Shown: piece by piece, positions 1-64,000 of the stretch | How positions within the stretch are numbered: position 1 is the stretch's first letter | Layout: each line of letters opens with the position of its first letter | Origin: Escherichia phage AV126 | Sequence record: OR352956.1 | Length of the DNA: 64,000 nucleotides | Direction: 5' to 3' (one strand) | The notes under the pieces: generated by a model | Seen by the model: the letters and a program-made list of their open reading frames with translations, nothing else | What the model was told of the DNA's origin: nothing | Database searches by the model: none | Position numbers and translations under genes: made by a program

Positions 1-165
1 AGAGGAAACAAAATGAATACATCTAATCGCGCAGAAAAAATTCAATCTTCCAAGATCCGCAAGGCCTGGAACGAGGAAGTGATCCGCAAAGGCGACAAGC
101 GTAATAAAACAAAGCGCGGGAAGAGTGACAAATATAATTGGATGGATTTAGAGGATTAACATAAC

Positions 166-195
166 AAGGGCGCACCAAGCGCCCTTTCTTTTTAC
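166..195 (+). terminator. rho-independent terminator (GGGCGCACCAAGCGCCC hairpin plus T-run)
   Basis: GC hairpin followed by TTTCTTTTT directly upstream of next gene. Confidence 0.6.
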
Positions 196-214
196 ATGTA
201 GAGGATAAACAAAA

Positions 215-400
215 ATGACTTTAAACGAGCTTAAAACAGCGTACAGCGCAACATTAAAAATAGCCGTGCGTTACCGTGACGAATACGGTTTTATTGCGCA
301 GGGCGTGATCCTGGGCTTTTCTGACGATGGTTTGATCTATGTTGATGCACATTATAACAAGGTTAAACCGGAAAACGTTATTAGCATAAAATATCTTTAA
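215..400 (+). CDS. hypothetical protein (61 aa)
   Basis: ORF with GAGGA SD-like motif upstream; flanked by terminator and next promoter. Confidence 0.5.
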   Translation: MTLNELKTAYSATLKIAVRYRDEYGFIAQGVILGFSDDGLIYVDAHYNKVKPENVISIKYL

Positions 401-485
401 AAACGGTTGACACCATAACCGGACCTGTTAAACTGTATTACATCAGGCGGGGAATAGTTCCCCACCATACAAAAAGGTAAATATT

Positions 486-692
486 ATGATCACCGCAAAA
501 CAAGAAAAAATCATTATCGACGTTGCAGCCGTTGCCGCTATCGCTATTATTGGATCTTATTATGATACCCGTTTCCCGTCGGCTATGCATGAGGTCGCCG
601 CCGTTGCATCAGTTGGCGTACTGTTTTACGTTGGTAAACGCTATTTATCACCAATGATTAACAAGCTGACACCGTGGAAAAATAAAGGTTGA
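486..692 (+). CDS. hypothetical small hydrophobic protein (68 aa)
   Basis: ORF preceded by promoter-like TTGACA and leader hairpin; hydrophobic N-terminal half. Confidence 0.5.
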   Translation: MITAKQEKIIIDVAAVAAIAIIGSYYDTRFPSAMHEVAAVASVGVLFYVGKRYLSPMINKLTPWKNKG

Positions 693-763
693 TCCTGTTT
701 TACATTGTGTTATAGTTATCGTGTAGGGCGGCAATGGTGCCGCGCCCCTTTGAGGATGCAATC

Positions 764-1048
764 ATGAGTAAAGCTAACACCGTGCTAATGTTTTCCCTGA
801 TTAATGATCTCGCTTACTTGTCCAACATGACGCAGGAGGGTAACACATTAACGGCAACATTCACCAATAAGCTTGACCGAGTGATCATCGTCTCACTGAA
901 AACAGTTAGTAAAGGCTTTTACTCGTTAGCTTATCATTGTATCACTGACACCGACGAGACAAGCCAGGACTATAGCGCCCCTTTCCCTGAATCAATGGCA
1001 CGGGAGATCATCGCCGCCGTTGTAAATGATGGTTTGTTTACTGCATAA
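764..1048 (+). CDS. hypothetical protein
   Basis: ORF 734..1048 trimmed to internal ATG at 764, which lies after the leader hairpin and a GAGGA motif. Confidence 0.45.
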   Translation: MSKANTVLMFSLINDLAYLSNMTQEGNTLTATFTNKLDRVIIVSLKTVSKGFYSLAYHCITDTDETSQDYSAPFPESMAREIIAAVVNDGLFTA

Positions 1049-1145
1049 ATAATTTAGAAAAAGGCTTGCAATCATTTTGAGATAGTGTATATTTAATTCA
1101 TAGGGCGGCGGGAATAGTTCCCAAAGCAAACGAGAGGATTACACG

Positions 1146-1265
1146 ATGAGCAAGTACACAGTAGAATACACGGTAGAGAATCCGGCAGTATCCGAAGGTA
1201 AAAAGATGACATTTGCCATCAGTATAATCGCTTTCGTTGTCACTATCTTATCAATCATCTTATAA
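1146..1265 (+). CDS. hypothetical small membrane peptide (39 aa)
   Basis: short ORF with GAGAGGA SD-like motif and hydrophobic C-terminus; below the ORF-track size cutoff. Confidence 0.35.
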   Translation: MSKYTVEYTVENPAVSEGKKMTFAISIIAFVVTILSIIL

Positions 1266-1275
1266 GGTACACACC

Positions 1276-1437
1276 ATGAAAATAGCAGACATTATCAAAG
1301 AGATCGCCCTTGCCACTGGTATCGAGATCGAGGAAGTGATCGCGCTCAATCTTACAGAAAACGATTTGCGCAACTATGAAGCGGAAAGCGTGAAAGCAAG
1401 TGGCGCGGTCCTGGCATATAATCCGGCTAACAAATAG
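1276..1437 (+). CDS. hypothetical protein
   Basis: ORF 1237..1437 trimmed to first ATG (the track start is TTG). Confidence 0.4.
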   Translation: MKIADIIKEIALATGIEIEEVIALNLTENDLRNYEAESVKASGAVLAYNPANK

Positions 1438-1438
1438 T

Positions 1439-1466
1439 TTGACAAGCTGAATCAACCTGATAAGAT
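1439..1466 (+). promoter_or_regulatory. sigma70-like promoter (TTGACA - 16 nt - TAAGAT)
   Basis: consensus -35 and near-consensus -10 upstream of leader hairpin and gene 1518. Confidence 0.55.
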
Positions 1467-1517
1467 GTATGACATAGGGGCGACAAGCGCCCCGCCTAAC
1501 AGAAGAGAGAAAAAATC

Positions 1518-1796
1518 ATGACCATCACCAAATTATCTACCGAAGAGATCACCAACATTCTGACTACTAATCTGCAAGATTGGAAGCGTGAAGCCGATTT
1601 GCAAGCGGTTTGCAAGCTGAATGTAGAGTTAACAGAAAGCGACATTGACGCCATTATTAACCCTGATTTCTATGATGCTATTCATGATGATTCTATTATC
1701 CTTGAAACACTATTAGATAATACTTGGATCAATCCCGATTTGGCAGCTTATGACCGTAGCGCCTTTATCACTATCCACAATATCTATAACCGTTAA
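1518..1796 (+). CDS. hypothetical protein (92 aa)
   Basis: ORF with AGAGAGA SD-like motif; own promoter and leader hairpin. Confidence 0.55.
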   Translation: MTITKLSTEEITNILTTNLQDWKREADLQAVCKLNVELTESDIDAIINPDFYDAIHDDSIILETLLDNTWINPDLAAYDRSAFITIHNIYNR

Positions 1797-1918
1797 GGGG
1801 CGTAGCATGAATCCGAGAGATATGCAATCATGGAAAGGGTGCGACGATCTAAGCGCCTTGCGCAATAAGTCAAGCCGTAACCTTAGACGGTTGGAAGCAA
1901 AGAAAAAGAAAAAATAGT

Positions 1919-1946
1919 TTGACAAGTCGGCTTAGTCTGGTAATAT
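1919..1946 (+). promoter_or_regulatory. sigma70-like promoter (TTGACA - 16 nt - TAATAT)
   Basis: consensus -35/-10 followed by GTAGGGCGGCAATGGTGCCGC leader hairpin. Confidence 0.55.
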
Positions 1947-1995
1947 GTATCTTGTAGGGCGGCAATGGTGCCGCTCACAAGAAGAGAGAAAAATC

Positions 1996-2280
1996 ATGGA
2001 AATCACAAAAAGCCTAACTAATTATGCAGCACGTCGCGGATTATGTTTAACCGTTGAAAACTTAGGGAAAGAAGACTTTTTGTGTTTTTGGGAGCTTGAA
2101 AATGATTGCGAGTGGATGTTTTCCTATTCTATCTGCGAAGATCAAAACGGTTGTTTGTTAACCTGGCGCGGTAATATCTATTTACCGGAAGAAATTAAAG
2201 AAGAGTTACCAGGTACAATCATGACAGAGAGACAGCTTAAGGAAGTGATCAATTTTGTAGGGCAAAACATTAAAAAATAA
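1996..2280 (+). CDS. hypothetical protein
   Basis: ORF 1945..2280 trimmed to ATG at 1996 after leader hairpin and SD-like motif. Confidence 0.5.
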   Translation: MEITKSLTNYAARRGLCLTVENLGKEDFLCFWELENDCEWMFSYSICEDQNGCLLTWRGNIYLPEEIKEELPGTIMTERQLKEVINFVGQNIKK

Positions 2281-2281
2281 T

Positions 2282-2310
2282 TTGACAGCACGCAAACAAC
2301 GTAGTAAAGT
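2282..2310 (+). promoter_or_regulatory. sigma70-like promoter (TTGACA - 17 nt - TAAAGT)
   Basis: consensus -35, 17 nt spacer, -10-like hexamer, followed by leader hairpin. Confidence 0.55.
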
Positions 2311-2365
2311 TTACCACATAGGGCGGCGGAATGGTCCACCGCTCACAACAGAAGAGAAACAAATC

Positions 2366-2536
2366 ATGATCCCGACTATGTTTTATGTATCGCGCAAAGG
2401 TCACAATATTTTTTGGTCTGAAGATTTAAATGAAGCCATGACGTTTGCCCGTGATCGTGTTGCTATCGGTGGCGTTAACATCACCGTAACCGATGAAAAT
2501 GGCATTGAATACTATAACGGCGACGATGAAGAGTAA
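2366..2536 (+). CDS. hypothetical protein
   Basis: ORF 2282..2536 trimmed to ATG at 2366 downstream of promoter, hairpin and SD-like motif. Confidence 0.5.
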   Translation: MIPTMFYVSRKGHNIFWSEDLNEAMTFARDRVAIGGVNITVTDENGIEYYNGDDEE

Positions 2537-2602
2537 TTAATAAGGCGGGGAATACTTCCCGCCACGCAGTGAATTTTCCGTTTGGGAAGTAAAAAATAAA
2601 TC

Positions 2603-2630
2603 TTGACGATAATTTGTTATCTGATAGAAT
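2603..2630 (+). promoter_or_regulatory. sigma70-like promoter (TTGACG - 16 nt - TAGAAT)
   Basis: near-consensus hexamers followed by leader hairpin. Confidence 0.5.
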
Positions 2631-2682
2631 GTATTTCGTAGGGCGGGGCAATAAGGCAACGCCCATTAATGAGGGTAGAATC

Positions 2683-2787
2683 ATGTTAGAGAAAATTTTC
2701 ACGGTTGCAGTAGTTGGCCTGGCGTTATCGGTTGGAGTGGTTGCAACTATGGCTAATATGATCCTATCTTCCCACGGTATCGGCTAA
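2683..2787 (+). CDS. hypothetical hydrophobic peptide (34 aa)
   Basis: short ORF with GAGGG SD-like motif directly after promoter and hairpin. Confidence 0.3.
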   Translation: MLEKIFTVAVVGLALSVGVVATMANMILSSHGIG

Positions 2788-2797
2788 GGTGAAACAA

Positions 2798-3013
2798 ATG
2801 ATCACGAATAAGACAGGTAAAACGGAATTTTTACGCGGCTTGCAAGTTGGTAAACCTGAGATCTGGCATTGTACTAAATCCGCGCATAATGAAATGAAAG
2901 ATTTTACCGCTACTTTACAACGTGTTAAAATATCTATCACACAGAAAAAAGCCTTGTTAGTAGTAGAAAACGAGATCCCGCAAACTATTATTATTGTCGA
3001 GCGTACAGCATGA
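2798..3013 (+). CDS. hypothetical protein
   Basis: ORF 2789..3013 (GTG) trimmed to ATG at 2798; AAGGTG SD-like motif. Confidence 0.45.
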   Translation: MITNKTGKTEFLRGLQVGKPEIWHCTKSAHNEMKDFTATLQRVKISITQKKALLVVENEIPQTIIIVERTA

Positions 3014-3396
3014 AAACAGAAATCATTATTGAAATCATCAACGGTTATAAAGAAGCCTTTATTTTTGCTGAATCAGCAAGGGATCATGAAGGTAATTTTA
3101 TTGAAAACTTAGACGATTATGATTTTTCTCCTAGCGCGGACGAACGGATCGCCCAGGATGTAACAGCCTTTATTAATGCTAATCTTGCCGCTATCTCTGA
3201 GGCAATGAGCGACGGCGCAACAGCCAACCAGATCGGGAATGATTTACATTTTACCCGTAACGGTCACGGCGTAGGCTTTTGGGATCGCCCTGAAATATAC
3301 ACCACTAACACGGCGAACCGCCTAACCAATGCAGCTAAGTTTATGCCGAACGTGTCGGCTTACATTGGTGAAGATAATTTGATTTATATTGAATAA
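3010..3396 (+). CDS. hypothetical acidic protein (128 aa)
   Basis: ORF whose ATG overlaps the upstream stop (ATGA coupling). Confidence 0.55.
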   Translation: MKTEIIIEIINGYKEAFIFAESARDHEGNFIENLDDYDFSPSADERIAQDVTAFINANLAAISEAMSDGATANQIGNDLHFTRNGHGVGFWDRPEIYTTNTANRLTNAAKFMPNVSAYIGEDNLIYIE

Positions 3397-3402
3397 AAAG
3401 TA

Positions 3403-3430
3403 TTGACACAGATCGCCAGTGTGCTAATAT
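3403..3430 (+). promoter_or_regulatory. sigma70-like promoter (TTGACA - 16 nt - TAATAT)
   Basis: consensus hexamers followed by leader hairpin GGGCGGCAATGGTGCCGCC. Confidence 0.55.
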
Positions 3431-3477
3431 TTACCACGTAGGGCGGCAATGGTGCCGCCGATAATGAGGAAAGTAAA

Positions 3478-3777
3478 ATGGAAACTATCGCTATTGTTAC
3501 CGTAGAAAAACTGGTTGTTGGTGATGTATTCGCGTTAATGGTGCCTAACAGCAGCAAGCTGGGCGCTTATGAAGTAATGGATCATAAAAATGAATCATTT
3601 GGCGACGGTTGCACAATGGCGGTAAAATCTTTAAAGGATGGAATCATCCGCCAGGCTAACTGGCACAAAGGGAATCAAGTCGGTTTAATATCAGCTAATT
3701 TCTTGCCAGAAGAGCAAACGTTAGACCAACTATCAGGCGGTAAGACGTTAGCCGAACTACTGGAAACAGCGATCTAA
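3478..3777 (+). CDS. hypothetical protein (99 aa)
   Basis: ORF with SD-like motif after promoter and leader hairpin. Confidence 0.55.
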   Translation: METIAIVTVEKLVVGDVFALMVPNSSKLGAYEVMDHKNESFGDGCTMAVKSLKDGIIRQANWHKGNQVGLISANFLPEEQTLDQLSGGKTLAELLETAI

Positions 3778-3821
3778 TCAACAAAGGGGCGGCAACGCCC
3801 CACATCAGAAAGGAAAAGATT

Positions 3822-4058
3822 ATGAGTATTGCAACAGTATTAAACGCCGTTAAAACCGCTGAATCATCCGGCTTGCATGTTGAGCTTATAGATCAACCAG
3901 GTGGCGATCTCCTTGTCCAGGTTTACCCGCCGAAAGTAGGGGATGATTATTATTGGGCTTATTCTGATACGTTCGAACAAGTAGACACGAAAGCGATCAC
4001 GGCTTTTATTTTAAAAGCTATTGAAGAAAATAACTTTCATCATAACATCAATCAATAA
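3822..4058 (+). CDS. hypothetical protein (78 aa)
   Basis: ORF with AGGAAA SD-like motif; preceded by GGGGCGGCAACGCCCC hairpin. Confidence 0.5.
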   Translation: MSIATVLNAVKTAESSGLHVELIDQPGGDLLVQVYPPKVGDDYYWAYSDTFEQVDTKAITAFILKAIEENNFHHNINQ

Positions 4059-4112
4059 ACCATAAGCGGGGCGGTAACGCCCCATTAAACGCAATAGGAA
4101 GAGGATAGACGC

Positions 4113-4403
4113 ATGAAAAAGATGATCGCAGTAGTTGCCCTGGTTGTTGGTATTAACGCGCCTGTACTGGCTAATGAGTTGCCAGAATCCATCACGCTAA
4201 CCGATATCAACGCAATAAACCGGATCGGCGTTAATTATCGCCTATGCCTTGCCGCTAAAACTTTCCAGGACGGCACGACAGAATACCACGGATTCGAGGG
4301 TATCCGCTGCGGTGAGCTTGCACGCGACCTTAAGGAAGATCCAGACCTTGAGGCCATACCGATGACCGTAAACGGTAAAGCTTACGTAAACCGCCAACAA
4401 TGA
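4113..4403 (+). CDS. hypothetical secreted protein (N-terminal signal peptide)
   Basis: MKKMIAVVALVVGINAPVLA hydrophobic leader with Ala-x-Ala-like cleavage context. Confidence 0.5.
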   Translation: MKKMIAVVALVVGINAPVLANELPESITLTDINAINRIGVNYRLCLAAKTFQDGTTEYHGFEGIRCGELARDLKEDPDLEAIPMTVNGKAYVNRQQ

Positions 4404-4534
4404 GAAAGATAATCATCACAATGGGGATCGTAGTAGCAACGCTGGCGCTTATCCCCTTCATGGTTGAACATGTGCTGATCAGTGTTGTCCTTGTAGTCAG
4501 TGACCTATTGGAAACGGTTGGCAACTGGTTTTAA
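4400..4534 (+). CDS. hypothetical small membrane peptide (44 aa)
   Basis: short hydrophobic ORF, ATGA-coupled to the upstream gene. Confidence 0.35.
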   Translation: MRKIIITMGIVVATLALIPFMVEHVLISVVLVVSDLLETVGNWF

Positions 4535-4787
4535 GATAAATAAACAGGGCTTGTTTTTGTCCTGTTTTTTGTTATACTTATTGAACGGGCGGCACTTGGG
4601 AGCAGGTGAAGATAATCACCGGAAGATCCCGCTATATATCGATAGCTAATACCTATCAAACAACAAAACATCAAAGAGATAAACTATCAAATCTTTACAA
4701 TCCTACCTATTGACACCGGATCACGCTTACATTATTATTTATCACGTAGGGCGAGCAATACAGCAAGCCCACAAAGAGGAAAAGAAG

Positions 4788-5156
4788 ATGAGCAAATCAG
4801 CAATTAAAGCAGTTGAAAAAGCGCAAGAAGTGATCGCAACGTCAACCACTGGCGCAAAGGTTAATCTCGTTGGTTATCTGACAGATGAAGCTATCCGTAA
4901 AAATTGGCGTAATGCTGATTTACTGGCTTGCTTATTGATTAATAGTGTCGCTAATGCTTTCCAGTGTGAAACAGCCGAGAGCCTGGAGGAAAACTTGTTT
5001 GATAATATGGATCAAGCCATTGAAACCTATATACAATCAAACCTGGATAGCTGGAACAGTAAGACATGGCCTGACAGCTTACGCGATACAACTGATCAAC
5101 TGATCCGCCTTGCCCTGATGGTTGAACGCGATAACGTTCACAACCGCACAAAGTAA
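4788..5156 (+). CDS. hypothetical protein
   Basis: ORF 4710..5156 trimmed to ATG at 4788 after promoter, hairpin and AGAGGA motif. Confidence 0.5.
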   Translation: MSKSAIKAVEKAQEVIATSTTGAKVNLVGYLTDEAIRKNWRNADLLACLLINSVANAFQCETAESLEENLFDNMDQAIETYIQSNLDSWNSKTWPDSLRDTTDQLIRLALMVERDNVHNRTK

Positions 5157-5296
5157 GATTATACAAGGGGCGCACTAAGCGCCCTTTAACGTAAAGAAAT
5201 GTAAATAATGCGCTATCCCCTATTGACAGGGGATCGGCGTTATATTATATTTAACTCACTGGCAGCAAACAACGAAACGAAACAAAGGACAACACC

Positions 5297-5716
5297 ATGA
5301 ACATTAAATCAAATAATCCAGCTTACTCCTTCGATAACGCTTTTTGTCACGGTAGCGCCGCCAAAGGCTTCGAAATCGATGGTAAATTGGTTATCGTGAA
5401 CGTTGACGGGGAAGAGGTTGCAGTGTATCCGGTAAACGATGTTAAAAGCCGTTTACAATGCCGCATGGATGTTACCGCATATCAGCTTGATCCGGTCCGT
5501 GTAGTTGCCCTGGTATTAGAGGAAGAGATCAAAGCAATGCATCACAGTAATAAGTTTATTGGTGACGCGCAGGATAATATGAACGTTTGCCGCCATAAAG
5601 TTAATGAAGCATTGAAAGAATATGGTTTTAAGGATCTGATGATCAAACGTGATGAAAAATTCCGCTTTCGTAATGACCTGGCAAACCGGATCTACTCAAT
5701 CTATGAAGCGTTATAA
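5297..5716 (+). CDS. hypothetical protein (139 aa)
   Basis: ORF with AAGGA SD-like motif; followed by terminator. Confidence 0.55.
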   Translation: MNIKSNNPAYSFDNAFCHGSAAKGFEIDGKLVIVNVDGEEVAVYPVNDVKSRLQCRMDVTAYQLDPVRVVALVLEEEIKAMHHSNKFIGDAQDNMNVCRHKVNEALKEYGFKDLMIKRDEKFRFRNDLANRIYSIYEAL

Positions 5717-5730
5717 TCGACAACAAAACA

Positions 5731-5759
5731 AGGGGCGCACCAAGCGCCCTTTCTTTTTG
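5731..5759 (+). terminator. rho-independent terminator (same hairpin as at 166-195)
   Basis: GGGGCGCACCAAGCGCCC hairpin plus TTTCTTTTT. Confidence 0.6.
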
Positions 5760-6299
5760 CCTGAACAATGTTGATAGCTTTCGCCTATGAAAAACCGACA
5801 CAGAACAAAACTGAATAAATCGCGGTATCGAGCTAATCAACCATCAAACGAATAACCATACATCCCAGGGCAACAGGCTGTTAGAGAGCTATTTAGAGCG
5901 GTTAAAATCGATCTACAACCAACAACAAACCATCAAAAACACCCTTTTACCTCCTTTCTAGTGCAATGATAACCATTATCATCTACCCATGATTATCTAT
6001 GCAATATAAGCGCATAATTATAATGTTGATAATAGTTCGCAACAACTAACCAACAAACAACATAAAACAATAAGCAAACTAATCATAATCAAAGGAATAA
6101 TAGCAAGATGATTGATAACGACAAACAATCAAACCATGATGAATACTAAGCAAGATAACGATAACACGACAAAACAACCAACTAACGAACAATAACAAAC
6201 GAAACCATTAAAAGATCAACTATTAGCAAAATAGTGTCTATTGCCATAATAGTGACTGAATGAAATCATTACAAAACGAATCATTCCAAGGATCATCAT

Positions 6300-6460
6300 T
6301 AGCACGCTACGCCGGACACGTAGCGAGCTAATAATAAGCCAACTACACCCCAACAATCATAACCATCGGTGACGGTTATTTCTTGTTACTGCGTAGCTTG
6401 CAATAATTGCAAGCGTAATGACGCTTACACTTATTGCGCTGGCTTATTATTAGCATTATA
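6300..6460. repeat. nested inverted-repeat cluster in non-coding region
   Basis: 15-bp inverted repeat GCTAATAATAAGCCA (6327-6341) / TGGCTTATTATTAGC (6440-6454) enclosing palindrome CTTGCAATAATTGCAAG and hairpin CGCTACG-CCGGACA-CGTAGCG. Confidence 0.6.
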
Positions 6461-7275
6461 TGTAATTACCAAGATCATAACATTAGCGCAATAACAATAA
6501 TCATTACAATAATTACATAAGGAAACAATTAGCATAGCAATAATTATGGGGGCAATGGGAGGATGATTATCATCATTCCGATACATTGCACACTATGCAC
6601 ATAATAAGATAAAAAGCAATAATCTTGGGGGCGAAATGTTACCGCCACAGGCGGGAATGTTGAGCATCTTCTCTTAAACGTAAATAAAATCAGAAAATTC
6701 TTGATTTATTTTAGTTTTTATGTTAATAAACGTTTAAATAATAATCATTCTCATATAAATAATAGTCTGCTTGTCATGAGCGGGATTAGTTGACATTGTT
6801 CCGTCATATGATGAAGTTGCCAAGCCATTGATAAATAAGTGTTTGTGTGATTTATAATCAAGTGGCCCACCTTGTCGCTACGTTGGCATGAGCCTTGCAT
6901 AAGTCATTGAATACGAATGATAATTATTCTCATTCGCATGATATTTGGGAATTGTCGCTGCGTGGACCTGACGGCCCGAAAATTCGCGTTAAGCACTTCT
7001 TACGTATGCGCCATGATTTTTGCCATATCATATTGATTCTATTAGATATTCTTGCCATGATTGCCATGAAACAGGGTGTCCCGAAATAATCTCTCCCCGT
7101 AGATATTTTGGGTTACTTTTTATACAAGAGTGGGGTGTCAAAAATAATCGGTATATATGGGATAATTGATAGGAATCCCCTATGATAATTCGATTGTAAT
7201 TCCCTAAGATTGATCGTATGATGTTGGTGATTGATGATTGCCATGAAAGATGGCTAACGATGAGAGGAGATTATC

Positions 7276-7644
7276 ATGCAAGAGAGTAAAAATATTCCGT
7301 TGAGCAGTGCAGCATTGATTCAATTCTACAAAGCATGGATGGCTGATCACTACAGCATGGATCGCACGGAGAATGGACTGTGTTTATGTATTCATCATTT
7401 TGTGCGATCTCATCTTATGAAAGATGTGGAGAATCCCCGATGGTATGCCGACATAATAGATAGCTTGTTGTTTGAGATGCGTGCTCAGTTCAAAGACGCT
7501 GGCATTGATACGTGCGCACCCTTCAACACTGGATATGCGGATTACTTGATTGAAGTGGAAGATAAAATGTGTCACCTGAATCCACTTCGCATTCAGTGGG
7601 TGAAAGATCGCATTGAAGATGCAAATAATGCTTGCATTGAATAA
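7276..7644 (+). CDS. hypothetical protein, paralog family A (copy 1 of 5)
   Basis: GAGAGGAGA SD; shares the GLC...YPF...WVKDR pattern with the ORFs at 10714, 14040, 17338 and 18643. Confidence 0.6.
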   Translation: MQESKNIPLSSAALIQFYKAWMADHYSMDRTENGLCLCIHHFVRSHLMKDVENPRWYADIIDSLLFEMRAQFKDAGIDTCAPFNTGYADYLIEVEDKMCHLNPLRIQWVKDRIEDANNACIE

Positions 7645-7714
7645 AAATGTCTGTATGATGTTTGTATAAGATATGCAATACCGCGCATAACAAACAGCTA
7701 ATGAGGAGATTGGA

Positions 7715-7945
7715 ATGCATAGCATGAAACGCATGAAAATTCGTATTGAGAATGATGGTGGTTATAAAGGATTGGCACATGCAAAATTTCCACTTGTGCT
7801 GGAAGCTACGGTGGAATACAGTGGGCTTGCTCATGTGCGATTCTCGAAGATGATGGAAGTGCAGGAATGGTTTTGGGACGAGATAGATGCACGAGAAGGA
7901 GAAGATTATGTTTTCTTTCCTCACGAATATGAAATTATCTATTAA
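7715..7945 (+). CDS. hypothetical protein, paralog family B (copy 1 of 2)
   Basis: GAGGAG SD; shares EWF...GEDYVFF motif with the ORF at 11424. Confidence 0.55.
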   Translation: MHSMKRMKIRIENDGGYKGLAHAKFPLVLEATVEYSGLAHVRFSKMMEVQEWFWDEIDAREGEDYVFFPHEYEIIY

Positions 7946-7957
7946 GGGTTGTGTGCA

Positions 7958-8197
7958 ATGATCACACCACAACAGAATGAAGCAGCAATGGATCTTCTTG
8001 ATAGTTTGTATTTCGATAATTGGTACTCTGAATGTGAATGGATGAATGTGCAAACTCTGAAAGAGAAGACAAAAGCGTTGATTACAGTAGATCAATTTCT
8101 TGCAGAGACGGAAAGAATGAATTATGATATGGCATCTCGCGCACGACGCGTTTCCATTTTCAATAAAATGTTAGCATTATGGGGAGGTAGAAAATGA
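7958..8197 (+). CDS. hypothetical protein
   Basis: ORF 7949..8197 (TTG) trimmed to ATG at 7958. Confidence 0.45.
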   Translation: MITPQQNEAAMDLLDSLYFDNWYSECEWMNVQTLKEKTKALITVDQFLAETERMNYDMASRARRVSIFNKMLALWGGRK

Positions 8198-8655
8198 GAC
8201 AACCATCTATACTGGAAGCGCATGTGCAGTGTGTTGTAGATTATGTCAAAGAACACTCAAGTTTATTAAATGTAACCTGTGCAGTGCAAAATGATGTAGG
8301 TATTGTCTGTGTGCAACATATCTTATCTGAAACTCGTTATGAAGTGTTTCGTGCCACGTTGTTTGGATGTGATCGGGTGCATGTAAACTTCCTGGACTCC
8401 AATTATCGTTATGCTTTAGAAAATATTGATGACTATCTTCCTTGCTCTCCGACAGGATATGTAATGGTAACAGCAAACGAAGTAACACCGAGCAACAGTG
8501 AACGGGAAGCTTTGTTACGGAAGAAAATACGCCAACTGCAAGTGTTGAATGAAATGCAAGAAGAGATTGAAAAAGAACTAAAAGAAGATTTTGGTATACT
8601 TCCAAAAGACGCTTTGAAATGGTATGATGAACTAGGAGGAGAAAGTTATGAATAA
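8194..8655 (+). CDS. hypothetical protein (153 aa)
   Basis: GGGGAGG SD; ATGA overlap with upstream gene. Confidence 0.55.
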   Translation: MRQPSILEAHVQCVVDYVKEHSSLLNVTCAVQNDVGIVCVQHILSETRYEVFRATLFGCDRVHVNFLDSNYRYALENIDDYLPCSPTGYVMVTANEVTPSNSEREALLRKKIRQLQVLNEMQEEIEKELKEDFGILPKDALKWYDELGGESYE

Positions 8656-8842
8656 AGGAACCACTGTATATTTAGTGACTAAGAACACCCCATGTTGGAA
8701 TCAGTGCACAACGACTCCATATAAAATCTGTGCAACACTGGAACTAGCACAACGTGCAGAAGCAGAAGTTGACGCTATGCATTACAGTTATGGGGAGATC
8801 ATTCCTTTCACTCTGGAACAAGAAGGAGCATACAATGTTTAA
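8648..8842 (+). CDS. hypothetical protein (64 aa)
   Basis: GGAGGAG SD; start overlaps upstream stop. Confidence 0.5.
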   Translation: MNKGTTVYLVTKNTPCWNQCTTTPYKICATLELAQRAEAEVDAMHYSYGEIIPFTLEQEGAYNV

Positions 8843-9293
8843 AGAAGGCCATGTCTACCGTTTCCAGGATGAGGATTATATGCGACTGTATTCTACCTTT
8901 GATAAAGGTATTGCGACTATCATTGGAGAGAATTTTTTCGAGGTGTTGAGCACTGATACGAATGGTAATATCTTGTCAATGGTTGTAATAGGTATGAGAG
9001 ATGGTATTATCACTGCTGGTGATGGGGATCGTTACATAATCAATTCTGCTCATATAGATTATTTTGTTGACGGTGGTGTTCGTGGTGGTCGTGGAAAACC
9101 CCAAGAAGAACCTGTTGATACAACAAAAGAAGAGTGGTATGTTGTAATGACTGATGACACATGTATTTCTGGATTTGAAAGTTATGAAGAAGCTTTGAAA
9201 GAAGCAGCAGAGCATAAAATGGCTAATCCTACAGAAGAGGTTGAAGTTTATAAACGTTTGGTTGTTGCTACCATCGGCGTATCTTTTGTTTAA
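8835..9293 (+). CDS. hypothetical protein
   Basis: ORF 8754..9293 trimmed to ATG at 8835 with AAGGAG SD. Confidence 0.5.
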   Translation: MFKEGHVYRFQDEDYMRLYSTFDKGIATIIGENFFEVLSTDTNGNILSMVVIGMRDGIITAGDGDRYIINSAHIDYFVDGGVRGGRGKPQEEPVDTTKEEWYVVMTDDTCISGFESYEEALKEAAEHKMANPTEEVEVYKRLVVATIGVSFV

Positions 9294-9305
9294 AAGGAGA
9301 ATGTT

Positions 9306-9743
9306 ATGTTTAAAGTTAATGCTGTTTACTGTTTCAAAAGTAAAGCTGCATGTGAAGCTTTCTCTATGATCTCTGATGAAAATTTCAAAATGGCAGCTTT
9401 GATTGAAGGGTCTTGTTTCCGCGTCGAAGATGTTAGTGAATCAGGGTCTGTTTGCTCATTGACTTTATTGGACAGCGGGGATATTATTGAAGCTGGACAG
9501 TATCCGTTCAGAAGTTGGGAGATATTGTTAGCTCGCGGAGAGCGTAACTTTTTTATGTGCGTGTCTGCGGGGGAAGTTGTGAAAGAAACTAAGGATGTTT
9601 CTGTTTACAATTCTGAATTTATAAGTTATAGTGAGTATCAACATCTGGAAGGCATTGTTGGTCACTTGTTATCTCTGATTGACATTGAATGTGACTTGCC
9701 TGAATCATTGAAAGAAGAGTTGAAAGCATTAGATCTGTTATAA
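9306..9743 (+). CDS. hypothetical protein (145 aa)
   Basis: AAGGAGA SD upstream. Confidence 0.55.
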   Translation: MFKVNAVYCFKSKAACEAFSMISDENFKMAALIEGSCFRVEDVSESGSVCSLTLLDSGDIIEAGQYPFRSWEILLARGERNFFMCVSAGEVVKETKDVSVYNSEFISYSEYQHLEGIVGHLLSLIDIECDLPESLKEELKALDLL

Positions 9744-9770
9744 TGTTTCGCACAACGAAAGGAGAATAAG

Positions 9771-10070
9771 ATGAATCTGACCGAACAGTTACGCCGTATT
9801 GCAAAAGAAGCTTCCTTCAACTTCCCTGTTGAAGAAGTGATCGAGACATGTTTTGCTGAAGCACGAGCGGGAAACTCTTCAAGAAATTTCACGCCATCTG
9901 ATTTTGGTCTGGATAACTCCCCTACCCACCCAGGGGAGATCTACAATCAGGTGAAGTGGATGGATGAAGCAGTAGCAATTCTTCGTGAGCGTGGGCTTAT
10001 TGTTTATAAAGAAATGGATCTGAACGGGGCATACGAGTGGATCACTATTGATTGGTCGGAGGTGAAATAA
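9771..10070 (+). CDS. hypothetical protein (99 aa)
   Basis: AAGGAGA SD upstream. Confidence 0.55.
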   Translation: MNLTEQLRRIAKEASFNFPVEEVIETCFAEARAGNSSRNFTPSDFGLDNSPTHPGEIYNQVKWMDEAVAILRERGLIVYKEMDLNGAYEWITIDWSEVK

Positions 10071-10279
10071 TGGTTACTATCACATTGACAGTTACACAAG
10101 AGCAAGCAGAAGAATTACGTGATGCACTGGCATATATGGGACGCGCTTATTATATGCCTCATAAATCTCAAGATGTTTTTGCTACAGCCGTTGAGAAAGC
10201 TTTAAACAAATACCGAGAAACTCATGCCGTTCCTAAAGTATCAGCAGAAGAGTTTGGCACTTGGCACGAAGTTCACTGA
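10070..10279 (+). CDS. hypothetical protein
   Basis: ORF 10052..10279 trimmed to ATG at 10070 (GGAGGTG SD, TAATG overlap). Confidence 0.5.
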   Translation: MVTITLTVTQEQAEELRDALAYMGRAYYMPHKSQDVFATAVEKALNKYRETHAVPKVSAEEFGTWHEVH

Positions 10280-10289
10280 GGAGGTTTCG

Positions 10290-10523
10290 ATGAAAGGTAA
10301 CAAGATGAAAGTTAGTCAAGTGCCGAGCGCATACACTTTGTGGCTTGCGCGAGCGTTACACCAGACGATCAAAAACCCTAAGAAGCCAATGAAGAGCGGG
10401 AAGAAGTTTATGTCTAAGGGCAAAACAACCTTTGGCTTCACTCGTATGTCTGTTAAGATGAAAAGACTGGGATACAAGCCAAACTACGCTCGTTACCCTT
10501 CCGAATACAACTGGTTTGACTAA
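10290..10523 (+). CDS. hypothetical basic protein
   Basis: ORF 10224..10523 trimmed to ATG at 10290 with GAGGAGG SD; Lys/Arg-rich. Confidence 0.5.
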   Translation: MKGNKMKVSQVPSAYTLWLARALHQTIKNPKKPMKSGKKFMSKGKTTFGFTRMSVKMKRLGYKPNYARYPSEYNWFD

Positions 10524-10536
10524 AAGGAGAAAGATT

Positions 10537-10713
10537 ATGGCTACTTTTCAACAATTGAAAGATGTTTCACGTTTAGTAAGAAAAATCCGAGAAGCAGACG
10601 CTGCTGTGCGGAATGCACTAACACCAGCAGAGCGTGAAGATCTTGAAGAGGAGGTGAAAACAGCCGAGAATGCTTTTGCTGCGTATCTTTCAACACTGTA
10701 CACAGGAGGTTAA
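10537..10713 (+). CDS. hypothetical protein
   Basis: ORF 10516..10713 trimmed to ATG at 10537 with AAGGAGA SD. Confidence 0.45.
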   Translation: MATFQQLKDVSRLVRKIREADAAVRNALTPAEREDLEEEVKTAENAFAAYLSTLYTGG

Positions 10714-11028
10714 ATGTCAGAAGAACTTAAAGAATTTTATCAGGCATATCATAACTGGCTGTTAGCTGGTGCTCCAGATAATAATCCTTTCTGGCATGAT
10801 AAAGGGTTATGTAGTTGCCTCTATCTTTGGTCTGGTGGTTATGATGACCTAAATTATGAAATGCAAATGCAATTCCGCGAAGCAGGTTTGTCTGAAGAAT
10901 ACCCGTTTGATGATGGGGATTGGTTTAAATATGATTTTGCACAAAGAAACGGGCTGCTACATTTAAATGCTGCCCGTATAAAATGGGTAAAAGATCATGC
11001 TACACAGGAGGATGTGCAATGCCTATAG
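10714..11028 (+). CDS. hypothetical protein, paralog family A (copy 2 of 5)
   Basis: AGGAGG SD; conserved GLC...YPF...WVKD pattern. Confidence 0.6.
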   Translation: MSEELKEFYQAYHNWLLAGAPDNNPFWHDKGLCSCLYLWSGGYDDLNYEMQMQFREAGLSEEYPFDDGDWFKYDFAQRNGLLHLNAARIKWVKDHATQEDVQCL

Positions 11029-11219
11029 TGTTTGTTTTCTTGGCAATTGTTATGGTTGTTCTTTTCGCCGCATGGCTTTGGGATTTTGACCCAGGAGCCG
11101 CGCAGCAAAGAGCTACAGACTTGAAAGAACAATGTATTGTGCTCAAACATGAACGAAATGCGGAGAAATTTCTTGACCTGGAGTGTGATCGCCTTGTAAG
11201 ATACAAGCAAGATAAATAA
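11019..11219 (+). CDS. hypothetical membrane protein
   Basis: ORF 10983..11219 trimmed to ATG at 11019 (AGGAGGA SD); hydrophobic N-terminal helix. Confidence 0.45.
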   Translation: MPIVFVFLAIVMVVLFAAWLWDFDPGAAQQRATDLKEQCIVLKHERNAEKFLDLECDRLVRYKQDK

Positions 11220-11233
11220 CTTTTAGGTGCAAA

Positions 11234-11422
11234 ATGGTAATTGAGATTAAACTTGAATATGCTGGGGCTGTTGCCTTGATCGCACAAATGCTTGGAGCAA
11301 AGATTGAAGAAGTGTATATCAACGCCTGGAGCGTAGAGATTGATGTTCCTATGGACAACATTGCTAATCGCTTGCTGGTGGCAGAGTGTGAACGCACCAA
11401 CATAATCTACAAAGGAGCATAA
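11234..11422 (+). CDS. hypothetical protein (62 aa)
   Basis: ORF in operon context. Confidence 0.45.
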   Translation: MVIEIKLEYAGAVALIAQMLGAKIEEVYINAWSVEIDVPMDNIANRLLVAECERTNIIYKGA

Positions 11423-11423
11423 T

Positions 11424-11645
11424 ATGAAAATTAGAGTTTGTGATGTATTGGGTTATGTTGGTTTTGAGAATGTTCAGATTCCTTTTGTTGTTGAAGCACA
11501 TCTTGTTAGTGAGGATATGACAACATTCTTTGTTACGATAGAAGAAATGTCCAAAGTTGAGGGATGGGAGTGGTTTGAAGAAGATGTTTGGGAAGGTTGT
11601 GATTACGTATTCTTCTCTGACGAAGTGAATGTTCTTGCGGAGTAG
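11424..11645 (+). CDS. hypothetical protein, paralog family B (copy 2 of 2)
   Basis: AAGGAG SD; EGWEWFEEDVWEGCDYVFF motif matches the ORF at 7715. Confidence 0.55.
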   Translation: MKIRVCDVLGYVGFENVQIPFVVEAHLVSEDMTTFFVTIEEMSKVEGWEWFEEDVWEGCDYVFFSDEVNVLAE

Positions 11646-11647
11646 GT

Positions 11648-11854
11648 ATGTCTTGTTTTACAAAAGCAGTGTCCATATGTAAGAAACAGTATGAAAGTGA
11701 TTACGGAATATTTAATATTCCAGTAGATCATACAGTGTATTGTTCATGTGGTGGCAGAATGAAGAAAACAGTGATTTATGCGGATAATGGAGATGAACTT
11801 GTTCCAGTTATGGTTTGCAAAGCTTGTCATTCTGTTAAAACATTAAAAGCGTAA
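11648..11854 (+). CDS. hypothetical zinc-ribbon-like protein (68 aa)
   Basis: Cys pairs CSCGG ... CKACH. Confidence 0.45.
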   Translation: MSCFTKAVSICKKQYESDYGIFNIPVDHTVYCSCGGRMKKTVIYADNGDELVPVMVCKACHSVKTLKA

Positions 11855-11950
11855 GGAGTCGGGACACCCGACGATTGGAGCTAAAAATTTTGCGTACAAC
11901 CCTTTCCGCCCAACAGGGGGCGCATCGGGTAAACAAAGAGGAGAGTTTAT

Positions 11951-12349
11951 ATGAAAAAGATTATCGTAGGTTTATTGTTACTCATTGCATCTCTTGGAAC
12001 AGCAAATGCATCTCAAGTTTATGAGTGTGTATCAGACGTAGTTGTTAAAAATCTGAAAGGTGAAGTGATTTCTGGCCCTAAGAAAATGGCTTCTGTTGTC
12101 ATTAATAAAGACAACTCCTTTATCCTTAAAAATTCGGGTGGTGCTTTGATGAGCGGTATTCTTCAAAACACAGGAGGAAAGAGTAAAGATGGAAGTTCTA
12201 TGTACGGTTCACAGCAGTTTATTGGCACTACCGAAGTTGTGATGATGCGCACAGAGTATCGAGATACTTTAGCTTGGTTTGCATTTCTAAAAAATGATAA
12301 AACAATAACGAATGTTCTTACTCTAGAAGCTGATTGTACGCAACGATAA
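11951..12349 (+). CDS. hypothetical secreted protein (signal peptide)
   Basis: MKKIIVGLLLLIASLGTANA leader; AGAGGAGAG SD. Confidence 0.55.
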   Translation: MKKIIVGLLLLIASLGTANASQVYECVSDVVVKNLKGEVISGPKKMASVVINKDNSFILKNSGGALMSGILQNTGGKSKDGSSMYGSQQFIGTTEVVMMRTEYRDTLAWFAFLKNDKTITNVLTLEADCTQR

Positions 12350-12358
12350 GGGGGATTT

Positions 12359-12805
12359 ATGACTAAAGTGAGGCATTACGCTGTAAACTGCAACGATGCT
12401 TGGCGTTTGTGTCCTGATGATCCTACAGAAGGGACATTTGTAAGATATGAGGATTATAAAGAGTTATCGGATGCTGTGATCGCATTGTTAACTGATATCC
12501 GTTCACGTTATCCAGGACAAGATTTCACTTGCCCTCACATCAAACTTCTTGCTTGTCTGGTAGAAGGTGAGAAAGAAGTGGAAGATGGCTTCAAGCGTGT
12601 AGAGTATCAAGGTGAAACTTTAGATGTTCCTGAGTTTGTTAATTATATTGCAACAGATTCGAGTGGCGAGCGTTATGGCTACAGCCATAAGCCAGAGATT
12701 CCTGATTGGATTCCCGCTTGGAGATATTCCGTTAGTACCGGAGACTATATCTTCCTTGGTGTAGGTAGTAGTAAGGATTGGCGTTTCTCTTTGACAGAGG
12801 TTTAA
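12359..12805 (+). CDS. hypothetical protein (148 aa)
   Basis: ORF in operon context. Confidence 0.5.
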   Translation: MTKVRHYAVNCNDAWRLCPDDPTEGTFVRYEDYKELSDAVIALLTDIRSRYPGQDFTCPHIKLLACLVEGEKEVEDGFKRVEYQGETLDVPEFVNYIATDSSGERYGYSHKPEIPDWIPAWRYSVSTGDYIFLGVGSSKDWRFSLTEV

Positions 12806-12809
12806 TAAT

Positions 12810-13073
12810 ATGGAAGAAACATTACCAGCAGCATATCGTTTGAATGATGAGCGTATTTGGGAGTGGACCGACGTTTCTTGTTTTTACCCTGAAATAGTTC
12901 AGTATTGGCGAGCGAAAGGGTGTATTGTGGTTATCAACCCTTGTGGACCAGTGGATGAAGATTGCTTGTATCTCGATGGAAAGTGGCACAGTTATTGTCG
13001 CTGGCCTTTTGAGTGGATGTGTAAAGAAGATCTCCCAGAGGGTTGGGAGTATCCAAAAGCAAATAGGAGATAA
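12810..13073 (+). CDS. hypothetical Cys/Trp-rich protein (87 aa)
   Basis: ORF in operon context. Confidence 0.5.
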   Translation: MEETLPAAYRLNDERIWEWTDVSCFYPEIVQYWRAKGCIVVINPCGPVDEDCLYLDGKWHSYCRWPFEWMCKEDLPEGWEYPKANRR

Positions 13074-13074
13074 T

Positions 13075-13437
13075 ATGTCTAAAGATTTTGTTGAAGTGTT
13101 TGTCAAAGATGAAGAAACTGGTTTAGGCACGGGTTTCATTTGTGAAGAAACTTTTAAACGTGAACAAGAAAAAGCTATCCTTATGCGAAACTATGATCAT
13201 GCATTAGAACAATGGAAAAATGCAGAACAAAAATGCAAAAACCTTTATGCAGAAAATAGAAAACTACAAGATCAAATGGAGTTGTTAGCTATCAGTTTAC
13301 GATCTCTCATTTTGGCTGTAGAAGACGGTTTTAAAAATCCAGATGGTTTTCCTGTGAGCGATATTGAACATGATTTGTATCTTGCTCGTGGTGCTTACTT
13401 TTATGTTAAACAGAAGTCTGTAGAAGGAGAGAAGTGA
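13075..13437 (+). CDS. hypothetical protein
   Basis: ORF 12925..13437 trimmed to ATG at 13075 with AGGAGA SD. Confidence 0.5.
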   Translation: MSKDFVEVFVKDEETGLGTGFICEETFKREQEKAILMRNYDHALEQWKNAEQKCKNLYAENRKLQDQMELLAISLRSLILAVEDGFKNPDGFPVSDIEHDLYLARGAYFYVKQKSVEGEK

Positions 13438-13634
13438 TGGAAGAAAAACTGGAACGTATTATCGAGTTAGCCATGTCTATTGGCTACGACGATTGTTTTC
13501 TCCAAACTATTGGAGAAACACAGAACGATTACGACTCTTGGGTGAAAGAGTTGGAAGAACTCAAAACTTCCTTGATTGCTGACTTTGCTGAAGCAGAGGA
13601 TAGAGCGGATCGTTACAACTATCTGTGTCGATAA
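13434..13634 (+). CDS. hypothetical protein (66 aa)
   Basis: ATGA-coupled to upstream gene. Confidence 0.5.
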   Translation: MMEEKLERIIELAMSIGYDDCFLQTIGETQNDYDSWVKELEELKTSLIADFAEAEDRADRYNYLCR

Positions 13635-13695
13635 ACCTTGACATTTCTTTTATGTATGGTATACATACATTATCAACACAGATAAGGAGAGAAAA

Positions 13696-14040
13696 ATGAT
13701 TAAACTTTTATGTGCAGAGTCTTCTGTCGAGTTCCTTAAAGAGGGTAAGCAGTATCTAGCTTCCCAAGTTATAGATAATCCAGGTTTGTTTTATATTACA
13801 GACGAAGAAGGGGATACCCTGTGTATCTCTTTGATTATGGATTGTGGTCGGTTTCATGTAATTGAGGATGACACTATTCGTCTCTTTGAGGTTTCCTACA
13901 CAAAAGACAATGGTCCTGTCCGTAAATATCAAATTCCCGCAAAATCCGCCTTTAACGCATGTGTACGATTAGGTCAAATCTACGGGGACGATAAAGATTG
14001 TCGTGAAGACGTGTTTATCAATGTGATCGAGGTAAAATAA
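13696..14040 (+). CDS. hypothetical protein (114 aa)
   Basis: AAGGAGAG SD; TTGACA promoter-like motif upstream at 13638. Confidence 0.55.
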   Translation: MIKLLCAESSVEFLKEGKQYLASQVIDNPGLFYITDEEGDTLCISLIMDCGRFHVIEDDTIRLFEVSYTKDNGPVRKYQIPAKSAFNACVRLGQIYGDDKDCREDVFINVIEVK

Positions 14041-14366
14041 TGAAAACAAGTAAAGATTTGATGGAGTTTTATAAAATTTATCTAGCATGGATTGATGTTG
14101 GTGCTCCTGATGGTAAACCTTTTCGGCGGGATTGTGGTTTGTGTGCCAACTTGTTCGATTATGTGCACAGAGGTAATTACAACCCCATTATAACAACCTT
14201 ATCAGATGAAATGCACGCACAGTTTTACCATAAAAGGTTGAATCAAGGACTCCCTTTCAATGAGAACTACGATGCATATGTCTTAGAGTCAGATGCAGAT
14301 GCCTGTCACCTGAACGTGGACAGAATTAATTGGGTAAGAGATCGTATTGCAGAGGAGGATGAATAA
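14040..14366 (+). CDS. hypothetical protein, paralog family A (copy 3 of 5)
   Basis: conserved GLC...LPF...H.N.DRI.WV.DR pattern. Confidence 0.6.
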   Translation: MKTSKDLMEFYKIYLAWIDVGAPDGKPFRRDCGLCANLFDYVHRGNYNPIITTLSDEMHAQFYHKRLNQGLPFNENYDAYVLESDADACHLNVDRINWVRDRIAEEDE

Positions 14367-14593
14367 TGTCGGATTATAACTGGTATGAACTTGAAGCTGT
14401 TTGTCAGTTTTATGATTCAATAGTTCTGCGTGATCCAATCTGTCAAGAATTGAGTCGCCGTGCAAGTGCATTGGCAATCCGTGTTAAAATAAATGGTTGG
14501 AACCCAGACTTGGAAAAAGAGTTGGAATTTCTCTTAGAAACAACACGTGTCTTCCACAAAGTGTTCCCTGAATGGTTCGAGATGGAAGAATGA
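14366..14593 (+). CDS. hypothetical protein (75 aa)
   Basis: GGAGGA SD; coupled start. Confidence 0.5.
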   Translation: MSDYNWYELEAVCQFYDSIVLRDPICQELSRRASALAIRVKINGWNPDLEKELEFLLETTRVFHKVFPEWFEMEE

Positions 14594-14811
14594 TCATGTG
14601 GATTGTACGTCTTAAATATGATGGCCCTGATCCTTGGGTGCATAACGTTTGCGGTTGTGATTCCGAACAAGCAGCACATAAAGCAGGAAGAGCAGTAAGT
14701 GCCTTCTATAATGACAAACCTCTTTGTTTAGAAATGGCAGGTGTGGTTTGTATGAGTATGTTCGAATACTACTCTTATGAAATCAAAGAACACCAAGGGG
14801 AATGGAAATAA
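14590..14811 (+). CDS. hypothetical protein
   Basis: ORF 14572..14811; start placed at ATG 14590, but 14572 is also possible. Confidence 0.4.
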   Translation: MIMWIVRLKYDGPDPWVHNVCGCDSEQAAHKAGRAVSAFYNDKPLCLEMAGVVCMSMFEYYSYEIKEHQGEWK

Positions 14812-14815
14812 ATCG

Positions 14816-14844
14816 TTGACAGAAGGATCTGTCTTTGTCATAAT
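14816..14844 (+). promoter_or_regulatory. sigma70-like promoter (TTGACA - 17 nt - CATAAT)
   Basis: consensus -35 with 17 nt spacer upstream of gene 14874. Confidence 0.55.
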
Positions 14845-14873
14845 CATCTCATCGAAACAAAGAGGAGAAAATC

Positions 14874-15287
14874 ATGAAAAAGTTTATTTGCACCCGTTCC
14901 ACTAACAGTGATATCCTTGTAGGTAAGGTTATCAAAGGAGAACTCTTCCATGCAAATGGTAAGAAATATATCCTGCTGAAAGATTCTTTCAACGGGGAAT
15001 ATCCGCGCTGCACTTTCTTCAATTACAACACTCCATTTGCTTTAGAAGGAGATGCTTGGGAATGGGCTGAACTCAATCCTTGTTGTGAGGAAGAAGAATC
15101 TATGTTCTTAGGTTTAAACGTTTACCGTGTAGATTACACCATGTGCGGAGCGGAACATTCTGTTCGCGTAGAAGCCGAATCCAAACTACAAGCACCTTTC
15201 AAGGCGGGGTTGACTTTGGGTCATTGTTTGGCAAACATTGAAGATGTTGTGATCCAAAGAGTTGTTTTAGAGAAAGAGGCTATTTGA
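14874..15287 (+). CDS. hypothetical protein (137 aa)
   Basis: AGAGGAGA SD; own promoter. Confidence 0.55.
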   Translation: MKKFICTRSTNSDILVGKVIKGELFHANGKKYILLKDSFNGEYPRCTFFNYNTPFALEGDAWEWAELNPCCEEEESMFLGLNVYRVDYTMCGAEHSVRVEAESKLQAPFKAGLTLGHCLANIEDVVIQRVVLEKEAI

Positions 15288-15340
15288 TAGAAGACGGTGC
15301 AATATTTAAAATATAAAAATTAACCACAAAGGAGATAGAT

Positions 15341-15640
15341 ATGCAAGTTGAAGACCTGATCAACATTCTGAATAAAGCCAAAGAGAAAGGGGCTATTAAG
15401 GACTGGAAACGTGAAACAAGTGAAGACCTATCTCACTGTTGCCGAGAATTTTACATCGAAGGTATTGCTGACGATCATTATATTATCGAATGGTATATCA
15501 ACTTAATGACTCTTAAGCACGGTTCGTTTGAGGTTTGGTTTGATGACATTGATGTAAATGGTTTTCATCCTGGCTATAAAATTGCTATGCAGTTATCTTA
15601 TCGTAGAGAAGTTGTAGCACATTTGGGTTTACATAACTAA
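15341..15640 (+). CDS. hypothetical protein (99 aa)
   Basis: AAGGAGA SD. Confidence 0.55.
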   Translation: MQVEDLINILNKAKEKGAIKDWKRETSEDLSHCCREFYIEGIADDHYIIEWYINLMTLKHGSFEVWFDDIDVNGFHPGYKIAMQLSYRREVVAHLGLHN

Positions 15641-15650
15641 GGAGAAAAGA

Positions 15651-15974
15651 ATGCAAGCAGTTGTTAACGAAGCTATTATGAACTTATCCTTCTTGTTAGC
15701 TGGTTTAGGAGGTGTTCTCATAGGTTTGGCTCTTATCTGGTGTATTCGTCGATTAATCGGGTACCGACAAAAAGGTGTTTCATGTTTTGTATCTTACAAT
15801 TTTACAACTGCTTACAGCAATGAGGTTGGATCTGGTAATGCTCAAGCATTTTTACCAACATATCCTCCTACAGTAGAAGATATTCGAAACTTGGAAGTAG
15901 AACTTATGGGACTAGGTGATAACTATACATCTCTAGTTATTCAAAATATTTTTCGACTAAAACAGGAGGCGTGA
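15651..15974 (+). CDS. hypothetical membrane protein (107 aa)
   Basis: AAGGAGA SD; N-terminal transmembrane segment. Confidence 0.5.
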   Translation: MQAVVNEAIMNLSFLLAGLGGVLIGLALIWCIRRLIGYRQKGVSCFVSYNFTTAYSNEVGSGNAQAFLPTYPPTVEDIRNLEVELMGLGDNYTSLVIQNIFRLKQEA

Positions 15975-16187
15975 ATGAAGGTACATTACCCTCATCCCTT
16001 TGATCCTAAAAACAAAGCCGTAATTCTTCGTCAGTGGCAACGGGTTTGCCGTACTAAATGTCCAATCAATAGCCCACACAATGTAGACAAGGACTATCTT
16101 GGGACATTTATTGAATACACTTACATAGACAAAAACAAGCGTAAACAACATGTCGAGGAATACTGCTTAAGAGTAGAATGGCTGTAA
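15975..16187 (+). CDS. hypothetical protein (70 aa)
   Basis: AGGAGG SD. Confidence 0.5.
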   Translation: MKVHYPHPFDPKNKAVILRQWQRVCRTKCPINSPHNVDKDYLGTFIEYTYIDKNKRKQHVEEYCLRVEWL

Positions 16188-16199
16188 ATAATAAATACC

Positions 16200-16228
16200 T
16201 TGACAAGTGTTTATTCGTTTTGTAAAGT
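16200..16228 (+). promoter_or_regulatory. sigma70-like promoter (TTGACA - 17 nt - TAAAGT) upstream of the recombinase gene
   Basis: consensus -35, 17 nt spacer; partial palindrome AATAAATAC / GTGTTTATT flanks the -35. Confidence 0.5.
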
Positions 16229-16257
16229 GAGAATACAGCAATGGTTTAGGAGTGGTT

Positions 16258-16929
16258 ATGAAAAAGTTTGTTGTTTACAGTCGTCTTTCTAAACAGAAAA
16301 AAGGTGAGGCACAATATGGTATGGAGAGCCAAGAGAATGATATCCGTTACTTCTTAGACTCTGTGCCTGATGCGGAAGTTATTGGTCAATTTTCTGAATA
16401 CTATTCGGGTAAGGGTGATTGGAAGCAACGTAAGGAACTGGTTAAAGCGGTTGAAATGTGTAAAGCTACCGGAGCAACTTTATTGGTAGCTAAAGTTGAC
16501 CGCTTGGGTCGTAACAACGCCTCCGTAGCAACTCTTCTAGAAATGATCGATGTTAAGATAGCCATCATGCCAGACGCAGATAAAATGGTTATACAGCTTC
16601 TGTCTGTTCTGGCTGAACAAGAAGTTAGAGGTATTGCTGATCGTATTAAAAAGGGTCTTGCTGTAGCAAAAAGCAAAGGTGTTTTATTAGGCAGTGCTAA
16701 TCCTAAAACTGCCGCTGCACGTAGAAAAGGAAAAATGGAATACAACTCTGTTAAAGCAGACGCTTTTGCAGAGACATTCCGTGAACGCTTGGAGATCCTT
16801 AGAGATTTAAATACACCTTACAAAACTATTGCTGAAAAATTCAATAGTAAGAAAATAGCAACAGCACGTGGTGGTAAATGGGATGCTAAAACTGTTTCTC
16901 GTTTGTGTGCCAGACTGAACATTAAATAG
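16258..16929 (+). CDS. serine recombinase (resolvase/invertase family)
   Basis: N-terminal catalytic YSRLS serine motif, LLVAKVDRLGRN resolvase signature, C-terminal HTH-like tail; AGGAGTGG SD. Confidence 0.7.
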   Translation: MKKFVVYSRLSKQKKGEAQYGMESQENDIRYFLDSVPDAEVIGQFSEYYSGKGDWKQRKELVKAVEMCKATGATLLVAKVDRLGRNNASVATLLEMIDVKIAIMPDADKMVIQLLSVLAEQEVRGIADRIKKGLAVAKSKGVLLGSANPKTAAARRKGKMEYNSVKADAFAETFRERLEILRDLNTPYKTIAEKFNSKKIATARGGKWDAKTVSRLCARLNIK

Positions 16930-16937
16930 GAGAGGAT

Positions 16938-17360
16938 ATGAAACAAGAAAATGAATCTGTAGATCACTTAATCATGCTGTCAGCCCTTTTTGCCGGATGG
17001 AACGTATTTTTTGAAAATTTGTTCAATTCTGCTACAGATGGTTCCGATTTTATGCGCCAGTTTAAACGACGAACTGTTGAGGACTATGCTTTCTATTCAG
17101 GTCGGATTGAAAAAGGTTACGAAGATACAAATACAACACTCACCATTAAAGTTTTAGATGTGATGTTTAGTGTTATAGATGCTATCGACGAAAGTCTTCC
17201 GATCCTAGACAATTGTAATACGAAAGCCTATGTTTACAAAATAGCTCGTGCTTATGTGTCTGCAAACAGTTGTCTTCTTTCCGCCCAGATTGCCGTGAAC
17301 AATCTTGCCAACTTGTTCGATGAAGGAGAAACTTTTTATGACAATCGATTTGAAGTGTAA
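16938..17360 (+). CDS. hypothetical protein (140 aa)
   Basis: AGGAGAGGA SD. Confidence 0.5.
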   Translation: MKQENESVDHLIMLSALFAGWNVFFENLFNSATDGSDFMRQFKRRTVEDYAFYSGRIEKGYEDTNTTLTIKVLDVMFSVIDAIDESLPILDNCNTKAYVYKIARAYVSANSCLLSAQIAVNNLANLFDEGETFYDNRFEV

Positions 17361-17703
17361 GAGGATTCTTTTAGATTTCTATAATAATTGGTTAGAACAC
17401 CTCCGTCTCTTTCCAAGAGAAAGTGGTTACGCTGATGTTGGCTTATGCCGAGGTCTACGTATGTATATAAGTGATGAATTTCGGGCCGAGCATTCTTTAG
17501 CATATTCTGTTTATGGTATGCAATTAGCCAGTTTTGAAAACGCTGGCTTAGATACAACTTTCCCATTTAACACAGCAAAATCTTTTGAGCAAGAGTGTAA
17601 GGAAAAACGTTGCATGTTTAATGAAAAACGTGTACAGTGGGTTAAGGATCGAGTTAAACAACTGGAACAAGAGTTGGATTTCTTCTATGATGAGGCAGAA
17701 TAA
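17338..17703 (+). CDS. hypothetical protein, paralog family A (copy 4 of 5)
   Basis: ORF 17305..17703 trimmed to ATG at 17338 (GAAGGAGA SD); conserved GLC...FPF...WVKDR pattern. Confidence 0.55.
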   Translation: MTIDLKCKRILLDFYNNWLEHLRLFPRESGYADVGLCRGLRMYISDEFRAEHSLAYSVYGMQLASFENAGLDTTFPFNTAKSFEQECKEKRCMFNEKRVQWVKDRVKQLEQELDFFYDEAE

Positions 17704-17975
17704 TGGATAGACAAACCTTAAAAACAATGGCAGATGCCACTAATTCCCCGTACTTTGAAAAAGTAAGTAAATTGGTAGCTCAAGCCGCAGAGGAAGGATA
17801 TTATAACATAAACATCCACAACCCAAGTCTTATACTAGAAATGCCAAGTGATAAGAAGATACAAGAGAGTATCTGTGAAGGTATTGTTAGTTACTGGCGC
17901 GAGCGTGGGTGTGGTGCAAACATGGCTTTAGACAGTGCAAACATTGTAAGATATATAAATATTTCTTGGGGGTGA
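17703..17975 (+). CDS. hypothetical protein (90 aa)
   Basis: coupled start. Confidence 0.5.
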   Translation: MDRQTLKTMADATNSPYFEKVSKLVAQAAEEGYYNINIHNPSLILEMPSDKKIQESICEGIVSYWRERGCGANMALDSANIVRYINISWG

Positions 17976-17979
17976 TTTT

Positions 17980-18591
17980 ATGATTCAATGCACTCATATC
18001 CAAATTACTTGGAGAGATGAACTTTACCATTTGGGACAATTTACTGTAGGGGAAACATACCCTATCATTAAACATAATCCTAACATCGCAAACTTTGACA
18101 GGATGGTTCTTGTTGAGGACGATCTAGGTCAAACTTATTCTTTAGATCTAAAATATCCGTTTTCTTACGGCTACGATTGGATCGTTACTTTTGAAGACGT
18201 GGAGGAAAATAAAACAATGAACGAAAAAAATTCTTGGTATTATCGTTGTGAACTGCCACCAGTAGGTGAAAAGGTTATCTTTGTCCCTGATTTGGAAAGA
18301 TATTCTTGGGACAGTTCTTATTCTGTTCCTAAAGAAGGCACCGAAGTTGAAGTTATTGCACATCGCACAACTTCGCATGGTAACGATGTAGCAGTTGTTT
18401 TCTGGGATGATGAAGGCGCTGCTTGTGCAGGTGGCTTTGTTGCAGGTAATTTTGAACCCCTGCCAGATCCTTTGAAGGAGGCAATTTTAGGCGTAGCTTC
18501 TTTTGGACTCTCTTACACATCTGCACAAGAGATCGTAGAAGGTATTTTAAACGGTACCGTTCCAAACGAAATTTTTAAACAGATTAAATAA
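17980..18591 (+). CDS. hypothetical protein (203 aa)
   Basis: GGGGGTGA SD. Confidence 0.55.
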   Translation: MIQCTHIQITWRDELYHLGQFTVGETYPIIKHNPNIANFDRMVLVEDDLGQTYSLDLKYPFSYGYDWIVTFEDVEENKTMNEKNSWYYRCELPPVGEKVIFVPDLERYSWDSSYSVPKEGTEVEVIAHRTTSHGNDVAVVFWDDEGAACAGGFVAGNFEPLPDPLKEAILGVASFGLSYTSAQEIVEGILNGTVPNEIFKQIK

Positions 18592-18597
18592 TAGTTG

Positions 18598-18625
18598 CAC
18601 CCCGTTCTGCGGGGTGTTATTGTAT
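18598..18625 (+). terminator. putative intrinsic terminator (CACCCCG-TTCT-GCGGGGTG hairpin)
   Basis: GC hairpin followed by T-rich tract. Confidence 0.45.
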
Positions 18626-18642
18626 ATGTAAAGGAGGCGCTA

Positions 18643-18981
18643 ATGTATTACACTGAAGACTACATATTGTATAACTTTTTTAAAGGTTGGTTGAAATGGG
18701 CGGAACAAGCTCCTGTCGGAGATTGTGTTTTTCCTTGGGATTCTCGTCAAGGCTTGTGTCGTTGTTTGGAAGATTGGCTTATAACCACAAACTACAATTC
18801 AGAAACTAAGAAATCTACATCAAACAGATTAAAAATGTTATTTGAAGAAGATGGTTTAGATCCAATTTATCCTTTCGGTGCTGAAAGCTTCCACAATGGT
18901 CTTTTTCTTGGCACTCAACATTATGACAAAGATCGCGTAGATTGGGTAAAAGAAAAGGTAGCACAGTATGAATGGGGCTAA
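18643..18981 (+). CDS. hypothetical protein, paralog family A (copy 5 of 5)
   Basis: ORF 18595..18981 trimmed to ATG at 18643 (AAGGAGG SD); conserved GLC...YPF...WVKEK pattern. Confidence 0.55.
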   Translation: MYYTEDYILYNFFKGWLKWAEQAPVGDCVFPWDSRQGLCRCLEDWLITTNYNSETKKSTSNRLKMLFEEDGLDPIYPFGAESFHNGLFLGTQHYDKDRVDWVKEKVAQYEWG

Positions 18982-19171
18982 GACTTATCATCGTTGGTTA
19001 GAAAGTTATATTAAGAAATGTGAACTTGGTGTTCCAGGTTATACTTACGACACGGACGAGATTCTTGATGAGATGGAAGTTTGGTTTAAAGAGCCTCGTG
19101 AACTATTGTCAAATATTCTAATGGCTTGGGATGGTACAGCACAAAGCATCGGAGGAGGTAGAAATGAGTAA
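18968..19171 (+). CDS. hypothetical protein (67 aa)
   Basis: ORF in operon context. Confidence 0.45.
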   Translation: MNGAKTYHRWLESYIKKCELGVPGYTYDTDEILDEMEVWFKEPRELLSNILMAWDGTAQSIGGGRNE

Positions 19172-19315
19172 GAAATTGTTTAATATTCGTGAGAACCGTG
19201 ATGGATCGTTCTCTGTAGTTAATGAGTTTAACGTTTCGGTTGGGACTTTTATTACTAAACGTCAAGCAGAACAAGTAAGAGATACTTTAAACAAGTAAGT
19301 TTTTAAGGGGGACTT

Positions 19316-19735
19316 ATGTTAGGTAAGATCAAAGCTTTTTTCAAACGTATTATTGAAGGAAGTCCAACAGAAGGTGCATTAGGAAGATCTCTAACAGGAG
19401 AACCACTTTCCATAATTTCTATCAGTCGGTATGGTGGATATTCAATTCGACAAACACCTTTAGGTATAGAAGGTAGTATGCTTTCTTGGACAATATCTCA
19501 AGTTGGTGATAACAGACTTGCAGCTATAGCGTTACTTCGTGGGGAGTATGACCACTGTTTATCAGCATCTTGTAAAAAGCACCTCATAGAGCACATTAGA
19601 GACAGAGTAGAAAGAGAAGGCGGATACTTCTTCGAAACTAAGAGAAACGAACAAGGAACTCTTGACTTCACTAAGGTTTACTGGGACAATCATACTCGTC
19701 AAACTGTTGAACAACTTCTGGAGGAAAGATGTTAA
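19316..19735 (+). CDS. hypothetical protein (139 aa)
   Basis: AAGGGGGA SD. Confidence 0.55.
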   Translation: MLGKIKAFFKRIIEGSPTEGALGRSLTGEPLSIISISRYGGYSIRQTPLGIEGSMLSWTISQVGDNRLAAIALLRGEYDHCLSASCKKHLIEHIRDRVEREGGYFFETKRNEQGTLDFTKVYWDNHTRQTVEQLLEERC

Positions 19736-19938
19736 AAGCTTTTGCTATATACTCTACTGTAGGATTCTTTTATTGGATTATAGTTATTGTCGGATGTTGG
19801 TTAGGTTCTTGTGTTGTGATGGGAGAATGGTTAACATACAATGTATTCGAATGGGATGTAGTTTGTAGATCATTACTTGTTATATGGACTGCTATTGTTT
19901 GTTGGATAACTGTTAGTCTAACATTAGATCTATATTGA
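19729..19938 (+). CDS. hypothetical membrane protein (69 aa, two predicted TM helices)
   Basis: hydrophobic, Trp/Cys-rich sequence. Confidence 0.45.
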   Translation: MLKAFAIYSTVGFFYWIIVIVGCWLGSCVVMGEWLTYNVFEWDVVCRSLLVIWTAIVCWITVSLTLDLY

Positions 19939-20231
19939 TTAATAGATGGTAGATAGATGATCATAGTTTATCTACCTTCACTTACGTTTCATACCTCACT
20001 ATCGTGAGTAACATGAAACATTATTATATAGAAATCTACTACTCGCTATCGCTCGTAAACATATGTTTAGGGTACCATACTTTTTTGAAAAAGTCAATGG
20101 TGACTCACCTATCAATTATCTGTTTAAGATAAGTCTTACCTATCAATCTAACTCTTAACTAGTATTGCACCTATAGTAAGACTATTCCTATAGTTATTAA
20201 CCCTCTTCTTCTGTAGAATGTAATTAGATCC

Positions 20232-20261
20232 TTGACAAACTCACAAAACTTGTGTTACATT
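20232..20261 (+). promoter_or_regulatory. sigma70-like promoter (TTGACA - 17 nt - TTACAT)
   Basis: consensus -35 upstream of gene 20299 after a ~360 bp intergenic gap. Confidence 0.5.
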
Positions 20262-20298
20262 GTGTCTCACAGGTGAATAATACCGAACAGGAGGAAGA

Positions 20299-20514
20299 AT
20301 GAGTTCCAATTTTCTATACAAAGCAAAAGATTCACGAGATGGAGAGAACCATTGGTGGTTGATCACAGAAGATGGTGTTATCATCCTACCGTGGGACGGA
20401 GAGACGAAAGTTCAAATATTAGAGAAAGTAAAAGGTGTTAGTTTTAATGTTAGTCATGATATAACAACTTTCAAAGCTTTTGCTATGAATCCTAATCTTG
20501 TTGCTGAATGGTAA
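20299..20514 (+). CDS. hypothetical protein, tandem paralog 1
   Basis: GGAGGAAGA SD; C-terminus NLVAEW matches the next gene. Confidence 0.55.
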   Translation: MSSNFLYKAKDSRDGENHWWLITEDGVIILPWDGETKVQILEKVKGVSFNVSHDITTFKAFAMNPNLVAEW

Positions 20515-20527
20515 TCCAGGAGAAAAT

Positions 20528-20746
20528 ATGACTAAAATGTATGCAGCCGTTGATAAGCTGGATGGGTCTGATTCTGTTTTTATTTTGAATAAAATGGGTG
20601 TCTTAGTTTATGCCCGAACTTCTCAAAACATAGAACACCAAGTGGAAGCAGCACAAATTTTAGAGCAAATAACCCCTCCATACCTATACTCAAATGTTGA
20701 GCGTTTTAACGATGCACTTGGTTTGACGTTAATAGCGGAATGGTAG
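20528..20746 (+). CDS. hypothetical protein, tandem paralog 2
   Basis: ORF 20498..20746 trimmed to ATG at 20528 (AGGAGAA SD); C-terminus LTLIAEW. Confidence 0.5.
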   Translation: MTKMYAAVDKLDGSDSVFILNKMGVLVYARTSQNIEHQVEAAQILEQITPPYLYSNVERFNDALGLTLIAEW

Positions 20747-20748
20747 TA

Positions 20749-20946
20749 ATGGCGAAAATGTTGGAAATTGATAATGTCGTAACAATCACTACGTCCATAC
20801 CTTGTCCTCCTATGCCTTGCCCCTATTGTGGTGGTGCAGGATATGTTATGGCGGACGTAGGTCAAATTTACGAGTGCAACCCGTGCAAAACCACAGGTTA
20901 TATCCAAATAGAATCAGAGGAGAAACACTATGAGCCAAAACGCTAA
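20749..20946 (+). CDS. zinc-finger mini-protein (DnaJ-type CxxCxGxG motif)
   Basis: CPYCGGAGY and CNPCKTTGY repeats. Confidence 0.5.
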   Translation: MAKMLEIDNVVTITTSIPCPPMPCPYCGGAGYVMADVGQIYECNPCKTTGYIQIESEEKHYEPKR

Positions 20947-21379
20947 AGAAAAAGAAGTAATCACGGTAATCCGTCAGATGGAAGGTGCCGAAAACAATGC
21001 TTTTGTTACTAAGATTCTTCTTAATATCTTTGAAGATGTTATTTTAAACAACCCTGGTCATAAAGATTATCAGTATGATGTTATGATGGGTGCTTTGCTT
21101 GAGATTAACAAAAACACTTTTGCTGAATATGAGCAACACATGCTTTTACCAGAGGAAGATCAGGATTATTTGTTATCTGGTGCTTTAAGTGCACAAGAAA
21201 ATTTCTACCACGTTCTTAATATGGCTTATGCAGATGAACTTGCTGTTTCCCTTGAAGAGCGTATTCAAATGGTTCGTGATGTGATGAATGAACAAATCCA
21301 AGAAGTTGAAGACTTGGTAGCAGAACCTTTAGCAGAAATTCGTGCAGCTATTGAAAAACAAAAAGGAACTCAATCATGA
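20930..21379 (+). CDS. hypothetical acidic protein (149 aa)
   Basis: ORF in operon context. Confidence 0.55.
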   Translation: MSQNAKEKEVITVIRQMEGAENNAFVTKILLNIFEDVILNNPGHKDYQYDVMMGALLEINKNTFAEYEQHMLLPEEDQDYLLSGALSAQENFYHVLNMAYADELAVSLEERIQMVRDVMNEQIQEVEDLVAEPLAEIRAAIEKQKGTQS

Positions 21380-21539
21380 TGCAAGTAGGTGATGTGGTTT
21401 GCCTTAAAGGTGCAAACAAACAAATGACAGTAATAGAAAGTTATGGTGAATCTTGTAAAGTAACTTGGTTCGATGAAAACGGGGAATTGCAACACGCCAT
21501 ATTCGATCAAAAAGCTTTGAGGAAGGTTGAAGAAAAAGA

Positions 21540-21803
21540 ATGAGCCATCCGTCAATATTTTTCTGTTTTGTAGATCTTGAAAACGAGTCTTTAATCGTTG
21601 ATAGTGAGGGTTACTTCACTTATTGGGAATCCGAGCACGAAACTATAAGTGTAGTGAAAGAAATTATGCAAACCAATCCAAGCCTACCAGCGCATAAGTA
21701 CGGTATTGCAAAAGTGTTTGTTACTAAAACAGAGTACACAAAAGAGCGAAGCACTTTGTACCATAATATTGAAGTGATTCACTATTTCAAAGATGTTATT
21801 TAG
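21540..21803 (+). CDS. hypothetical protein (87 aa)
   Basis: ORF in operon context. Confidence 0.5.
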   Translation: MSHPSIFFCFVDLENESLIVDSEGYFTYWESEHETISVVKEIMQTNPSLPAHKYGIAKVFVTKTEYTKERSTLYHNIEVIHYFKDVI

Positions 21804-21811
21804 GAGGTTAT

Positions 21812-22420
21812 ATGGAAGAGAAGATTTGGGATGGTAAAGATCCTTTAGAAGTTGGACACGTAGCGCGTGTCAAAAAATCTACTACAGGTCCTGGTTTTTC
21901 TGGTTTGTATCATATACCAGAAGAAGGTCAGCACGTTACAATTTTGGCTCGTGACAAACAAAACGGAGCAACGCCTGTGTGGATTGTTCGTTGGTATGAC
22001 AAAGATCTTAACATTTGCTTGTCACCTATTATGGCTCATTTGCTGGAAGCCCCTTGCTCTGAAGAAGCTCTAATTTTTGTTTCGGCTTTTCAGAAAGCCA
22101 CAGGTTTAACATTAGATGCAAAAGATGTGCAAAAAGCATTTGACATTATTCAGGAAGACAACGATACTACATCTAACGACGAACTGGTTGAAGTTACAAT
22201 CTTATCTTCAGCAGATATCCGAGAGATTGATAATTGTGATTTTCCAATCACATTTAAAATGTCGCAGAAAGACATGCAGTCATCTGGAAGTTGTTTTGGT
22301 ATACCTCGTTGGTTTTTTGATTCTATCAAAAATTCTACTACAGAGGGATCAGACTATGATCAAGATGACGTGCTTTGGTTCTTAAAAAACCGAGAGATTG
22401 TTCTCTCACCACTTAAATAA
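21812..22420 (+). CDS. hypothetical protein (202 aa)
   Basis: GGAGG SD. Confidence 0.55.
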   Translation: MEEKIWDGKDPLEVGHVARVKKSTTGPGFSGLYHIPEEGQHVTILARDKQNGATPVWIVRWYDKDLNICLSPIMAHLLEAPCSEEALIFVSAFQKATGLTLDAKDVQKAFDIIQEDNDTTSNDELVEVTILSSADIREIDNCDFPITFKMSQKDMQSSGSCFGIPRWFFDSIKNSTTEGSDYDQDDVLWFLKNREIVLSPLK

Positions 22421-22583
22421 GGAGAAATAATGGTTTCATTTATCGTAGGTGTAGTTGTAGGCTATCTTATTAACAAATATCAAGACGTTATCACGGCAAA
22501 AGTAAAAGACATTTTAGACTCATCTAAATAATCTATCAAAGCTGCATCTTCAATAGGTGCAGCCTTTTAAAAGGAGATATGGC

Positions 22584-22757
22584 ATGACTAAACGCACTGA
22601 TTTTAAATGTATGCATTGTGGGAAATCTTTTGGGGATCATCAAGCTCGCACATTCAACTGTCCACGTAAAGGTCGCGGAAATTTTAAAGGTTTTAATCCC
22701 GCACATGTTTATTCTCCAGATTACGATAAGCCAGAAGAAGAAAAATTTGTTATTTAA
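22584..22757 (+). CDS. hypothetical zinc-ribbon protein
   Basis: ORF 22557..22757 trimmed to ATG at 22584 (AAGGAGA SD); CMHCGK ... FNCPRKG motifs. Confidence 0.45.
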   Translation: MTKRTDFKCMHCGKSFGDHQARTFNCPRKGRGNFKGFNPAHVYSPDYDKPEEEKFVI

Positions 22758-22769
22758 TAAGGAGGTCAT

Positions 22770-23051
22770 ATGGAACTCGTTCAAGAATTGTATAATGCTT
22801 TAGGAGCAAAAGGAAAGGATTGGCCCGAACATGCGCTTATCGCTATAAGAGACTCCGATGGTGAGATTAAGTTCTCTAGTGTAAGTAAAGAACACATCGT
22901 AGAAAATGAGTTTGGTATTTACATGCGTGGAACTTATTGCTTATTCAACACCAGAATGGTAGAAGCCCCTGTTATTGAGTGTGGAACAAAAGATTGCCCC
23001 ACAATCGTAACAAAATCTGAATATGAGAAGTTTTTCTACGCTAAAGCTTGA
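22770..23051 (+). CDS. hypothetical protein (93 aa)
   Basis: AAGGAGG SD. Confidence 0.55.
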   Translation: MELVQELYNALGAKGKDWPEHALIAIRDSDGEIKFSSVSKEHIVENEFGIYMRGTYCLFNTRMVEAPVIECGTKDCPTIVTKSEYEKFFYAKA

Positions 23052-23094
23052 CACAGAAACAATACTATAGGATAGTGATTCTATCGTAGCAATA

Positions 23095-23118
23095 GAACCC
23101 GCTTCGGCGGGTTTTTTC
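23095..23118 (+). terminator. rho-independent terminator (AACCCGCTTCGGCGGGTT plus T-run)
   Basis: GC hairpin with TTCG loop followed by TTTTTT. Confidence 0.65.
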
Positions 23119-23142
23119 ATATCTGTAGCAATAGGAGGTCGT

Positions 23143-23373
23143 GTGTTAAATAAAATCGAAGAAGGTTGTATGGCATTTTTGGTAGATAACCCGTTTCCGT
23201 TTATGGTTAAGATCCATGTAGGAGAGTATTTAGGTAATGACGAATGGGATTGTAGTATCAATAGCGAAATGCACTACTACCAACCAACAATACTTAAGAC
23301 GGATCAAATGGCGCGTATCACAGTAGAGGATGAATTGATCATTGAGTTATACGAGAGAGCACTGCACAAGTAA
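23143..23373 (+). CDS. hypothetical protein (76 aa)
   Basis: AGGAGG SD; possible GTG start. Confidence 0.4.
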   Translation: MLNKIEEGCMAFLVDNPFPFMVKIHVGEYLGNDEWDCSINSEMHYYQPTILKTDQMARITVEDELIIELYERALHK

Positions 23374-23413
23374 GCTAGAACCCACCTAAATCGAACAGAG
23401 ACGCTCTAAAATA

Positions 23414-23448
23414 GAAAAGGCACCCACTTGGGTGCCTTTGTTTTATTC
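23414..23448. terminator. bidirectional terminator at the convergence of plus and minus gene blocks
   Basis: AAAGGCACCCACTTGGGTGCCTTT hairpin with T-tracts on both strands. Confidence 0.6.
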
Positions 23449-23715
23449 TTCGTTAGATTGCGTTTCAGATGCGTTAAATTCGGTTTCAGTACAACTTGCT
23501 AGGTAACTTATATTTTGCATCACTACAACTACAGGTGTTTGAAGTTTATCTTCTAGCCCCGCAGCCACTTGAGCCAAGGCATTATCAATATTTGATTTCC
23601 TAACACCTGTTCCATGTCCTGTTGCCAAGTAAAGATTACCTTCCCCTTTTTGTGTAGCATTAGCAAAGTAGTAAACGTAATGTGCAAGGTAGTAATCACG
23701 GATTTCTTCAGTCAT
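23443..23715 (-). CDS. hypothetical protein (90 aa)
   Basis: ORF at end of minus-strand block. Confidence 0.45.
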   Translation of the reverse strand: MTEEIRDYYLAHYVYYFANATQKGEGNLYLATGHGTGVRKSNIDNALAQVAAGLEDKLQTPVVVVMQNISYLASCTETEFNASETQSNEE

Positions 23716-23758
23716 TTTATTCTCCTGATAAGAAAGGGGCCGAAGCCCCTTGAGTGGT

Positions 23759-24559
23759 TTATTTGTTTAAATGGTCTTCAACCATTTTGATAAAGCCTTC
23801 ATCACTGAAGACTGTTCCTGCTTTCTCTCGGTAGACAAGCACTCCACGTTCTTCGTAGAGAGTTTGTTCTACAAAATTCAAACCTGGGTTAACTACTACC
23901 ATCTTAACCCCAATATTCAGGGCAGGGAAGAGTTCCCAGTTGAAGTTGATTACTTGGTTAGAGCAGCCTACAACGATAACCATATCTTGTGATGTTAGTT
24001 GATCCAGTTTGTGATACATGTCTGTGTAGAGTGGTGCATTCTCACCAAAAAACACCACATTAGGCTTCACATATTTGTAATCGTCTACATCAATAGCTGC
24101 GTAACCCACATCTTTGATAATTTTGTTATCAACAACAACTTCTGGCAAGAAGCCATGAACGTGCAATATTTCTTCTCTATCGATTCCAGCGCGTTCTAAT
24201 AGATCGTCAACGTTAGTAGTAATGTTAATAATCCTTTCTGCACCGTATTTTTCGAACCATTCTCCAATCTGAAGATGTGCTGGATTCGGGTCAACTTTCT
24301 CTAATTCCACGCGACGTTTATTGTAGAAGTCGTGAGTTTTACGGTAGAGGTTATATCCTTCCACATCTAAGCCACCCATAGCATCAGGAATACCCTGTTC
24401 TTGCTGATAACCGTCACGGAAGTTGAAAATGTCACAGACTTCTGTTAAATCGTATTCATCCCATAATGCCTTTCCAGAATCTGTTTCTGTGCGAAATGTT
24501 TGGATTCCGCTGTCAGCACTTAGTCCCGCACCACTAATAAAATATACACGTCTTGGCAT
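23759..24559 (-). CDS. Sir2-like NAD-binding protein (no zinc-ribbon cysteines)
   Basis: GAGLSADSGI Rossmann motif, sirtuin-like NITTNVDDLLERAG, HG and VVFFGE motifs; no CxxC pairs. Confidence 0.55.
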   Translation of the reverse strand: MPRRVYFISGAGLSADSGIQTFRTETDSGKALWDEYDLTEVCDIFNFRDGYQQEQGIPDAMGGLDVEGYNLYRKTHDFYNKRRVELEKVDPNPAHLQIGEWFEKYGAERIINITTNVDDLLERAGIDREEILHVHGFLPEVVVDNKIIKDVGYAAIDVDDYKYVKPNVVFFGENAPLYTDMYHKLDQLTSQDMVIVVGCSNQVINFNWELFPALNIGVKMVVVNPGLNFVEQTLYEERGVLVYREKAGTVFSDEGFIKMVEDHLNK

Positions 24560-25032
24560 TATTCGTCCTCCTCAAATGGATCATAAGAATCATATTCGTA
24601 AGTATCATCTTCTGAAAATTCTACTTCGAAATAAATATCAAACTCTGCAAACAGACGTAGGATGTTAGACATGCTATAATAATTATCGTAGGCAGATTCA
24701 GCTTCATAGTAAACATAAAGCAAATGGTTAGCCTTATCATCTTCCAAATATTTCCCGTCTGCATACGCATAGTCTGCATATGCTTTACCTGCATCTTCTA
24801 CAAGAGAACGATCAAGCAGAGTAGGAAATGGTTTCTCTTTTTCTTTTAGTTTGCTCACCAACCAATGTGCAATATCATTCCATTCTGCATCCATACCACT
24901 AAAGCAACTTGCTTCTTCTCCAAAAGAAGCTTCTCCTAAATCGCCACTAATACGAACAACATTAGATGAATTATAGCCACACGTTTCACAATCAGAGTAA
25001 CTATTATGCACATTGACATTTACTTGAAACAT
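24559..25032 (-). CDS. hypothetical acidic protein (157 aa)
   Basis: start overlaps upstream stop. Confidence 0.5.
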   Translation of the reverse strand: MFQVNVNVHNSYSDCETCGYNSSNVVRISGDLGEASFGEEASCFSGMDAEWNDIAHWLVSKLKEKEKPFPTLLDRSLVEDAGKAYADYAYADGKYLEDDKANHLLYVYYEAESAYDNYYSMSNILRLFAEFDIYFEVEFSEDDTYEYDSYDPFEEDE

Positions 25033-25090
25033 ATTCCCTCCTATAAAAGAAAAGCCCCCTGAAACAGGAGGCTTTGTTCAGATGTTGGCA

Positions 25091-25744
25091 CTATACCAGA
25101 CTTTGTAGGTATTTGTCAAGGGCTTCTTGATCACCTTGGCAAACATAGCAACGGAAGTCTTGAGCCGAAGGTTGTTTATTTTCATCCCAATCCCAATAAA
25201 CGTTACCTTTATAACGTGAACCAGGGAACTCAAAAGAGGCTGTATGTGTAATGTACCCTGGGCCACCAGTGAAATCACAGAATGAAAATTGAGGGTATGC
25301 CGCCTTTACTGCCTCAATAAACCAAGCTTTACGATCTAAGGCTTCATTGATGCTATATGCATGTCTCTCCATTTCTTCCCAAGTTTTCCAGACGCTTCTC
25401 TCATCAGGAGAGAAGACAAGCCATTCTGGAAGGTAGAGAGTGTCATAGTAATCATCATATTCGATCTCGGATGCGCACGAAGCTGACTCCTCCAACTTTG
25501 AGTAGTCAAAAGCGGAATATACCCACCAACCATCTTCCAGCAAGGCTTTGATAGGGACAAAACCTTTATCTGCATATTGATCAAATTGTTTGACACGGTG
25601 GCTTGTGCAGTCTTCAAACTCACATTCTAAACGATATGCACCTTTTCGACGAGCCTCAAGACCGTGTGTACTGAAAATAACAACACTTCCTTCACCATCA
25701 TTACGATCTACTTGATAAGCAACTACTGGTTTTGAATTTGACAT
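25091..25744 (-). CDS. hypothetical protein (217 aa)
   Basis: coupled to the MTase-like gene. Confidence 0.5.
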   Translation of the reverse strand: MSNSKPVVAYQVDRNDGEGSVVIFSTHGLEARRKGAYRLECEFEDCTSHRVKQFDQYADKGFVPIKALLEDGWWVYSAFDYSKLEESASCASEIEYDDYYDTLYLPEWLVFSPDERSVWKTWEEMERHAYSINEALDRKAWFIEAVKAAYPQFSFCDFTGGPGYITHTASFEFPGSRYKGNVYWDWDENKQPSAQDFRCYVCQGDQEALDKYLQSLV

Positions 25745-26427
25745 TATTTCTCCTTATCTAGAAGATTGTTAGACAAAAACACTGCACGAGCAAAACCACG
25801 TGCGGTTAGTGATCTAAGTTGTTTTGTTTTTGCACTGGCTCCGCCTAAGCTTTTCCAACCCCAGAAGCAGCCTATATGATCTACTGGTTTCTTCACTGGT
25901 TGAACAAAACCATTGCCGTGCCAAATACAAGTTTTCTTTGTATACCCATCACGGGTAGGCATTTTAGGATGAAAGCTTCCTTCCTCTTCAAACAAATACC
26001 CACCATACTCATAAGGATCAAAGTAAAAATCGGGTTTACGCCATAAGGTTGAAAGTTTACCTACTGGGTTTTCAATCATCCAAGGAACATTATATTTGTT
26101 ACCCAAAGCTTCCACTACACGAATATTAGCTAAAGCTTCGTCTAATTCCTCTGTGCTGCGTTCGTGTTTGCTACCACTACCTGCTAACATAGTGCAAGGT
26201 GGAAATCCAAAAATAATATCGGGTTTAGGTATTCCATGATCTTCAGGGTTGAATGTAGAATCTATCCAAGCATTCACATAGGTTATGTTTGGGTGTTCCA
26301 TCCTAACCTCGTATTTACCGTGGTCCCCTTCATCAGCGTTTACACAAAAACACTTGTGACCTGCTTCGGCATAACGTAACACCATGATCCCAGATCCGTC
26401 AAACATAGACAAAACTGTTTTACTCAT
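25744..26427 (-). CDS. DNA cytosine-5 methyltransferase-like protein (divergent, short)
   Basis: motif I-like FDGSGI, motif IV-like GFPPCT (PCQ position), motif VI-like ENPVG; start trimmed to ATG at 26427 with GGAGGG SD. Confidence 0.5.
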   Translation of the reverse strand: MSKTVLSMFDGSGIMVLRYAEAGHKCFCVNADEGDHGKYEVRMEHPNITYVNAWIDSTFNPEDHGIPKPDIIFGFPPCTMLAGSGSKHERSTEELDEALANIRVVEALGNKYNVPWMIENPVGKLSTLWRKPDFYFDPYEYGGYLFEEEGSFHPKMPTRDGYTKKTCIWHGNGFVQPVKKPVDHIGCFWGWKSLGGASAKTKQLRSLTARGFARAVFLSNNLLDKEK

Positions 26428-26833
26428 TACCCCTCCATTCAAGACAAGCCATAACTTTACGCCAATCACTTTCTGTAAGAAAAATCTCGTTTGCTTTCTT
26501 CCACAAATCTAGATCGTGAAGGGTTGGAATACGATATGTTAGTTCACAGAATCTATGTTCTTCTTCTGTAATATAACCAAAATGCAAAGCCACATCGTGA
26601 AACCAACACCAACCATGCATCTCTCGAACAACATGATCATGTTGAGACATTGTTTTATGACGTAAACCTAACCAACAAGGAACAGATACTTTAGTAGTCT
26701 TTAATCTGTGATCAACAGTATTAGAGTATTCAATAATAGCTATCAATTTCAATCGTGCTTTTTCTAAATCCTCATGCGGCACTTTGAAATAACTTTCTGA
26801 AAGATATCCACACATATTAATAACCTCCTTCAA
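26420..26833 (-). CDS. hypothetical protein (137 aa)
   Basis: coupled within operon. Confidence 0.5.
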   Translation of the reverse strand: MKEVINMCGYLSESYFKVPHEDLEKARLKLIAIIEYSNTVDHRLKTTKVSVPCWLGLRHKTMSQHDHVVREMHGWCWFHDVALHFGYITEEEHRFCELTYRIPTLHDLDLWKKANEIFLTESDWRKVMACLEWRGNE

Positions 26834-27758
26834 AAGGCTTAACTACATGTTGATTAGCTTTAAAACGTTCAACATAGTCGTTTTCACCCATGTTTTCATA
26901 TAGCTTAGTAACAACATAAAAGTTCTCCCAAGCATATTCCCTAAACCAACCACTAGTGATAGATGTGCAAACTTTAGATAAAGCCATCATAAAACTTTGC
27001 TTAGGGGTTGGACCTCCGATCTCTTCACCGAAAGGAATTTGTGAACGTTCCAAAGCCAAAACACACGCTTCTTCATAAACACCTAACAGGCGCACATGTT
27101 TTGGTTGAGCAAAAAACTTTTCTTTGCTGGTCATAACTTCACTTCCATCTTTCATATAAGATTTATATGCTGGAGCATCCATTACTGCGATTGCTTCATG
27201 AATAGAGTCATGATCATAAACATACGGAACCTCATCACCTTTAAAGAAGTCTTTACTTCTCACGTTTAAGTTTGGATGAGAGTAAGTATATGTTTCTTTC
27301 TCACGCAACTCATAAATACTCTTAAGATTTTCTGGGATCTTTGCGCCTAGTGATCGCATGAAATGAATATCTTTCATAGTTTTAAAGAAGTAAGGACTAT
27401 CCTTTTTAAAACGATGACTCATTTTAAGAAGGTAGAGCACATCTAAAGGAGCAACAACGTGTCCAGCGTAAGTTCGACGAATATCATCACAGTCTTCACA
27501 ATAACTAATCAAAGCTTCTGTGCTATTTCCTTGAGAAGCAATATCGTATTCCAAATGTGCACCCGCTATCATTTTGACATGGCCCTTGTTCCCTTTACGC
27601 TCTACAAGTTCAACAAACTCATCTTGAGAGAACATTTTTGATAATTCTTCCCACTCTTGTTCTGTACAGAGATAATCTAAATCTACACAAGGGCGATACA
27701 AGTCTTTTCCCATGTCCATAGCATGAATTTGTAATGCACGGCTACCAATTAACACCAT
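26817..27758 (-). CDS. hypothetical protein, possible Pol-beta-fold nucleotidyltransferase
   Basis: N-terminal IGSRAL ... DLDYL resembles the GS-x(n)-DxD nucleotidyltransferase signature; AGAGGAGAA SD. Confidence 0.35.
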   Translation of the reverse strand: MVLIGSRALQIHAMDMGKDLYRPCVDLDYLCTEQEWEELSKMFSQDEFVELVERKGNKGHVKMIAGAHLEYDIASQGNSTEALISYCEDCDDIRRTYAGHVVAPLDVLYLLKMSHRFKKDSPYFFKTMKDIHFMRSLGAKIPENLKSIYELREKETYTYSHPNLNVRSKDFFKGDEVPYVYDHDSIHEAIAVMDAPAYKSYMKDGSEVMTSKEKFFAQPKHVRLLGVYEEACVLALERSQIPFGEEIGGPTPKQSFMMALSKVCTSITSGWFREYAWENFYVVTKLYENMGENDYVERFKANQHVVKPFEGGY

Positions 27759-27788
27759 AATATTTCTCCTCTATTGGTTGATAGGTTA

Positions 27789-27817
27789 AGTTTATCAAGC
27801 TTCCAGATTTCTGTCAA
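27789..27817 (-). promoter_or_regulatory. sigma70-like promoter (TTGACA - 17 nt - TAAACT) for the 27758..25091 operon
   Basis: on minus strand: terminator hairpin, then TTGACAGAAATCTGGAAGCTTGATAAACT, then SD and ATG. Confidence 0.55.
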
Positions 27818-27848
27818 TAAAAAACCCGCCGAAGCGGGTTATTATTTA

Positions 27849-28121
27849 CTAACACATTGAGGAAGAAGAGATCCAAACACCTCTTGTGGTTAAACCATTT
27901 TCATCCAACTCTACACCATAATCTTCACAAATGAAATCAATATAGTGATCTGCGGCTGGCGTTCCTGTAGGGTAATAAGTTTCTCCGTTGCCGTAGTCAC
28001 CTATCCAAGCTTGTTCCTGAAACTGTTCACAAAGTTCTTCGATTTCCTTACGAAACTTTCTTTGTGCTTGTTCCATCTCTTTAACTTTCTTTTTTATCAG
28101 CAGTTCGCCTTCAGACTCCAC
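27849..28121 (-). CDS. small acidic protein, C-terminal W-x-SSS-x-C family (copy 1)
   Basis: ends GVWISSSSMC. Confidence 0.5.
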   Translation of the reverse strand: MESEGELLIKKKVKEMEQAQRKFRKEIEELCEQFQEQAWIGDYGNGETYYPTGTPAADHYIDFICEDYGVELDENGLTTRGVWISSSSMC

Positions 28122-28130
28122 AATCTCTCC

Positions 28131-28391
28131 TTAACAGCTACTACTGTGCCAAACGCCTTGAGAATTAACGACGAAACCATCATCACCTTCACCATAACAA
28201 GAAGAGGATTGCCAATCTTCAAAACAGATTGCGTTATCTTCTAAACTAAGACCAAAACCAGCATCTTCAGCTTCTTTTGTAAGTTCGTCCACTAAAGCCA
28301 TAATAGCTTGGGCTTTTTCAGTTAATTCTTCAACATTACGATCACTCATTAGTATTTCTCCTCCGGTTGGAAAACTGAACGACAAGCCCAC
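28131..28391 (-). CDS. small acidic protein, C-terminal W-x-SSS-C family (copy 2)
   Basis: ends QGVWHSSSC. Confidence 0.5.
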   Translation of the reverse strand: MGLSFSFPTGGEILMSDRNVEELTEKAQAIMALVDELTKEAEDAGFGLSLEDNAICFEDWQSSSCYGEGDDGFVVNSQGVWHSSSC

Positions 28392-28663
28392 ATACTAGCT
28401 TCTTTTAAATGTTTAATAGCACAACGGATTTGATCAATACGCTCGTATGCAACATCTAATTCTTTTTCTGTGCCGTCAAAAGACCCATGATATGCTTCAC
28501 AATACTCTTCCTCTAAAGCTTTGAAGATTAAACCTAAACGCTCTTCTGCATCTTTAATAGCGTTAACCTTGCCAATCTTATCGTCGGTATGCGCCTTATA
28601 ACCTTTGATATCTTCGATTCCCACTTTACCTCCTATTAACAACTTAAAGAAGATGGATGCCAA
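28349..28663 (-). CDS. hypothetical protein (start uncertain)
   Basis: ORF overlaps neighbour by 43 nt. Confidence 0.4.
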   Translation of the reverse strand: MASIFFKLLIGGKVGIEDIKGYKAHTDDKIGKVNAIKDAEERLGLIFKALEEEYCEAYHGSFDGTEKELDVAYERIDQIRCAIKHLKEASMWACRSVFQPEEKY

Positions 28664-28833
28664 TTTGTCCCAGTATTCTCATTTTCATCTTCTGGATCAT
28701 AATAACCACCCATCCCATATTCAGGGGAGAAATGGAAACCTTCTCCAGTCTCGTCTGCTAACTGCTCTGCTTCCGCTAAAGCATCATAAGCTGCTTTTAC
28801 GGCTTCTTCTACTGTTTTAAACTTGGTCGTCAT
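28636..28833 (-). CDS. small acidic protein, C-terminal W-x-SS-x-C family (copy 3)
   Basis: ends TNWHPSSLSC. Confidence 0.5.
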   Translation of the reverse strand: MTTKFKTVEEAVKAAYDALAEAEQLADETGEGFHFSPEYGMGGYYDPEDENENTGTNWHPSSLSC

Positions 28834-29107
28834 AAAATTTCTCCTCTCCTAAAGACATGGTGACATGAAATGCACGATATGTAAATTCGTTGTCCGTTGT
28901 ATTTGAATAAAACTCAAATTGAACAACACCGTCTTGAGAAGACAAATACATGCCAATTTGAACTGTACCTTCTGGTACTAGGTAAGCATACTCTGGGCGT
29001 AGTGTTACATTGTAAAAATAAAGTTCACCAACACCCATTTCATCCCAAGCTTCCCAAGCGGTAACGAAGTTACTTTCAAAACTTGTTACTGATCCGAACT
29101 CTGCCAT
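28817..29107 (-). CDS. hypothetical protein (96 aa)
   Basis: ORF in operon. Confidence 0.5.
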   Translation of the reverse strand: MAEFGSVTSFESNFVTAWEAWDEMGVGELYFYNVTLRPEYAYLVPEGTVQIGMYLSSQDGVVQFEFYSNTTDNEFTYRAFHVTMSLGEEKFYDDQV

Positions 29108-29598
29108 AAAACCTCCTCAATTTTGTAGTTTGACTCCATCTCCAACACATTTCCACGAACGTCTCTCCGAAGAAAGGCATAAGCTTTATTAGGTATTGTA
29201 GACTCATATTTAACCATATCTGGCACAGCAAAAGATACTACTACTCCTTCTGGGCTTCTGTCAAGAGCCTTATTAATATTTCTAAGGATATCGTTAGCCA
29301 AGATTTCTGCCAATTCTCCAAGAACAGTTTCGGTTATATCTTTATACCCCATTAAATATTTGTTAATATCTTTCATCTCTGCATTGTTCAGAGTATAGTC
29401 TAAAGGATAGAAATTCAAAGCGGAGTCACTTTTATGTGTCCACATGAAATGTACCCGATCCGAGCAGAATCGTAACCCTCTACGAAGAATGTCTTCTACA
29501 ACAGGGAGAATTTCTTTTGTCACATCATTAACCATGTTGTAATCTAAGATTTCTGCCAAGTTTGTTCTTTGTTCACCACGTTTACGTTTAGGAATCAC
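29086..29598 (-). CDS. hypothetical protein (170 aa)
   Basis: ORF in operon. Confidence 0.5.
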   Translation of the reverse strand: MIPKRKRGEQRTNLAEILDYNMVNDVTKEILPVVEDILRRGLRFCSDRVHFMWTHKSDSALNFYPLDYTLNNAEMKDINKYLMGYKDITETVLGELAEILANDILRNINKALDRSPEGVVVSFAVPDMVKYESTIPNKAYAFLRRDVRGNVLEMESNYKIEEVLWQSSDQ

Positions 29599-30169
29599 TT
29601 GTTATTGCCCTCATTACCAAAGGTCGTAGAAAATCATAAATCTCTTGTTTTGTTTTCCCACGAATGTTTAAACAAGGAACATTATTTGCTTTAGCTATCT
29701 TCCAAGCCGTAGCTGTTCCGCCTTTTGCATCTCCGTGTTTATCAGTATCGGCACAAGCCAACAAGAAACATGATGGAGCAGGATTCTCCAAATCTTTACC
29801 TAACACCTGATGCACATTACGTTGGTGCAATTTTCTAGCGCCCTGCTTAAGCTTTTCATAAGCTGGGTGAACATCTTTGATCCATTGCACAGAGATAGCA
29901 TAGTTCATTGTATCTGGTTTTGCAAGAACAATAACATCACCTGGAATCTGATTACCTTTGAAATTTTCCCAAGGTACATAAATCTCCTTGTTAGTAGGAT
30001 TTTCAGACTCTTGGACACCTGTTTCAAAAGCAGAATCACTACCCTCTGCCTTCCCAGACCTTAATTTAAACCCAAGGTTTGAAAGCCATTTCCCTATGCC
30101 TACCATCAAAGCCCACTCTTCTTCAGATATGTCTCTACTTCCAACTCCCGTATAGAACAGTTCTGCCAT
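29588..30169 (-). CDS. DprA/SLOG-like Rossmann-fold protein (tentative)
   Basis: GVGSRD and SGKAEGSDSAFETG motifs resemble the DprA/Smf nucleotide-binding core; start trimmed to internal ATG. Confidence 0.35.
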   Translation of the reverse strand: MAELFYTGVGSRDISEEEWALMVGIGKWLSNLGFKLRSGKAEGSDSAFETGVQESENPTNKEIYVPWENFKGNQIPGDVIVLAKPDTMNYAISVQWIKDVHPAYEKLKQGARKLHQRNVHQVLGKDLENPAPSCFLLACADTDKHGDAKGGTATAWKIAKANNVPCLNIRGKTKQEIYDFLRPLVMRAITSDS

Positions 30170-30176
30170 AATCACC

Positions 30177-30485
30177 TCAACAAGTAATTTCAAAAGGTGT
30201 ATAGGGTTCCGTATTTCTCATGATCCAAGGACTGCTAGGATTGCTCGGATCATAAGGACCAAAAGGTTTTATGGTAGGTTGTGTCTCTTTCTTCTGAATC
30301 TCTTCAAAAATACGACGAAGTTCAGAATATTCTTGATCCACCATAAGATTCGGTGCATCTGATTCTACAGCTTGCAGGTTATCTTCCTTAAAAATAATCT
30401 CTCGAACAAGATTAACATCTTCTGTTTCTAAGATAACTTCTTTACGGATATTACCTACACTTTGAATAATTGTAATCTTATACAT
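30177..30485 (-). CDS. hypothetical protein (102 aa)
   Basis: ORF in operon. Confidence 0.5.
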   Translation of the reverse strand: MYKITIIQSVGNIRKEVILETEDVNLVREIIFKEDNLQAVESDAPNLMVDQEYSELRRIFEEIQKKETQPTIKPFGPYDPSNPSSPWIMRNTEPYTPFEITC

Positions 30486-31228
30486 TAATCCTCCTCAAGA
30501 GTTGAATAAAATTGAAGACCACCGTCCATATCGAAATAAGCAAATGTTAAGTTATTATTGAACACAGATCCAGTATCCATATAAACACGATTCGCATTGA
30601 TAATAGGTGTTTTTACATAAGAGTGTCCATGAAACACATAGTCCACACCCATCACAACAGGAAGTTTCATTCCCTCTTTAGCACAGTCCACCATATCTCT
30701 GTCCCACATAAGTGCTTCAGCAAAACGGTTTTCCTGTGTTTTTGTCATCTTCAAAGTGTATTCTGGAATATCTGTTACAGGGAGATATTCCAAAGAAGAT
30801 GGATACCCACCATGAATAAACGCAAGTTTCATGCCTCTGTAGTTAACAATGAGAACAACAGGTAAATCTTCTGTCATCATTGCTAAGGCTGTAGCTCCTT
30901 CTTCACCACATTCTTCAAGGACTGTATATCCTCCATTTTGATACCAACACTCGAAGTAGCTACGATCTCCTTCCAGCATACCTTTAATCATCATGTCTTC
31001 ATGATTTCCACGAATAGCATAGCGGTTGTGTTTACGAGTAAATTCTAAAACACAACGAAAGTTTTGCTTTCCACGGTCAGTAAGATCTCCTAAAGATACA
31101 ACTACATCTGTATCTCGGATACCTAACTTTGCCTTTCCTTTTTCATACAAATTATAACAACCGTGTAGATCTCCAATTATAAAAAGATCTTGATCGCTTT
31201 TAACAGTAATTTCTCTATGTATGATCAC
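30485..31228 (-). CDS. serine/threonine protein phosphatase (PPP/calcineurin-like family)
   Basis: GDLHG, GDLTDRG and GNHE metallophosphatase motifs in canonical order. Confidence 0.75.
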   Translation of the reverse strand: MIIHREITVKSDQDLFIIGDLHGCYNLYEKGKAKLGIRDTDVVVSLGDLTDRGKQNFRCVLEFTRKHNRYAIRGNHEDMMIKGMLEGDRSYFECWYQNGGYTVLEECGEEGATALAMMTEDLPVVLIVNYRGMKLAFIHGGYPSSLEYLPVTDIPEYTLKMTKTQENRFAEALMWDRDMVDCAKEGMKLPVVMGVDYVFHGHSYVKTPIINANRVYMDTGSVFNNNLTFAYFDMDGGLQFYSTLEED

Positions 31229-31554
31229 TTATCCTCCTCAAAATCTAAGAAAATAAAAATATTCACCTTTCCTTCAATCTCTTGTTCTAAAACAAGATCG
31301 GCAAATTCTGCATAAGCTTTCTCTTCAACTTTTTCAATATGCTCTGCGGCATCTTTAAAAGGTGTATCCCCATCCACCTTTACTAATAAGAAAAGAGATC
31401 GCATTTCGACGCTTTTACTGTTACGAGGAAGGAAATCTACAGCTTCAACAATTCTCCAACCCAAATAGCCAGGAGTTTTATGAATCTCCCCTAAATGCTT
31501 TTCTAAGATTTTACGACCCTCGTCGATAAGGGCTTGTTCTGTAGTAATTTCCAT
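31225..31554 (-). CDS. hypothetical protein (109 aa)
   Basis: coupled ORF. Confidence 0.5.
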   Translation of the reverse strand: MEITTEQALIDEGRKILEKHLGEIHKTPGYLGWRIVEAVDFLPRNSKSVEMRSLFLLVKVDGDTPFKDAAEHIEKVEEKAYAEFADLVLEQEIEGKVNIFIFLDFEEDK

Positions 31555-31564
31555 TCCTTCCTCC

Positions 31565-32155
31565 TCAAATTATTAACGAAACCGCATGACTAAATTTTGG
31601 TTCAGATATAACCTCTGCTACAGTCACATATGTATCGTGCAGCCAAAAAGATTCTACTCTACAAACACAAATACCGTTGATAATGAAATCTACACAGGCT
31701 TTATTATTTTCGCACACTTGTTGACTATAAACAACCCCTAAAGAGTCATAAAGTGATCTAACTGTTGCTACCATTTCATCTGTTTCATCTTCGTGCGAAA
31801 CAAAGAAAACGAATACAGACAAGTTGTTAGCGAAAGTACTGCTATTCTCTACTTCAACCGACTTACAAGGTAAAAAGGAGTAATATTTACCGTTAGGTAT
31901 CAATTTCGCCTCAACCTGGTTAAGTATGCTTTGAGATGGTTTTGTTACATAAAAAAGATTTTCTGTTGGGTTTTCAACATTACTCCTTACTATGCAACGA
32001 GTGGGGTTCGAAGGATCAAAAACATGATCAAAATCGACACACACAGGTAGGTTAACAACTTTAAACTTTTTGCTAAGAATGCTTACTGCTGTAAAAATCA
32101 AACCAGCATTTATTTTGCCAGTGAAAGTTGAACGCATAACTACTCCTCGGATCAT
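31565..32155 (-). CDS. hypothetical protein (196 aa)
   Basis: ORF in operon. Confidence 0.5.
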   Translation of the reverse strand: MIRGVVMRSTFTGKINAGLIFTAVSILSKKFKVVNLPVCVDFDHVFDPSNPTRCIVRSNVENPTENLFYVTKPSQSILNQVEAKLIPNGKYYSFLPCKSVEVENSSTFANNLSVFVFFVSHEDETDEMVATVRSLYDSLGVVYSQQVCENNKACVDFIINGICVCRVESFWLHDTYVTVAEVISEPKFSHAVSLII

Positions 32156-32346
32156 TCTACCAAAGAGAATTCCGCCTCTTCCAGGTAGATTACAGACCTT
32201 GTTGCATGATATTTAACGCTCCAGAAATTACCTTCGCGCCGTAAAAGTATCTCATTCACATCAAGATTGCTTAGAAAAACCATATAACTTAAAGCTTGTT
32301 GACGCGTTGAGAATTGTTTCTCTAAAAGTTCTTCTCCGCTCTGCAT
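32152..32346 (-). CDS. hypothetical protein (64 aa)
   Basis: coupled ORF. Confidence 0.45.
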   Translation of the reverse strand: MQSGEELLEKQFSTRQQALSYMVFLSNLDVNEILLRREGNFWSVKYHATRSVIYLEEAEFSLVE

Positions 32347-32392
32347 AATCCCTCCTTAAAAATACTCCCTCCGAGAAGGGAGTATAAGTATA

Positions 32393-32596
32393 TCACGTAG
32401 TTGTTATGTTGCCTTCTTGGATACTAGAATCCACTTCTGCAAACATATCTTCTGCACTGTAATTATTTCCAGTCCAGCGTGATAAAAGGATAGCACCAAT
32501 CTCTTTTGCATGAGATTCAGACTCCGCATAAACGTTAGTCCCAGTGTCACCTTTCTTCTTTTCATGTGCATAAATGCAGTAATAATTGTAAGCCAT
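32393..32596 (-). CDS. hypothetical protein (67 aa)
   Basis: ORF in operon. Confidence 0.45.
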   Translation of the reverse strand: MAYNYYCIYAHEKKKGDTGTNVYAESESHAKEIGAILLSRWTGNNYSAEDMFAEVDSSIQEGNITTT

Positions 32597-32832
32597 TAGT
32601 CTTCCCAGTCATTGTCCTCGGTAGAGTGAACCAAAGCTCGCACGATACCACCGTAATCTACTGCCTGATTTGCAGCATGTTCGGCATAAACTTCAATGGC
32701 TTTTTTGAAGAAAAGAGCAGTAGCTGCTTCAATATTATCCATTTCGCCGTCTACATCAGTAGAAAGTGAAAGGTTGAGGCTTTCATCTACTTCATCAAAA
32801 TCAATAGCCACTGTCATAATTAGTTTACCCAT
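32596..32832 (-). CDS. hypothetical acidic protein (78 aa)
   Basis: coupled ORF. Confidence 0.45.
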   Translation of the reverse strand: MGKLIMTVAIDFDEVDESLNLSLSTDVDGEMDNIEAATALFFKKAIEVYAEHAANQAVDYGGIVRALVHSTEDNDWED

Positions 32833-32844
32833 AGTTCACACTCC

Positions 32845-33354
32845 TTAAACAAAATAAAATGGTTGAGAGAGGCCCAAACGATTCTTTGGGTCGTATACAT
32901 ACCAAGCGTATGCTGTCTTATCTGTTCCACCTGCAACAAACGAAGGCCGTTCTGAAAGAACTATAAGGTTTGTCGGTGGATTCTTTTGATGGAACTCTCG
33001 TCGTTTCTTTGACTCCAAGAAGCCCAACCGAAGAAGATAAATACAAACATCCGCCTCTTTTAAGCTCTTTTCCAAGAACTCCATTGCTAACTTAAATGGA
33101 GGGTTTGTGATTATAATGTCGGGACGATTTTCCCACTCGTGACTAAAATAATCCTTACCTTCTTCAAGTTCACAATATTCTGAACCTTCAGGAAAATGGC
33201 GATAAATCGCTTCAGCTTCACCTCTGCAAGGTTCTGCAAAAACCCAACCTTCTTCCTTTAGATTTTTGAAATCTATAACACTAAACAAACTGTTGATTGC
33301 TTTTTGCGGTGTCGGATAATAATCGCTCGTTGGGCGATCATAATCTAATGCCAT
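32845..33354 (-). CDS. DNA N6-adenine methyltransferase (small phage Dam-like)
   Basis: YYPTP motif and IIITNPPF (DPPY-type) catalytic motif. Confidence 0.6.
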   Translation of the reverse strand: MALDYDRPTSDYYPTPQKAINSLFSVIDFKNLKEEGWVFAEPCRGEAEAIYRHFPEGSEYCELEEGKDYFSHEWENRPDIIITNPPFKLAMEFLEKSLKEADVCIYLLRLGFLESKKRREFHQKNPPTNLIVLSERPSFVAGGTDKTAYAWYVYDPKNRLGLSQPFYFV

Positions 33355-33772
33355 CTAAAATCTCCTCTTTTGTAATATTATCCAACTCTTTAAAGGATGA
33401 AATCTCGTTTAATAATCCTATTTGATCAGCCTCTAGAGGATAAGTGTTTTTATCTGTTTTTCTAGACAGAATATCTTCAACAAACTTATCAATAGCCAAA
33501 GAAGAATCATAAAATTTTAAAAGTTGGTAATCCATAGGAGATATTTTGTCATCTCTTAGAAATATTTCTAACATGTTTTCAGGAGTATCGTGGTTTAGTT
33601 TATGTTCACCAAAAATATTAACTTCGTAAACATCTTTGCCAAACCAACGTTTTTTCTTTTCAACAGTATAGGTTTTTGCCACCAGACCATCTAAACAGTT
33701 TCTTGCCCTCTTACATGTTTGACGGTAAGAGTGGATAGCGCCTTCAACAAACTTAGCAGGAACTTGTAACAT
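33338..33772 (-). CDS. hypothetical protein (144 aa)
   Basis: ORF in operon. Confidence 0.5.
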   Translation of the reverse strand: MLQVPAKFVEGAIHSYRQTCKRARNCLDGLVAKTYTVEKKKRWFGKDVYEVNIFGEHKLNHDTPENMLEIFLRDDKISPMDYQLLKFYDSSLAIDKFVEDILSRKTDKNTYPLEADQIGLLNEISSFKELDNITKEEILDGIRL

Positions 33773-33817
33773 TATTAATCTCCTATGTTTAAGAAATGCC
33801 CCCGAAGGGGCAGTTTG

Positions 33818-34510
33818 TTAAATAGCGGTTCCTTCGAAATCCGCCACATTTACGAGATTAATATTTTCAGATTTAGAAGTCAAGTTGTTTTCTGCAACAG
33901 ATTTTTCTTCAGTATCCGCCTCGTTACCTGCCACGTTACGAGGTTCTTCTTCACCGTAGGGATTACCGAATTTCAAAAGATTGATCAATTCTTCTTTGGA
34001 GAAGTTTTCTAAATCATCGTCTGTTAATTCAATAATCTCATCTTGTTCTTCAACAAATGTTTCACCACCAGAAAAAGCATCTCGCTTTTTAGCTACTTCC
34101 ATAGCCTGTTCTGGTGTTGCCCCTGCATCAAGAGCAGCTAAAGCAAAGTCTGACCCGCTTCCTACCGCATAATATTCTTCATCAATCGGATATGCACGTG
34201 TTGGGTTGTTACCTTCGTGCAGGAAAATACGTCCGTCAGGATGAACAACAAGTGCAATAAACTCTTCATCTTCTTTATCTGGATCAGAGTGAATCATCAA
34301 ACCAGGGACAGCATCACGTGCTGCTTCGCACTGTAGGTTTTGTTCAAACCATTGAAAGAAAGAAAGCACGGAGGTCAGACGACCAGCACCACCTACAAGG
34401 TAATCTCCAATTTTTCGGACCTTTTTGAAATTAATAGAATCTACACGTCCGCCAAAAGTTACCTTACCATCACTCAAAATCTTATTCTTGGTTGCAATAA
34501 TTGTCGTCAC
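33818..34510 (-). CDS. HslV-like N-terminal-threonine peptidase with acidic C-terminal extension
   Basis: MTTIIATKN start (Thr directly after Met), GGAG and AVGSGSDFALAAL blocks align with HslV; about 50 extra acidic residues at the C-terminus. Confidence 0.6.
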   Translation of the reverse strand: MTTIIATKNKILSDGKVTFGGRVDSINFKKVRKIGDYLVGGAGRLTSVLSFFQWFEQNLQCEAARDAVPGLMIHSDPDKEDEEFIALVVHPDGRIFLHEGNNPTRAYPIDEEYYAVGSGSDFALAALDAGATPEQAMEVAKKRDAFSGGETFVEEQDEIIELTDDDLENFSKEELINLLKFGNPYGEEEPRNVAGNEADTEEKSVAENNLTSKSENINLVNVADFEGTAI

Positions 34511-35013
34511 TATTCTTCCTCCTCTGTTAATGTTTTAAGAACCGCTTTCCCGCCATTCACATATTTGCAGATGTATTCTATCGCACGTAGTGTCTCTTTG
34601 TCAACAAAAATTTGATCAGACGTTGCGAGCGGGTTATTAAGAAGATCACTGCAATCACGAACAAGCAGTGCTTTCTTATTAAACAAATTACTTAAGAACA
34701 GTAACTTCGCCTCTTCTTCTGTTATGTGCAGAAGGCTAGGATCGGAGCCAGCTATTCCTATTATACAATCAAACAAGCTTTCTTTACTATCAGAAAGTTC
34801 TTGAAAATGGTTTAAAAGCCAATCTTCTCCTAGACACCAACATTTAAACATTTCCAGTTTATCTCGGAGGGTCATATTCTCTAAAGTAAGAGCAATCTCT
34901 TTTTCAATATGGTTTACACAAATTTGACGAAATTCGTTAGGTTTTACGAGTCCCGTTTGATAGCACTCATCTATACCGCTTCTTCCGATAGCTATTGTTG
35001 CTACACCCATCAA
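34510..35013 (-). CDS. hypothetical protein (167 aa)
   Basis: coupled ORF. Confidence 0.5.
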   Translation of the reverse strand: MMGVATIAIGRSGIDECYQTGLVKPNEFRQICVNHIEKEIALTLENMTLRDKLEMFKCWCLGEDWLLNHFQELSDSKESLFDCIIGIAGSDPSLLHITEEEAKLLFLSNLFNKKALLVRDCSDLLNNPLATSDQIFVDKETLRAIEYICKYVNGGKAVLKTLTEEEE

Positions 35014-35045
35014 TCCTCCTTATAAATGGCTTCCCTGCCACGTTA

Positions 35046-35804
35046 TTAAATAAACACTTCAGTAATCAGTTTAGACAAACGTCCACGTTTATTATCGTCC
35101 GTTGTCAGTTCAACATATCCAATAAAATCTACAATTGGCTCACGAACACCTTCTTCATTTTCTGGATATAAAAGTTCCAAAATTTGATGCAGACCATTGC
35201 TACGTTTTTTAATTGCATATGTCTGGCGAACATCACCTAATACAATAACATGCGTATTAATACCTGCACGTTCAATAAGAAGTTTAAGTGTTTCTGTTGA
35301 CATAAGTTGTGCTTCGTCAATAATGACAATTGTATTATCCAGGGTAGCTCCCAACAAATAGTTAGGAATATTCAATTCGATCTTACCTGATCCAATATCG
35401 TTTTCCAATTTGTTGGCTGTCATGAATTGCTGGAAAATACGTTTTGTAGATTCATAGTGTGCTGCTAGTTTATCTGTTTTATCCCCAGACAAGAAACCAA
35501 TCTGGTCATCTCCGACTTCAGTAGGGTTTTTGATAAAAAGTAGTTTACGGAAGTCTCCTGAACGAAGCATCTGCAAAGCTTTCCATAAAGCAACAGAGGT
35601 TTTACCAGTCCCTGCCGGAGCATTTACAACAGTCAGATCATTCCAAATCATGCTTTGAACAATCTTATTTTGGTCCCCTTCAGGCATAAATTCATCTAAA
35701 CGGTAATCGTCATTACCTACCGCTTTTGCTGCATAACGGCTTTCAATCTTTGCTGAATTAGCCAGTTTCTGCCGTTGTGTTTTAGCTGCGGTTTTATTTC
35801 CCAT
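35046..35804 (-). CDS. phoH: PhoH-like ATPase
   Basis: Walker A GTGKTSVAL and Walker B IIDEAQ; start trimmed to ATG at 35804 with AAGGAG SD. Confidence 0.8.
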   Translation of the reverse strand: MGNKTAAKTQRQKLANSAKIESRYAAKAVGNDDYRLDEFMPEGDQNKIVQSMIWNDLTVVNAPAGTGKTSVALWKALQMLRSGDFRKLLFIKNPTEVGDDQIGFLSGDKTDKLAAHYESTKRIFQQFMTANKLENDIGSGKIELNIPNYLLGATLDNTIVIIDEAQLMSTETLKLLIERAGINTHVIVLGDVRQTYAIKKRSNGLHQILELLYPENEEGVREPIVDFIGYVELTTDDNKRGRLSKLITEVFI

Positions 35805-35841
35805 AGTAGCACTCCTTTTAGAAGGGGCCGAAGCCCCTTTA

Positions 35842-36342
35842 TTAGTTGTAAGCATCTAAAGTTCCAGAAGTCAGAACTTTAATTACTCGTTCAGCACGGT
35901 TTGGCGTCTGGCTATACCATCGGCTTTTACGCATGTTTTTACCTGCTTGAGTATAATATGCATTGCTGATTAAAGTCAAGCTATTTTGAAACCCTTCAGC
36001 ACCTTTTAACCCCAACTGGAAAACCATGTTGATTATTCCCAATTTACGAGTATCACTCACCTTATCATAGATTGGTGATAAGATAGCACTGTTTTTTATG
36101 TCTCTCTTCACTTTTGCAACATCGTCAGCAAAGATTTGACGGGCTTCTTTTTCTGTGATAACTCCATTGGTCTTACGACCAAGGAGATTATCTAAGATTT
36201 GAATAGCCTTTGCTTTATCTTTTATTTTAGTCAGAAGGTGTCCTATGCCGACTGTCCAATAACCAAGATGGTCTTGATAAACAGTAAGCTTCAGTCCTTC
36301 ATCGACTCGTAGCATATCAAACTCATCTACTACTTTAGCCAT
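35842..36342 (-). CDS. T4-type lysozyme (glycoside hydrolase family 24 endolysin)
   Basis: near-collinear match to the T4 lysozyme sequence, including EGLKLTVYQD, YWTVGIGHLL and WYSQTPNRAERVI. Confidence 0.9.
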   Translation of the reverse strand: MAKVVDEFDMLRVDEGLKLTVYQDHLGYWTVGIGHLLTKIKDKAKAIQILDNLLGRKTNGVITEKEARQIFADDVAKVKRDIKNSAILSPIYDKVSDTRKLGIINMVFQLGLKGAEGFQNSLTLISNAYYTQAGKNMRKSRWYSQTPNRAERVIKVLTSGTLDAYN

Positions 36343-36504
36343 TTACTTCCTATTCGTCGTCTCCTACTCCGTGATCCAACTCGTTAAACAATAGATGTTC
36401 TGGAGAAGTTTCACGTTTTGGTTTCGTTTTCTTTATGTTGGACTTCAGCTCATTTGCCAAAGCACGAGAAAAGATCTTACGTTTCTGTTTACTTTTCATA
36501 ATTG

Positions 36505-36765
36505 TTACTCCGCAATTTGAGCCATGAGATCACGCAGTTCGGTAAAACCGCCTACGTATGTTACCTCCCCGTTCACTTCAGACAGAATTTGTGGAAATGT
36601 GCGTGGAGGAACTCCGGTAAGATCAACAACTGTTTTAGTCATTGATTCTAAATCGTAGTCTTGGTCAAGACTTAAATATTCAAACTGTTTATTGCGCATG
36701 GTTAATAGTTGTTTTGACATTTCACAAAATTGACAGTTAGGTTTACCAAAAATTACAAATTCCAT
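36505..36765 (-). CDS. glutaredoxin/NrdH-like redoxin
   Basis: CQFC active-site motif in an 86 aa thioredoxin-fold-sized protein next to RNR genes. Confidence 0.7.
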   Translation of the reverse strand: MEFVIFGKPNCQFCEMSKQLLTMRNKQFEYLSLDQDYDLESMTKTVVDLTGVPPRTFPQILSEVNGEVTYVGGFTELRDLMAQIAE

Positions 36766-37607
36766 TACCTCTCCTTATTAAGTAATACTGCTAAAGACTG
36801 TTCAATACCTTTATTTAAATCTGATTTTGTAAGATAGTGACTGGTTACTAGTTGTGACTTCACCGGACGTGCTGCTGGAGCATTATAGGTTGAAGCTGAT
36901 ACCGCCGATATCTTAACAGGTTCTGGCATCTGTGTCAAGATCTTTTCCGCAAACTCCGCCCAAGAAATAAGATGGCTTCCTGCAAAATGGTAAGTCTTAA
37001 CAGATCTTGACCAACCTGTTTTTAATACTTCAAAAATAGCTTCTGCTAAATCTGGGGCATATGTTGGACAAGAGAACTGATCAGCAACAATAATAAAATC
37101 ACGTTGTCCATCATTATAGCGAGACAACATGGTTTTTAGAAAGTTATTTCCAAATTCGCTATATACCGAGGCTGTTCGAATAATATATGCATTTGGGTTA
37201 ACTCCTCGCACCATTTTTTCACCAAGTTCTTTCGTATACCCATAATTGTTTATTGGGTTAGGTGTAGTATCTTCAAAAATAGGATGAGAATAATTAAAAA
37301 TATAGTCTGTAGAAATATGCACAAAATCAATTTTAAGTTTGCTGCACACTGCCGCAATATTTGCAGGTCCATACGCATTAACAGCCAAAGCAGTAGCAAA
37401 TTCATGTTCTGCTTTATCTACCGCCGTATAAGCGGCGCAATTAATAACACCATCTACATAATCTTCAACAATAGCGTTTCGCACAGCTTCAAAATTTGTA
37501 ATATCTACACGTTCTTTAGGATAAATTAAAGATACATTTGCAGGGGCAACTTTACGTAAAGCTTGTCCCAGTTGTCCATTACCACCCAATACCAAATATG
37601 TTAGCAT
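36765..37607 (-). CDS. rmlD: dTDP-4-dehydrorhamnose reductase
   Basis: N-terminal LVLGGNGQLGQAL Rossmann motif; size and position within rml cluster. Confidence 0.8.
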   Translation of the reverse strand: MLTYLVLGGNGQLGQALRKVAPANVSLIYPKERVDITNFEAVRNAIVEDYVDGVINCAAYTAVDKAEHEFATALAVNAYGPANIAAVCSKLKIDFVHISTDYIFNYSHPIFEDTTPNPINNYGYTKELGEKMVRGVNPNAYIIRTASVYSEFGNNFLKTMLSRYNDGQRDFIIVADQFSCPTYAPDLAEAIFEVLKTGWSRSVKTYHFAGSHLISWAEFAEKILTQMPEPVKISAVSASTYNAPAARPVKSQLVTSHYLTKSDLNKGIEQSLAVLLNKER

Positions 37608-38167
37608 ACACCCTCGCTACGTAACTGTTGAAAAGATTTAGCCATTGCATCTTTTGTTGATAGGATAGGTTTAAAACCTTCATCAAAAATCATATCGAAG
37701 CCCCAATCGATCCCTATATCAGGATCATCCCAACGTAAACTTTGTTCACTAGAAGAGTCGTATGGAGTTGTGCATTTGTATTCAAAGATAGCATCCATAC
37801 TCAAAACTATAAAACCATGTGCCAAACCAGGTGGAAGCCAAAACTGCGTATGGTGTCGTGCACGAAGAACAACACCGTCCCAAGCACCGTAAGTAGGACT
37901 ATCTTTACGTAAGTCTACAGCGAAATCCAATACTTCACCACTTACACAACGAACAAGCTTACCTTGCGGATTATTTGTTTGAAAGTGCATTCCTCGCAAA
38001 ACACCGAAGTTTGATTTAGACATGTTATCTTGAACGAAAGTTTGTCTACCAATAATATCTTCGTATTTTTGTTCATTATATGTTTCTAAAAAGAAACCAC
38101 GGTCATCTTTATAAACGTCTGGTTTGATAATTACCGCACCTTCAATTTTTGTCTTTTCTACTTTCAT
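37601..38167 (-). CDS. rmlC: dTDP-4-dehydrorhamnose 3,5-epimerase
   Basis: cupin-fold epimerase signature (DDRGFF..E, RGMHFQ); start trimmed to ATG at 38167, ATGA-coupled to rmlA. Confidence 0.8.
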
Positions 38168-39042
38168 TTTCTCTCCGCTAATTTGAGTAGGTATTGCCCG
38201 TACTCTGTTTTCTTCAGTGAGTTTCCATGATATACCAAAGTCTCTAAAGAAATCCACCCTTTTTTGAAAGCAATTTCTTCCAGGCACGCAATCTTCAACC
38301 CTTGACGGTTCTCAATAGTCTGCACGAATTGACCAGCTTCCATCAGACTGGCGTGTGTTCCTGTGTCAAGCCAAGTAAATCCTCGTCCGAGAACTTCCAC
38401 TTGTAACTTCCTGTCTTCGAGGTAGCTGCGATTGATATCTGTGATCTCCAGTTCTCCCCGCGCGGAAGGGGTTACTTCTAATGCACGTTCAACAACAGAG
38501 TTATCATAGAAATACAAACCTGTGACAGCATAATCTGATTTAGGATTTTCAGGTTTCTCTTCAATAGAAATAGCTTGACGATTACTCCCAAATTCAACCA
38601 CACCGAATCGTTCAGGATCTTTCACCAAATACCCGAAGATACAAGCTCCGCCACAAACATCTACCATCTCACTGGCGTTAATCAGTAGTTTACCAAAGCT
38701 TTGTCCGAAGAATAGGTTGTCACCTAAAATAAGAGCAACAGAGTCTTCTCCGATAAAATCTTTACCGATGATGAAAGCGTCCGCAAGACCTCGTGGCTCG
38801 GATTGGATTGCGTAAGTGAGTTTTATCCCAAACATAGACCCATCTCCGAGAAGATACTCAAAGTCTTCCTGATCGCCTGGTGTGGTGATGATTAAGATAT
38901 CCTTAATGTCAGCCAACATCAATACCGATAAAGGGTAGTAGATCATGGGTTTGTCATACACAGGGAGCAATTGCTTGCTCACACTGCGTGTTACCGGATG
39001 AAGGCGGGTTCCACTTCCTCCCGCCAAAATAATACCTTTCAT
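38164..39042 (-). CDS. rmlA: glucose-1-phosphate thymidylyltransferase
   Basis: [14 protein letters not shown] nucleotidyltransferase motif; start trimmed to ATG at 39042 with AAGGAGGG SD. Confidence 0.85.
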
Positions 39043-39050
39043 AGCCCTCC

Positions 39051-40043
39051 TTAAATCTTCCCACTCCACCATTGAGGGTTGTTTAAGTACCATTCAATCG
39101 TTGAGTAGAGATCTTGTTCAAATGTAGAGTTTGCACTCCAACCCAGTTCAGACTCTATTTTAGAAGGATTGATTTCATAACGCAAGTCATGTCCTTTACG
39201 ATCTTCAACAAAAGTTATCAAGTTGGAAGAAGGGTAGGTTCCTGCTTCTGGATGTACAGCATCCATGTAGTCACAAACCATATAGATGATCTCCATATTG
39301 GTTTTGGGATTACGTGTTCCAACATTATACGTTTGACCTGGTTCTCCACCTGTTGCCACTTGAAGAATAGCTCGCGCATGATCCTCAACAAAAAGCCAGT
39401 CTCGCACCTGATCGCCTTTACCATACACCGGAATCTCTTTATTCGTCAAGATACTTGTGATGATTTTTGGGATCAGCTTTTCTGGATGTTGATAAGGTCC
39501 AAAGTTATTGGAGCAGTTGGTTATCACAACAGGTAAACCGTAGGTACGGTACCAAGCTTTCACAAGATGGTCAGATGCTGCCTTAGACGCACTGTACGGG
39601 CTTGAAGGGGCATAAGCTGTCTCTTCGGTAAAGGGAACGCCAGAGTCTGCCATATCGCCGTACACTTCGTCTGTGGAGACGTGTACGAACATCTTCAGTT
39701 TATTTTTTGGGAGGAGCCTTGCAGCTTCCAATAAATTGTATGTGCCAATAATATTGGAGTCGATGAAAACTCGTGGATTCTTGATAGAATTATCCACATG
39801 ACTCTCTGCCGCTAAGTGAATGATGAAATCGGGATTGCACTCTACTACTAAACTTTTGACCTGGGTTTCGTTTGCCAAATCTGTTATGCTTAGTTTAACG
39901 TGAGTGATATCGCCTACATTCTCAATATCTGCTGCATAGCCCATCTTATCAACGACAAAAACTTCGTTATTGGGATCTTGACAAAGAGAGCGCACCACGG
40001 CACTCCCAATAAAACCAAGACCACCTGTTACCAGATAGCGCAT
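39051..40043 (-). CDS. rmlB: dTDP-glucose 4,6-dehydratase
   Basis: [13 protein letters not shown] Rossmann motif, YSASKAASD catalytic YxxxK context. Confidence 0.85.
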
Positions 40044-40052
40044 CAGTTCTCC

Positions 40053-40379
40053 TTACCAGACATGTTGAGAAATAATAGTTTCCGTTTTAATGTTATATTT
40101 TTCAAGTAGCTTTGCATAGGCTTCTTTTGCATTCTCATTCAATTGCTCAAGATCTACAGCTATGCTTCCTTCTCCGCCTTCTAAATCAAGGCCATATATG
40201 CAATAAGACTCATCCGCATCGTAGAAAGGAGAGATGCGGCTTAAGTCAAGACCTTCTTGTAAGAACCAGTTAAAATCTCCGTCAAATTCTTCTTCAATTC
40301 TAGGATCTTCTCCTACAGCCTCTTCCCACTTATTAAAAGGTGCACCCTGTAACATACGCCATTCGATATCAATACCCAT
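40053..40379 (-). CDS. hypothetical acidic protein (108 aa)
   Basis: ORF in operon. Confidence 0.5.
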   Translation of the reverse strand: MGIDIEWRMLQGAPFNKWEEAVGEDPRIEEEFDGDFNWFLQEGLDLSRISPFYDADESYCIYGLDLEGGEGSIAVDLEQLNENAKEAYAKLLEKYNIKTETIISQHVW

Positions 40380-40522
40380 TTTTCATCTCCTCCTCTTCTT
40401 GAGCAGCTTTAATAATTGCTTCATAAATATCGTAAGCAATGCCTCCACAACATCTAGCTTCGAAAGCTATTGCTTCTGCAATGTGATCTGTTAATTCTCG
40501 TGGAATGCGAACATACTCTTTT

Positions 40523-40675
40523 TCACTCTCCATCTTCTACCTCCAACCCTTCTTTTTCAAAGACTACTACTCGTCCCTCACCATGACAATTCAGGCAAGG
40601 AAATGTTACCATAATTTCCACTTCCATCTGTCCCGTCCCACCGCACACAGGACAAAAAATAAGTTTTTCAGCCAC
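40523..40675 (-). CDS. hypothetical zinc-ribbon mini-protein (50 aa, GTG start)
   Basis: CPVCGG ... CLNCHG; AGGAGGA SD; below the ORF-track cutoff. Confidence 0.35.
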   Translation of the reverse strand: MAEKLIFCPVCGGTGQMEVEIMVTFPCLNCHGEGRVVVFEKEGLEVEDGE

Positions 40676-40884
40676 TATTCCTCCTTAATTATTTCAAATT
40701 TGGCAACACCATTTACAATAATATGACCACAAGACATAACTCCTAGCCAAGGATCGCCGTTTTTCTTCAGGCGTTTACCGAATACATCACAAAAACCATT
40801 CTTCATTTCAGAGGCTTCATAAGAAGCCCCTTTATCAAAAACGTCTTTGAATGTGTCGATTATACCAACACATTTCAAAATCAT
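40675..40884 (-). CDS. hypothetical protein (69 aa)
   Basis: coupled to nrdB. Confidence 0.45.
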   Translation of the reverse strand: MILKCVGIIDTFKDVFDKGASYEASEMKNGFCDVFGKRLKKNGDPWLGVMSCGHIIVNGVAKFEIIKEE

Positions 40885-41969
40885 TCGAAGTCAAGCTCCT
40901 CATCATCAGAGAGATCTTTGTTAGCTGAATTCAATTTGTAATTAGTTAACTGAATCTCTTGGGCTGCTGACTGAATCAAATCAGGATTCAACCATTTTTC
41001 CATCCAAGCTAAAGGACTGTGTTTAGGTGCTTTAAACTTGGCTTTCATTTTCAATCGACGATAAATAGGAGCAGCATTGAAATAAACCCACTGTTTAGAC
41101 AATTCGGCGTTAAGACCTACAATAAAACGACCTTCACTAAACAGGTAGTCACACCACTGTTCCTCTTGTTCAACAACAGTGTCGAGGATCAAAGTCAACT
41201 CTTCAATATTGTCTTCGTAAATTTTACGCCAAATTGGGTCATGCATCAATGCATCAATTACAGCATAATCCATCTTAACATGCAAGATTTCATCTAGCAT
41301 AATTTTCTGGATCAGTTTACAAGCTCCAACAAACAGTTGTTGTTCTGCCATAGCAAAAGTAGCAGAGAAGGAAGATATAAACTGGATACCTTCTAACCCA
41401 ATCAGGGCTACCATCCCTTTAAGAATCAGCAATCGAAGTTCATCGTTAGCTTCAATCAATCCTAGAGCATACTTATGACCAGCTTCTTCCAACTGACCCA
41501 TGATATCAGCAATGATACCCATACGATTGAAAATTTTATCATTAACCATAATCTGATTGATGACTTCAATTGGATCTGGAGTACATTGACGGATTATTTC
41601 AGAATACGTTAACGCATGGAGAACTTCCATTTCACTCTGCTTCATCATCATAGCACAGGCTTCATTGTTACTCAAGAATGGAGAGAACAAAGTGATGATT
41701 GATTTTGCAAGAGAATCATTTTCCCATTGGAACGATAAGTTTTTAATCATAACATCATAGTTGTTTTTAGAACAAGCTACGAAATCTTTACGTGTCTGAT
41801 CTAGATTAACTTCGTTTTCATCCCAATCTTGTGCTTTTTGAAGTTTGTAGAGTTTGTGCATTTCTGGATAAGTTACGTTAACAGAATCAAAGATCCCTAA
41901 TTGCTCCCCCAAAAATACTGGATATTTTCCTGTTTTGTAAACTTCATTGTGTAAATTAATTGCTGCCAT
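40881..41969 (-). CDS. nrdB: ribonucleotide reductase small subunit (class Ia beta)
   Basis: di-iron ligand motifs EGIQFISSF and DEILH; size ~360 aa. Confidence 0.85.
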   Translation of the reverse strand: MAAINLHNEVYKTGKYPVFLGEQLGIFDSVNVTYPEMHKLYKLQKAQDWDENEVNLDQTRKDFVACSKNNYDVMIKNLSFQWENDSLAKSIITLFSPFLSNNEACAMMMKQSEMEVLHALTYSEIIRQCTPDPIEVINQIMVNDKIFNRMGIIADIMGQLEEAGHKYALGLIEANDELRLLILKGMVALIGLEGIQFISSFSATFAMAEQQLFVGACKLIQKIMLDEILHVKMDYAVIDALMHDPIWRKIYEDNIEELTLILDTVVEQEEQWCDYLFSEGRFIVGLNAELSKQWVYFNAAPIYRRLKMKAKFKAPKHSPLAWMEKWLNPDLIQSAAQEIQLTNYKLNSANKDLSDDEELDFE

Positions 41970-42012
41970 TTAAAATTCTCCTCAATAAAAGGGGGCCGAA
42001 GCCCCTTTATAT

Positions 42013-42669
42013 TTAGCCTCGAAATACTGTTTTTGTTTCCGCCAGGTGCCAATAGAAATCAGCTTTGTTTACAAGAGTGTTGTACACCTCTGGATAAAAA
42101 TGTTCTTCCTCTTTGTAACGATCTGCTGTTTCCCTGATTGACTTAGCTTTATCCTTTAGCCAAGCGAAGTGTGCCTCTTCCTCTGTAGAGAAGTAGCCTA
42201 AATGCTTTCCTTTACTCCCAGAAGCTTTGGCATAAATCTTACCATCTTTCCTAACATGTGCTCCTAGTAAGTATTTTCTTTCATACCTCTTAGCATAACT
42301 TAAGAGTGTATTTATATAAGGAGGAACAAACCTACAATATTCAGGACAATAAACAGTATTTCCTTCAAGAACAAGATCTTTATCTAAAACAAAGCCTTCC
42401 ACATTGTGTTCTTGATACTAGTTATCAAAGTTTGAAAAGGTGAACCAAGCATCACACACAGTAACATCTTTATAACCTGGTCTAATGTTTTCCATACGAT
42501 ATGCACGATTAAACATGCCTTTCCAAGCTGCATAGGAAGGGTCTATGAATGTATTAACCCTTTTCCCATTGATAACACCACCTTCCCACAATCTACGTTC
42601 AACATCCACAATCAAGGGGATTTCTCCCCTCTCTGTGAGAACGGTAACTTTACGTTTACCCTTCTTCAT
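42013..42669 (-). pseudogene. homing-endonuclease-like gene (AP2-domain type) interrupted by an in-frame TAG
   Basis: ORFs 42418..42669 and 42013..42402 are in the same frame, separated by an amber codon at 42418-42420; C-terminal part has an AP2-like HLGYFSTEEEAHFAW motif. Confidence 0.45.
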
Positions 42670-42680
42670 CTGTTCTCCTA

Positions 42681-44924
42681 CTACATTTTACAGGCACTAC
42701 ACCCTTCGTCTTCAGAATCTTCTTGTGCTAAAGAATCTGCTGATTTTGTTCTACTGTTAAGGTAATACAATGACTTACCACCCAGTCTAGCAAAATTCAG
42801 AATAAACTGCATCTCAGCTTTCACTGATAAACGTCCACCTACCAATTTAGAATAATCTAGCCAAGAATCACAAGAAATTCCTTGGTCCGTAAACTTGGTA
42901 AAGATACCATACATTTCTGCAAGATCTTTAGCCGGAGTGTCCCAGGCAGACTGGTAGAACATTTTCAGTTTTTCATAATCTGGAACAATAAATAATACGC
43001 TACCTTTCTGACTTTGTTTATACATAATAGTATCACGAACAGGGTACAGAGAGTTAGTAGTATTGCTTACCAAACTGCTGGACTCATTAGGTGCAATAGC
43101 AGCCAAGACACTGTTACGGATACCACCTTGTTCAATGATTTCAGCACGTAAGCCTTCCCAGTCCATTTTAAGATCAAAATTACCGATACTATCTACTGTT
43201 TTAGCATAAGTGTCAATTGGTAGCCAACCTTGAGGCCATTTGGTCTTATCGATCCATTCTGCATTACCTTTTTCCTTAGCCAGACGCAGAGAGGCTTTTG
43301 CCAACCAAAAGTAATGACGTTCTGCAAGTTCATGCATTAATTTTTTAGCATAAGCATCTGAATAATTTACAAAATTACTTGCCAAATAATGCGCTAAGTT
43401 TGTAATACCTACACCAATAGATCTACGTGCTTTAGCAGTTATTTCGTTATGTTTAAATGGATAATCCATTGTTTCAATAACGTTGTCAATTGTCAATACA
43501 GTGTAGTATGCAACATCCTCATATTCTTCAGGTAAGACACGACCAGCGACAATAGAAGATAAGAAGCATAAAGCCAATTCTTGATCTTCTGTATTCTCAC
43601 CAGTAAAGAGATCCGGCATACTGTGGAAAGCTTTAGTTGGTAAGAAGATCTCTTGACACAGGTTTGATTGATACACCGTATCCAGGAAAGGTGTATGGTT
43701 GTTAACGTTGTCAGCAAAGAACATGTAAATACGTCCTGTTTCTGCACGTTGAACAATAATCTCTGTCAGAAGATCACGAGCCTTAACAAATTTTTTCTTA
43801 ATGCGACGACGGCTTACTTTGTCATAAACTGCATCAAACTCTTCTTCACTTTTATACAAGGCTTCATAAAGTTCAGGAGCATCATCACAACTAACTAACA
43901 TCCAGTCTTCGTTTTTTGCTGCTCGACGCAAGAACGAACGGTTAACAACAATAGAATAATCTAGTTTGTCTACTCGTTTATCTATAGGTGTTGTTGGATT
44001 CTTCAGTCGAATCAGATCGTCGAAGTCTGGTTCAAGTATGGTAAAGGTAACTGTAGCACTACCTCCACGGCTTGCTTGCTTCGAAGCTCCAACACTATCT
44101 TCCATCCATTTCAGATATGGAAGAAGACCACCATGAATAATACGATTATTCTTAACACCTTGACCTGTGGCACGAGTTTGAAGATTAACACCAATACCTG
44201 CGTTATTCAACGTATACTCATGAGCTAAGTAATTAGCAATGGCTAAAGACTCTGCCGTATCGTCTGCACGGAACAAACAACAAGACGCACTTCCTTTGAT
44301 TGGAGTTCGTAGAGTTGTCAGATACGGCGATGGCAGATTAATCTTGAGATCGCTAACATAAGTATAAAGTTTTTTAATATCTTCTATACGGCGTTCTTTT
44401 GGTTGGATCTCCATAACCTTCATTGCGATACCAATGAAAAGAAACTGTGGAGACTCATGCACCACATCGTTTACTGCATCTCGAATAAGATATTTATCTA
44501 CCATCTGACGTAAAACAGAATAACCATAAGTTAGATTTTTATTATGCTTTACAATCTTACCGATTTCTTTGATCTCTTCATCAGTATAATCCATTTTAGC
44601 CCAATGTCCACGTTCTACCATATCATGATAAAAGGTATTCAGTGAAGGGATACTGTGGTATCCCCCATGAGCCTGTTTGTAAATCATACCCAGAAGAAGT
44701 CTTCCTGCCATATCACTGTAAGCTTGTGTTTTCTTGTCAATACACGCTGCAATCATTGCTTTATGCAGATCACGTGTAGACACACCGTCATAACACCGCT
44801 TCACAGCTTCTAATTCAATTTCAGACCAGTTTAGTTTACCTGCTGCAAATTCAGACCACTTGCGAAGTTTTTCTGGATTAAACTCCTCTGTCTTACCATT
44901 AGATTTAGTTACAAAACGAATCAA
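42681..44924 (-). CDS. nrdA: ribonucleotide reductase large subunit (class Ia alpha)
   Basis: N-terminal ATP-cone, ~750 aa, adjacent to nrdB. Confidence 0.9.
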   Translation of the reverse strand: MIRFVTKSNGKTEEFNPEKLRKWSEFAAGKLNWSEIELEAVKRCYDGVSTRDLHKAMIAACIDKKTQAYSDMAGRLLLGMIYKQAHGGYHSIPSLNTFYHDMVERGHWAKMDYTDEEIKEIGKIVKHNKNLTYGYSVLRQMVDKYLIRDAVNDVVHESPQFLFIGIAMKVMEIQPKERRIEDIKKLYTYVSDLKINLPSPYLTTLRTPIKGSASCCLFRADDTAESLAIANYLAHEYTLNNAGIGVNLQTRATGQGVKNNRIIHGGLLPYLKWMEDSVGASKQASRGGSATVTFTILEPDFDDLIRLKNPTTPIDKRVDKLDYSIVVNRSFLRRAAKNEDWMLVSCDDAPELYEALYKSEEEFDAVYDKVSRRRIKKKFVKARDLLTEIIVQRAETGRIYMFFADNVNNHTPFLDTVYQSNLCQEIFLPTKAFHSMPDLFTGENTEDQELALCFLSSIVAGRVLPEEYEDVAYYTVLTIDNVIETMDYPFKHNEITAKARRSIGVGITNLAHYLASNFVNYSDAYAKKLMHELAERHYFWLAKASLRLAKEKGNAEWIDKTKWPQGWLPIDTYAKTVDSIGNFDLKMDWEGLRAEIIEQGGIRNSVLAAIAPNESSSLVSNTTNSLYPVRDTIMYKQSQKGSVLFIVPDYEKLKMFYQSAWDTPAKDLAEMYGIFTKFTDQGISCDSWLDYSKLVGGRLSVKAEMQFILNFARLGGKSLYYLNSRTKSADSLAQEDSEDEGCSACKM

Positions 44925-44940
44925 CTTCTCCTCCCTATTA

Positions 44941-45195
44941 TTAATGCATATTCAAAACATCTACATCATAACCGAACTTCATTTCATTAAAAAGTCCATT
45001 AGCATATAGAAAACCTTCAAAATGAGTTATGTCATCAAACCCTTTTGCTTTTGCTCGACGGTCTGCTTCTTGTCTTTTAGGAGATAAACGTTTTGAAGTG
45101 TCTAGAATTACAGTTACATTACAACCAACAGTTTCATCAAAATAGACTTCGATTTCACAGCCTTCATATTTATTATCAGTCATTGTCCCTCTCAT
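44941..45195 (-). CDS. hypothetical protein (84 aa)
   Basis: ORF in operon. Confidence 0.45.
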   Translation of the reverse strand: MRGTMTDNKYEGCEIEVYFDETVGCNVTVILDTSKRLSPKRQEADRRAKAKGFDDITHFEGFLYANGLFNEMKFGYDVDVLNMH

Positions 45196-45635
45196 TGATT
45201 AGTATCATCTGCTTTCGCAGGATCATAAGAGTTACCGAAATCATCCATCTTAATATGTGACGCACCCCAACCTGTAAATTCTTCATCACCAAAATGAAAA
45301 ATATCATTTTCTTGATAGATTCGTTTAAAACCACAATTAGGTGAAACAGGGAAAGTGAAAAGCGTTGTATTTGCAAACACTACTCGCTTATCGTTATTGC
45401 TTCGGATATTCACATTACGCTCAACAGAATAGTGTGAATCTTCAGCCATACCCAGCATTACAAGCGACGCTCTAATAACAGCATTTTGTTTCTCGTGTGG
45501 GATATTGCCATTGTGTTTATTTGATTCTAGTTTCCAGATAGGGGTAGACATTACAGTAGACATGCTTACGGTAGCCCAAGTTGTAGTATTTACTAATGAC
45601 ATATTTTCTCCTTCATTTTGAATGGGAGGACTCAC
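45192..45635 (-). CDS. hypothetical protein (start uncertain)
   Basis: coupled ORF. Confidence 0.45.
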   Translation of the reverse strand: MSPPIQNEGENMSLVNTTTWATVSMSTVMSTPIWKLESNKHNGNIPHEKQNAVIRASLVMLGMAEDSHYSVERNVNIRSNNDKRVVFANTTLFTFPVSPNCGFKRIYQENDIFHFGDEEFTGWGASHIKMDDFGNSYDPAKADDTNQ

Positions 45636-45700
45636 CTCCTCCCAGTATTGTGCTATATTATACTAAAACTAATACTAAAGTCAATAGCTATTTAAACAGA

Positions 45701-46693
45701 TCACCATTTAGTATGATTTGTTAAAAGTTGACGATGTTGAATCCAGCCTTTGAAATTTCCAGACCACAAACAACATTTACGATCCATATGTGTAATACCT
45801 TCTTCCCAAGTAGTAGGGAATGGGGGCATATTAACACCACCTTTTTGTTGTTTTAATCCTGACAAATCCATTTCTTTCATTGGAGTTGCTTGATGTTCAA
45901 ACGGAGAAGCATGGACTTTACGTCCAGTCAGCAAACGCCCGTAGATATCCAAAGCTTTATCTTTGGTTGCATTTAAACGACGATAGCTAACCTGTGCACA
46001 ACACGAAGCTGAAATAGCTTTGGCTTCTTCCAAAGTAAGCACAACGACTTCTCCAGATTCATCTTGAACGTAGTATCCACCAAAAACAAAATGATCGTCA
46101 CCTTCTGTGCCAATAGTATCATAGAAATGGTCTACATAAGGTGTGTGCCATTGCCCTGGTTTCAGCACTTCTGGTGTAGATCCTTCATACTCTTTGTGCA
46201 TCTCTTTAGCCAAAGCTTCGATAGTAGGATCGGCTTCTTTGTCATCACGTAGCCACCAGAAATTTTCATATTCTGTTGCTGTCAGAACTGTTTTAATTCG
46301 TTGGAAAGGTTCCAGAAGACGGTTTGCAACTTGTTTGTGGTACCCTGCCAAAGAGAATTCTTCTGCAAAACGTGCTGCACTAAGCGCGGCAAGATCCCAC
46401 CACTCTTGAGCAGTATAACCTGCATCAATAAGAGCGTCATGATCAACACCTTTATCCTGCATACCAGGTTGGTTAGCCCCAAAACGATAAGGACGAGCAG
46501 GTTGATTTCGCACCATTTCAATCAGTGTTTTAACAGGTATAGCACGGCTAGAAGCAGCATTACGACTGAACATGCGGTGAGTCATCAATTCTGAATGAAT
46601 AATACGTGGATATTCTAGTTCAAAAGTTACAATCTCTTTTCCGTCTTCAGTGATGGAATGCGCAATAATACTAGCCGAAATCTGTTTTGTCAT
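45701..46693 (-). CDS. thyX: flavin-dependent thymidylate synthase
   Basis: ThyX signature RHRxxSxxxxSxR present as THRMFSRNAASSRA. Confidence 0.85.
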   Translation of the reverse strand: MTKQISASIIAHSITEDGKEIVTFELEYPRIIHSELMTHRMFSRNAASSRAIPVKTLIEMVRNQPARPYRFGANQPGMQDKGVDHDALIDAGYTAQEWWDLAALSAARFAEEFSLAGYHKQVANRLLEPFQRIKTVLTATEYENFWWLRDDKEADPTIEALAKEMHKEYEGSTPEVLKPGQWHTPYVDHFYDTIGTEGDDHFVFGGYYVQDESGEVVVLTLEEAKAISASCCAQVSYRRLNATKDKALDIYGRLLTGRKVHASPFEHQATPMKEMDLSGLKQQKGGVNMPPFPTTWEEGITHMDRKCCLWSGNFKGWIQHRQLLTNHTKW

Positions 46694-46702
46694 TTTTTCT
46701 CC

Positions 46703-47311
46703 TTAGTTTTTAAAATTGTTCAAAGTGTTAAAAACGTCCAAACATGTTAGCCACTGATCTTCTAAACCTGTGATCACAACATTTGGTTTTTTCTTTAGTT
46801 CTTCTAGATGGTTATCTTTATAAGGTGTATTAAAATATATTTTAACCACTTCATCTGGAAAATATAGTAGGTTATCAGCCCTGTCATCTATTGCTATATC
46901 ACAAGGCAATAAATATTTTTCTTTTGTAGCAAAAAAGCCGTTACCAGATCCTTTGCTAAAATCAATCGTATCTAATGTTCTTAAAACATGTTTATGTTTA
47001 GAACTTAAGTGACCACCTTTTGTAACACTTGCGATCAAAAGATTACTACCTTTTCTTGAAACATATTTTAAGAAATCCGGCATACCTGTAACAAAACCCA
47101 TTGTATCATAGAGATGAGGATTATCCAGAAATCCGTAAGGATCTATATTGAACTCCTCCCTGAAACCAGGGAAGTAGTTGGTAAGATCGTAGTCTGCATT
47201 TTTTGTGAATGTGTCTATCTTAACACCAAGTCCACTAATCTTATTCAACCATTCTAACCAAGCAACATCTAATGGAGCCACAACTAAATCCCAATCACAT
47301 ACTATCTGCAT
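46703..47311 (-). CDS. HAD-superfamily hydrolase, possible 5'-deoxyribonucleotidase
   Basis: N-terminal CDWDLVV (DxDxV HAD motif I). Confidence 0.4.
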   Translation of the reverse strand: MQIVCDWDLVVAPLDVAWLEWLNKISGLGVKIDTFTKNADYDLTNYFPGFREEFNIDPYGFLDNPHLYDTMGFVTGMPDFLKYVSRKGSNLLIASVTKGGHLSSKHKHVLRTLDTIDFSKGSGNGFFATKEKYLLPCDIAIDDRADNLLYFPDEVVKIYFNTPYKDNHLEELKKKPNVVITGLEDQWLTCLDVFNTLNNFKN

Positions 47312-47347
47312 AAAACCTCCTCTCTCTTTTAGTATAGTTATCTTATA

Positions 47348-47923
47348 CTAACTTTCAATTTCCTGCAATAGGATTTTGACTATTTGTTTACGGCGTTTTG
47401 CTACTGTGCTTTCAGGTTCTATTTTACGCTTCTTCAGCCATGCTTTATCTTTCTTAGCTCTGCACAAAGCTATCGCTTCTTTTTCAGCTTTCGCTTCTTC
47501 AAAAGATATACCTTGTTTATCTGCATAAGCAAGAATAGAGTTGCACAATTTACAAACCATGCGCAAATCTTCTTCTTTCACATAGATTAAACGGAAAACA
47601 AAAAGAGGAATATCATCAAAACATTGAAGTTGTTTTGCTGCGTGAATATGATCCACTTGGAAGTCTTTCATTCCTCCTCTATGTCCACATATTTCGCACT
47701 CACAATTCCAAACTTGTTTTGGTTTTCCAGTTTTCTTGTCTATCATTACATTGCCGTCTTTATCTACGCGATCAACTTTAAAACGCCTTGCATTGATAAC
47801 CTTAATTTTATTAGGGTGTCTCATCCATGCTTTTCTAAAGCATCCCCTAAGATAAGTATAAAATTCAGCTTGTGTTTTCCAGGGTGTTCCTTCACCCCAC
47901 ATTATTTTTGGTTCACCTGCCAA
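47348..47923 (-). CDS. HNH endonuclease
   Basis: CECEICGH ... DFQVDHIH ... CKLCN HNH motif. Confidence 0.65.
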   Translation of the reverse strand: MAGEPKIMWGEGTPWKTQAEFYTYLRGCFRKAWMRHPNKIKVINARRFKVDRVDKDGNVMIDKKTGKPKQVWNCECEICGHRGGMKDFQVDHIHAAKQLQCFDDIPLFVFRLIYVKEEDLRMVCKLCNSILAYADKQGISFEEAKAEKEAIALCRAKKDKAWLKKRKIEPESTVAKRRKQIVKILLQEIES

Positions 47924-48146
47924 TATTGCTCACCTTTTTAGCTGTATATTCCCCTGGTGGGATATTATGTTTAAAAAACAAAAGGCGGTCTAACCCCGCC
48001 TTGCACATTGTTTCTGGAATAGTCAAAGTTAGTAAAAGTTTATCACCTTTGCGGTTGAATATTTTATAAACTTCTCCTGCTCCATATTGTTTAGTATTAC
48101 TCGCCACTAATACGTTCCTTAAGTTGTTTAATAGCTTCGATTGCAT
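47913..48146 (-). CDS. hypothetical protein (77 aa)
   Basis: ORF in operon. Confidence 0.45.
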   Translation of the reverse strand: MQSKLLNNLRNVLVASNTKQYGAGEVYKIFNRKGDKLLLTLTIPETMCKAGLDRLLFFKHNIPPGEYTAKKVSNIGR

Positions 48147-48492
48147 CTACATAAGAAGAGTTATACATGTGTTTCAGTGCCACTCGGATTAAAGGATCTT
48201 TTGTGAAGAAATCAATAAGAAGCATAGCTTGATCATGTTTAGCTGCACTAGTCATAGATGGATAATTTTCACGAACCATATACGTGTTATTTTGCATAAG
48301 GGTTCTTTCTAGTTCAATACAATGAATAGCTTTATCTAGGTTAATCTGACGTTCACCTTTAATACGTGTTGCATATTTTGCCAATTTGCAAAAACAAGGT
48401 GTGCCACCAACCAAATAAGCTAGTTCAATAGGTTGCATTGCCATTTTTGTGTAGTGATCACCGTCAACCTGATTATCAAAAGCATTAGACAT
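48097..48492 (-). CDS. hypothetical protein (131 aa)
   Basis: ORF in operon. Confidence 0.45.
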   Translation of the reverse strand: MSNAFDNQVDGDHYTKMAMQPIELAYLVGGTPCFCKLAKYATRIKGERQINLDKAIHCIELERTLMQNNTYMVRENYPSMTSAAKHDQAMLLIDFFTKDPLIRVALKHMYNSSYVDAIEAIKQLKERISGE

Positions 48493-48748
48493 AATTTTCC
48501 TCCTGAATTCCTACTGCGCCTTCTTCTGGGTAGTCTGTATAATAAGCTACCCTACCTTGATAGATAACATCACCATCATTATTGTAGATTGCTGTATCTT
48601 CTTGAATTGTTATTTCAACATCAAGTAAATCTGGGTCTTTCTCGATGGTATAGTTCAAACCTAACATTTCAAACAGTTCGAAAATTTCGTTACCTGTTAA
48701 TGTAATGCTCATATTTCCTCCTTTTATTGTGGTTAGCAGAGTATACAC
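48485..48748 (-). CDS. hypothetical protein (87 aa)
   Basis: coupled ORF. Confidence 0.45.
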   Translation of the reverse strand: MYTLLTTIKGGNMSITLTGNEIFELFEMLGLNYTIEKDPDLLDVEITIQEDTAIYNNDGDVIYQGRVAYYTDYPEEGAVGIQEENYV

Positions 48749-48798
48749 TAATATAAAATTTTTGTCAATAAAAAAGGGAGCAATAAGCTCCCTGATTA

Positions 48799-49758
48799 TT
48801 AGATTCCAATGATAGTTGCTGCTCGTTTATCCTTGGATCTGGTGTTTGCTCTACTACGTGACAAACCGCCGCAAGATTCACAACGAATGATATCGAAAGA
48901 ACTTACCGCAGTGTGGTATTGTTTACCAGTAACAACGTGAACGTGATCACTGCCACAACGAGAACAACGGACCTTCTCATCTGGATAATAAGCGGATAAG
49001 TTAGGATGTTGTGGAATCCACGGAAGGATTTTCATATACAAATCACGGAGTGAAACAACATCACCATCATTGTAAATCTGCATACGTTCAAAAGCATCAC
49101 GATCACCTTCACAACATGCTTTCCATAAAGGGAAACCCTCGTTATCCAGTTTTTCACTTTCTGTTTCGAAATATGCTCCCATTTCTTTAAGGGAGTTGGA
49201 AGGAAGTGCAAATTGTTTCTTAGCCGCCTTCAATGTATCAACAACTACATAGTTAGAAGGAGGAGCCATATCGTGATATGCAAAGCGTTGGTTAATGTAT
49301 GCACGGTCAAACTTATATCCGTTGTGTGCCACAACTACATCTGCCTCATTTAGAAGGTTCCAAAGATCTTGGCAAAGCTCCCAATCATCTGTATGATCAA
49401 TGTCAAAAAGAGGATAAGAAGACAAGTTCTTACCTTCCACTTCACCAGTATACAGGTCAGCAGAAGAGTAAGATAACAAATAACCCCTACGAATTACTTG
49501 ATCTGGAGAAATGAAGGCTTTGAATCGACGGAAAGTATATGCAATCTCTGGTGCAGTTTCAACATCAATAATTTTAATAACTGGTTGTTTCTTTTTAACT
49601 GGCTCTTGTTTACTTGCTCCGAATCGTGCAAGGAAATCGTTCACTGTGCTTTTTCTTGTTGGACTACCTAAAACAATTGCTGCAATATTGCGAGAAGACA
49701 TACCCTCTGCACTCATACTAAGGATATCTGCTTTCTGCTCTTCTGTTAATCTGCTCAC
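48799..49758 (-). CDS. DnaQ-like (DEDD) 3'-5' exonuclease with N-terminal HTH region
   Basis: IKIIDVETAPE (Exo I DxE) and VVAHNGYKFDRAY (Exo II) motifs; two C-terminal CxxC pairs. Confidence 0.5.
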   Translation of the reverse strand: MSRLTEEQKADILSMSAEGMSSRNIAAIVLGSPTRKSTVNDFLARFGASKQEPVKKKQPVIKIIDVETAPEIAYTFRRFKAFISPDQVIRRGYLLSYSSADLYTGEVEGKNLSSYPLFDIDHTDDWELCQDLWNLLNEADVVVAHNGYKFDRAYINQRFAYHDMAPPSNYVVVDTLKAAKKQFALPSNSLKEMGAYFETESEKLDNEGFPLWKACCEGDRDAFERMQIYNDGDVVSLRDLYMKILPWIPQHPNLSAYYPDEKVRCSRCGSDHVHVVTGKQYHTAVSSFDIIRCESCGGLSRSRANTRSKDKRAATIIGI

Positions 49759-50873
49759 TCTTCCTCCTGTTGTGAGATGTATGACTGAAGCATACTCTCA
49801 AATGTTGTATCGTCGTTATCCCAGCGTTTCATGTATACCAACTGGAAAATTGTTTCTATCCATTCATCTGTTGTCATATGGACTTCTTCTCCATCCCAAG
49901 AAGTAAAATTAACACCATCTGGGAACCATGAGTAGTAAGTATCTTTAACTGTTTGGAAAAGCTCTGCTTGAGTTTTACAAGCTGAAAGAAGATTAAAACA
50001 AGTAATATCTCCAAACTTAATATCAAAATCTTGATAAGGTCGGATACTATCTGTTTTATCTCCCATTAGCATCTGATATGCTAACCAGTAACTGCCCCAA
50101 CCTTTAACTTCTTTCTTTTTACCTTTATCTACGACCCATATGTCGCCAATAGATTCATCAATAAGAATTATATCTGGGTTTTTAAAGACTCCATCTTCTT
50201 TGTAGAAATTAAAAAGGATACTAGGAGTATGTAAACTATCTTTATCTATAGACACTACGATATAAGAAAATTTACCCGTCCTTTTATAATCTTTATAACC
50301 CTGGAAACCATATTTCTCCAACTCATCGTCAGCCTCTATTACAGTAACAACATCACCATTGTGGAACTCCACAAGATAATCTTTGGTTTCTGAAAGCTGA
50401 AGTGGTTTGATATCTAACCGTTCAGATTTATATTCTACGGGCATTTTGAAGGCGTGTCTGAAAGTTTTTCCTACGCCAATAACTCCGCAATATTTTTCTA
50501 AACGTAGATGTTTTAGAATGCCTAAGACTTTTGTTTTAGCTGCTTGGAAGGTGTGTCCGATATCTTCTGGTGGGTATTGCTTATCAATGATTTCGAACTC
50601 TTCCTTTGTGAAGGGACGTTTGTTTTTGGAGGCTCTTTCTGCATTTGTATCTCCTAGCCAACCTCCAATTTTAGTCTTACTTTTACCCCAAAACTCTGTC
50701 TTATTTTTAAATTCCTTTTGAGCACCTGAAGGGATGTGCTTCGCAATGATTGTTCTTTTCTCTAATGCAGACGCTGCTTGGAAAGCGATCTGATCATAAT
50801 CAATTGCAGCTATTGTTTCTTCGTTGACATATAAATGAAGATCTTCAGGTTTAATTAAAATATAACCGCTAAT
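49755..50873 (-). CDS. T4 RNase H-like 5'-3' exonuclease / flap endonuclease (non-canonical start)
   Basis: blocks IAAIDYDQIAF, EYKSER, VIEADDEL, YIVVSIDKD and MGDKTDSI align in order with T4 RNase H; reading frame is open back to 50885 with no in-frame ATG/GTG/TTG upstream of 50444; start placed at ATT after a GGGGGA motif. Confidence 0.55.
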   Translation of the reverse strand: MSGYILIKPEDLHLYVNEETIAAIDYDQIAFQAASALEKRTIIAKHIPSGAQKEFKNKTEFWGKSKTKIGGWLGDTNAERASKNKRPFTKEEFEIIDKQYPPEDIGHTFQAAKTKVLGILKHLRLEKYCGVIGVGKTFRHAFKMPVEYKSERLDIKPLQLSETKDYLVEFHNGDVVTVIEADDELEKYGFQGYKDYKRTGKFSYIVVSIDKDSLHTPSILFNFYKEDGVFKNPDIILIDESIGDIWVVDKGKKKEVKGWGSYWLAYQMLMGDKTDSIRPYQDFDIKFGDITCFNLLSACKTQAELFQTVKDTYYSWFPDGVNFTSWDGEEVHMTTDEWIETIFQLVYMKRWDNDDTTFESMLQSYISQQEEE

Positions 50874-50885
50874 ATTTCCCCCTAG

Positions 50886-51095
50886 TTATTCATCGTCATC
50901 CTCTGTTGAGAATGTTTTAGTATACGGACATTGACGACTTTTCGGGATTGCTATAACTTCATCTTGGTTAGCGTTAGAATAGTAGCAATATTTTGTGTTG
51001 CCATTAACTTCAGAATCAGACAAGATTAAAGTAATTTGACCTGCTGCTACTGTGAAACTAAAAGCTAAAAGAACGACTGTCAGAATCTTTTTCAT
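50886..51095 (-). CDS. small secreted protein (signal peptide, two Cys)
   Basis: MKKILTVVLLAFSFTVAAGQ leader; acidic C-terminus. Confidence 0.5.
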   Translation of the reverse strand: MKKILTVVLLAFSFTVAAGQITLILSDSEVNGNTKYCYYSNANQDEVIAIPKSRQCPYTKTFSTEDDDE

Positions 51096-51167
51096 AACGC
51101 CTCCTAAAAAGCCTACCTCATTAAGTAGGTAGGCATAATATCATAACTAATCCCGCAAGTCAAGAAT

Positions 51168-52046
51168 TTATTTAAGGATTGTTGCTTTGGTTAAATCTTC
51201 CATCAGACCTCGAATCTCATTGAAGCACAGAAGGACTGAAGCTTCAATACTACCTTCTTCGTCTGCAAAATATTTCGGAAAACGTAGTTTAGAAAGCTTA
51301 AACTCTTTATCCACTACAAAATCTACAACACCATCGTATTCAAGACCGATTGCAACCACATCTTTACCATCTTCTTTTAGTTCGACAGCTTTAGATTCGT
51401 ATAGAGATTCTTTACTCCAAACAACAACGCCCTCGCTATCCTCCATTTTAATATAATTTCCGAGAGTAATACGATCTGCTTCGTGATTCTCCAGCAATTC
51501 ACCAAAACCTTTTACAATAGCTTCTTCGTGCACACTAAAACCTACCGAAGGGAAAGTCCCAAGAACGGAACGGAGGAAAGAAGTAATCTCTTCTGCAACC
51601 TTTTTACTTCCATTAAGAACATAAAGAAGATTCGTAGTTTTATCCAAGACAACATAGTTAAAGAAATCTTCAGGTTCTGTTTCAGGCAATAGTGCAAATT
51701 CAATATCTTCCTTCATTGCTTTGACTACTTCTTTATCGACATAAAACTCTTTACCTTCGCTCTCCATGTCCTGACGCATTTCTTCTAGACGTTCATTCAA
51801 AATACGTTTAACTTTCTTTTTATCTACCTTCTTCACAGATTGACCTACATTAAGCAGTTCAAGATCTGAAAACTCTTTTACAAATTTAGAGTCATCTTCG
51901 AAACGAACAAGACCGATAGTGTGTGACTGGGAGCCTTCTGCTGTTACAAATTCCAGAGGAATATCTGTAATGCTGTTAATGGATGCTACAGAAGCATTGT
52001 CACCAACAACCATAGGCAGAGCGAATTTAAAAGATTTTACAAACAT
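51168..52046 (-). CDS. rdgC: RdgC-like recombination-associated protein
   Basis: N-terminal MFVKSFKF and internal FLRSVLGTFPSVGFS resemble RdgC; ~290 aa. Confidence 0.5.
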   Translation of the reverse strand: MFVKSFKFALPMVVGDNASVASINSITDIPLEFVTAEGSQSHTIGLVRFEDDSKFVKEFSDLELLNVGQSVKKVDKKKVKRILNERLEEMRQDMESEGKEFYVDKEVVKAMKEDIEFALLPETEPEDFFNYVVLDKTTNLLYVLNGSKKVAEEITSFLRSVLGTFPSVGFSVHEEAIVKGFGELLENHEADRITLGNYIKMEDSEGVVVWSKESLYESKAVELKEDGKDVVAIGLEYDGVVDFVVDKEFKLSKLRFPKYFADEEGSIEASVLLCFNEIRGLMEDLTKATILK

Positions 52047-52102
52047 GTTTCCTCCTATTTAATACATCTCACATTACCGCCCGTAAAGGGCGGCTTACAA
52101 CA

Positions 52103-52828
52103 TTACTTGTTAATAATACCTGCAATGTTAGGTTTAATGAAACCTGACCACTTCATGATCTTACCTTTATCATCAAAGAACACATACACTTTCTGTTTTT
52201 CATTATAAACAGCATGAACACCAGTGTATGCCCCTTCTGGACGATTGGCATTTCGTTCTTCAATTGCAGCGCATTCTTGTGCAATGGCTGAATCAATATC
52301 TGAAGTTTTCCAAGTTTTCAGCAACTGTTGTTTAGTTGGATACTTGGAATCATTACTTTTCAATACCTCTTTAATAACTTTCTTTTCTGGATATTTTGAA
52401 CGGATTAGAGTGTCACGAGACATACGCATAATACCAGCAGCCATTAGCGCCATTTGAACTGGCTCTGTAAATGTTTGTTCCAAAGCATCAAAATCAGTAT
52501 ACACAGTTGGAGTAAAAACATCGCCTACAGCATAGTCCAAGAAATTCATCGTATGTTCTTCACCAAAGAACATGTAAGTCAGATAACTGGATACTACAAA
52601 AATATCCGCTGCTGCATCCAAGAGTTCTACATGATCGTTTACTTTCGCGGCTGTTTCATACTCTTTAAGCTCTTCACGAACGAACCCGATTTGGGACATA
52701 AATAACTCTTGAGTGAATTCAGGTTGTTCACCACCTCGTGCTTTGGCATTCCAATCAATTACGTGCTTTGCTGCATTTTTGAAAAATTCAGTATCGAATT
52801 TAATATCTTTAAAAAAATTCTCGATCAT
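52103..52828 (-). CDS. hypothetical protein, possible MazG-like NTP pyrophosphohydrolase
   Basis: EELKEYE ... ELLDAAADI resembles the MazG ExxE...E..D motif. Confidence 0.35.
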   Translation of the reverse strand: MIENFFKDIKFDTEFFKNAAKHVIDWNAKARGGEQPEFTQELFMSQIGFVREELKEYETAAKVNDHVELLDAAADIFVVSSYLTYMFFGEEHTMNFLDYAVGDVFTPTVYTDFDALEQTFTEPVQMALMAAGIMRMSRDTLIRSKYPEKKVIKEVLKSNDSKYPTKQQLLKTWKTSDIDSAIAQECAAIEERNANRPEGAYTGVHAVYNEKQKVYVFFDDKGKIMKWSGFIKPNIAGIINK

Positions 52829-52837
52829 TATAACTCC

Positions 52838-53098
52838 TTATTTAAAATAGCTTTCTAGAAAGTTGCTAATATTTACTACAGTCTCACCCATGTAAATTCC
52901 TGCGAAACCGAAAACAAGCATACGTGGAATATTGAAATACCATTTATCCGCCGGAAAAGATGCCAGAATTACAATAGCAATTGCTATCAACATCATAAGA
53001 ATTGTTGCTAAAATTATCATAAAAATGCCTCCAGGTATTTTGCACAATAATAAGCTAAGAAACAAGAAACTACCGCATACCCAACTCCAGACATACAT
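52838..53098 (-). CDS. hypothetical membrane protein (86 aa)
   Basis: two to three predicted TM helices. Confidence 0.45.
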   Translation of the reverse strand: MYVWSWVCGSFLFLSLLLCKIPGGIFMIILATILMMLIAIAIVILASFPADKWYFNIPRMLVFGFAGIYMGETVVNISNFLESYFK

Positions 53099-53211
53099 GA
53101 ATCAATCGCAACACATATGGTTCTTTTCTTTGAATTCTTAGGAAAGTTTTCCGAAGCATTCATACAATAAAAAGAAAGCACACTGAAAACGATTAAAATG
53201 GCTAAGAACAT
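53017..53211 (-). CDS. hypothetical membrane protein (64 aa, overlaps neighbour out of frame)
   Basis: hydrophobic ORF; 80 nt overlap makes one of the two starts doubtful. Confidence 0.35.
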   Translation of the reverse strand: MFLAILIVFSVLSFYCMNASENFPKNSKKRTICVAIDSCMSGVGYAVVSCFLAYYCAKYLEAFL

Positions 53212-53220
53212 TTTTCCTCC

Positions 53221-54348
53221 TTACTCTGCTGGTTCCCAAGTGCCTGGGATCATTTCTCGAATACGAACACCAACAGGTTTTGTTGGAATACCTTCATCTG
53301 AAAATTCTTCATACTCTATTTCAACGAACTGATTAATCAAGGTAGAAGCATTCTCTGCTTTACGATAATTGATAGTCTCATGAGCATCTTTACGCATTAA
53401 GAATTCGACTACTTTACCATTTTCCATCTCACCTGTCAACACTCCATCGCCATTTTTATCGCTTTTTGAATTTGTTACTTTAACTTCAAGGGTATGGCGA
53501 GGCTTACGTTTAATAACATCATAAGAACGTTTATCAAATTCGTAAACTCCGTGAGCATTACGATATACTACACCTTCAGCTTTCTCAAGTAAAGCTTTTT
53601 CATAGAAAGCATTAAACTGTTCTTGGTTTTCAATATACTCTGTATGAACTACACAAATAAGCTCGTCAAGACCATAATCTTCAACTACGGCCTTAAGAGC
53701 AGCAAGAGCATCAACACGTTTTTCAAACGGTAGACCTGGAACTGGAATATCGTATACGTAATAATTCAGCAAAGGTGTATTTGCATTATGCTTCTTCCAA
53801 GCACTGTTAATTTGTTGCAGACTAAGGACGCCTAACCCAGCAAACACTTCACCATCAAGAGGATGACCAACAACTTCACTAATAAAGTTTGGAATACCTT
53901 TCCAATGAGGTGGCAGGTTATACACTTCCCCAGCTTTTGATAAACACTCCCCTTTCATGTTAATCATAGAACGTAACCCGTTCAGTTTGTATTGTGCATA
54001 ACCAGGGAACACAACCTTTTCAGGATAATCTTTATAATCCTGGCATTTCATTGGTGTGGAAGGAACATGGTTTTCAGCTTCTTCTTTTGTTTTATAATAG
54101 CCATTCTTTAACTGTTTTGTCCATTTGGCAAAAGCTTCAAGTTCAGCTTGTTCTTCCGGTGTTGTTTCATTGGAACGACCAATGTTTTTTGCTTCTGCTG
54201 TATAAGATTTTTCTGTGATTTTTCCACCTACCCTTCCATGAGCTACAGTAACAACTGCACCATCTGTATACACTGTCCACTGTTTAAGTTTTCCTTTTGA
54301 ATCTTTACCATACAGCGTTTGATTTGTTTGTTGCATTAGTCCTCCCAT
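53221..54348 (-). CDS. ATP-dependent DNA ligase-like nucleotidyltransferase
   Basis: motif I KLNGLR (Asn at the usual Asp position), motif III HPLDGEVF, motif IV EGVVYR, motif V DVIKRKP in canonical order. Confidence 0.6.
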   Translation of the reverse strand: MGGLMQQTNQTLYGKDSKGKLKQWTVYTDGAVVTVAHGRVGGKITEKSYTAEAKNIGRSNETTPEEQAELEAFAKWTKQLKNGYYKTKEEAENHVPSTPMKCQDYKDYPEKVVFPGYAQYKLNGLRSMINMKGECLSKAGEVYNLPPHWKGIPNFISEVVGHPLDGEVFAGLGVLSLQQINSAWKKHNANTPLLNYYVYDIPVPGLPFEKRVDALAALKAVVEDYGLDELICVVHTEYIENQEQFNAFYEKALLEKAEGVVYRNAHGVYEFDKRSYDVIKRKPRHTLEVKVTNSKSDKNGDGVLTGEMENGKVVEFLMRKDAHETINYRKAENASTLINQFVEIEYEEFSDEGIPTKPVGVRIREMIPGTWEPAE

Positions 54349-54557
54349 TTAAAAACTGAAATTTTCAATCTGTTACACACTTCATCCAAATCCGCGTCGA
54401 GTAACGTTGTAGATGTTGCCAACATATAATCAATGCTTGTGAAACCTTGCCCTTTGGCATAGTCAAGCATATCTTCATACATATCTTCAAGATCACCGTC
54501 ATCAAAAGTAGCTAGAAAATCCTCGTCCCCGCTACGAACATAAAATGCAGTACTCAT
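54336..54557 (-). CDS. hypothetical acidic protein (73 aa)
   Basis: coupled ORF. Confidence 0.45.
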   Translation of the reverse strand: MSTAFYVRSGDEDFLATFDDGDLEDMYEDMLDYAKGQGFTSIDYMLATSTTLLDADLDEVCNRLKISVFKWED

Positions 54558-54745
54558 TCATCTTCATCCCAAGATTCAAAAGCACAACAATCATCGGTTT
54601 CTATAATACCAACACGTCCGCAGGTATTGCAAGTGATTTTATCCCCGTAGAATAAATAATTTTTATCACCCTCTGTGTTTACAGTTATGTCATTACTACC
54701 ACAAGGGCAAGTCAGCCAACCAACAACAACGATATCTTTTTTCAT
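54554..54745 (-). CDS. zinc-ribbon mini-protein (63 aa)
   Basis: CPCG ... CNTCG Cys pairs. Confidence 0.5.
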   Translation of the reverse strand: MKKDIVVVGWLTCPCGSNDITVNTEGDKNYLFYGDKITCNTCGRVGIIETDDCCAFESWDEDE

Positions 54746-54754
54746 AATCCCTCC

Positions 54755-55081
54755 TTAAGCGTTCAGTTCGTTGTTGAGTTCGTAAATCTCTTCTTGAAGA
54801 GCATCAATCTCTTCCTCCAAACGGGAGATCTCTTCTTTTAGATATACCATTTCGGATTCTTTCTCTTCTAATTCATTTTCAAATTTTACTTTATTAGCCT
54901 CATTTTCATAATGCAGTTCAGCGTAATCATCACGCATTTGTTCAATAAGATGAATCAGAGACAAGATATAATTGTCTCCCGTTTCATCACGCCACTCTTC
55001 ACCGTGACGGAGAACGGTAATTCGTCCAGTGTCTTCATCTAAAATTGTCTCATATTTACGATCATCTATATAAATCTGCAT
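54755..55081 (-). CDS. hypothetical coiled-coil protein (108 aa)
   Basis: Glu/Leu heptad-rich C-terminus. Confidence 0.5.
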   Translation of the reverse strand: MQIYIDDRKYETILDEDTGRITVLRHGEEWRDETGDNYILSLIHLIEQMRDDYAELHYENEANKVKFENELEEKESEMVYLKEEISRLEEEIDALQEEIYELNNELNA

Positions 55082-55089
55082 TGTTCCTC

Positions 55090-55635
55090 CTATAAAATAA
55101 TTTTATGATGGTCTACAGTGATAACTTCTCGTTTTTCCATCATTTCGATAATTTCATCAAAATGCAGGATCTTACCGTGTGCATCCCAACCCACATCTAA
55201 CATTTTACCATAAGCTTCATCAGGGAAAGATCCGTGGGAATGCCCGTGTAGCATGATTGATCCACGACCTTGTTTATTCCAGGAGGCCATAGGGTAATGA
55301 CTTAAGACGAAGAACAGCTTCTGATATTTCACTTCGTCATAATACACCACTTCACCATACTCTGCAAGCACTTCTCGGTGTTTGCTGTAGTCATGGTTCC
55401 CAACACAGTAGGTGATATCTCCTTGGAGACGGGAAGCAATTTTACGGGTATCTTCTTCAGTTCCGAAACAGAAGTCGCCCAAATGCCACATCTTAACACC
55501 AGGAGTAGTAGCACATTTGTTCCATGCTTCGATCAAGGCTTCTGTCATGTGGTCCATATCTTCCCACGGACGATATTCAGGAGCAAACTCTCGAATACGT
55601 TTATGCATAAAATGCAAATCGCTTGTAATAAACAT
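55090..55635 (-). CDS. metallophosphoesterase
   Basis: SDLHF, GDF, GNHD and GHSH calcineurin-like motifs. Confidence 0.6.
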   Translation of the reverse strand: MFITSDLHFMHKRIREFAPEYRPWEDMDHMTEALIEAWNKCATTPGVKMWHLGDFCFGTEEDTRKIASRLQGDITYCVGNHDYSKHREVLAEYGEVVYYDEVKYQKLFFVLSHYPMASWNKQGRGSIMLHGHSHGSFPDEAYGKMLDVGWDAHGKILHFDEIIEMMEKREVITVDHHKIIL

Positions 55636-55991
55636 TAGTATAATCCCTCGCTAAATAATTCATGGTCGTGACCATTACGCTCATGGTCGATCTGGTCAGC
55701 ATTTTCCGCGATGATGTAAGCATCCGCACGACTCCACCAATTGTAATACTGATCGATAAAGCCTTGATTGTTTGGAAGACAATGCACTTTATCAAGAACA
55801 CCTGCTTCTTTCAACACGTTTAACTGTGCATATAGTACAGGATTTGCATGTCGAACACAAGGAATAATTAACTCTTCACCATTATTCAAAATATACTTAT
55901 TTGCAGCACAGACGATAACACGTTGCGCATAATGACCCTCACCCATCCAGGTAAGAGGTTGGTAACAAATATTGTTTTCAATACTACTCAT
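55635..55991 (-). CDS. hypothetical protein (118 aa)
   Basis: coupled ORF. Confidence 0.5.
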   Translation of the reverse strand: MSSIENNICYQPLTWMGEGHYAQRVIVCAANKYILNNGEELIIPCVRHANPVLYAQLNVLKEAGVLDKVHCLPNNQGFIDQYYNWWSRADAYIIAENADQIDHERNGHDHELFSEGLY

Positions 55992-56150
55992 TGTTTCCTA
56001 ATCCTCCTCTCTTAAGTTATCCTCGAAAAAACTAGTGTCTGGAAGTAAAAGATCATTACTTGTGTCGGGCCAATCCTCTTCTTCTCGGTAGATAAAGTAA
56101 CCTTCGTCCTCTTCTTGTTCCGACCAAACCGAATGATGCATGTTCTCTCC

Positions 56151-56495
56151 TTAGTAGTGCACACGAATCATTTTAATACCATAACGCAGCATGGATTCTT
56201 TTGCAAGCATGAATTTATCCCCAGCGGCGGGATTAGAAGTATGCACGAAAATGGTGGGTGAACCAAAGCAAGGTTTACCAAACGCCAGAAGTTCTTCCAG
56301 GTACAGGAAAACATCATACCCATCTTGGTCTGACTCCATACCTAAATCATTGTCAAAAGACCACTCGGTTACTCTTCGATACAGTTTAGCAGGATCGTTG
56401 AGAAAGGCCATAGCTTCTTGTGACGTTTTAAACCAAATCGCATCCTCCTGTCCATAGTCGGCTGGGTTCCGCATATCATCTATCCAAACTTTCAT
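56151..56495 (-). CDS. hypothetical protein (114 aa)
   Basis: ORF in operon. Confidence 0.5.
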   Translation of the reverse strand: MKVWIDDMRNPADYGQEDAIWFKTSQEAMAFLNDPAKLYRRVTEWSFDNDLGMESDQDGYDVFLYLEELLAFGKPCFGSPTIFVHTSNPAAGDKFMLAKESMLRYGIKMIRVHY

Positions 56496-56505
56496 ATAAC
56501 CTCCT

Positions 56506-56976
56506 TTAAGCTGGCATGATTAAAAAAGAACTTTCCACTTCAAAATGCCAATCATCAACAAGCCCTGATTCCCAATCCTTCTCTTCATGGAAAGAGCAAA
56601 TCCAACGGTACATACCTGGCGGTGTATTCTCAACATCTTCTGGCAACCCATAATCCAAAGCTGTCTTACCGTTCTCTGTAAAACCAGGATGGAGATTAGG
56701 AGCCTTCAGTACAGAAACCATACCTCCAACATCCACAGCTACGATCCACTCTGTCATGTATGGGCTGTCATATTGAGGCTCATCAGAACCTACCTCAACA
56801 GCCTCTGTGCGTAAGATGATAATAGCCTGCTCTGTGATTGGGGCTTTGACAATATAACCGTGGTCCTCAAAAAGATCGATAACCTCGAACTCATCGCCGT
56901 TTTCGACACCATAACTCTTATTCAAAGAGATAAACTTCGGGTTATCATCGTAAGCTTTAGTTACTTTAATTCTCAT
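56506..56976 (-). CDS. hypothetical protein (156 aa)
   Basis: ORF in operon. Confidence 0.5.
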   Translation of the reverse strand: MRIKVTKAYDDNPKFISLNKSYGVENGDEFEVIDLFEDHGYIVKAPITEQAIIILRTEAVEVGSDEPQYDSPYMTEWIVAVDVGGMVSVLKAPNLHPGFTENGKTALDYGLPEDVENTPPGMYRWICSFHEEKDWESGLVDDWHFEVESSFLIMPA

Positions 56977-57197
56977 TTTTCCTCCTTCACTTTAACCTCA
57001 AATTCTACAGGATTACCCTCAATGTAAAAACACTGATACTCTGCCTTATCATCATCATCACGAGGCCAAGTTACCAAGGAGTTATAGCAATCTTCTGGTG
57101 CTTTGAAGATGGTTTTAGTCTCCACAGTAACATTCCCATTAAGTGTTGCCAATACCACCCACCCAGCTACATGGATCATAGTGCCTCCACTTTCCAC
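56973..57197 (-). CDS. hypothetical protein (74 aa)
   Basis: coupled ORF. Confidence 0.45.
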   Translation of the reverse strand: MESGGTMIHVAGWVVLATLNGNVTVETKTIFKAPEDCYNSLVTWPRDDDDKAEYQCFYIEGNPVEFEVKVKEEK

Positions 57198-57358
57198 GTT
57201 TTACCATTATCAACCAAGGTTTTTGCTACAGCATACTCCTTCCCATTAATAATGAAATAATAAACTATAAAAGATTTTCCGATTGTTACTGTCTTAGTAA
57301 CCTCTACACGTTTAACACCTTGCATGTATTTCGCCTTACCGGAATAAAGTAAAATCAT
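57176..57358 (-). CDS. hypothetical protein (60 aa)
   Basis: ORF in operon. Confidence 0.4.
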   Translation of the reverse strand: MILLYSGKAKYMQGVKRVEVTKTVTIGKSFIVYYFIINGKEYAVAKTLVDNGKTWKVEAL

Positions 57359-57636
57359 TTTGCATTCCTCTTATTGTTGATAACATCCATAGTAGTATAT
57401 GGTTTATTAGTGCCATGATACTCCAGAATCATTGGAGAGCCTTCTTGCACTACTTCAAAAATACCATAAACAGAACTTTCAGCAAATACCATTTGCTTCG
57501 TGCCTTCATCGTTTACAACGAGAGAAAACTTCTTGCCTGTCCCGTTGAGGATCTCGTATTTCTTGCCAGCAGTGAATAATCCAGAGTACCACTCATTATC
57601 TGTTGCTTTTACACACTTCAGGAAAGTCTTGATCAT
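57355..57636 (-). CDS. hypothetical protein (93 aa)
   Basis: coupled ORF. Confidence 0.45.
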   Translation of the reverse strand: MIKTFLKCVKATDNEWYSGLFTAGKKYEILNGTGKKFSLVVNDEGTKQMVFAESSVYGIFEVVQEGSPMILEYHGTNKPYTTMDVINNKRNAK

Positions 57637-57986
57637 TTCTTTTTGCTCCTCTTTTTAGATTTCTCATACAAACCTAACACAGCCGCTTCTTTTGCACAAG
57701 TAGGAACTGAAGTCATTCCTCTTCTTTTTGCTTCTGGTAGTTGCAAAGTCCATATTCCCCACCAATAAATTTGGTCTGCCGTGAGTGGTTCAGCCATTGG
57801 ATCTGCCTCCTGCTCCTCAAGACGTTGCAACGCTTCTTCAATCTTCTCGATTGGTGTGTCAAAGACGAATGCCTCCGTATCAAATTTATCTTTCTTAGGA
57901 ACTGATTTAGCTACTTTGAGAACCTCGTTTTTCGGTTTCTTAGTAACGTTCTTTGGCTTTGATAACTTCTTCGGTGTTTTCGCCAC
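57633..57986 (-). CDS. hypothetical basic protein (Lys-rich termini)
   Basis: KKPK-rich N- and C-termini suggest nucleic-acid binding. Confidence 0.45.
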   Translation of the reverse strand: MAKTPKKLSKPKNVTKKPKNEVLKVAKSVPKKDKFDTEAFVFDTPIEKIEEALQRLEEQEADPMAEPLTADQIYWWGIWTLQLPEAKRRGMTSVPTCAKEAAVLGLYEKSKKRSKKK

Positions 57987-58179
57987 TTACTACCTCCATA
58001 CGATCTAAAAAGTCATTCACAAATCTCCAGTAACGTTGACCTGTTCTAAGATCTTCATAGATAACCACAGGATCAAACACTTTAGATATTCCGGCAGGTT
58101 TTGGAAATTCCACTACTGTATATAAACCACCTTTTGCTACACAAGAATAGGTTACGCCTGTAATTGGATAGTTGCTCAT
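57940..58179 (-). CDS. hypothetical protein (79 aa)
   Basis: ORF in operon. Confidence 0.4.
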   Translation of the reverse strand: MSNYPITGVTYSCVAKGGLYTVVEFPKPAGISKVFDPVVIYEDLRTGQRYWRFVNDFLDRMEVVSGENTEEVIKAKERY

Positions 58180-58370
58180 TTCTTTACGTACTCCATGATT
58201 GGGGTATGGTCGCCAGTAAGCGTAACACGGCTGTAGGACACATCTTGTGTCTTCAATGTATCAATCCACTCTAAGAAGTGTTCTTTCGCTTCTGTGTAGT
58301 TCTGTGTGCCTTTAACAACGTGTATACCATCTAGGGTTACACGAAATACCATTTGAATAACGTCTTTCAT
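58176..58370 (-). CDS. hypothetical protein (64 aa)
   Basis: coupled ORF. Confidence 0.4.
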   Translation of the reverse strand: MKDVIQMVFRVTLDGIHVVKGTQNYTEAKEHFLEWIDTLKTQDVSYSRVTLTGDHTPIMEYVKK

Positions 58371-58466
58371 TTCTTACCTCCTTTGTTGTCAAAGTAGCTT
58401 ACCAGAACATCGTGAACCACACACATGGCAAAAATCAGAACAATTGTTGCCAGGATTGGGTTCTCA

Positions 58467-58790
58467 CTAATTAGTGCTATCATCTTTAACCACCTCCAAT
58501 TGCCTTTCGAGTTTGACTCTGTTTGAGAACTGATAATGACACAACTTACATTGCATGTCAACAATCTGATCGTGATTTAACCCTACAATTTTAACTTCCT
58601 TTGCACCATCCCACTCCAAATACTCAAAGCCATCCAAATGATTACTCTTGTCCAACAGGAATGCTATCTGCTGCCATTCAATCTGAATATCATTTAAATG
58701 ATATGCTGCACAGAAGATATCCTCATAGTAAAAGACGATCATTGTCATTGCTTCGTCTAGTACAACTACCTCTTGTCTTGTAAATCTCAC
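58467..58790 (-). CDS. hypothetical protein (107 aa, GTG start), first gene of the minus-strand block
   Basis: AGGAGG SD upstream of GTG. Confidence 0.45.
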   Translation of the reverse strand: MRFTRQEVVVLDEAMTMIVFYYEDIFCAAYHLNDIQIEWQQIAFLLDKSNHLDGFEYLEWDGAKEVKIVGLNHDQIVDMQCKLCHYQFSNRVKLERQLEVVKDDSTN

Positions 58791-59039
58791 TCTAGCCTCC
58801 TAAACGCGTCTCTGACGCACTTTTTATATATAAGATGATAAATCACCTTACCTAGTAAGTAAACTTGCTCTACGAGCCTCTTATGAAGCTTGTGTTATAG
58901 GCTATACTATTGCTACCTGTTTAAGCAAGGTTTTGCACACAGAAAATAATTTTTAATAAAACTCTTGACTTTTGTGTTCGAAGTATGCTACCCTAGAAAT
59001 CTATTAACGAGCGCAGCGAGTTAAGGTTTTAGGTTGTTG

Positions 59040-59230
59040 ATGTAGTACTCTGTACTCAAGTACTGTACTCCGTACTAGATTAATAATTATTAAATATTAA
59101 TAATAAATAATTATTAGATCTAACGAACAGGTACAGTGTATCAGAACTGGTACGTACAGATCAACTTCTATCAATTAAAAATAAAATAATAAATTATTAT
59201 AAATAATACTTGATCTATAGATCAGTATGA
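59040..59230. repeat. GTACT-repeat and palindrome cluster in divergent intergenic region (candidate origin or control region)
   Basis: five GTACT units within 59044-59078; perfect palindromes TTAATAATTATTAA (59080-59093) and TGATCTATAGATCA (59211-59224). Confidence 0.55.
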
Positions 59231-59270
59231 AGTACAGTACGTAACATCTTAACAAGAATGGAGGTGTACA

Positions 59271-59456
59271 ATGATTAGTGAGAATCCGTGCAAATGGCAT
59301 CATGTGCCTATTAAAGATTGTATGTCTTGTAATCCACGTTCTATTTATAACATTGCATCTTATGATGATGACAATGTGTTAGACGATGATGAAGGCTGGG
59401 AGGATTTAGATTGGACTGATTATGAAACCAAAAAGGATAAAATTATTCCTAGTTGA
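59271..59456 (+). CDS. hypothetical acidic protein (61 aa)
   Basis: GGAGGTG SD. Confidence 0.45.
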   Translation: MISENPCKWHHVPIKDCMSCNPRSIYNIASYDDDNVLDDDEGWEDLDWTDYETKKDKIIPS

Positions 59457-59493
59457 CTTAAGATATCCTTCGTGCTAAACTAGAAGTGAGGAG

Positions 59494-59745
59494 ATGCCGA
59501 TCACTCCCCATTTGGGGTTCGAAGGATATATGCAAAATAGTTTTTATTTTAGGTGCCGTGCTTGTAATAGGCATTTGACAAACCACTCCAGACGTGATAA
59601 AAATGGAGTCATCAAGGAATCAGACCTCTGTTCTATTTGCACAGGTTTGGCTTTTGATGATAGTCCCGAAAGGGTTTATCAGCATCAATGTATAACAGAC
59701 GTTCTCGTGTCAAACTTGGTAGAGGACGAACAACTAACAGATTAG
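59494..59745 (+). CDS. hypothetical zinc-ribbon protein (83 aa)
   Basis: CRACNRH ... CSICTG Cys pairs. Confidence 0.45.
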   Translation: MPITPHLGFEGYMQNSFYFRCRACNRHLTNHSRRDKNGVIKESDLCSICTGLAFDDSPERVYQHQCITDVLVSNLVEDEQLTD

Positions 59746-59753
59746 GAGGAACA

Positions 59754-60002
59754 ATGTCTCTATTAGAAAAACACGTGTTTGAAGATGGTAACGGCAATGC
59801 AGTTTTTCTTTTCCATCCAGAAAAATACACATCTGAAAACAATGGTACAACTTCTATTGTAATCACTAAAGATGTTAAAGTTATTGATTTCTTGGCTCTG
59901 ATGCGAGAGATGGATCTTGAAATTAATACTTTTAACGCAGAAGCTTTGGTTGTTGCTCTTCTGGAAAAGAAAGATAGTGAAGAAGTAGCAGAATATGCTT
60001 AA
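59754..60002 (+). CDS. hypothetical protein
   Basis: ORF 59688..60002 trimmed to ATG at 59754 with AGGAGGA SD. Confidence 0.45.
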   Translation: MSLLEKHVFEDGNGNAVFLFHPEKYTSENNGTTSIVITKDVKVIDFLALMREMDLEINTFNAEALVVALLEKKDSEEVAEYA

Positions 60003-60248
60003 ATAACTATTGACAAACGTATCCTTCATATGTTAGGATACGTTCATCAAGTGTGGTAACAGGGTCGTTGACTTTTGTTAAGAGGGGCTTGCACTGCGGT
60101 AGTGTTAGAGACTACTTCTTCAGAGGTTAGCTACCAAAGAGGAAAAGGAATAGTCTCGGCTCAAGAACTTTTACGCTGAAAGTTGGGCTTGGTCTTAGAG
60201 AATGTAGCGGTTCTCTACAATCGTCAGCGTCTCTGTTACCACATTTAT

Positions 60249-60323
60249 GGCCCTGTAGCTCAATGGGAGAGCTGTCGGCTCATAACCGATAGGTAGCTGG
60301 ATCGAAACCAGCCAGGGCCACCA
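60249..60323 (+). tRNA. tRNA with CAT anticodon (Met or lysidine-Ile2 type)
   Basis: cloverleaf folded by eye: acceptor GGCCCTG/CAGGGCC, anticodon loop CTCATAA, T-arm GCTGG-ATCGAAA-CCAGC, CCA encoded. Confidence 0.7.
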
Positions 60324-60325
60324 AC

Positions 60326-60400
60326 GTCTTTATGGTGTAATGGATAGCACAGGAGTCTTCTAAACTCTTAGTCAAGGTTCGATTCCTTGTAAAGACACCA
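60326..60400 (+). tRNA. tRNA-Arg (TCT)
   Basis: acceptor GTCTTTA/TAAAGAC, anticodon loop CTTCTAA, T-loop TTCGATT, CCA encoded. Confidence 0.7.
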
Positions 60401-60645
60401 GAACATTTTAACATGAATTAGCTCAAGTGATTTGAACCCACTACTGATCATGGTGGCAGAGAATGAGGCAAGTATGTCAGACATTATAAACAAAGGCCAC
60501 GGTTATATTAGAAGACATAAATGCTCGAAGAGCACCGTTCGTGGAGAACGGGGGTTGGTGGAGTCACCATTCATGGTAAAATGTTTTAAAAAACTATTGA
60601 CAACAAACATTATTTTATGTTAGATTATAAGTATGGAAGGGCAAA

Positions 60646-60727
60646 TCGACGTGGCGACGAAAACGGTCTTGAAAACCGCCGAGCTTGAAAGAGCCTTGGG
60701 AGTTCGACTCTCCCTCCTTCAGCCAGA
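60646..60727 (+). tRNA. tRNA-like element, possibly degenerate tRNA-Ser (TGA)
   Basis: canonical T-arm GGGAG-TTCGACT-CTCCC and candidate anticodon loop CTTGAAA, but imperfect acceptor and D arms; promoter-like TTGACA at 60597. Confidence 0.3.
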
Positions 60728-60729
60728 TT

Positions 60730-60815
60730 AGGTAGATTGGTGAAATGGTAGCCACGACAGTTTGCTAAACTGTAGTCGGAAACGGCGTGTAGGTTCGAGT
60801 CCTACATCTACCGCC
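60730..60815 (+). tRNA. tRNA-Ser (GCT)
   Basis: acceptor GGTAGAT/ATCTACC, anticodon loop TTGCTAA, long variable arm, G discriminator, CCA encoded. Confidence 0.7.
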
Positions 60816-60946
60816 AAGTTCTTTTTAATGTAGCTTACTTTAGCAGAGTAAATCTTCGGCAAGTGGCGGTAACCACTTTACCGATAACTCATAGTTAGTG
60901 GTGCGAACACTGGCTATTTTAAAAAGAATTTAAATATTAGTATTTA

Positions 60947-61034
60947 GGTGAGTTAATTCCGTAGGGGTAGCGGGGCAGACTGTAAATCTGTTATCATTGC
61001 GATTCGGGTGGTTCGACTCCATCACTCACCACCA
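60947..61034 (+). tRNA. tRNA-Tyr (GTA)
   Basis: acceptor GGTGAGT/ACTCACC, anticodon loop CTGTAAA, long variable arm, T-loop TTCGACT. Confidence 0.7.
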
Positions 61035-61040
61035 AATTAA

Positions 61041-61126
61041 GATGAGTTGGCTGAATGGTTTAAGCGGCGGACTGTTAATCCGTGTTCGAAAGAACAATAT
61101 AGGTTCGAATCCTATACTCATCGCCA
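61041..61126 (+). tRNA. type-II (long variable arm) tRNA with GTT (Asn) anticodon
   Basis: perfect acceptor GATGAGT/ACTCATC, Ser-like D arm, anticodon arm GCGGA-CTGTTAA-TCCGT, variable hairpin GTTC-GAAA-GAAC, T-arm ATAGG-TTCGAAT-CCTAT, G discriminator. Confidence 0.55.
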
Positions 61127-61133
61127 GAATTAT

Positions 61134-61211
61134 GGACTTGTAGAGTTAAGGTAAACCCCCCAGTCGCCAATAGGCTTCTGGAATTGCAGGTATCGAATCC
61201 TGCCGAGTCCC
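61134..61211 (+). ncRNA. tRNA-like element, unresolved
   Basis: 7-bp acceptor-like pairing GGACTTG/CGAGTCC and T-arm-like GCAGG...CCTGC but no canonical anticodon arm found by eye. Confidence 0.25.
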
Positions 61212-61217
61212 AGCATT

Positions 61218-61292
61218 GCTCCTATAGTATAATGGCTATTACAACGGTTTTGTAATCCGTGGATCTCTGTTCGATTCAGTGTGGGAGCACCA
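61218..61292 (+). tRNA. tRNA-Thr (TGT)
   Basis: acceptor GCTCCTA/TGGGAGC, anticodon loop TTTGTAA (one mismatch in anticodon stem), CCA encoded. Confidence 0.55.
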
Positions 61293-61565
61293 ACACAACA
61301 TTAAGAGCACTGTGATTGATCGTCGTATCCTGTGCACAAGGTCTGCTCGAAAGACAGTGTTCTTAGTATTGTGTTGATCACAAAAAGAGTCACCCGAAAC
61401 TTGACCGGAGTAGGGTTGGATGGGGAAAAATGAGAAGCGGCTCTCCCATTGACAGCAACGAAGAATAATATTTGACTTTGGTTTTGTATTATTTTAAGTT
61501 AGCTTACCGAACGTAGGGCTAGTCACCCAACGGGATACTCGTCACTGTCCCAATCAATAAAAGTC

Positions 61566-61595
61566 TTGACAACAAATAGTAAAATGTAGTATAGT
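61566..61595 (+). promoter_or_regulatory. sigma70-like promoter (TTGACA - 18 nt - TATAGT) driving the downstream tRNA group
   Basis: consensus -35 and near-consensus -10 about 11 nt upstream of tRNA-Gly. Confidence 0.6.
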
Positions 61596-61606
61596 AAATA
61601 TATAGG

Positions 61607-61680
61607 GCGTTCTTGGTGTAGCGGTAGCATTCCGTCCTTCCAAGTCGGCGGCACGAGTTCGATCCTCGTAGAACGCTCCA
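61607..61680 (+). tRNA. tRNA-Gly (TCC)
   Basis: acceptor GCGTTCT/AGAACGC, anticodon loop CTTCCAA, U discriminator, CCA encoded. Confidence 0.65.
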
Positions 61681-61778
61681 AATTATTTAATAAAGGGTTG
61701 CCAGAAAACTTTCTCTTTTACTCATGGTTTTCTCCTTCTCTCACACTTCTTCTGGTTGCCCTTCATTAAATGATTTAT

Positions 61779-61854
61779 TGGTTTGTAGTGTAGTCCGGTA
61801 GCACACGACACTTTGACTGTCGTAGGTTTGGTTCAAATCCAGACAGACCAGCCA
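61779..61854 (+). tRNA. tRNA-Gln (TTG)
   Basis: acceptor TGGTTTG/CAGACCA with U1-A72, anticodon stem CGACA/TGTCG, loop CTTTGAC, G discriminator. Confidence 0.7.
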
Positions 61855-61859
61855 TATAA

Positions 61860-61936
61860 CGGAATTTAGCTCAGTTTGGTAGAGCATACGCTTTGGGAGC
61901 GTAGGGTCGCAGGTTCGAATCCTGCAATTCCGACCA
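61860..61936 (+). tRNA. tRNA-Pro (TGG)
   Basis: acceptor CGGAATT/AATTCCG, D arm GCTC-AGTTTGGTA-GAGC, anticodon loop TTTGGGA, T-loop TTCGAAT. Confidence 0.75.
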
Positions 61937-61942
61937 ATTTAA

Positions 61943-62016
61943 TGTTTCGTAGTTCAATGGTAGAACCCACGACTGATAATCGTGAGACACAAGTTCGATT
62001 CTTGTCGAAACAACCA
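61943..62016 (+). tRNA. tRNA-Ile (GAT)
   Basis: acceptor TGTTTCG/CGAAACA, anticodon stem CACGA/TCGTG, loop CTGATAA, T-loop TTCGATT. Confidence 0.75.
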
Positions 62017-62018
62017 GT

Positions 62019-62091
62019 TTCCCGTTAGACTTACAGGATAAGAGTTCCACAGCTTATTGTGATGCTGGTTCGAATCCAGCACGGGATACCC
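62019..62091 (+). ncRNA. tRNA-like element, anticodon unresolved
   Basis: canonical T-arm GCTGG-TTCGAAT-CCAGC and acceptor-like TTCCCGT/ACGGGAT, but D and anticodon arms could not be folded by eye. Confidence 0.3.
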
Positions 62092-62094
62092 AAT

Positions 62095-62174
62095 AGCGGG
62101 ATAGAGGAGTCTGGTCGTCCTCGCCAGTTTCATATGCTGGAGATCATCGGTTCGAATCCGATTCCCGCCTCCAA
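62095..62174 (+). tRNA. tRNA-Met (CAT), 1:72 mismatch
   Basis: acceptor AGCGGGA/TCCCGCC with unpaired A1/C72, anticodon stem CCAGT/GCTGG, loop TTCATAT, T-loop TTCGAAT. Confidence 0.6.
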
Positions 62175-62288
62175 ATATCGCTTGCCAGCGGTATCTTTGA
62201 AGACCTTGCCTGGTTCCTTCTAAGATGGAGGGGTGCGACTCCTTAACGCACAATTATAATAAAGCATTTCAACTTAACAGTATTTATT

Positions 62289-62313
62289 AGCCTCCTTATT
62301 GGAGGCTTTTTGC
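62289..62313 (+). terminator. rho-independent terminator closing the tRNA cluster
   Basis: AGCCTCC-TTAT-TGGAGGCT hairpin plus TTTTTG. Confidence 0.65.
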
Positions 62314-62330
62314 TATCTATTGAATAAAAC

Positions 62331-62360
62331 TTGACTTATTATTTTTTATATGTTAAGATA
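62331..62360 (+). promoter_or_regulatory. sigma70-like promoter (TTGACT - 18 nt - TAAGAT)
   Basis: -35/-10-like hexamers upstream of gene 62381. Confidence 0.5.
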
Positions 62361-62380
62361 AAGTTTAGGAGGATTTTATT

Positions 62381-62677
62381 ATGCCTAAACTAAAACGTGG
62401 TCGTGGAAGACCAACAGCCGAAATGCAACAGATTTACGCAATGGATGCGGCGCAAGCAAGTGTAAAAGAATTATTTGCAGAGCATTATTTAGAAGCTATG
62501 CGGTATATTGTTGAACTTGTTAATGATAAGGATGCAGCAAAACCTCTCCGCTTCCAAGCAGCTAAAGCTATTAAAGAGCAAGTAGAAGAATGGTTAGAAG
62601 AACATTATGAAGCTATGGAAGAAGAAACTCCTGCCGTGCAGAATACAGATGACGTTCCTAAAAAGATCGTAATCTAA
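62381..62677 (+). CDS. hypothetical DNA-binding protein (AT-hook-like KRGRGRP)
   Basis: AGGAGGA SD; N-terminal KLKRGRGRPT motif; acidic C-terminal half. Confidence 0.5.
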   Translation: MPKLKRGRGRPTAEMQQIYAMDAAQASVKELFAEHYLEAMRYIVELVNDKDAAKPLRFQAAKAIKEQVEEWLEEHYEAMEEETPAVQNTDDVPKKIVI

Positions 62678-62724
62678 TCCCTCTCCTCTCTTGGGGCTTT
62701 GCCCCTCCTCCTTGTTATTTTTAA

Positions 62725-62757
62725 CACCCCTCTCCGAAAGGTTAGGGGCTTTTTTAT
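62725..62757 (+). terminator. putative intrinsic terminator
   Basis: CCCCTCTCCGAAAGGTTAGGGG hairpin followed by CTTTTTTATTTT. Confidence 0.5.
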
Positions 62758-62816
62758 TTTAATGCTTGCAATTGTATATCCTTTTGTGATAAGATCAGAT
62801 ATGAGGAGGATAAAAT

Positions 62817-62987
62817 ATGCGCAATTTTGTAGTTAAAAATGATTTTAACCGTTCTTCTTATCATAAAGATAAAAAGAATGATTACACACGGGCTTGGAAC
62901 TTGGAGGAAGAACTTTATGATGACAGAGAAGACGTGGGAAGAGATCCTAGCGGAGGCTCAACCAATGGAAGTGAAGAAGATAGTTAA
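62817..62987 (+). CDS. hypothetical small protein (56 aa)
   Basis: strong GAGGAGGA SD 7 nt upstream of ATG; overlaps track ORF 62839..63054 in another frame. Confidence 0.35.
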   Translation: MRNFVVKNDFNRSSYHKDKKNDYTRAWNLEEELYDDREDVGRDPSGGSTNGSEEDS

Positions 62988-63037
62988 TAATGCCCCTTCT
63001 CTTCCTAAAATAAAATTTTATGAGGAAGCAGAAGATA

Positions 63038-63430
63038 ATGAATCTAAAGACTAAAACTGTATTAGGTTTTGTTTTAATTGTTGTTCTTATTCTTACCGGA
63101 ATGTTTGCTTATAACAAGATACGTGAGTCTGGCTACAAAGATGGTGTTGCCTATCAAACGCAATTATATCAAGCAGCCCAAGCAAAAGCAAAACAGGATT
63201 TTGATGTTCTTCAAAAAAGAGCCGATGAAGAAAGAGCATTATTAAATACCCAAATAAACAACTTGTCTAAAAACAATGCACAATTAAAAGCAGATTTAGA
63301 GAAGAAGAAACAAACGATCAATGAGGATACAACGAATTATGCAAAAACTAATTCTGGCAGTATGTCTTGCTTTGCCCCTAATGATGACGGGTTGTTCATC
63401 ATCAACAAAAGTTTCCCCAGTTCTTATTGA
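63038..63430 (+). CDS. inner-membrane spanin (i-spanin, Rz-like)
   Basis: N-terminal TM helix VLGFVLIVVLILTGMF followed by coiled-coil-like Gln/Lys-rich domain; overlaps the o-spanin-like gene. Confidence 0.55.
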   Translation: MNLKTKTVLGFVLIVVLILTGMFAYNKIRESGYKDGVAYQTQLYQAAQAKAKQDFDVLQKRADEERALLNTQINNLSKNNAQLKADLEKKKQTINEDTTNYAKTNSGSMSCFAPNDDGLFIINKSFPSSY

Positions 63431-63665
63431 TGAGTGTAAGGCTGTAGCCATAGAAAAGGTTAAAGGTCCAGATTCAGACTTGATGGATAAAGTATCGACA
63501 CCTGTGCCATACACTAAAAATCAAATTGCAAAAGGGGTCAGTAGATCTGAAGTTGTTAACAATCAAACTCAAAACAACGCTCTTTGGGAGCAAGATAGAC
63601 GAAAGGTTTTAGGTTTACAAACATATATTAAAACACTGCAAGAAAAAGGTATTATTGCTGAATAA
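63339..63665 (+). CDS. outer-membrane lipoprotein spanin (o-spanin, Rz1-like)
   Basis: signal peptide with lipobox-like LMMTGC; starts inside the i-spanin gene in a different frame. Confidence 0.55.
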   Translation: MQKLILAVCLALPLMMTGCSSSTKVSPVLIDECKAVAIEKVKGPDSDLMDKVSTPVPYTKNQIAKGVSRSEVVNNQTQNNALWEQDRRKVLGLQTYIKTLQEKGIIAE

Positions 63666-63674
63666 GGAGGGAAT

Positions 63675-64000
63675 GTGGCAAAGAAAAAGGCAGCAGGTAG
63701 TTTAGCTGGAGTAGATATTGAAGTAAAGGCTCAACCAGGTAAACAGACTCTTGCAATGGATTTAATGCCAGAAGTTATGATTTATGGTGGTGCCGCTGGG
63801 TGTGTTTCTGCCGAAACAGAATATCTTACAAAAGATGGTTGGAGACAGATTAGTGAATATTCAGGAGAGGATATTTACCAATACAACCCTAAGAATAAGC
63901 GTTTAGAATTGGTAACACCTTATTTTGTAGAATACGATTTAAATGGAGATAACCTATACAGAATAACAAATGGTGTAGGATTGTTCCAAGAACTTAGTAT
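63675..64000 (+). CDS. P-loop protein, 5' fragment, with intein-like block after GGAAG (truncated by window end)
   Basis: AAGGAGGG SD then GTG; MIYGGAAG immediately followed by CVSAETEYLTKDGW, which resembles an intein N-terminal splice block. Confidence 0.4.
   Translation, partial: MAKKKAAGSLAGVDIEVKAQPGKQTLAMDLMPEVMIYGGAAGCVSAETEYLTKDGWRQISEYSGEDIYQYNPKNKRLELVTPYFVEYDLNGDNLYRITNGVGLFQELS

What the first reader, a model, noticed from the sequence alone, without database searches (positions are those of the whole stretch)
27849..28833. Three small acidic proteins sharing a C-terminal G-x-W-x-SS-x-C motif
The ORFs at 27849, 28131 and 28636 (65-90 aa, strongly acidic) all terminate with a Trp followed by a Ser-rich stretch and a final Cys (GVWISSSSMC, QGVWHSSSC, TNWHPSSLSC). 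A conserved C-terminal Cys after a poly-Ser tract is unusual and could indicate a modification or conjugation site. The acidic body is reminiscent of DNA-mimic anti-restriction proteins.
Basis: seen in the sequence. Interest (0 to 1): 0.5.

Follow-up and report, generated by a model that had tools for sequence, protein, structure and literature searches.

The report
Cysteine-ended phage proteins with nucleotidyltransferase partner
Three small acidic phage proteins that all end in Trp-x-Ser-Ser-…-Cys belong to a large uncharacterised phage-only family that almost always sits in tandem arrays next to one conserved MenT-like nucleotidyltransferase gene, which points to an undescribed enzyme-plus-clients module whose function is still unknown.

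Summary
The window is a Phapecoctavirus (E. coli phage nieznany-like). Three minus-strand genes, A 27849-28121, B 28131-28349 and C 28636-28833, are paralogues in PHROG 899, a family of unknown function with no Pfam model. The C-terminal W-x(1-2)-S-S-x(0-3)-Cys-stop tail is the family's most conserved feature: 100 of 102 close homologues and 137 of 145 distant cluster representatives end in Cys. The family has at least 642 clusters at 50% identity. One canonical-motif DNA scan found no member in cellular genomes.

Best reading (inferred, not shown): the tail is the handle by which these proteins engage the transferase, as substrates or regulators. The DNA-mimic idea has no support beyond acidity. 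An Acb2 anti-CBASS sponge gene is inserted inside the array.

The parts
28636..28833 (-). Protein C (65 aa), the canonical form of the family: N-terminal amphipathic helix, F-x-F strand, YGMGG-YY hairpin, short acidic linker and the tail NWHPSSLSC-stop (tail codons 28639-28662).
   Evidence: ORF and RBS; PHROG 899 E 3.4e-13; aligns with distant representatives, with invariant Y39 G40 M41 G42 G43 W58 S61 S62 C65.
28349..28624 (-). Acb2/Tad1-hairpin protein (T4 vs.4-like anti-CBASS sponge homologue). It is not a family member; it is a gene inserted between C and B.
   Evidence: Pfam PF24729 E 2.1e-16; RefSeq note 'vs.4 gene product'; related contig L004 has C, B and A contiguous without it.
28131..28349 (-). 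Protein B (72 aa), a double-motif subfamily: internal DWQSSSC (28197-28214) followed by YGEGDD...GVWHSSSC-stop (tail 28134-28151).
   Evidence: PHROG 899 E 9.5e-6; the same double-motif type is conserved in T4-like phages, e.g. ..DWLNSSCYGEE..IWYPSSC.
27849..28121 (-). Protein A (90 aa), a long-linker subfamily with the tail GVWISSSSMC-stop (tail 27852-27875).
   Evidence: PHROG 899 E 5.1e-14; AlphaFold2 pLDDT 93.9, helix 4-34, hairpin 38-50, strand 82-85; orthologues in T4-like phages (PEi20 gp141, Entb_45_194) end GVWISSSEMC.
27823..27840 (-). Intrinsic-terminator-like hairpin (AACCCGC-TTCG-GCGGGTT followed by TTTTATT) directly after gene A.
   Evidence: the sequence is visible.
27789..27817 (-). 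Sigma-70-type promoter-like site (TTGACA, 17 nt, TAAACT, with TG extension) in front of the transferase gene. Together with the hairpin it resembles the composite terminator-promoter 'PeSL' cassettes of T4-like phages.
   Evidence: PeSL description in PMC4122927. This is a consensus match only, not shown to be functional.
26817..27758 (-). DUF7277-DUF7275 protein (313 aa), a predicted Pol-beta-fold nucleotidyltransferase of the MenT/AbiEii/ANT(2'')/LnuA structural class, with an invariant G5-S6, D26-x-D28, E70 set and an invariant KVC264TSITSG motif. It is the conserved neighbour of the arrays.

Best explanation
The three genes belong to a large phage-specific family of small acidic alpha/beta proteins (PHROG 899). 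Its defining element is the C-terminal tail W-x(1-2)-S-S-x(0-3)-Cys-COOH. Together with the adjacent MenT-like nucleotidyltransferase (DUF7277-DUF7275, 26817-27758) they form a conserved two-part module of one enzyme and one to six differently bodied small proteins.

Shown here: homology of the three proteins, near-invariance of the tail, the reciprocal gene linkage, and the predicted transferase fold with an intact catalytic triad.

Inferred: the tail is the common handle that the transferase recognises, and the small proteins are its protein clients. The most likely specific version is that the enzyme transfers a nucleotidyl group from an NTP to a hydroxyl of the invariant Ser-Ser pair, the nucleophile type usual for this fold. 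In that version the Trp stacks on the base, and the terminal thiol and carboxylate help seat the tail at the metal site, near the enzyme's invariant Cys264. The variable helix and linker would then direct each marked protein to a different host target. That target is probably an immune or translation component, given the early-gene, anti-defence neighbourhood with Acb2 inserted in the array.
For: - Family and tail. All three proteins hit PHROG 899. W, S and the C-terminal Cys are the only invariant columns in 25- and 60-sequence alignments at about 24-28% mean column identity. 100 of 102 close homologues and 137 of 145 distant representatives end in Cys, and 7 more end in Cys plus one residue.
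- Linkage. 77 of 80 loci seeded with the transferase carry at least one tail-bearing ORF. 209 of 1302 ORFs in the 2.6-kb same-strand upstream zone carry the motif, against 14 of 12175 elsewhere. 51 of 52 loci seeded with the small protein have the transferase within about 1.5 kb; the one exception is a second copy in a jumbo contig that carries the transferase elsewhere. The hosts are very different phages, from 98 kb to 389 kb.
- Independent tblastn counts per host genus nearly coincide: Escherichia 259 vs 252, Enterobacter 36 vs 34, Klebsiella 35 vs 34, Shigella 18 vs 18.
- One enzyme faces 1-6 paralogues. That is the pattern of one modifying enzyme with many clients, rather than one toxin with one antitoxin.
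- W-x-S-S recurs internally 53 times against 2.8 +/- 1.6 in shuffles. This is behaviour typical of an autonomous short motif.
- Cys264 is present in partnered transferases and replaced by Ile in three of four distant homologues that lack tail-bearing neighbours.
- T4 Tk.1 resembles only the N-terminal half and has no tail. The first 80 kb of T4 contain no such transferase.
Against: - No interaction or modification was observed. Everything about mechanism is inference from gene linkage and motif conservation.
- In this window a terminator-like hairpin and a separate promoter lie between gene A and the transferase. The median gap across loci is 275 nt, and only 34 of 98 gaps are 60 nt or less. 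Co-transcription is therefore not universal.
- The AlphaFold model places the Trp in a beta-strand and the Ser run in a structured turn (pLDDT about 86 for the last ten residues). The tail may be part of the fold rather than a free acceptor peptide.
- The transferase is acidic (pI 5.6, family median 5.6), as are the small proteins.
- Nucleotidylylation does not by itself explain why the last residue must be Cys.
- Six of 104 distinct transferase loci have no tail-bearing ORF within 3.5 kb upstream. DSS3_VP1 keeps Cys264 without a partner.
- MenT-class enzymes characterised so far act on tRNA 3' ends, not on proteins (PMC10435456).
Confidence: 0.35

Rival explanations
1. The small proteins are non-covalent partners of the transferase, acting as antitoxin-like inhibitors or specificity adaptors. 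As in MenAT1, where the 68-aa helical MenA1 is encoded upstream of MenT1 and blocks its active site, they would bind the phage MenT-like enzyme. The conserved tail would plug the active site, with Trp in the base pocket and the terminal carboxylate and thiol on the catalytic metals. This would keep a tRNA- or RNA-directed transferase silent, or direct it, until a host cue removes them.
Confidence: 0.25
2. The small proteins are stand-alone anti-defence or host-takeover proteins, for example nucleic-acid mimics, or small ligand binders (sponges). The conserved tail and the YGMGG loop would form their own binding site. The neighbourhood with the transferase would then reflect shared early expression or co-selection, not a joint mechanism.
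For: The proteins are strongly acidic: pI 4.0-4.4 here, with a median of 4.4 over 189 members. They lie in an accessory early-gene region next to Dcm, Sir2-like, NinI-phosphatase and DprA-like genes, and an Acb2 sponge gene is inserted in the array. In this phage they are separated from the transferase by a terminator and promoter pair. The Gly-rich YGMGG hairpin, Ser run and C-terminus are modelled as one compact structured unit, which could be a ligand or metal site.
Against: The linkage is reciprocal and near-obligate (77 of 80 and 51 of 52) across phage groups that share little else, and genome counts match per host genus. This is hard to explain without a functional tie, especially if the intervening terminator-promoter composites promote cassette shuffling (PMC4122927). 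There is no sequence or fold similarity to Ocr, ArdA, Acb2, Tad1/2 or any PDB entry. Charge alone is weak evidence.
Confidence: 0.2
3. The tail is the site of an intramolecular thioether. A Ser would be activated, here possibly by O-nucleotidylylation rather than phosphorylation or glutamylation, and eliminated to dehydroalanine. The terminal Cys would then add to it, giving a lanthionine-like ring, or would be oxidatively decarboxylated to give an AviCys-like ring. The result would be a protease-resistant C-terminal cap.
For: The Ser-Ser ... Cys pattern has short variable spacing of 0-3 residues. Tandem precursor-like genes lie beside a single enzyme. The enzyme has an invariant Cys264 plus several invariant His residues that could hold a thiol-activating metal (inference). 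This reading would explain why both Ser and a terminal Cys are required. It draws on established lanthipeptide and AviCys chemistry (own knowledge).
Against: No LanB, LanM, LanKC, LanC or LanD-type domain was detected in the neighbours scanned. The only lanthipeptide-related hit is an insignificant NCBIfam match (E 0.11). The proteins are predicted to be folded domains, not leader-core peptides. A nucleotidyl-Ser elimination route has no precedent that I know of.
Confidence: 0.08
4. The terminal Cys serves a metal or redox function. It could bridge a metal or form a disulfide between subunits or with a host protein, for example by trapping a thiol-dependent host enzyme. In this case it would act independently of nucleotidyl transfer.
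For: A Cys kept as the last residue with a free carboxylate is typical of a chelating or reactive end (inference). 76 of 189 members have this as their only Cys, so any partner thiol must be intermolecular. The phage encodes a glutaredoxin nearby.
Against: The E. coli cytoplasm is reducing. The spacing between Ser-Ser and Cys varies, and 7 of 145 representatives carry one extra residue after the Cys, which argues against a rigid chelate. This reading gives no role to the linked transferase.
Confidence: 0.07

Closest known systems
MenAT1 toxin-antitoxin system of Mycobacterium tuberculosis (MenT1 nucleotidyltransferase plus the 68-aa MenA1)
   Different: Here there are 1-6 paralogous small proteins per enzyme, and their invariant part is the C-terminal W-S-S-Cys tail, whereas the MenA1 C-terminus is dispensable. 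There is no DUF1814 Pfam signature. The carriers are lytic phages only. The enzyme has a much larger and highly conserved helical domain (DUF7275). Neither toxicity nor tRNA activity has been tested.
One-enzyme, many-client post-translational systems: RiPP precursor arrays with a single maturase, and acyl-carrier proteins whose conserved Ser receives a phosphoribosyl-dephospho-CoA group from CitX or MdcG (EC 2.7.7.61 and 2.7.7.66; whether these share the nucleotidyltransferase fold is my own recollection, not checked)
   Same: Tandem small genes with a short conserved recognition or acceptor motif and variable remainder lie beside a single conserved enzyme. The clients are small acidic proteins with an invariant Ser, and the enzyme has the nucleotidyltransferase fold.
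   Different: There is no sequence match to any RiPP maturase, CitX or MdcG. The clients are predicted to be folded domains. The conserved motif is at the extreme C-terminus and ends in Cys. Modification is not demonstrated.
DNA-mimic anti-restriction proteins (T7 Ocr, ArdA)
   Same: They are small, very acidic, early phage proteins.
Phage signal-sequestering sponges (Acb2, Tad1, Tad2, Sequestin, Lockin)
   Same: They share the genomic niche, with an Acb2 homologue inserted in this very array. They are small proteins of similar size.
   Different: The three proteins have no Pfam match to these families. Sequestin is PF21825, and the Lockin genes published in 10.1101/2025.07.12.664507 do not end in Cys. 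No ligand binding was tested.

Membership tests
PHROG 899 (phage protein family of unknown function) | Significant match to the family HMM | tested here: met
   E 5.1e-14 (A), 9.5e-6 (B) and 3.4e-13 (C), all matching the C-terminal part of the profile.
W-S-S-Cys-tail family as delineated here | C-terminal W-x(1-2)-[S/A]-[S/T/N/G]-x(0-3)-Cys immediately before the stop codon | tested here: met
   The tails are WISSSSMC, WHSSSC and WHPSSLSC. 100 of 102 close homologues and 137 of 145 distant representatives end in Cys, and the 137 match the motif.
W-S-S-Cys-tail family as delineated here | Located upstream, on the same strand, of a DUF7277-DUF7275 gene | tested here: met
   In the window, A, B and C lie at 27849-28833 and the enzyme at 26817-27758, all on the minus strand. 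The general rule holds in 77 of 80 and 51 of 52 loci.
DNA-mimic anti-restriction proteins (Ocr, ArdA) | Sequence-profile match to Ocr or ArdA families | tested here: not met
   There are no such Pfam hits at E<=0.1, and PADLOC and NCBIfam give nothing relevant.
DNA-mimic anti-restriction proteins (Ocr, ArdA) | Fold that displays carboxylates along a B-DNA-like surface, i.e. similarity to solved mimics | tested here: not met
DNA-mimic anti-restriction proteins (Ocr, ArdA) | High net negative charge | tested here: met
   pI values are 4.40, 4.05 and 4.10.
DNA-mimic anti-restriction proteins (Ocr, ArdA) | Inhibition of type I restriction-modification enzymes | not testable with these tools
   This needs a plating or biochemical assay.
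MenAT / AbiE nucleotidyltransferase toxin-antitoxin systems | Toxin with the Pol-beta nucleotidyltransferase fold and the hG[GS] / DxD / third-carboxylate motifs | tested here: met
MenAT / AbiE nucleotidyltransferase toxin-antitoxin systems | DUF1814/AbiEii sequence signature (motifs III-IV) | tested here: not met
   The Pfam scan at E<=0.1 returns only DUF7275, DUF7277 and a weak CLCA hit below the gathering threshold (E 0.009); there is no AbiEii hit.
MenAT / AbiE nucleotidyltransferase toxin-antitoxin systems | A single cognate antitoxin gene immediately upstream, co-transcribed | tested here: inconclusive
   The position upstream on the same strand is met. However, there are 1-6 paralogues, the gap is 60 nt or less in only 34 of 98 loci, and in the window a terminator and promoter intervene.
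MenAT / AbiE nucleotidyltransferase toxin-antitoxin systems | Toxicity of the transferase and its neutralisation by the small protein | not testable with these tools
   This needs expression assays.
RiPP / lanthipeptide-type precursors | Dedicated dehydratase, cyclase or decarboxylase (LanB/M/KC/L, LanC, LanD) in the cluster | tested here: not met
   Pfam scans of neighbours in the window and in two T4-like loci show none. Only part of each genome was examined.
RiPP / lanthipeptide-type precursors | Ser/Thr and Cys in ring-forming spacing, with multiple precursor genes per enzyme | tested here: met
   The pattern is S-S-x(0-3)-C, with 1-6 genes per locus.
RiPP / lanthipeptide-type precursors | Unstructured core peptide attached to a leader | tested here: not met
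   The whole 90-aa protein is modelled as a compact fold, with 79 of 90 residues at pLDDT >= 90.
Acb2/Tad1 sponge family | Match to PF24729 (Acb2/Tad1 hairpin) | tested here: not met
   Only the interposed gene 28349-28624 matches (E 2.1e-16). A, B and C do not.

The most novel reading that the evidence does not exclude
Large lytic phages carry a dedicated protein-marking system. A single MenT-like nucleotidyltransferase installs a nucleotide on the invariant Ser-Ser/Cys C-terminal tail of a whole array of small proteins, or uses nucleotidyl activation to forge a Ser-Cys thioether there. This would create protein-nucleotide conjugates that act as warheads or decoys against different host immune or translation targets. 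It would be a new kind of viral post-translational modification with a one-enzyme, many-clients logic, previously known mainly from RiPPs and carrier proteins.
Probability: 0.25. Interest if true: 0.9.

Novelty: new variant of a known kind. Interest (0 to 1): 0.7.

Why it matters
The family is large, with at least 642 clusters at 50% identity. It is widespread in therapeutically relevant phages of Escherichia, Klebsiella, Enterobacter, Acinetobacter, Aeromonas and Pseudomonas, and it is entirely uncharacterised. The small proteins have no Pfam model, their partner carries only DUF labels, and the searchable literature mentions neither.

An almost invariant last-residue Cys is rare in proteins and implies chemistry or recognition that needs that exact end. 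The near-obligate pairing with a conserved, apparently active nucleotidyltransferase turns an odd motif into a testable two-gene system. Co-expression followed by mass spectrometry would show within days whether phages nucleotidylate, or otherwise modify, their own small effector proteins. Phage knock-outs would show which host function or defence the module addresses.

If the small proteins are instead inhibitors, the module would be the first MenAT-like pair used by lytic phages.

Tried and rejected
- Pfam, NCBIfam and PADLOC scans of A, B and C gave nothing significant.
- Sequence search of the family profile against PDB chains returned only coiled-coil and designed-helix noise.
- Literature searches for DUF7275, DUF7277, PHROG ids, RB69/Aeromonas ORF names and motif-related terms gave no relevant paper. 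The Sequestin, Lockin and Acb5 families of 10.1101/2025.07.12.664507 are different proteins.
- The search for related loci with the broad family alignment failed for lack of a conserved 7-10-column stretch. I used the canonical YGMGG subset in viral contigs instead.
- I looked for a cellular origin. The YGMGGTYY DNA pattern gave two chance hits in 596 Gb of bacterial and archaeal genomes, neither a family member.
- I looked for a third conserved component. The gene downstream of the transferase (26420-26815) is conserved only in close relatives.
- I looked for fusions between enzyme and small protein. None was found among 120 enzyme homologues.
- I considered that the shared tail could be a chance or low-complexity feature, or a sequencing artefact. 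Homology statistics and conservation across 64 near-identical genomes reject both.
Full report
**What is at the coordinates.** The window is a Phapecoctavirus genome segment. The 5.5 kb around the finding is 98.9% identical to Escherichia phage nieznany, and 64 phage records share it at 95-99% identity.
- A, 27849-28121 (90 aa, GTG start), ends ...GVWISSSSMC.
- B, 28131-28349 (72 aa from the ATG that RefSeq also uses), ends ...GVWHSSSC.
- C, 28636-28833 (65 aa), ends ...NWHPSSLSC.

Each has a GGAG-type ribosome-binding site at the right distance, and the pI values are 4.40, 4.05 and 4.10. Of 1078 stop-to-stop ORFs of at least 30 codons in the window, only these three, plus one spurious ORF overlapping A and B on another frame, end in W-x(0-6)-C.

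B carries the motif twice, with an internal DWQSSSC directly followed by YGEGDD...VWHSSSC. All three share a second motif upstream, (D/E)YG-x-G-x-x-YY-P.

The gene lying between B and C (28349-28624) is unrelated. It is an Acb2/Tad1-hairpin protein, a homologue of T4 vs.4 (Pfam PF24729, E 2e-16). A related metagenomic contig has C, B and A contiguous without it (L004). Acb2 is therefore an insertion into the array, not part of it.

**The three proteins are paralogues of a large family, and the tail is its signature.** All three match PHROG 899, annotated 'unknown function' (E 5e-14, 9.5e-6, 3.4e-13). None matches Pfam or NCBIfam, and the only PADLOC hit is an insignificant one for protein A (ZorB, E 0.022).

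Database homologues include proteins of T4-like phages such as Edwardsiella phage PEi20 gp141 and gp140 and Enterobacter phage Entb_45. Those phages carry four or five paralogues in tandem (L002, L003).

In alignments of 25 and 60 sequences, with mean column identity 28% and 24%, the only invariant positions are the Trp, a Ser and the C-terminal Cys. The second Ser and the Gly of the YG-x-G loop are nearly invariant. 100 of 102 homologues end in Cys, and the other two end in ...MECN.

A full HMMER scan of 1.84 billion cluster representatives found 642 clusters at E<=1e-3. Of the 145 newly returned sequences among the best 150 hits, 137 end in Cys, seven end in Cys plus one residue (CN, CS, CR), and one has a scrambled end.

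The canonical architecture, of which protein C is a short example, is: amphipathic helix (…EAE-x-IADE-x-G), F-x-F strand, AYGMGGTYY(P) hairpin, an acidic Gly/Tyr/Ser-rich linker of variable length, then G-W-x-S-S-S-x-x-C-stop. Tail lengths from W to C are mostly 8 or 6 residues.

The W-x-S-S unit also recurs inside the linkers, for example ...RWESSSEGWESSSEGWVSSSSQC. There are 53 internal copies in 244 proteins against 2.8 +/- 1.6 in residue-shuffled controls, although many come from the redundant B-type subfamily.

**The main new result is a near-obligate genomic partner.** The next gene downstream on the same strand (26817-27758, 313 aa) carries Pfam DUF7277 plus DUF7275 (E 4e-14 and 2e-75). 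The same pair of domains follows the arrays in the two T4-like loci.

I tested the association in both directions in IMG/VR contigs.
- Seeded with the enzyme alignment, 77 of 80 loci contain at least one ORF ending in the tail motif. Nearly all of these ORFs lie on the enzyme's strand within about 2 kb upstream. The motif is carried by 209 of 1302 ORFs in that zone against 14 of 12175 elsewhere.
- Seeded with the canonical small protein (pattern [AES]YGMGG-x-[YF]), 51 of 52 loci have the enzyme within about 1.5 kb, 50 of them downstream and one upstream. The single exception is an extra copy on a 306-kb contig that carries the enzyme with another member elsewhere.

Over 104 distinct enzyme loci, the number of upstream paralogues is 0 (6 loci), 1 (19), 2 (31), 3 (20), 4 (9), 5 (18) or 6 (1). 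In 34 of 98 cases the last small gene ends 60 nt or less before the enzyme's start.

The carriers range from about 98-kb Pseudomonas Otagovirus and about 150-kb Stephanstirmvirinae, through 160-178-kb Straboviridae (both Tevenvirinae and Acinetobacter Twarogvirinae), to 230-389-kb jumbo phages.

Two independent tblastn searches of 50,697 phage records give nearly the same number of genomes per host genus for the small protein and for the enzyme: Escherichia 252 vs 259, Enterobacter 34 vs 36, Klebsiella 34 vs 35, Shigella 18 vs 18.

The gene after the enzyme is conserved only among close relatives, so the conserved module is the array plus the enzyme.

A scan of 596 Gb of bacterial and archaeal genomes for the YGMGGTYY coding pattern gave two chance hits and no family member. 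As far as that one pattern can show, the family is confined to phages.

**What the partner is.** The AlphaFold2 model (pLDDT 93.2) has as its best PDB neighbours:
- TglT/MenT3 (9.9),
- aminoglycoside 2''-nucleotidyltransferase (9.4),
- a Megavirus poly(A) polymerase subunit (9.1),
- MenT4 (8.8),
- lincosamide nucleotidyltransferase LnuA (8.5).

The N-terminal G5-S6, D26-x-D28 and E70 residues, the Pol-beta nucleotidyltransferase signature, are invariant in 51 homologues at about 50% identity or above. So are many residues of the helical DUF7275 part, including a KVC264TSITSG motif. It is therefore a predicted active nucleotidyltransferase of the MenT/AbiEii/ANT(2'')/LnuA structural class, although it gives no AbiEii/DUF1814 Pfam hit.

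More distant homologues in Streptomyces, Gordonia and Vibrio phi-ST2 phages have a truncated or missing transferase lobe. They have Ile in place of Cys264 and no tail-bearing neighbours. DSS3_VP1 keeps the Cys but also lacks such neighbours. The actinophage and Vibrio versions instead have a different neighbour of about 100 aa with a shared ...RYFK-x-TGYYDS...FVEV-x-P motif.

T4 itself has no such enzyme in its first 80 kb. Its only similarity to the family is Tk.1, which resembles the helix plus F-E-I-S-S-E-Y-G-D-A-E-T-Y-Y half and has no tail (E 2e-4 in a small search space). This fits the tail and the enzyme going together. It would also explain why the module escaped classical T4 genetics.

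**How it most likely works.** Four things are shown here: paralogy, the near-invariant terminal tail, the reciprocal linkage, and the transferase fold with an intact catalytic set. Everything beyond that is inference.

The combination of one highly conserved enzyme, a variable number of small neighbours with divergent bodies, and one short invariant element is the genomic pattern of an enzyme with multiple protein clients. RiPP precursor arrays and carrier proteins show the same pattern. I therefore rank first that the tail is the handle by which the small proteins engage the transferase.

Within that, the most likely version is that a hydroxyl of the invariant Ser-Ser pair accepts a nucleotidyl group. 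A hydroxyl is the kind of nucleophile this fold uses on sugars, antibiotics, RNA 3' ends and protein side chains (established knowledge of the superfamily). The Trp and the terminal Cys carboxylate and thiol would position the tail at the base pocket and metal site, near the enzyme's own invariant Cys264. I give this a confidence of about 0.35.

Several weaknesses are explicit:
- Nothing was observed biochemically.
- The tail is modelled as part of the fold rather than a free peptide.
- In this phage a terminator-like hairpin (27823-27840) and a good sigma-70 promoter (27789-27817) separate gene A from the enzyme. This composite resembles the PeSL cassettes that promote module shuffling in T4-like phages (PMC4122927). 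If that is what it is, the persistent adjacency is the more remarkable.
- Nucleotidylylation does not by itself explain the requirement for a terminal Cys.

**Rivals.**
- Non-covalent regulators, confidence about 0.25. In MenAT1 a 68-aa helical antitoxin encoded upstream blocks the MenT1 active site (PMC10435456). Here the tail could plug the site. Against this, there are up to six paralogues per enzyme, and the conservation pattern is the opposite of MenA1's, with a variable helix and an invariant C-terminus.
The charge and the neighbourhood fit, but there is no sequence or structural support, and the linkage would remain unexplained.
- A Ser-to-Cys thioether or AviCys-type ring, confidence about 0.08. 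This is chemically attractive because it would use both the Ser and the terminal Cys. However, no lanthipeptide-type enzyme is nearby, and the proteins look folded.
- A metal or redox role of the terminal Cys, confidence about 0.07.

**Comparison with what is known, and novelty.** The closest described system is MenAT1. The closest organisational logic is a single modifying enzyme with arrays of clients. The module is not a member of the Ocr/ArdA or Acb2/Tad families, because their profile and fold tests fail. It meets only part of the MenAT definition: the fold and motifs are present, but the DUF1814 signature is absent, multiple 'antitoxins' accompany one enzyme, and toxicity is untested.

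The held literature contains nothing on DUF7275, DUF7277, PHROG 899 or named members. I rate it a new variant of a known kind, namely a nucleotidyltransferase with cognate small-protein partners. There is roughly a one-in-four chance that it is something more distinct: a phage system that nucleotidylates or cross-links the C-termini of its own effector proteins.

Interest is about 0.7. The family is large, it occurs in medically relevant phages, it carries a very unusual invariant terminal Cys, and the two-gene hypothesis can be tested directly by co-expression and mass spectrometry.

Noticed in passing
window 28349-28624 (-): An Acb2/Tad1-hairpin (T4 vs.4-like) anti-CBASS sponge homologue lies inside the array between C and B. 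The related contig L004 has C, B and A contiguous without it, so it looks like a lineage-specific insertion into this locus.
   Followed up: partly
window 27789-27840 (-): A terminator-like hairpin is immediately followed by a near-consensus sigma-70 promoter (TTGACA, 17 nt, TAAACT) between gene A and the transferase. This resembles the PeSL promoter/stem-loop composites reported to mediate cassette shuffling in T4-like phages (PMC4122927).
   Followed up: partly
L143 10346-10534 (T4 gene tk.1; T4 record 60346-60534): T4 Tk.1 (62 aa) matches only the N-terminal helix plus the 'LSFEISSEYGDAETYY' half of the family profile (E 2e-4 in a small search) and lacks the W-S-S-Cys tail. T4 positions 1-80,000 contain no DUF7275 transferase. 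The rest of T4 was not scanned.
   Followed up: partly
L086 3830-4920, L087 3812-4893, L088 3570-4627: Distant DUF7275 proteins of Streptomyces, Gordonia and Vibrio phi-ST2 phages have a truncated or absent transferase lobe and Ile instead of Cys264. Each has a different neighbour of about 100 aa sharing '...RYFK-x-TGYYDS...FVEV-x-P...T'. This may be an alternative partner family.
   Followed up: partly
L089 1265-2810; L086 2240-2899; L087 5849-7986: In DSS3_VP1 and a Streptomyces phage the DUF7275 gene lies about 1 kb from RNA ligase genes (with a metallophosphoesterase also nearby in DSS3_VP1). In Gordonia phage Bachita it lies next to a tRNA cluster. This hints that the enzyme family may deal with RNA or tRNA ends.
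   Followed up: no
L005-L007, L011, L016, L090 (e.g. L005 4889-5332); P0224, P0226, P0233, P0244, P0263, P0303, P0354: Some tail variants break the 'Cys is last' rule by one residue. One subfamily of about 145 aa ends ...GWISSSICW, and seven of 145 representatives end CN, CS or CR. The free Cys carboxylate is therefore strongly preferred but not absolute.
   Followed up: no
window 30177-30485 (-): A 102-aa protein (PHROG 15301, unknown function) also ends in Cys (...PFEITC) but has no Trp/Ser motif and does not match the family.
   Followed up: yes
window 26420-26815 (-): A 131-aa Cys/His/Trp-rich protein starts right at the stop codon of the transferase gene. It is conserved only in close relatives (hits in 4 of about 130 loci), so it is not part of the conserved module.
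   Followed up: yes
window 60249-62173 (+): A cluster of 10 tRNA genes lies here (Met, Arg, Ser, Asn, Thr, Gly, Gln, Pro, Ile, Met).
   Followed up: no
L001 3760-4560 (nieznany record 34996-35796; about window 23759-24559); L088 6766-7527: A Sir2-family gene lies about 2-3 kb from the transferase gene, both in this phage lineage and in Vibrio phage phi-ST2. This may be coincidence.
   Followed up: no

What the first reader, a model, noticed from the sequence alone, without database searches (positions are those of the whole stretch)
33818..34510. Stand-alone HslV-like threonine peptidase with an acidic tail and no HslU partner
The N-terminus (Thr directly after Met, GGAG and AVGSGSDFALAAL blocks) aligns with the proteasome-like HslV peptidase, but the protein carries an extra ~50-residue Asp/Glu-rich C-terminal extension, and no AAA+ HslU-like gene is seen in this window. 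A phage-borne HslV might hijack host HslU/ClpX-type unfoldases or act as a decoy.
Basis: partly seen in the sequence, partly recalled or inferred. Interest (0 to 1): 0.45.

Follow-up and report, generated by a model that had tools for sequence, protein, structure and literature searches.

The report
Phage proteasome-like peptidase, known family
This is a real gene for a proteasome/HslV-like threonine peptidase in a phAPEC8-type E. coli phage; the family is already annotated and described, its job in infection is still unknown, and the new details are a structured-plus-disordered acidic tail and a conserved small partner gene.

Summary
The ORF is real. It lies at window 33818-34510 on the minus strand, is 230 aa long and starts with GTG. 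The window is a Phapecoctavirus (phAPEC8-like E. coli myovirus). The gene is 99% identical to phAPEC8_0094, which RefSeq already names 'peptidase HslV family' (PHROG 1040).

The catalytic set is invariant across homologues: Thr after Met, Asp14, Lys30, GGAG and GSG. The AF2 model has a proteasome-beta/HslV/BPH fold.

It is not an HslV orthologue. It scores 31-32 bits against NCBIfam cut-offs of 137-158, lacks helix H2, and keeps few of the HslU-tail pocket residues. It fits the phage 'PPH/RPC' branch of Fuchs, Alva and Lupas (2021).

No HslU- or ClpX-like gene occurs in the window or in a collinear complete genome. The one AAA ATPase elsewhere has a different phage distribution.

The tail is about 75 aa with net charge -15. 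It has a conserved, confidently modelled two-helix hairpin followed by a fast-evolving disordered acidic stretch.

A translationally coupled helical protein of unknown fold (phrog_14834) sits upstream, after PhoH, in every relative checked down to about 45% identity. One phage genome carries a 1.1-kb deletion through this block, so the block is probably dispensable.

The function is untested. It is most likely an unfoldase-independent peptidase. Interest is low to moderate.

The parts
33818..34510 (-). Gene for the 230-aa proteasome-family (HslV/PPH-like) N-terminal-nucleophile peptidase; equals phAPEC8_0094 / HOV53_gp078.
   Evidence: ORF; PHROG 1040 E=9.7e-64; Pfam PF00227; PDB HslV hits; 99-100% identical copies in Phapecoctavirus genomes annotated 'peptidase HslV family'.
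34046..34510 (-). Catalytic core, residues 1-155. Thr2 is the nucleophile after Met removal. Asp14, Lys30, G40-G43 (GGAG) and G117-S118-G119 are the other active-site elements.
   Evidence: Invariant columns M1 T2 T3 I4 D14 K30 G117 S118 G119 in 42-43 homologues. They align to HslV Thr1, Asp17, Lys33, G45-G48 and G123-G125. AF2 pLDDT is mostly 91-99 for residues 1-160, dipping to 82 in block 71-80.
34259..34309 (-). Acidic loop, residues 68-84 (VPGLMIHSDPDKEDEEF), occupying the place of HslV helix H2.
   Evidence: DSSP on the AF2 model shows no helix between H1 (45-67) and strand 85-89. Net charge is -5. 12-16 of 17 residues are kept in relatives with 80-90% core identity. Absence of H2 is the PPH/RPC trait in PMC8665760.
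33944..34045 (-). Proximal tail, residues 156-189: conserved motif ELTDDDLENFSKEELINLLKFG, modelled as two short helices (164-169 and 172-181).
   Evidence: The motif is kept down to Aeromonas and Vibrio phage homologues at 33% identity. pLDDT is 92-94. No Pfam match.
33821..33943 (-). Distal tail, residues 190-230: disordered, acidic, and fast-evolving in sequence and length.
   Evidence: pLDDT is 46-57. Net charge is -5 here and -15 for the whole tail. Only 15-25% identity where the core is about 80% identical, and the segment is absent or replaced by other domains in relatives.
34510..35013 (-). Upstream partner ORF 'X' (166-167 aa, phrog_14834, function unknown), translationally coupled to the peptidase gene because its stop overlaps the peptidase start.
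35046..35855 (-). PhoH-like P-loop ATPase gene, constant upstream neighbour of X and the peptidase in this phage lineage.
   Evidence: Pfam PhoH E=1.2e-36. Order lysozyme-PhoH-X-peptidase. PhoH lies further upstream in the Aeromonas and Vibrio phages. Not adjacent in Caulobacter, Rhizobium or N4-like phages.
34518..34522 (-). Shine-Dalgarno GGAGG, 7 nt upstream of the GTG start.
   Evidence: Read directly from the sequence.
33787..33812 (-). Terminator-like GC hairpin (TGCCCC-TTCG-GGGGCA) plus a T-rich run, 6 nt after the stop codon.
   Evidence: Consensus scan only. Not annotated as a terminator in the Schickermooser record.
34575..34604 (-). Sigma-70-like promoter match (TTGACA-18-TAGAAT, 11 of 12) inside X, about 65 nt upstream of the peptidase start.
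   Evidence: Consensus scan only. Such matches are only mildly enriched over shuffles, 40 against 29.

Best explanation
The ORF encodes a catalytically competent proteasome-family threonine peptidase of the phage-borne branch that Fuchs, Alva and Lupas (2021) called PPH/RPC. It is not an orthologue of bacterial HslV.

Shown here:
- Host methionine aminopeptidase would expose Thr2 as the N-terminal nucleophile (the sequence has Thr directly after the start Met).
- Asp14, Lys30, the GGAG loop and the GSG loop complete an HslV-type active site.
- The fold is the proteasome-beta sandwich without helix H2.
- The gene lies in the leftward block of nucleotide-metabolism and DNA-replication genes. It is separate from the prohead protease and the structural genes.

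Inferred:
- Like HslV and BPH, it probably assembles into stacked rings.
- It probably cleaves peptides or unfolded or disordered proteins without a dedicated AAA+ unfoldase.
- The C-terminal extension is an appended module. A conserved helical hairpin packs on the core. After it comes a variable part: a disordered acidic tail here, other domains in relatives. This variable part probably tunes access, regulation or targeting.
- The translationally coupled helical protein X is probably an accessory subunit (regulator, adaptor or inhibitor).
- The module looks like an accessory function rather than an essential one.
For: Identity and active site:
- Family and structure hits.
- Invariant T2, D14, K30 and G117-S118-G119, with nearly invariant GGAG, across 42-43 homologues.
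- 197 of 282 homologues start MTT.
- AF2 model pLDDT 86, pTM 0.72.

Not an HslV orthologue, and PPH-like:
- NCBIfam HslV equivalogs score 31-32 bits against cut-offs 137 and 158.
- No H2 in the model, the trait PMC8665760 gives for PPH/RPC.
- The next tier of homologues is 130-160 aa, E 1e-10 to 1e-16.
- The best compact structural match is a 131-aa Caulobacter phage protein, TM 0.89.

No dedicated unfoldase:
- The whole-genome annotation of a collinear relative has only one AAA gene, gp174.
- gp174 matches generic AAA only, with no HslU or ClpX signal.
- gp174 is spread among Enterococcus, Bacillus and Staphylococcus phages that are not among the peptidase hits. It is not prominent among the Vibrio, Caulobacter and Rhizobium phages that carry the peptidase.
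- PMC8665760 likewise found no co-occurring AAA+ for any new proteasome homologue.

Tail anatomy.

Partner X.

Non-structural role: a separate S78-type prohead protease gene sits next to portal and capsid genes.

Dispensability: the VEcB record MT932211 carries a 1,122-bp deletion, flanked by 8-bp microhomology. It fuses the PhoH N-terminus to peptidase residue ~63 onward and removes X and the catalytic Thr.
Against: - No activity, oligomer or substrate was or could be tested. Ring assembly is assumed by analogy. PMC8665760 warns that some homologues may not form rings.
- ATP-independence is inferred from absence of evidence. E. coli supplies HslU, ClpX and ClpA, and docking could use a non-canonical surface.
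- The constant PhoH-X-peptidase order may only reflect shared ancestry of one phage lineage. It is absent in Caulobacter, Rhizobium and N4-like phages, and X is undetectable next to the Aeromonas and Vibrio homologues.
- The VEcB deletion comes from one database record. It could be a laboratory variant or an assembly artefact. Another assembly of the same species, 98-99% identical across the region, is intact.
Confidence: 0.55

Rival explanations
1. One reading: the phage peptidase docks onto host HslU (or another host AAA+ unfoldase such as ClpX or ClpA) and forms a hybrid ATP-dependent protease that redirects degradation during infection.
For: - HslV is the closest solved sequence relative.
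- The E. coli host encodes HslU (established knowledge).
- No phage unfoldase is available.
- F57 and E61 equivalents on helix H1 are kept (alignment).
Against: - Helix H2, part of the apical HslU-facing surface, is replaced by an acidic loop.
- Pocket residues from PMC6429459 are changed: F54 to L, Q114 to P, A79/K80 to H/S in a non-helical segment.
- Lys28 becomes Ser. Its role in binding the HslU C-terminal carboxylate is from my memory of Sousa et al. 2000, not checked here.
- The protein scores far below the HslV equivalog cut-offs.
- Related phage proteins of the same fold occur in phages of Gordonia. HslVU is reported absent from Actinobacteria (Table 1 of PMC8665760). Those proteins are distant, however.
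Confidence: 0.15
2. It is a specific processing enzyme rather than a bulk protease. It would cut (or, like connectase, ligate) one defined phage or host protein, possibly recruited by the tail or by X. Alternatively it hydrolyses a non-protein amide, as other Ntn hydrolases do.
For: - The proteasome-like family includes the highly specific ligase connectase, and authors expect new quaternary forms and functions (PMC8665760).
- The variable C-terminal modules in relatives look like targeting domains: an HeH-like end, or a W-rich beta-like domain.
- There is a tightly coupled partner gene X.
- An HslVU-family protein of Erwinia phage RAY localises to the phage nucleus with DNA-handling proteins (bioRxiv 10.1101/2023.02.24.529968).
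Against: - There is no S3/S4 lid insertion like that of connectase; the strands are contiguous in the model.
- The closest structures are the ring-forming HslV and BPH.
- No candidate substrate was identified.
- The HeH reading of relatives' tails is sub-threshold (Rho_N E=0.063), and this phage's own tail lacks that motif.
Confidence: 0.2
3. It is a catalytically irrelevant decoy or inhibitor that titrates host HslU or another host factor. The acidic tail could, for example, mimic a substrate or nucleic acid.
For: - The tail is highly acidic and disordered.
- Phages are known to block host proteases, for example T4 PinA against Lon (my own knowledge, not checked here).
Against: - Thr2, Asp14, Lys30 and GSG are invariant over homologues down to about 26% identity, which is not expected for a pure binder.
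- The distal tail is the least conserved part, and it is missing or replaced in many relatives.
- The docking surface is not conserved.
Confidence: 0.05

Closest known systems
[quoted passage not shown]
   Same: - Phage-borne group-I proteasome homologue.
- No propeptide beyond Met.
- Catalytic Thr, Asp and Lys kept.
- Compact core lacking helix H2 and lacking S12/H5.
- No co-occurring AAA+.
- Function unknown.
- RPC-like in carrying a C-terminal extension of unknown fold.

   Different: - PPH is described as about 140 aa. This protein has a 155-aa core plus a 75-aa tail.
- RPC is reported only from proteobacterial genomes, not phages.
- I could not place the protein in their cluster map because their sequence sets were not available here.
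- The X partner and the PhoH neighbourhood are not described in that paper, which states that no informative gene context was found.
Bacterial HslV (ClpQ), peptidase of the HslUV ATP-dependent protease
   Same: - Best sequence match among solved structures.
- Same fold.
- Thr directly after Met.
- Asp17, Lys33, GxAG and GSG equivalents.
   Different: - Fails the NCBIfam equivalogs by more than 100 bits.
- 4-residue shorter first hairpin.
- No H2.
- HslU-tail pocket residues mostly changed.
- No hslU gene partner.
- Extra 75-aa tail.
BPH (beta-proteobacterial proteasome homologue; PDB 5ovs)
   Same: - Second-best structural match.
- Stand-alone double-ring peptidase with no known unfoldase.
- BPH has a long, highly acidic pore loop after H1/H2 (PMC8665760). 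This protein has an acidic loop after H1.
   Different: - BPH retains H2 and is bacterial.
- Identity is only 20-22%.
- BPH has no C-terminal hairpin or tail and no X-like partner is described for it.
- The equivalence of the acidic loops is a resemblance, not tested.
PHROG phrog_1040 'peptidase HslV family'
   Same: Full-length match, E=9.7e-64, covering residues 1-229 including the tail. The Aeromonas, Vibrio, Caulobacter and Rhizobium phage genes carry the same label.
   Different: A PHROG is an annotation cluster without experimental function. Its name suggests HslV, which overstates the relationship.

Membership tests
Proteasome-like Ntn hydrolases (Pfam PF00227 clan) | Proteasome-beta alpha/beta sandwich fold | tested here: met
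   Pfam PF00227 at 25.6 bits, above the 22.4 cut-off. AF2 model pLDDT 86. Foldseek probability 1.00 to HslV, BPH and 20S beta, E around 1e-10.
Proteasome-like Ntn hydrolases (Pfam PF00227 clan) | N-terminal Thr nucleophile with Asp17, Lys33 and the glycine oxyanion loop | tested here: met
   T2, D14 and K30 are invariant and GGAG is nearly invariant. They align to HslV T1, D17, K33 and G45-G48.
HslV (ClpQ) proper | Scores as an HslV equivalog (NCBIfam TIGR03692 / NF003964) | tested here: not met
   31.4 and 32.2 bits against cut-offs 157.75 and 137.
HslV (ClpQ) proper | Genetic partnership with an hslU AAA+ gene | tested here: not met
   No HslU or ClpX gene in the window or in the collinear complete genome NC_048196. 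The only AAA gene, gp174, is a generic AAA with a different phage distribution.
HslV (ClpQ) proper | Apical H1/H2 surface and inter-subunit pocket that accept the HslU C-terminal tail (F54, F57, Q114, A79/K80 per PMC6429459) | tested here: not met
   H2 is absent in the model. F54 to L, F57 kept, Q114 to P, A79/K80 to H/S (alignment; residue list). This rests on sequence and a monomer model only; binding was not tested.
HslV (ClpQ) proper | Dodecamer of two hexameric rings | not testable with these tools
   Only monomer prediction was available.
PPH / RPC (PMC8665760) | Compact group-I core lacking helix H2 and lacking S12/H5 | tested here: met
   DSSP on the model gives H1 45-67, then loop 68-84, then strands. 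The last core strand is 151-155. There is no H5-like helix in the core. The trait is stated.
PPH / RPC (PMC8665760) | Encoded by tailed phages or prophage regions | tested here: met
   235 phage records carry homologues. The window is a Phapecoctavirus.
PPH / RPC (PMC8665760) | Length about 140 aa (PPH), or PPH-like core plus a C-terminal domain in proteobacterial genomes (RPC) | tested here: inconclusive
   230 aa, made of a 155-aa core and a 75-aa tail. This is longer than PPH. It resembles RPC in layout but is phage-borne.
PPH / RPC (PMC8665760) | Membership of the authors' sequence cluster (representatives WP_042125023.1 and WP_140207863) | not testable with these tools
   The reference sequences were not retrievable here. 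Indirect support only: 130-160-aa relatives at E 1e-10 to 1e-16.

The most novel reading that the evidence does not exclude
PhoH-X-peptidase could be a phage-specific, unfoldase-independent proteolytic module. In this reading, the small helical protein X (a fold with no known match) gates or targets a ring-forming PPH-type peptidase. The interchangeable C-terminal modules (acidic disordered tail, HeH-like DNA-associated end, W-rich domain) would direct it to different host or phage substrates, for instance nucleoid-associated proteins, during the DNA-metabolism phase of infection. That would be the first functional assignment for any of the 'new' proteasome homologues, and a new kind of regulator for a proteasome-family protease.
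Probability: 0.15. Interest if true: 0.6.

Novelty: already known. Interest (0 to 1): 0.3.

Why it matters
Phage-borne proteasome homologues are widespread. Here, 235 phage genomes carry sequence homologues of this one, and 43 viral structure models share the fold. None has a known substrate, partner or role.

This example does not change that picture. The gene is already annotated and the family is published. It does offer a tractable E. coli system for testing function:
- a peptidase with an intact active site;
- a conserved partner gene;
- a defined tail;
- a naturally occurring deletion variant.

If the partner turned out to regulate the peptidase, it would show how a proteasome-type protease can be controlled without an AAA+ unfoldase.

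Tried and rejected
1. X as a second, inactive (alpha-like) proteasome subunit. This was prompted by Aeromonas phage 4L372D, which has two adjacent HslV-family genes. Rejected: hhalign of X against the peptidase family gives probability 0.2%. The X model is helical and has no Ntn-like match.

2. A phage HslU-like partner elsewhere in the genome. The record's note 'AAA_2' on gp174 looked promising. Rejected:
- Pfam AAA_2 is below its cut-off and only generic AAA passes.
- The best PDB matches are Rix7/SPATA5-type, E around 1e-3.
- There is no HslU or ClpX NCBIfam hit.
- Its phage distribution does not follow the peptidase.

3. PhoH as a functional ATPase partner. It is adjacent only within one related phage lineage and not in Caulobacter, Rhizobium or N4-like phages. 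PhoH is helicase-like, not an unfoldase. Left as unproven.

4. The tail as an HeH/SAP/Rho_N-type DNA-binding motif. There is no Pfam hit for this phage's tail. One relative gives a sub-threshold Rho_N hit, E=0.063.

5. A defence or anti-defence link. No PADLOC hits for the peptidase, X or the downstream ORF.

6. The upstream gene of the Vibrio phage as a remote X homologue. Rejected: hhalign probability 0.2% and no hmmsearch hit.

7. Head-maturation protease. The phage has a separate S78-type protease gene beside portal and capsid.

8. Fold search of X against AFDB50. The library was unavailable.

9. Literature. No experimental paper on PPH-type phage peptidases was found.

Full report
**What is there**

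The finding's coordinates delimit a 230-codon ORF on the minus strand, 33818-34510. It starts with GTG. The G of the upstream ORF's TAG stop is the first base of that GTG, and a GGAGG Shine-Dalgarno lies 7 nt upstream. The two genes are therefore translationally coupled.

**Where the window comes from**

The window is a Phapecoctavirus, a phAPEC8-like E. coli myovirus of about 150 kb. Bases 33000-36500 are 99.5% identical to phage KKP 3954 and 99.3% to Schickermooser. The whole window is 96% covered by, and collinear with, Schickermooser.

The gene equals phAPEC8_0094 / HOV53_gp078. RefSeq already calls it 'peptidase HslV family'.

**Family and active site**

Several independent searches agree:
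- PHROG phrog_1040 'peptidase HslV family' matches over the full length, E=9.7e-64.
- Pfam Proteasome passes its gathering score.
- HslV chains are the best solved relatives, E=5e-9 with the single sequence and 1.5e-15 with the family profile.

In alignments of 42-43 homologues reaching 26% identity, the invariant columns are M1, T2, T3, I4, D14, K30, G117, S118 and G119. GGAG (40-43) is nearly invariant. These residues align with HslV Thr1, Asp17, Lys33, G45-G48 and G123-S124-G125.

Of 282 retrieved relatives, 197 start MTT, so the start and the exposed Thr are secure.

**Structure**

An AF2 model built on the family alignment has mean pLDDT 86 and pTM 0.72. It shows:
- the proteasome-beta sandwich;
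- one long helix (45-67);
- a non-helical acidic loop (68-84, net charge -5) where HslV has helix H2;
- helices 120-128 and 133-143;
- a last core strand at 151-155.

Foldseek ranks HslV, BPH and 20S beta subunits first, at probability 1.00.

**Not an HslV orthologue**

- NCBIfam's HslV equivalogs score 31-32 bits against cut-offs of 137 and 158.
- Lack of H2 is the trait Fuchs, Alva and Lupas (PMC8665760) give for their PPH and RPC groups. [quoted passage not shown] - An exhaustive HMMER scan finds 2,350 cluster representatives at E<=1e-3. The closest ~55 are 180-350 aa and carry tails. The next tier is 130-160 aa.
- The best compact structural match among viral models is a 131-aa Caulobacter phage protein, TM 0.89.

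I therefore file the protein with the PPH/RPC branch. I could not test membership of the authors' actual clusters.

**The tail**

Residues 156-230 hold 20 D/E against 5 K/R, net charge -15. The tail has two parts.

- Residues 156-189 carry a motif, ELTDDDLENFSKEELINLLKFG. It is conserved down to the Aeromonas and Vibrio phage homologues at 33% identity. It is modelled as two short helices with pLDDT 92-94.
- Residues 190-230 are disordered, with pLDDT 46-57. Where the core is about 80% identical, this segment is only 15-25% identical, and its length varies.

In relatives the distal part is replaced by other modules. One is an end that looks HeH/Rho_N-like, but only sub-threshold (E=0.063). Another is a W-rich domain ending ILKWRL. 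Across tails of at least 30 aa, the median is 73 aa with net charge -15.

**Is there an unfoldase?**

Not in the window. The only Walker-A ORFs of at least 120 aa are PhoH and two ORFs with no Pfam match at E<=0.001, so nothing AAA-like.

In the complete collinear genome the only AAA-type gene is gp174 (379 aa), outside the window. Three results argue against gp174 as a partner:
- It passes only the generic AAA model. Its best PDB hits are Rix7/SPATA5-type at E around 1e-3. It has no HslU or ClpX NCBIfam signal.
- It is common in Enterococcus, Bacillus, Staphylococcus and Lactobacillus phages. None of these is among the genera listed for the peptidase hits.
- It is not prominent among the Vibrio, Caulobacter and Rhizobium phages that carry the peptidase.

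So there is no dedicated phage unfoldase. This agrees with PMC8665760 and with an earlier remark on a Salmonella jumbo phage (PMC7823757).

**Could it use host HslU?**

I could test this only indirectly. PMC6429459 lists the HslV residues that receive the HslU tail: F54, F57, Q114 and A79/K80. In the HMMER alignment to T. maritima HslV these map as follows:
- F54 to L49;
- F57 to F52 (kept);
- Q114 to P108;
- A79/K80 to H74/S75, which lie in the loop that replaces H2.

Lys28 maps to Ser25. From memory, Lys28 binds the HslU C-terminal carboxylate; I did not check this here.

This makes canonical docking unlikely but does not exclude other modes.

**Genomic context**

The gene lies in the long leftward block of nucleotide-metabolism and replication genes: nrdAB, the rml genes, glutaredoxin, lysozyme, PhoH and methyltransferases. 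It is far from the structural genes and from the separate S78-type prohead protease.

A GC-rich hairpin with a T-run follows the stop codon, and a sigma-70-like match lies inside the upstream ORF. Both are consensus matches only.

**The upstream partner, X**

The upstream ORF X (34510-35013, phrog_14834) has no Pfam, NCBIfam or PADLOC match.

- Its family alignment has strongly conserved motifs: VKPNEFR, LVRDCSD and VDKETLRA.
- It is not homologous to the peptidase.

X occurs in 133 phage records, the same number as peptidase hits at >=60% identity. I examined four metagenomic lineages whose peptidases are only 45-57% identical to this one and carry different C-terminal modules. In all four the order is lysozyme-PhoH-X-(0 or 1 small ORF)-peptidase, while the downstream genes differ. 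X homology there is confirmed at E=1e-34 to 1e-62.

At greater distance the pairing is lost:
- The Vibrio phage has an unrelated upstream gene.
- The Aeromonas phage has a second HslV-family paralogue there.
- Caulobacter, Rhizobium and N4-like phages show no shared context.

**Dispensability**

GenBank MT932211 (phage VEcB) encodes an in-frame fusion of the PhoH N-terminus to peptidase residue ~63 onward. Compared with another assembly of the same species, 98-99% identical across the region (OZ035773), it has lost 1,122 bp between 8-bp repeats. The deletion removes the PhoH C-terminus, X and the catalytic N-terminus. If the record is correct, the block is not needed for propagation.

**Interpretation**

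Best supported: an active proteasome-family Thr peptidase of the phage PPH/RPC branch. It is probably ring-forming and unfoldase-independent. It carries a conserved helical hairpin plus a variable acidic tail as a regulatory or targeting appendage, and it probably works with protein X.

Shown: identity, active site, fold, absence of H2, tail anatomy, lack of a phage unfoldase, and the X/PhoH linkage.

Inferred: oligomeric state, ATP-independence, and the roles of the tail and of X.

Rivals: host-HslU hijack (0.15), a specific processing or ligase-type enzyme (0.2), and a decoy (0.05).

No experimental study of such phage proteins was found. The nearest hint is that an HslVU-family protein of Erwinia phage RAY localises to the phage nucleus.

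**Verdict**

The 'HslV without HslU' puzzle is a known, still open, minor question. The tail substructure, the conserved X partner and the natural deletion are useful leads rather than discoveries.

Interest 0.3. Novelty: already known.

Noticed in passing
[not shown]
   Followed up: yes
L002 (MT932211 VEcB) 2665-3468 versus L014 (OZ035773) 2639-3760: One VEcB-species record has a 1,122-bp deletion, flanked by 8-bp microhomology, that fuses PhoH in frame to the C-terminal two-thirds of the peptidase. It removes X and the catalytic Thr. This is either a natural or laboratory deletion variant or an assembly artefact.
   Followed up: yes
L003 (Aeromonas phage 4L372D) 3432-3983 and 4001-4885: There are two adjacent HslV-family genes. 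One is a 183-aa paralogue starting (M)TCII. The other is a 294-aa long-tailed one. This raises the possibility of hetero-oligomeric phage proteasome-like particles. A Salmonella jumbo phage is also reported to have two copies (PMC7823757).
   Followed up: partly
L006 (NC_048196) 43887-45026, outside the window: This is the only AAA-type ATPase of this phage type (gp174, 379 aa). It is a generic AAA, not HslU- or ClpX-like. It is shared with many large phages of Gram-positive hosts and is duplicated in Justusliebigvirus genomes. Function unknown.
   Followed up: partly
window 42007-42711: A ~700-bp insert lies between nrdB and nrdA and is absent from Schickermooser. It holds two short minus-strand ORFs (129 and 83 aa). 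The sequence (e.g. GYFSTEEEAHFAWL) looks like an AP2-type DNA-binding domain of a split or decayed homing endonuclease. This is by eye only.
   Followed up: no
window ~55091-55097: Relative to Schickermooser, the window lacks about 1.35 kb that there encodes gp113 (PseT-like 'ATPase') and gp114 (putative RNA ligase), L005 10450-11802. A possible RNA-repair pair is therefore missing from this phage.
   Followed up: no
window 33797-33812 (-) and 34575-34604 (-): A terminator-like GC hairpin lies directly after the peptidase stop codon. A near-consensus sigma-70 promoter match lies inside X, about 65 nt before the peptidase start. Both are consensus matches only. The hairpin is not annotated as a terminator in the relative's record.
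   Followed up: no
L005 (NC_048196) 24492-24971: The RefSeq product name is 'DNA methyltransferase', but the gene's own note cites Peptidase_S78_2 and it sits between portal and capsid genes. It is probably the prohead protease and is mis-named.
   Followed up: no
window 33821-33943 (-), residues 190-230: Within the otherwise unconserved acidic tail there is a weakly recurring short hydrophobic element. Here it is NNLTSKSENINLVNV. Relatives have ESLTLIQDAVNLQ, KDLTLVGSDGSVDFQTL or FILLPSD. It might be a short linear binding motif.
   Followed up: partly
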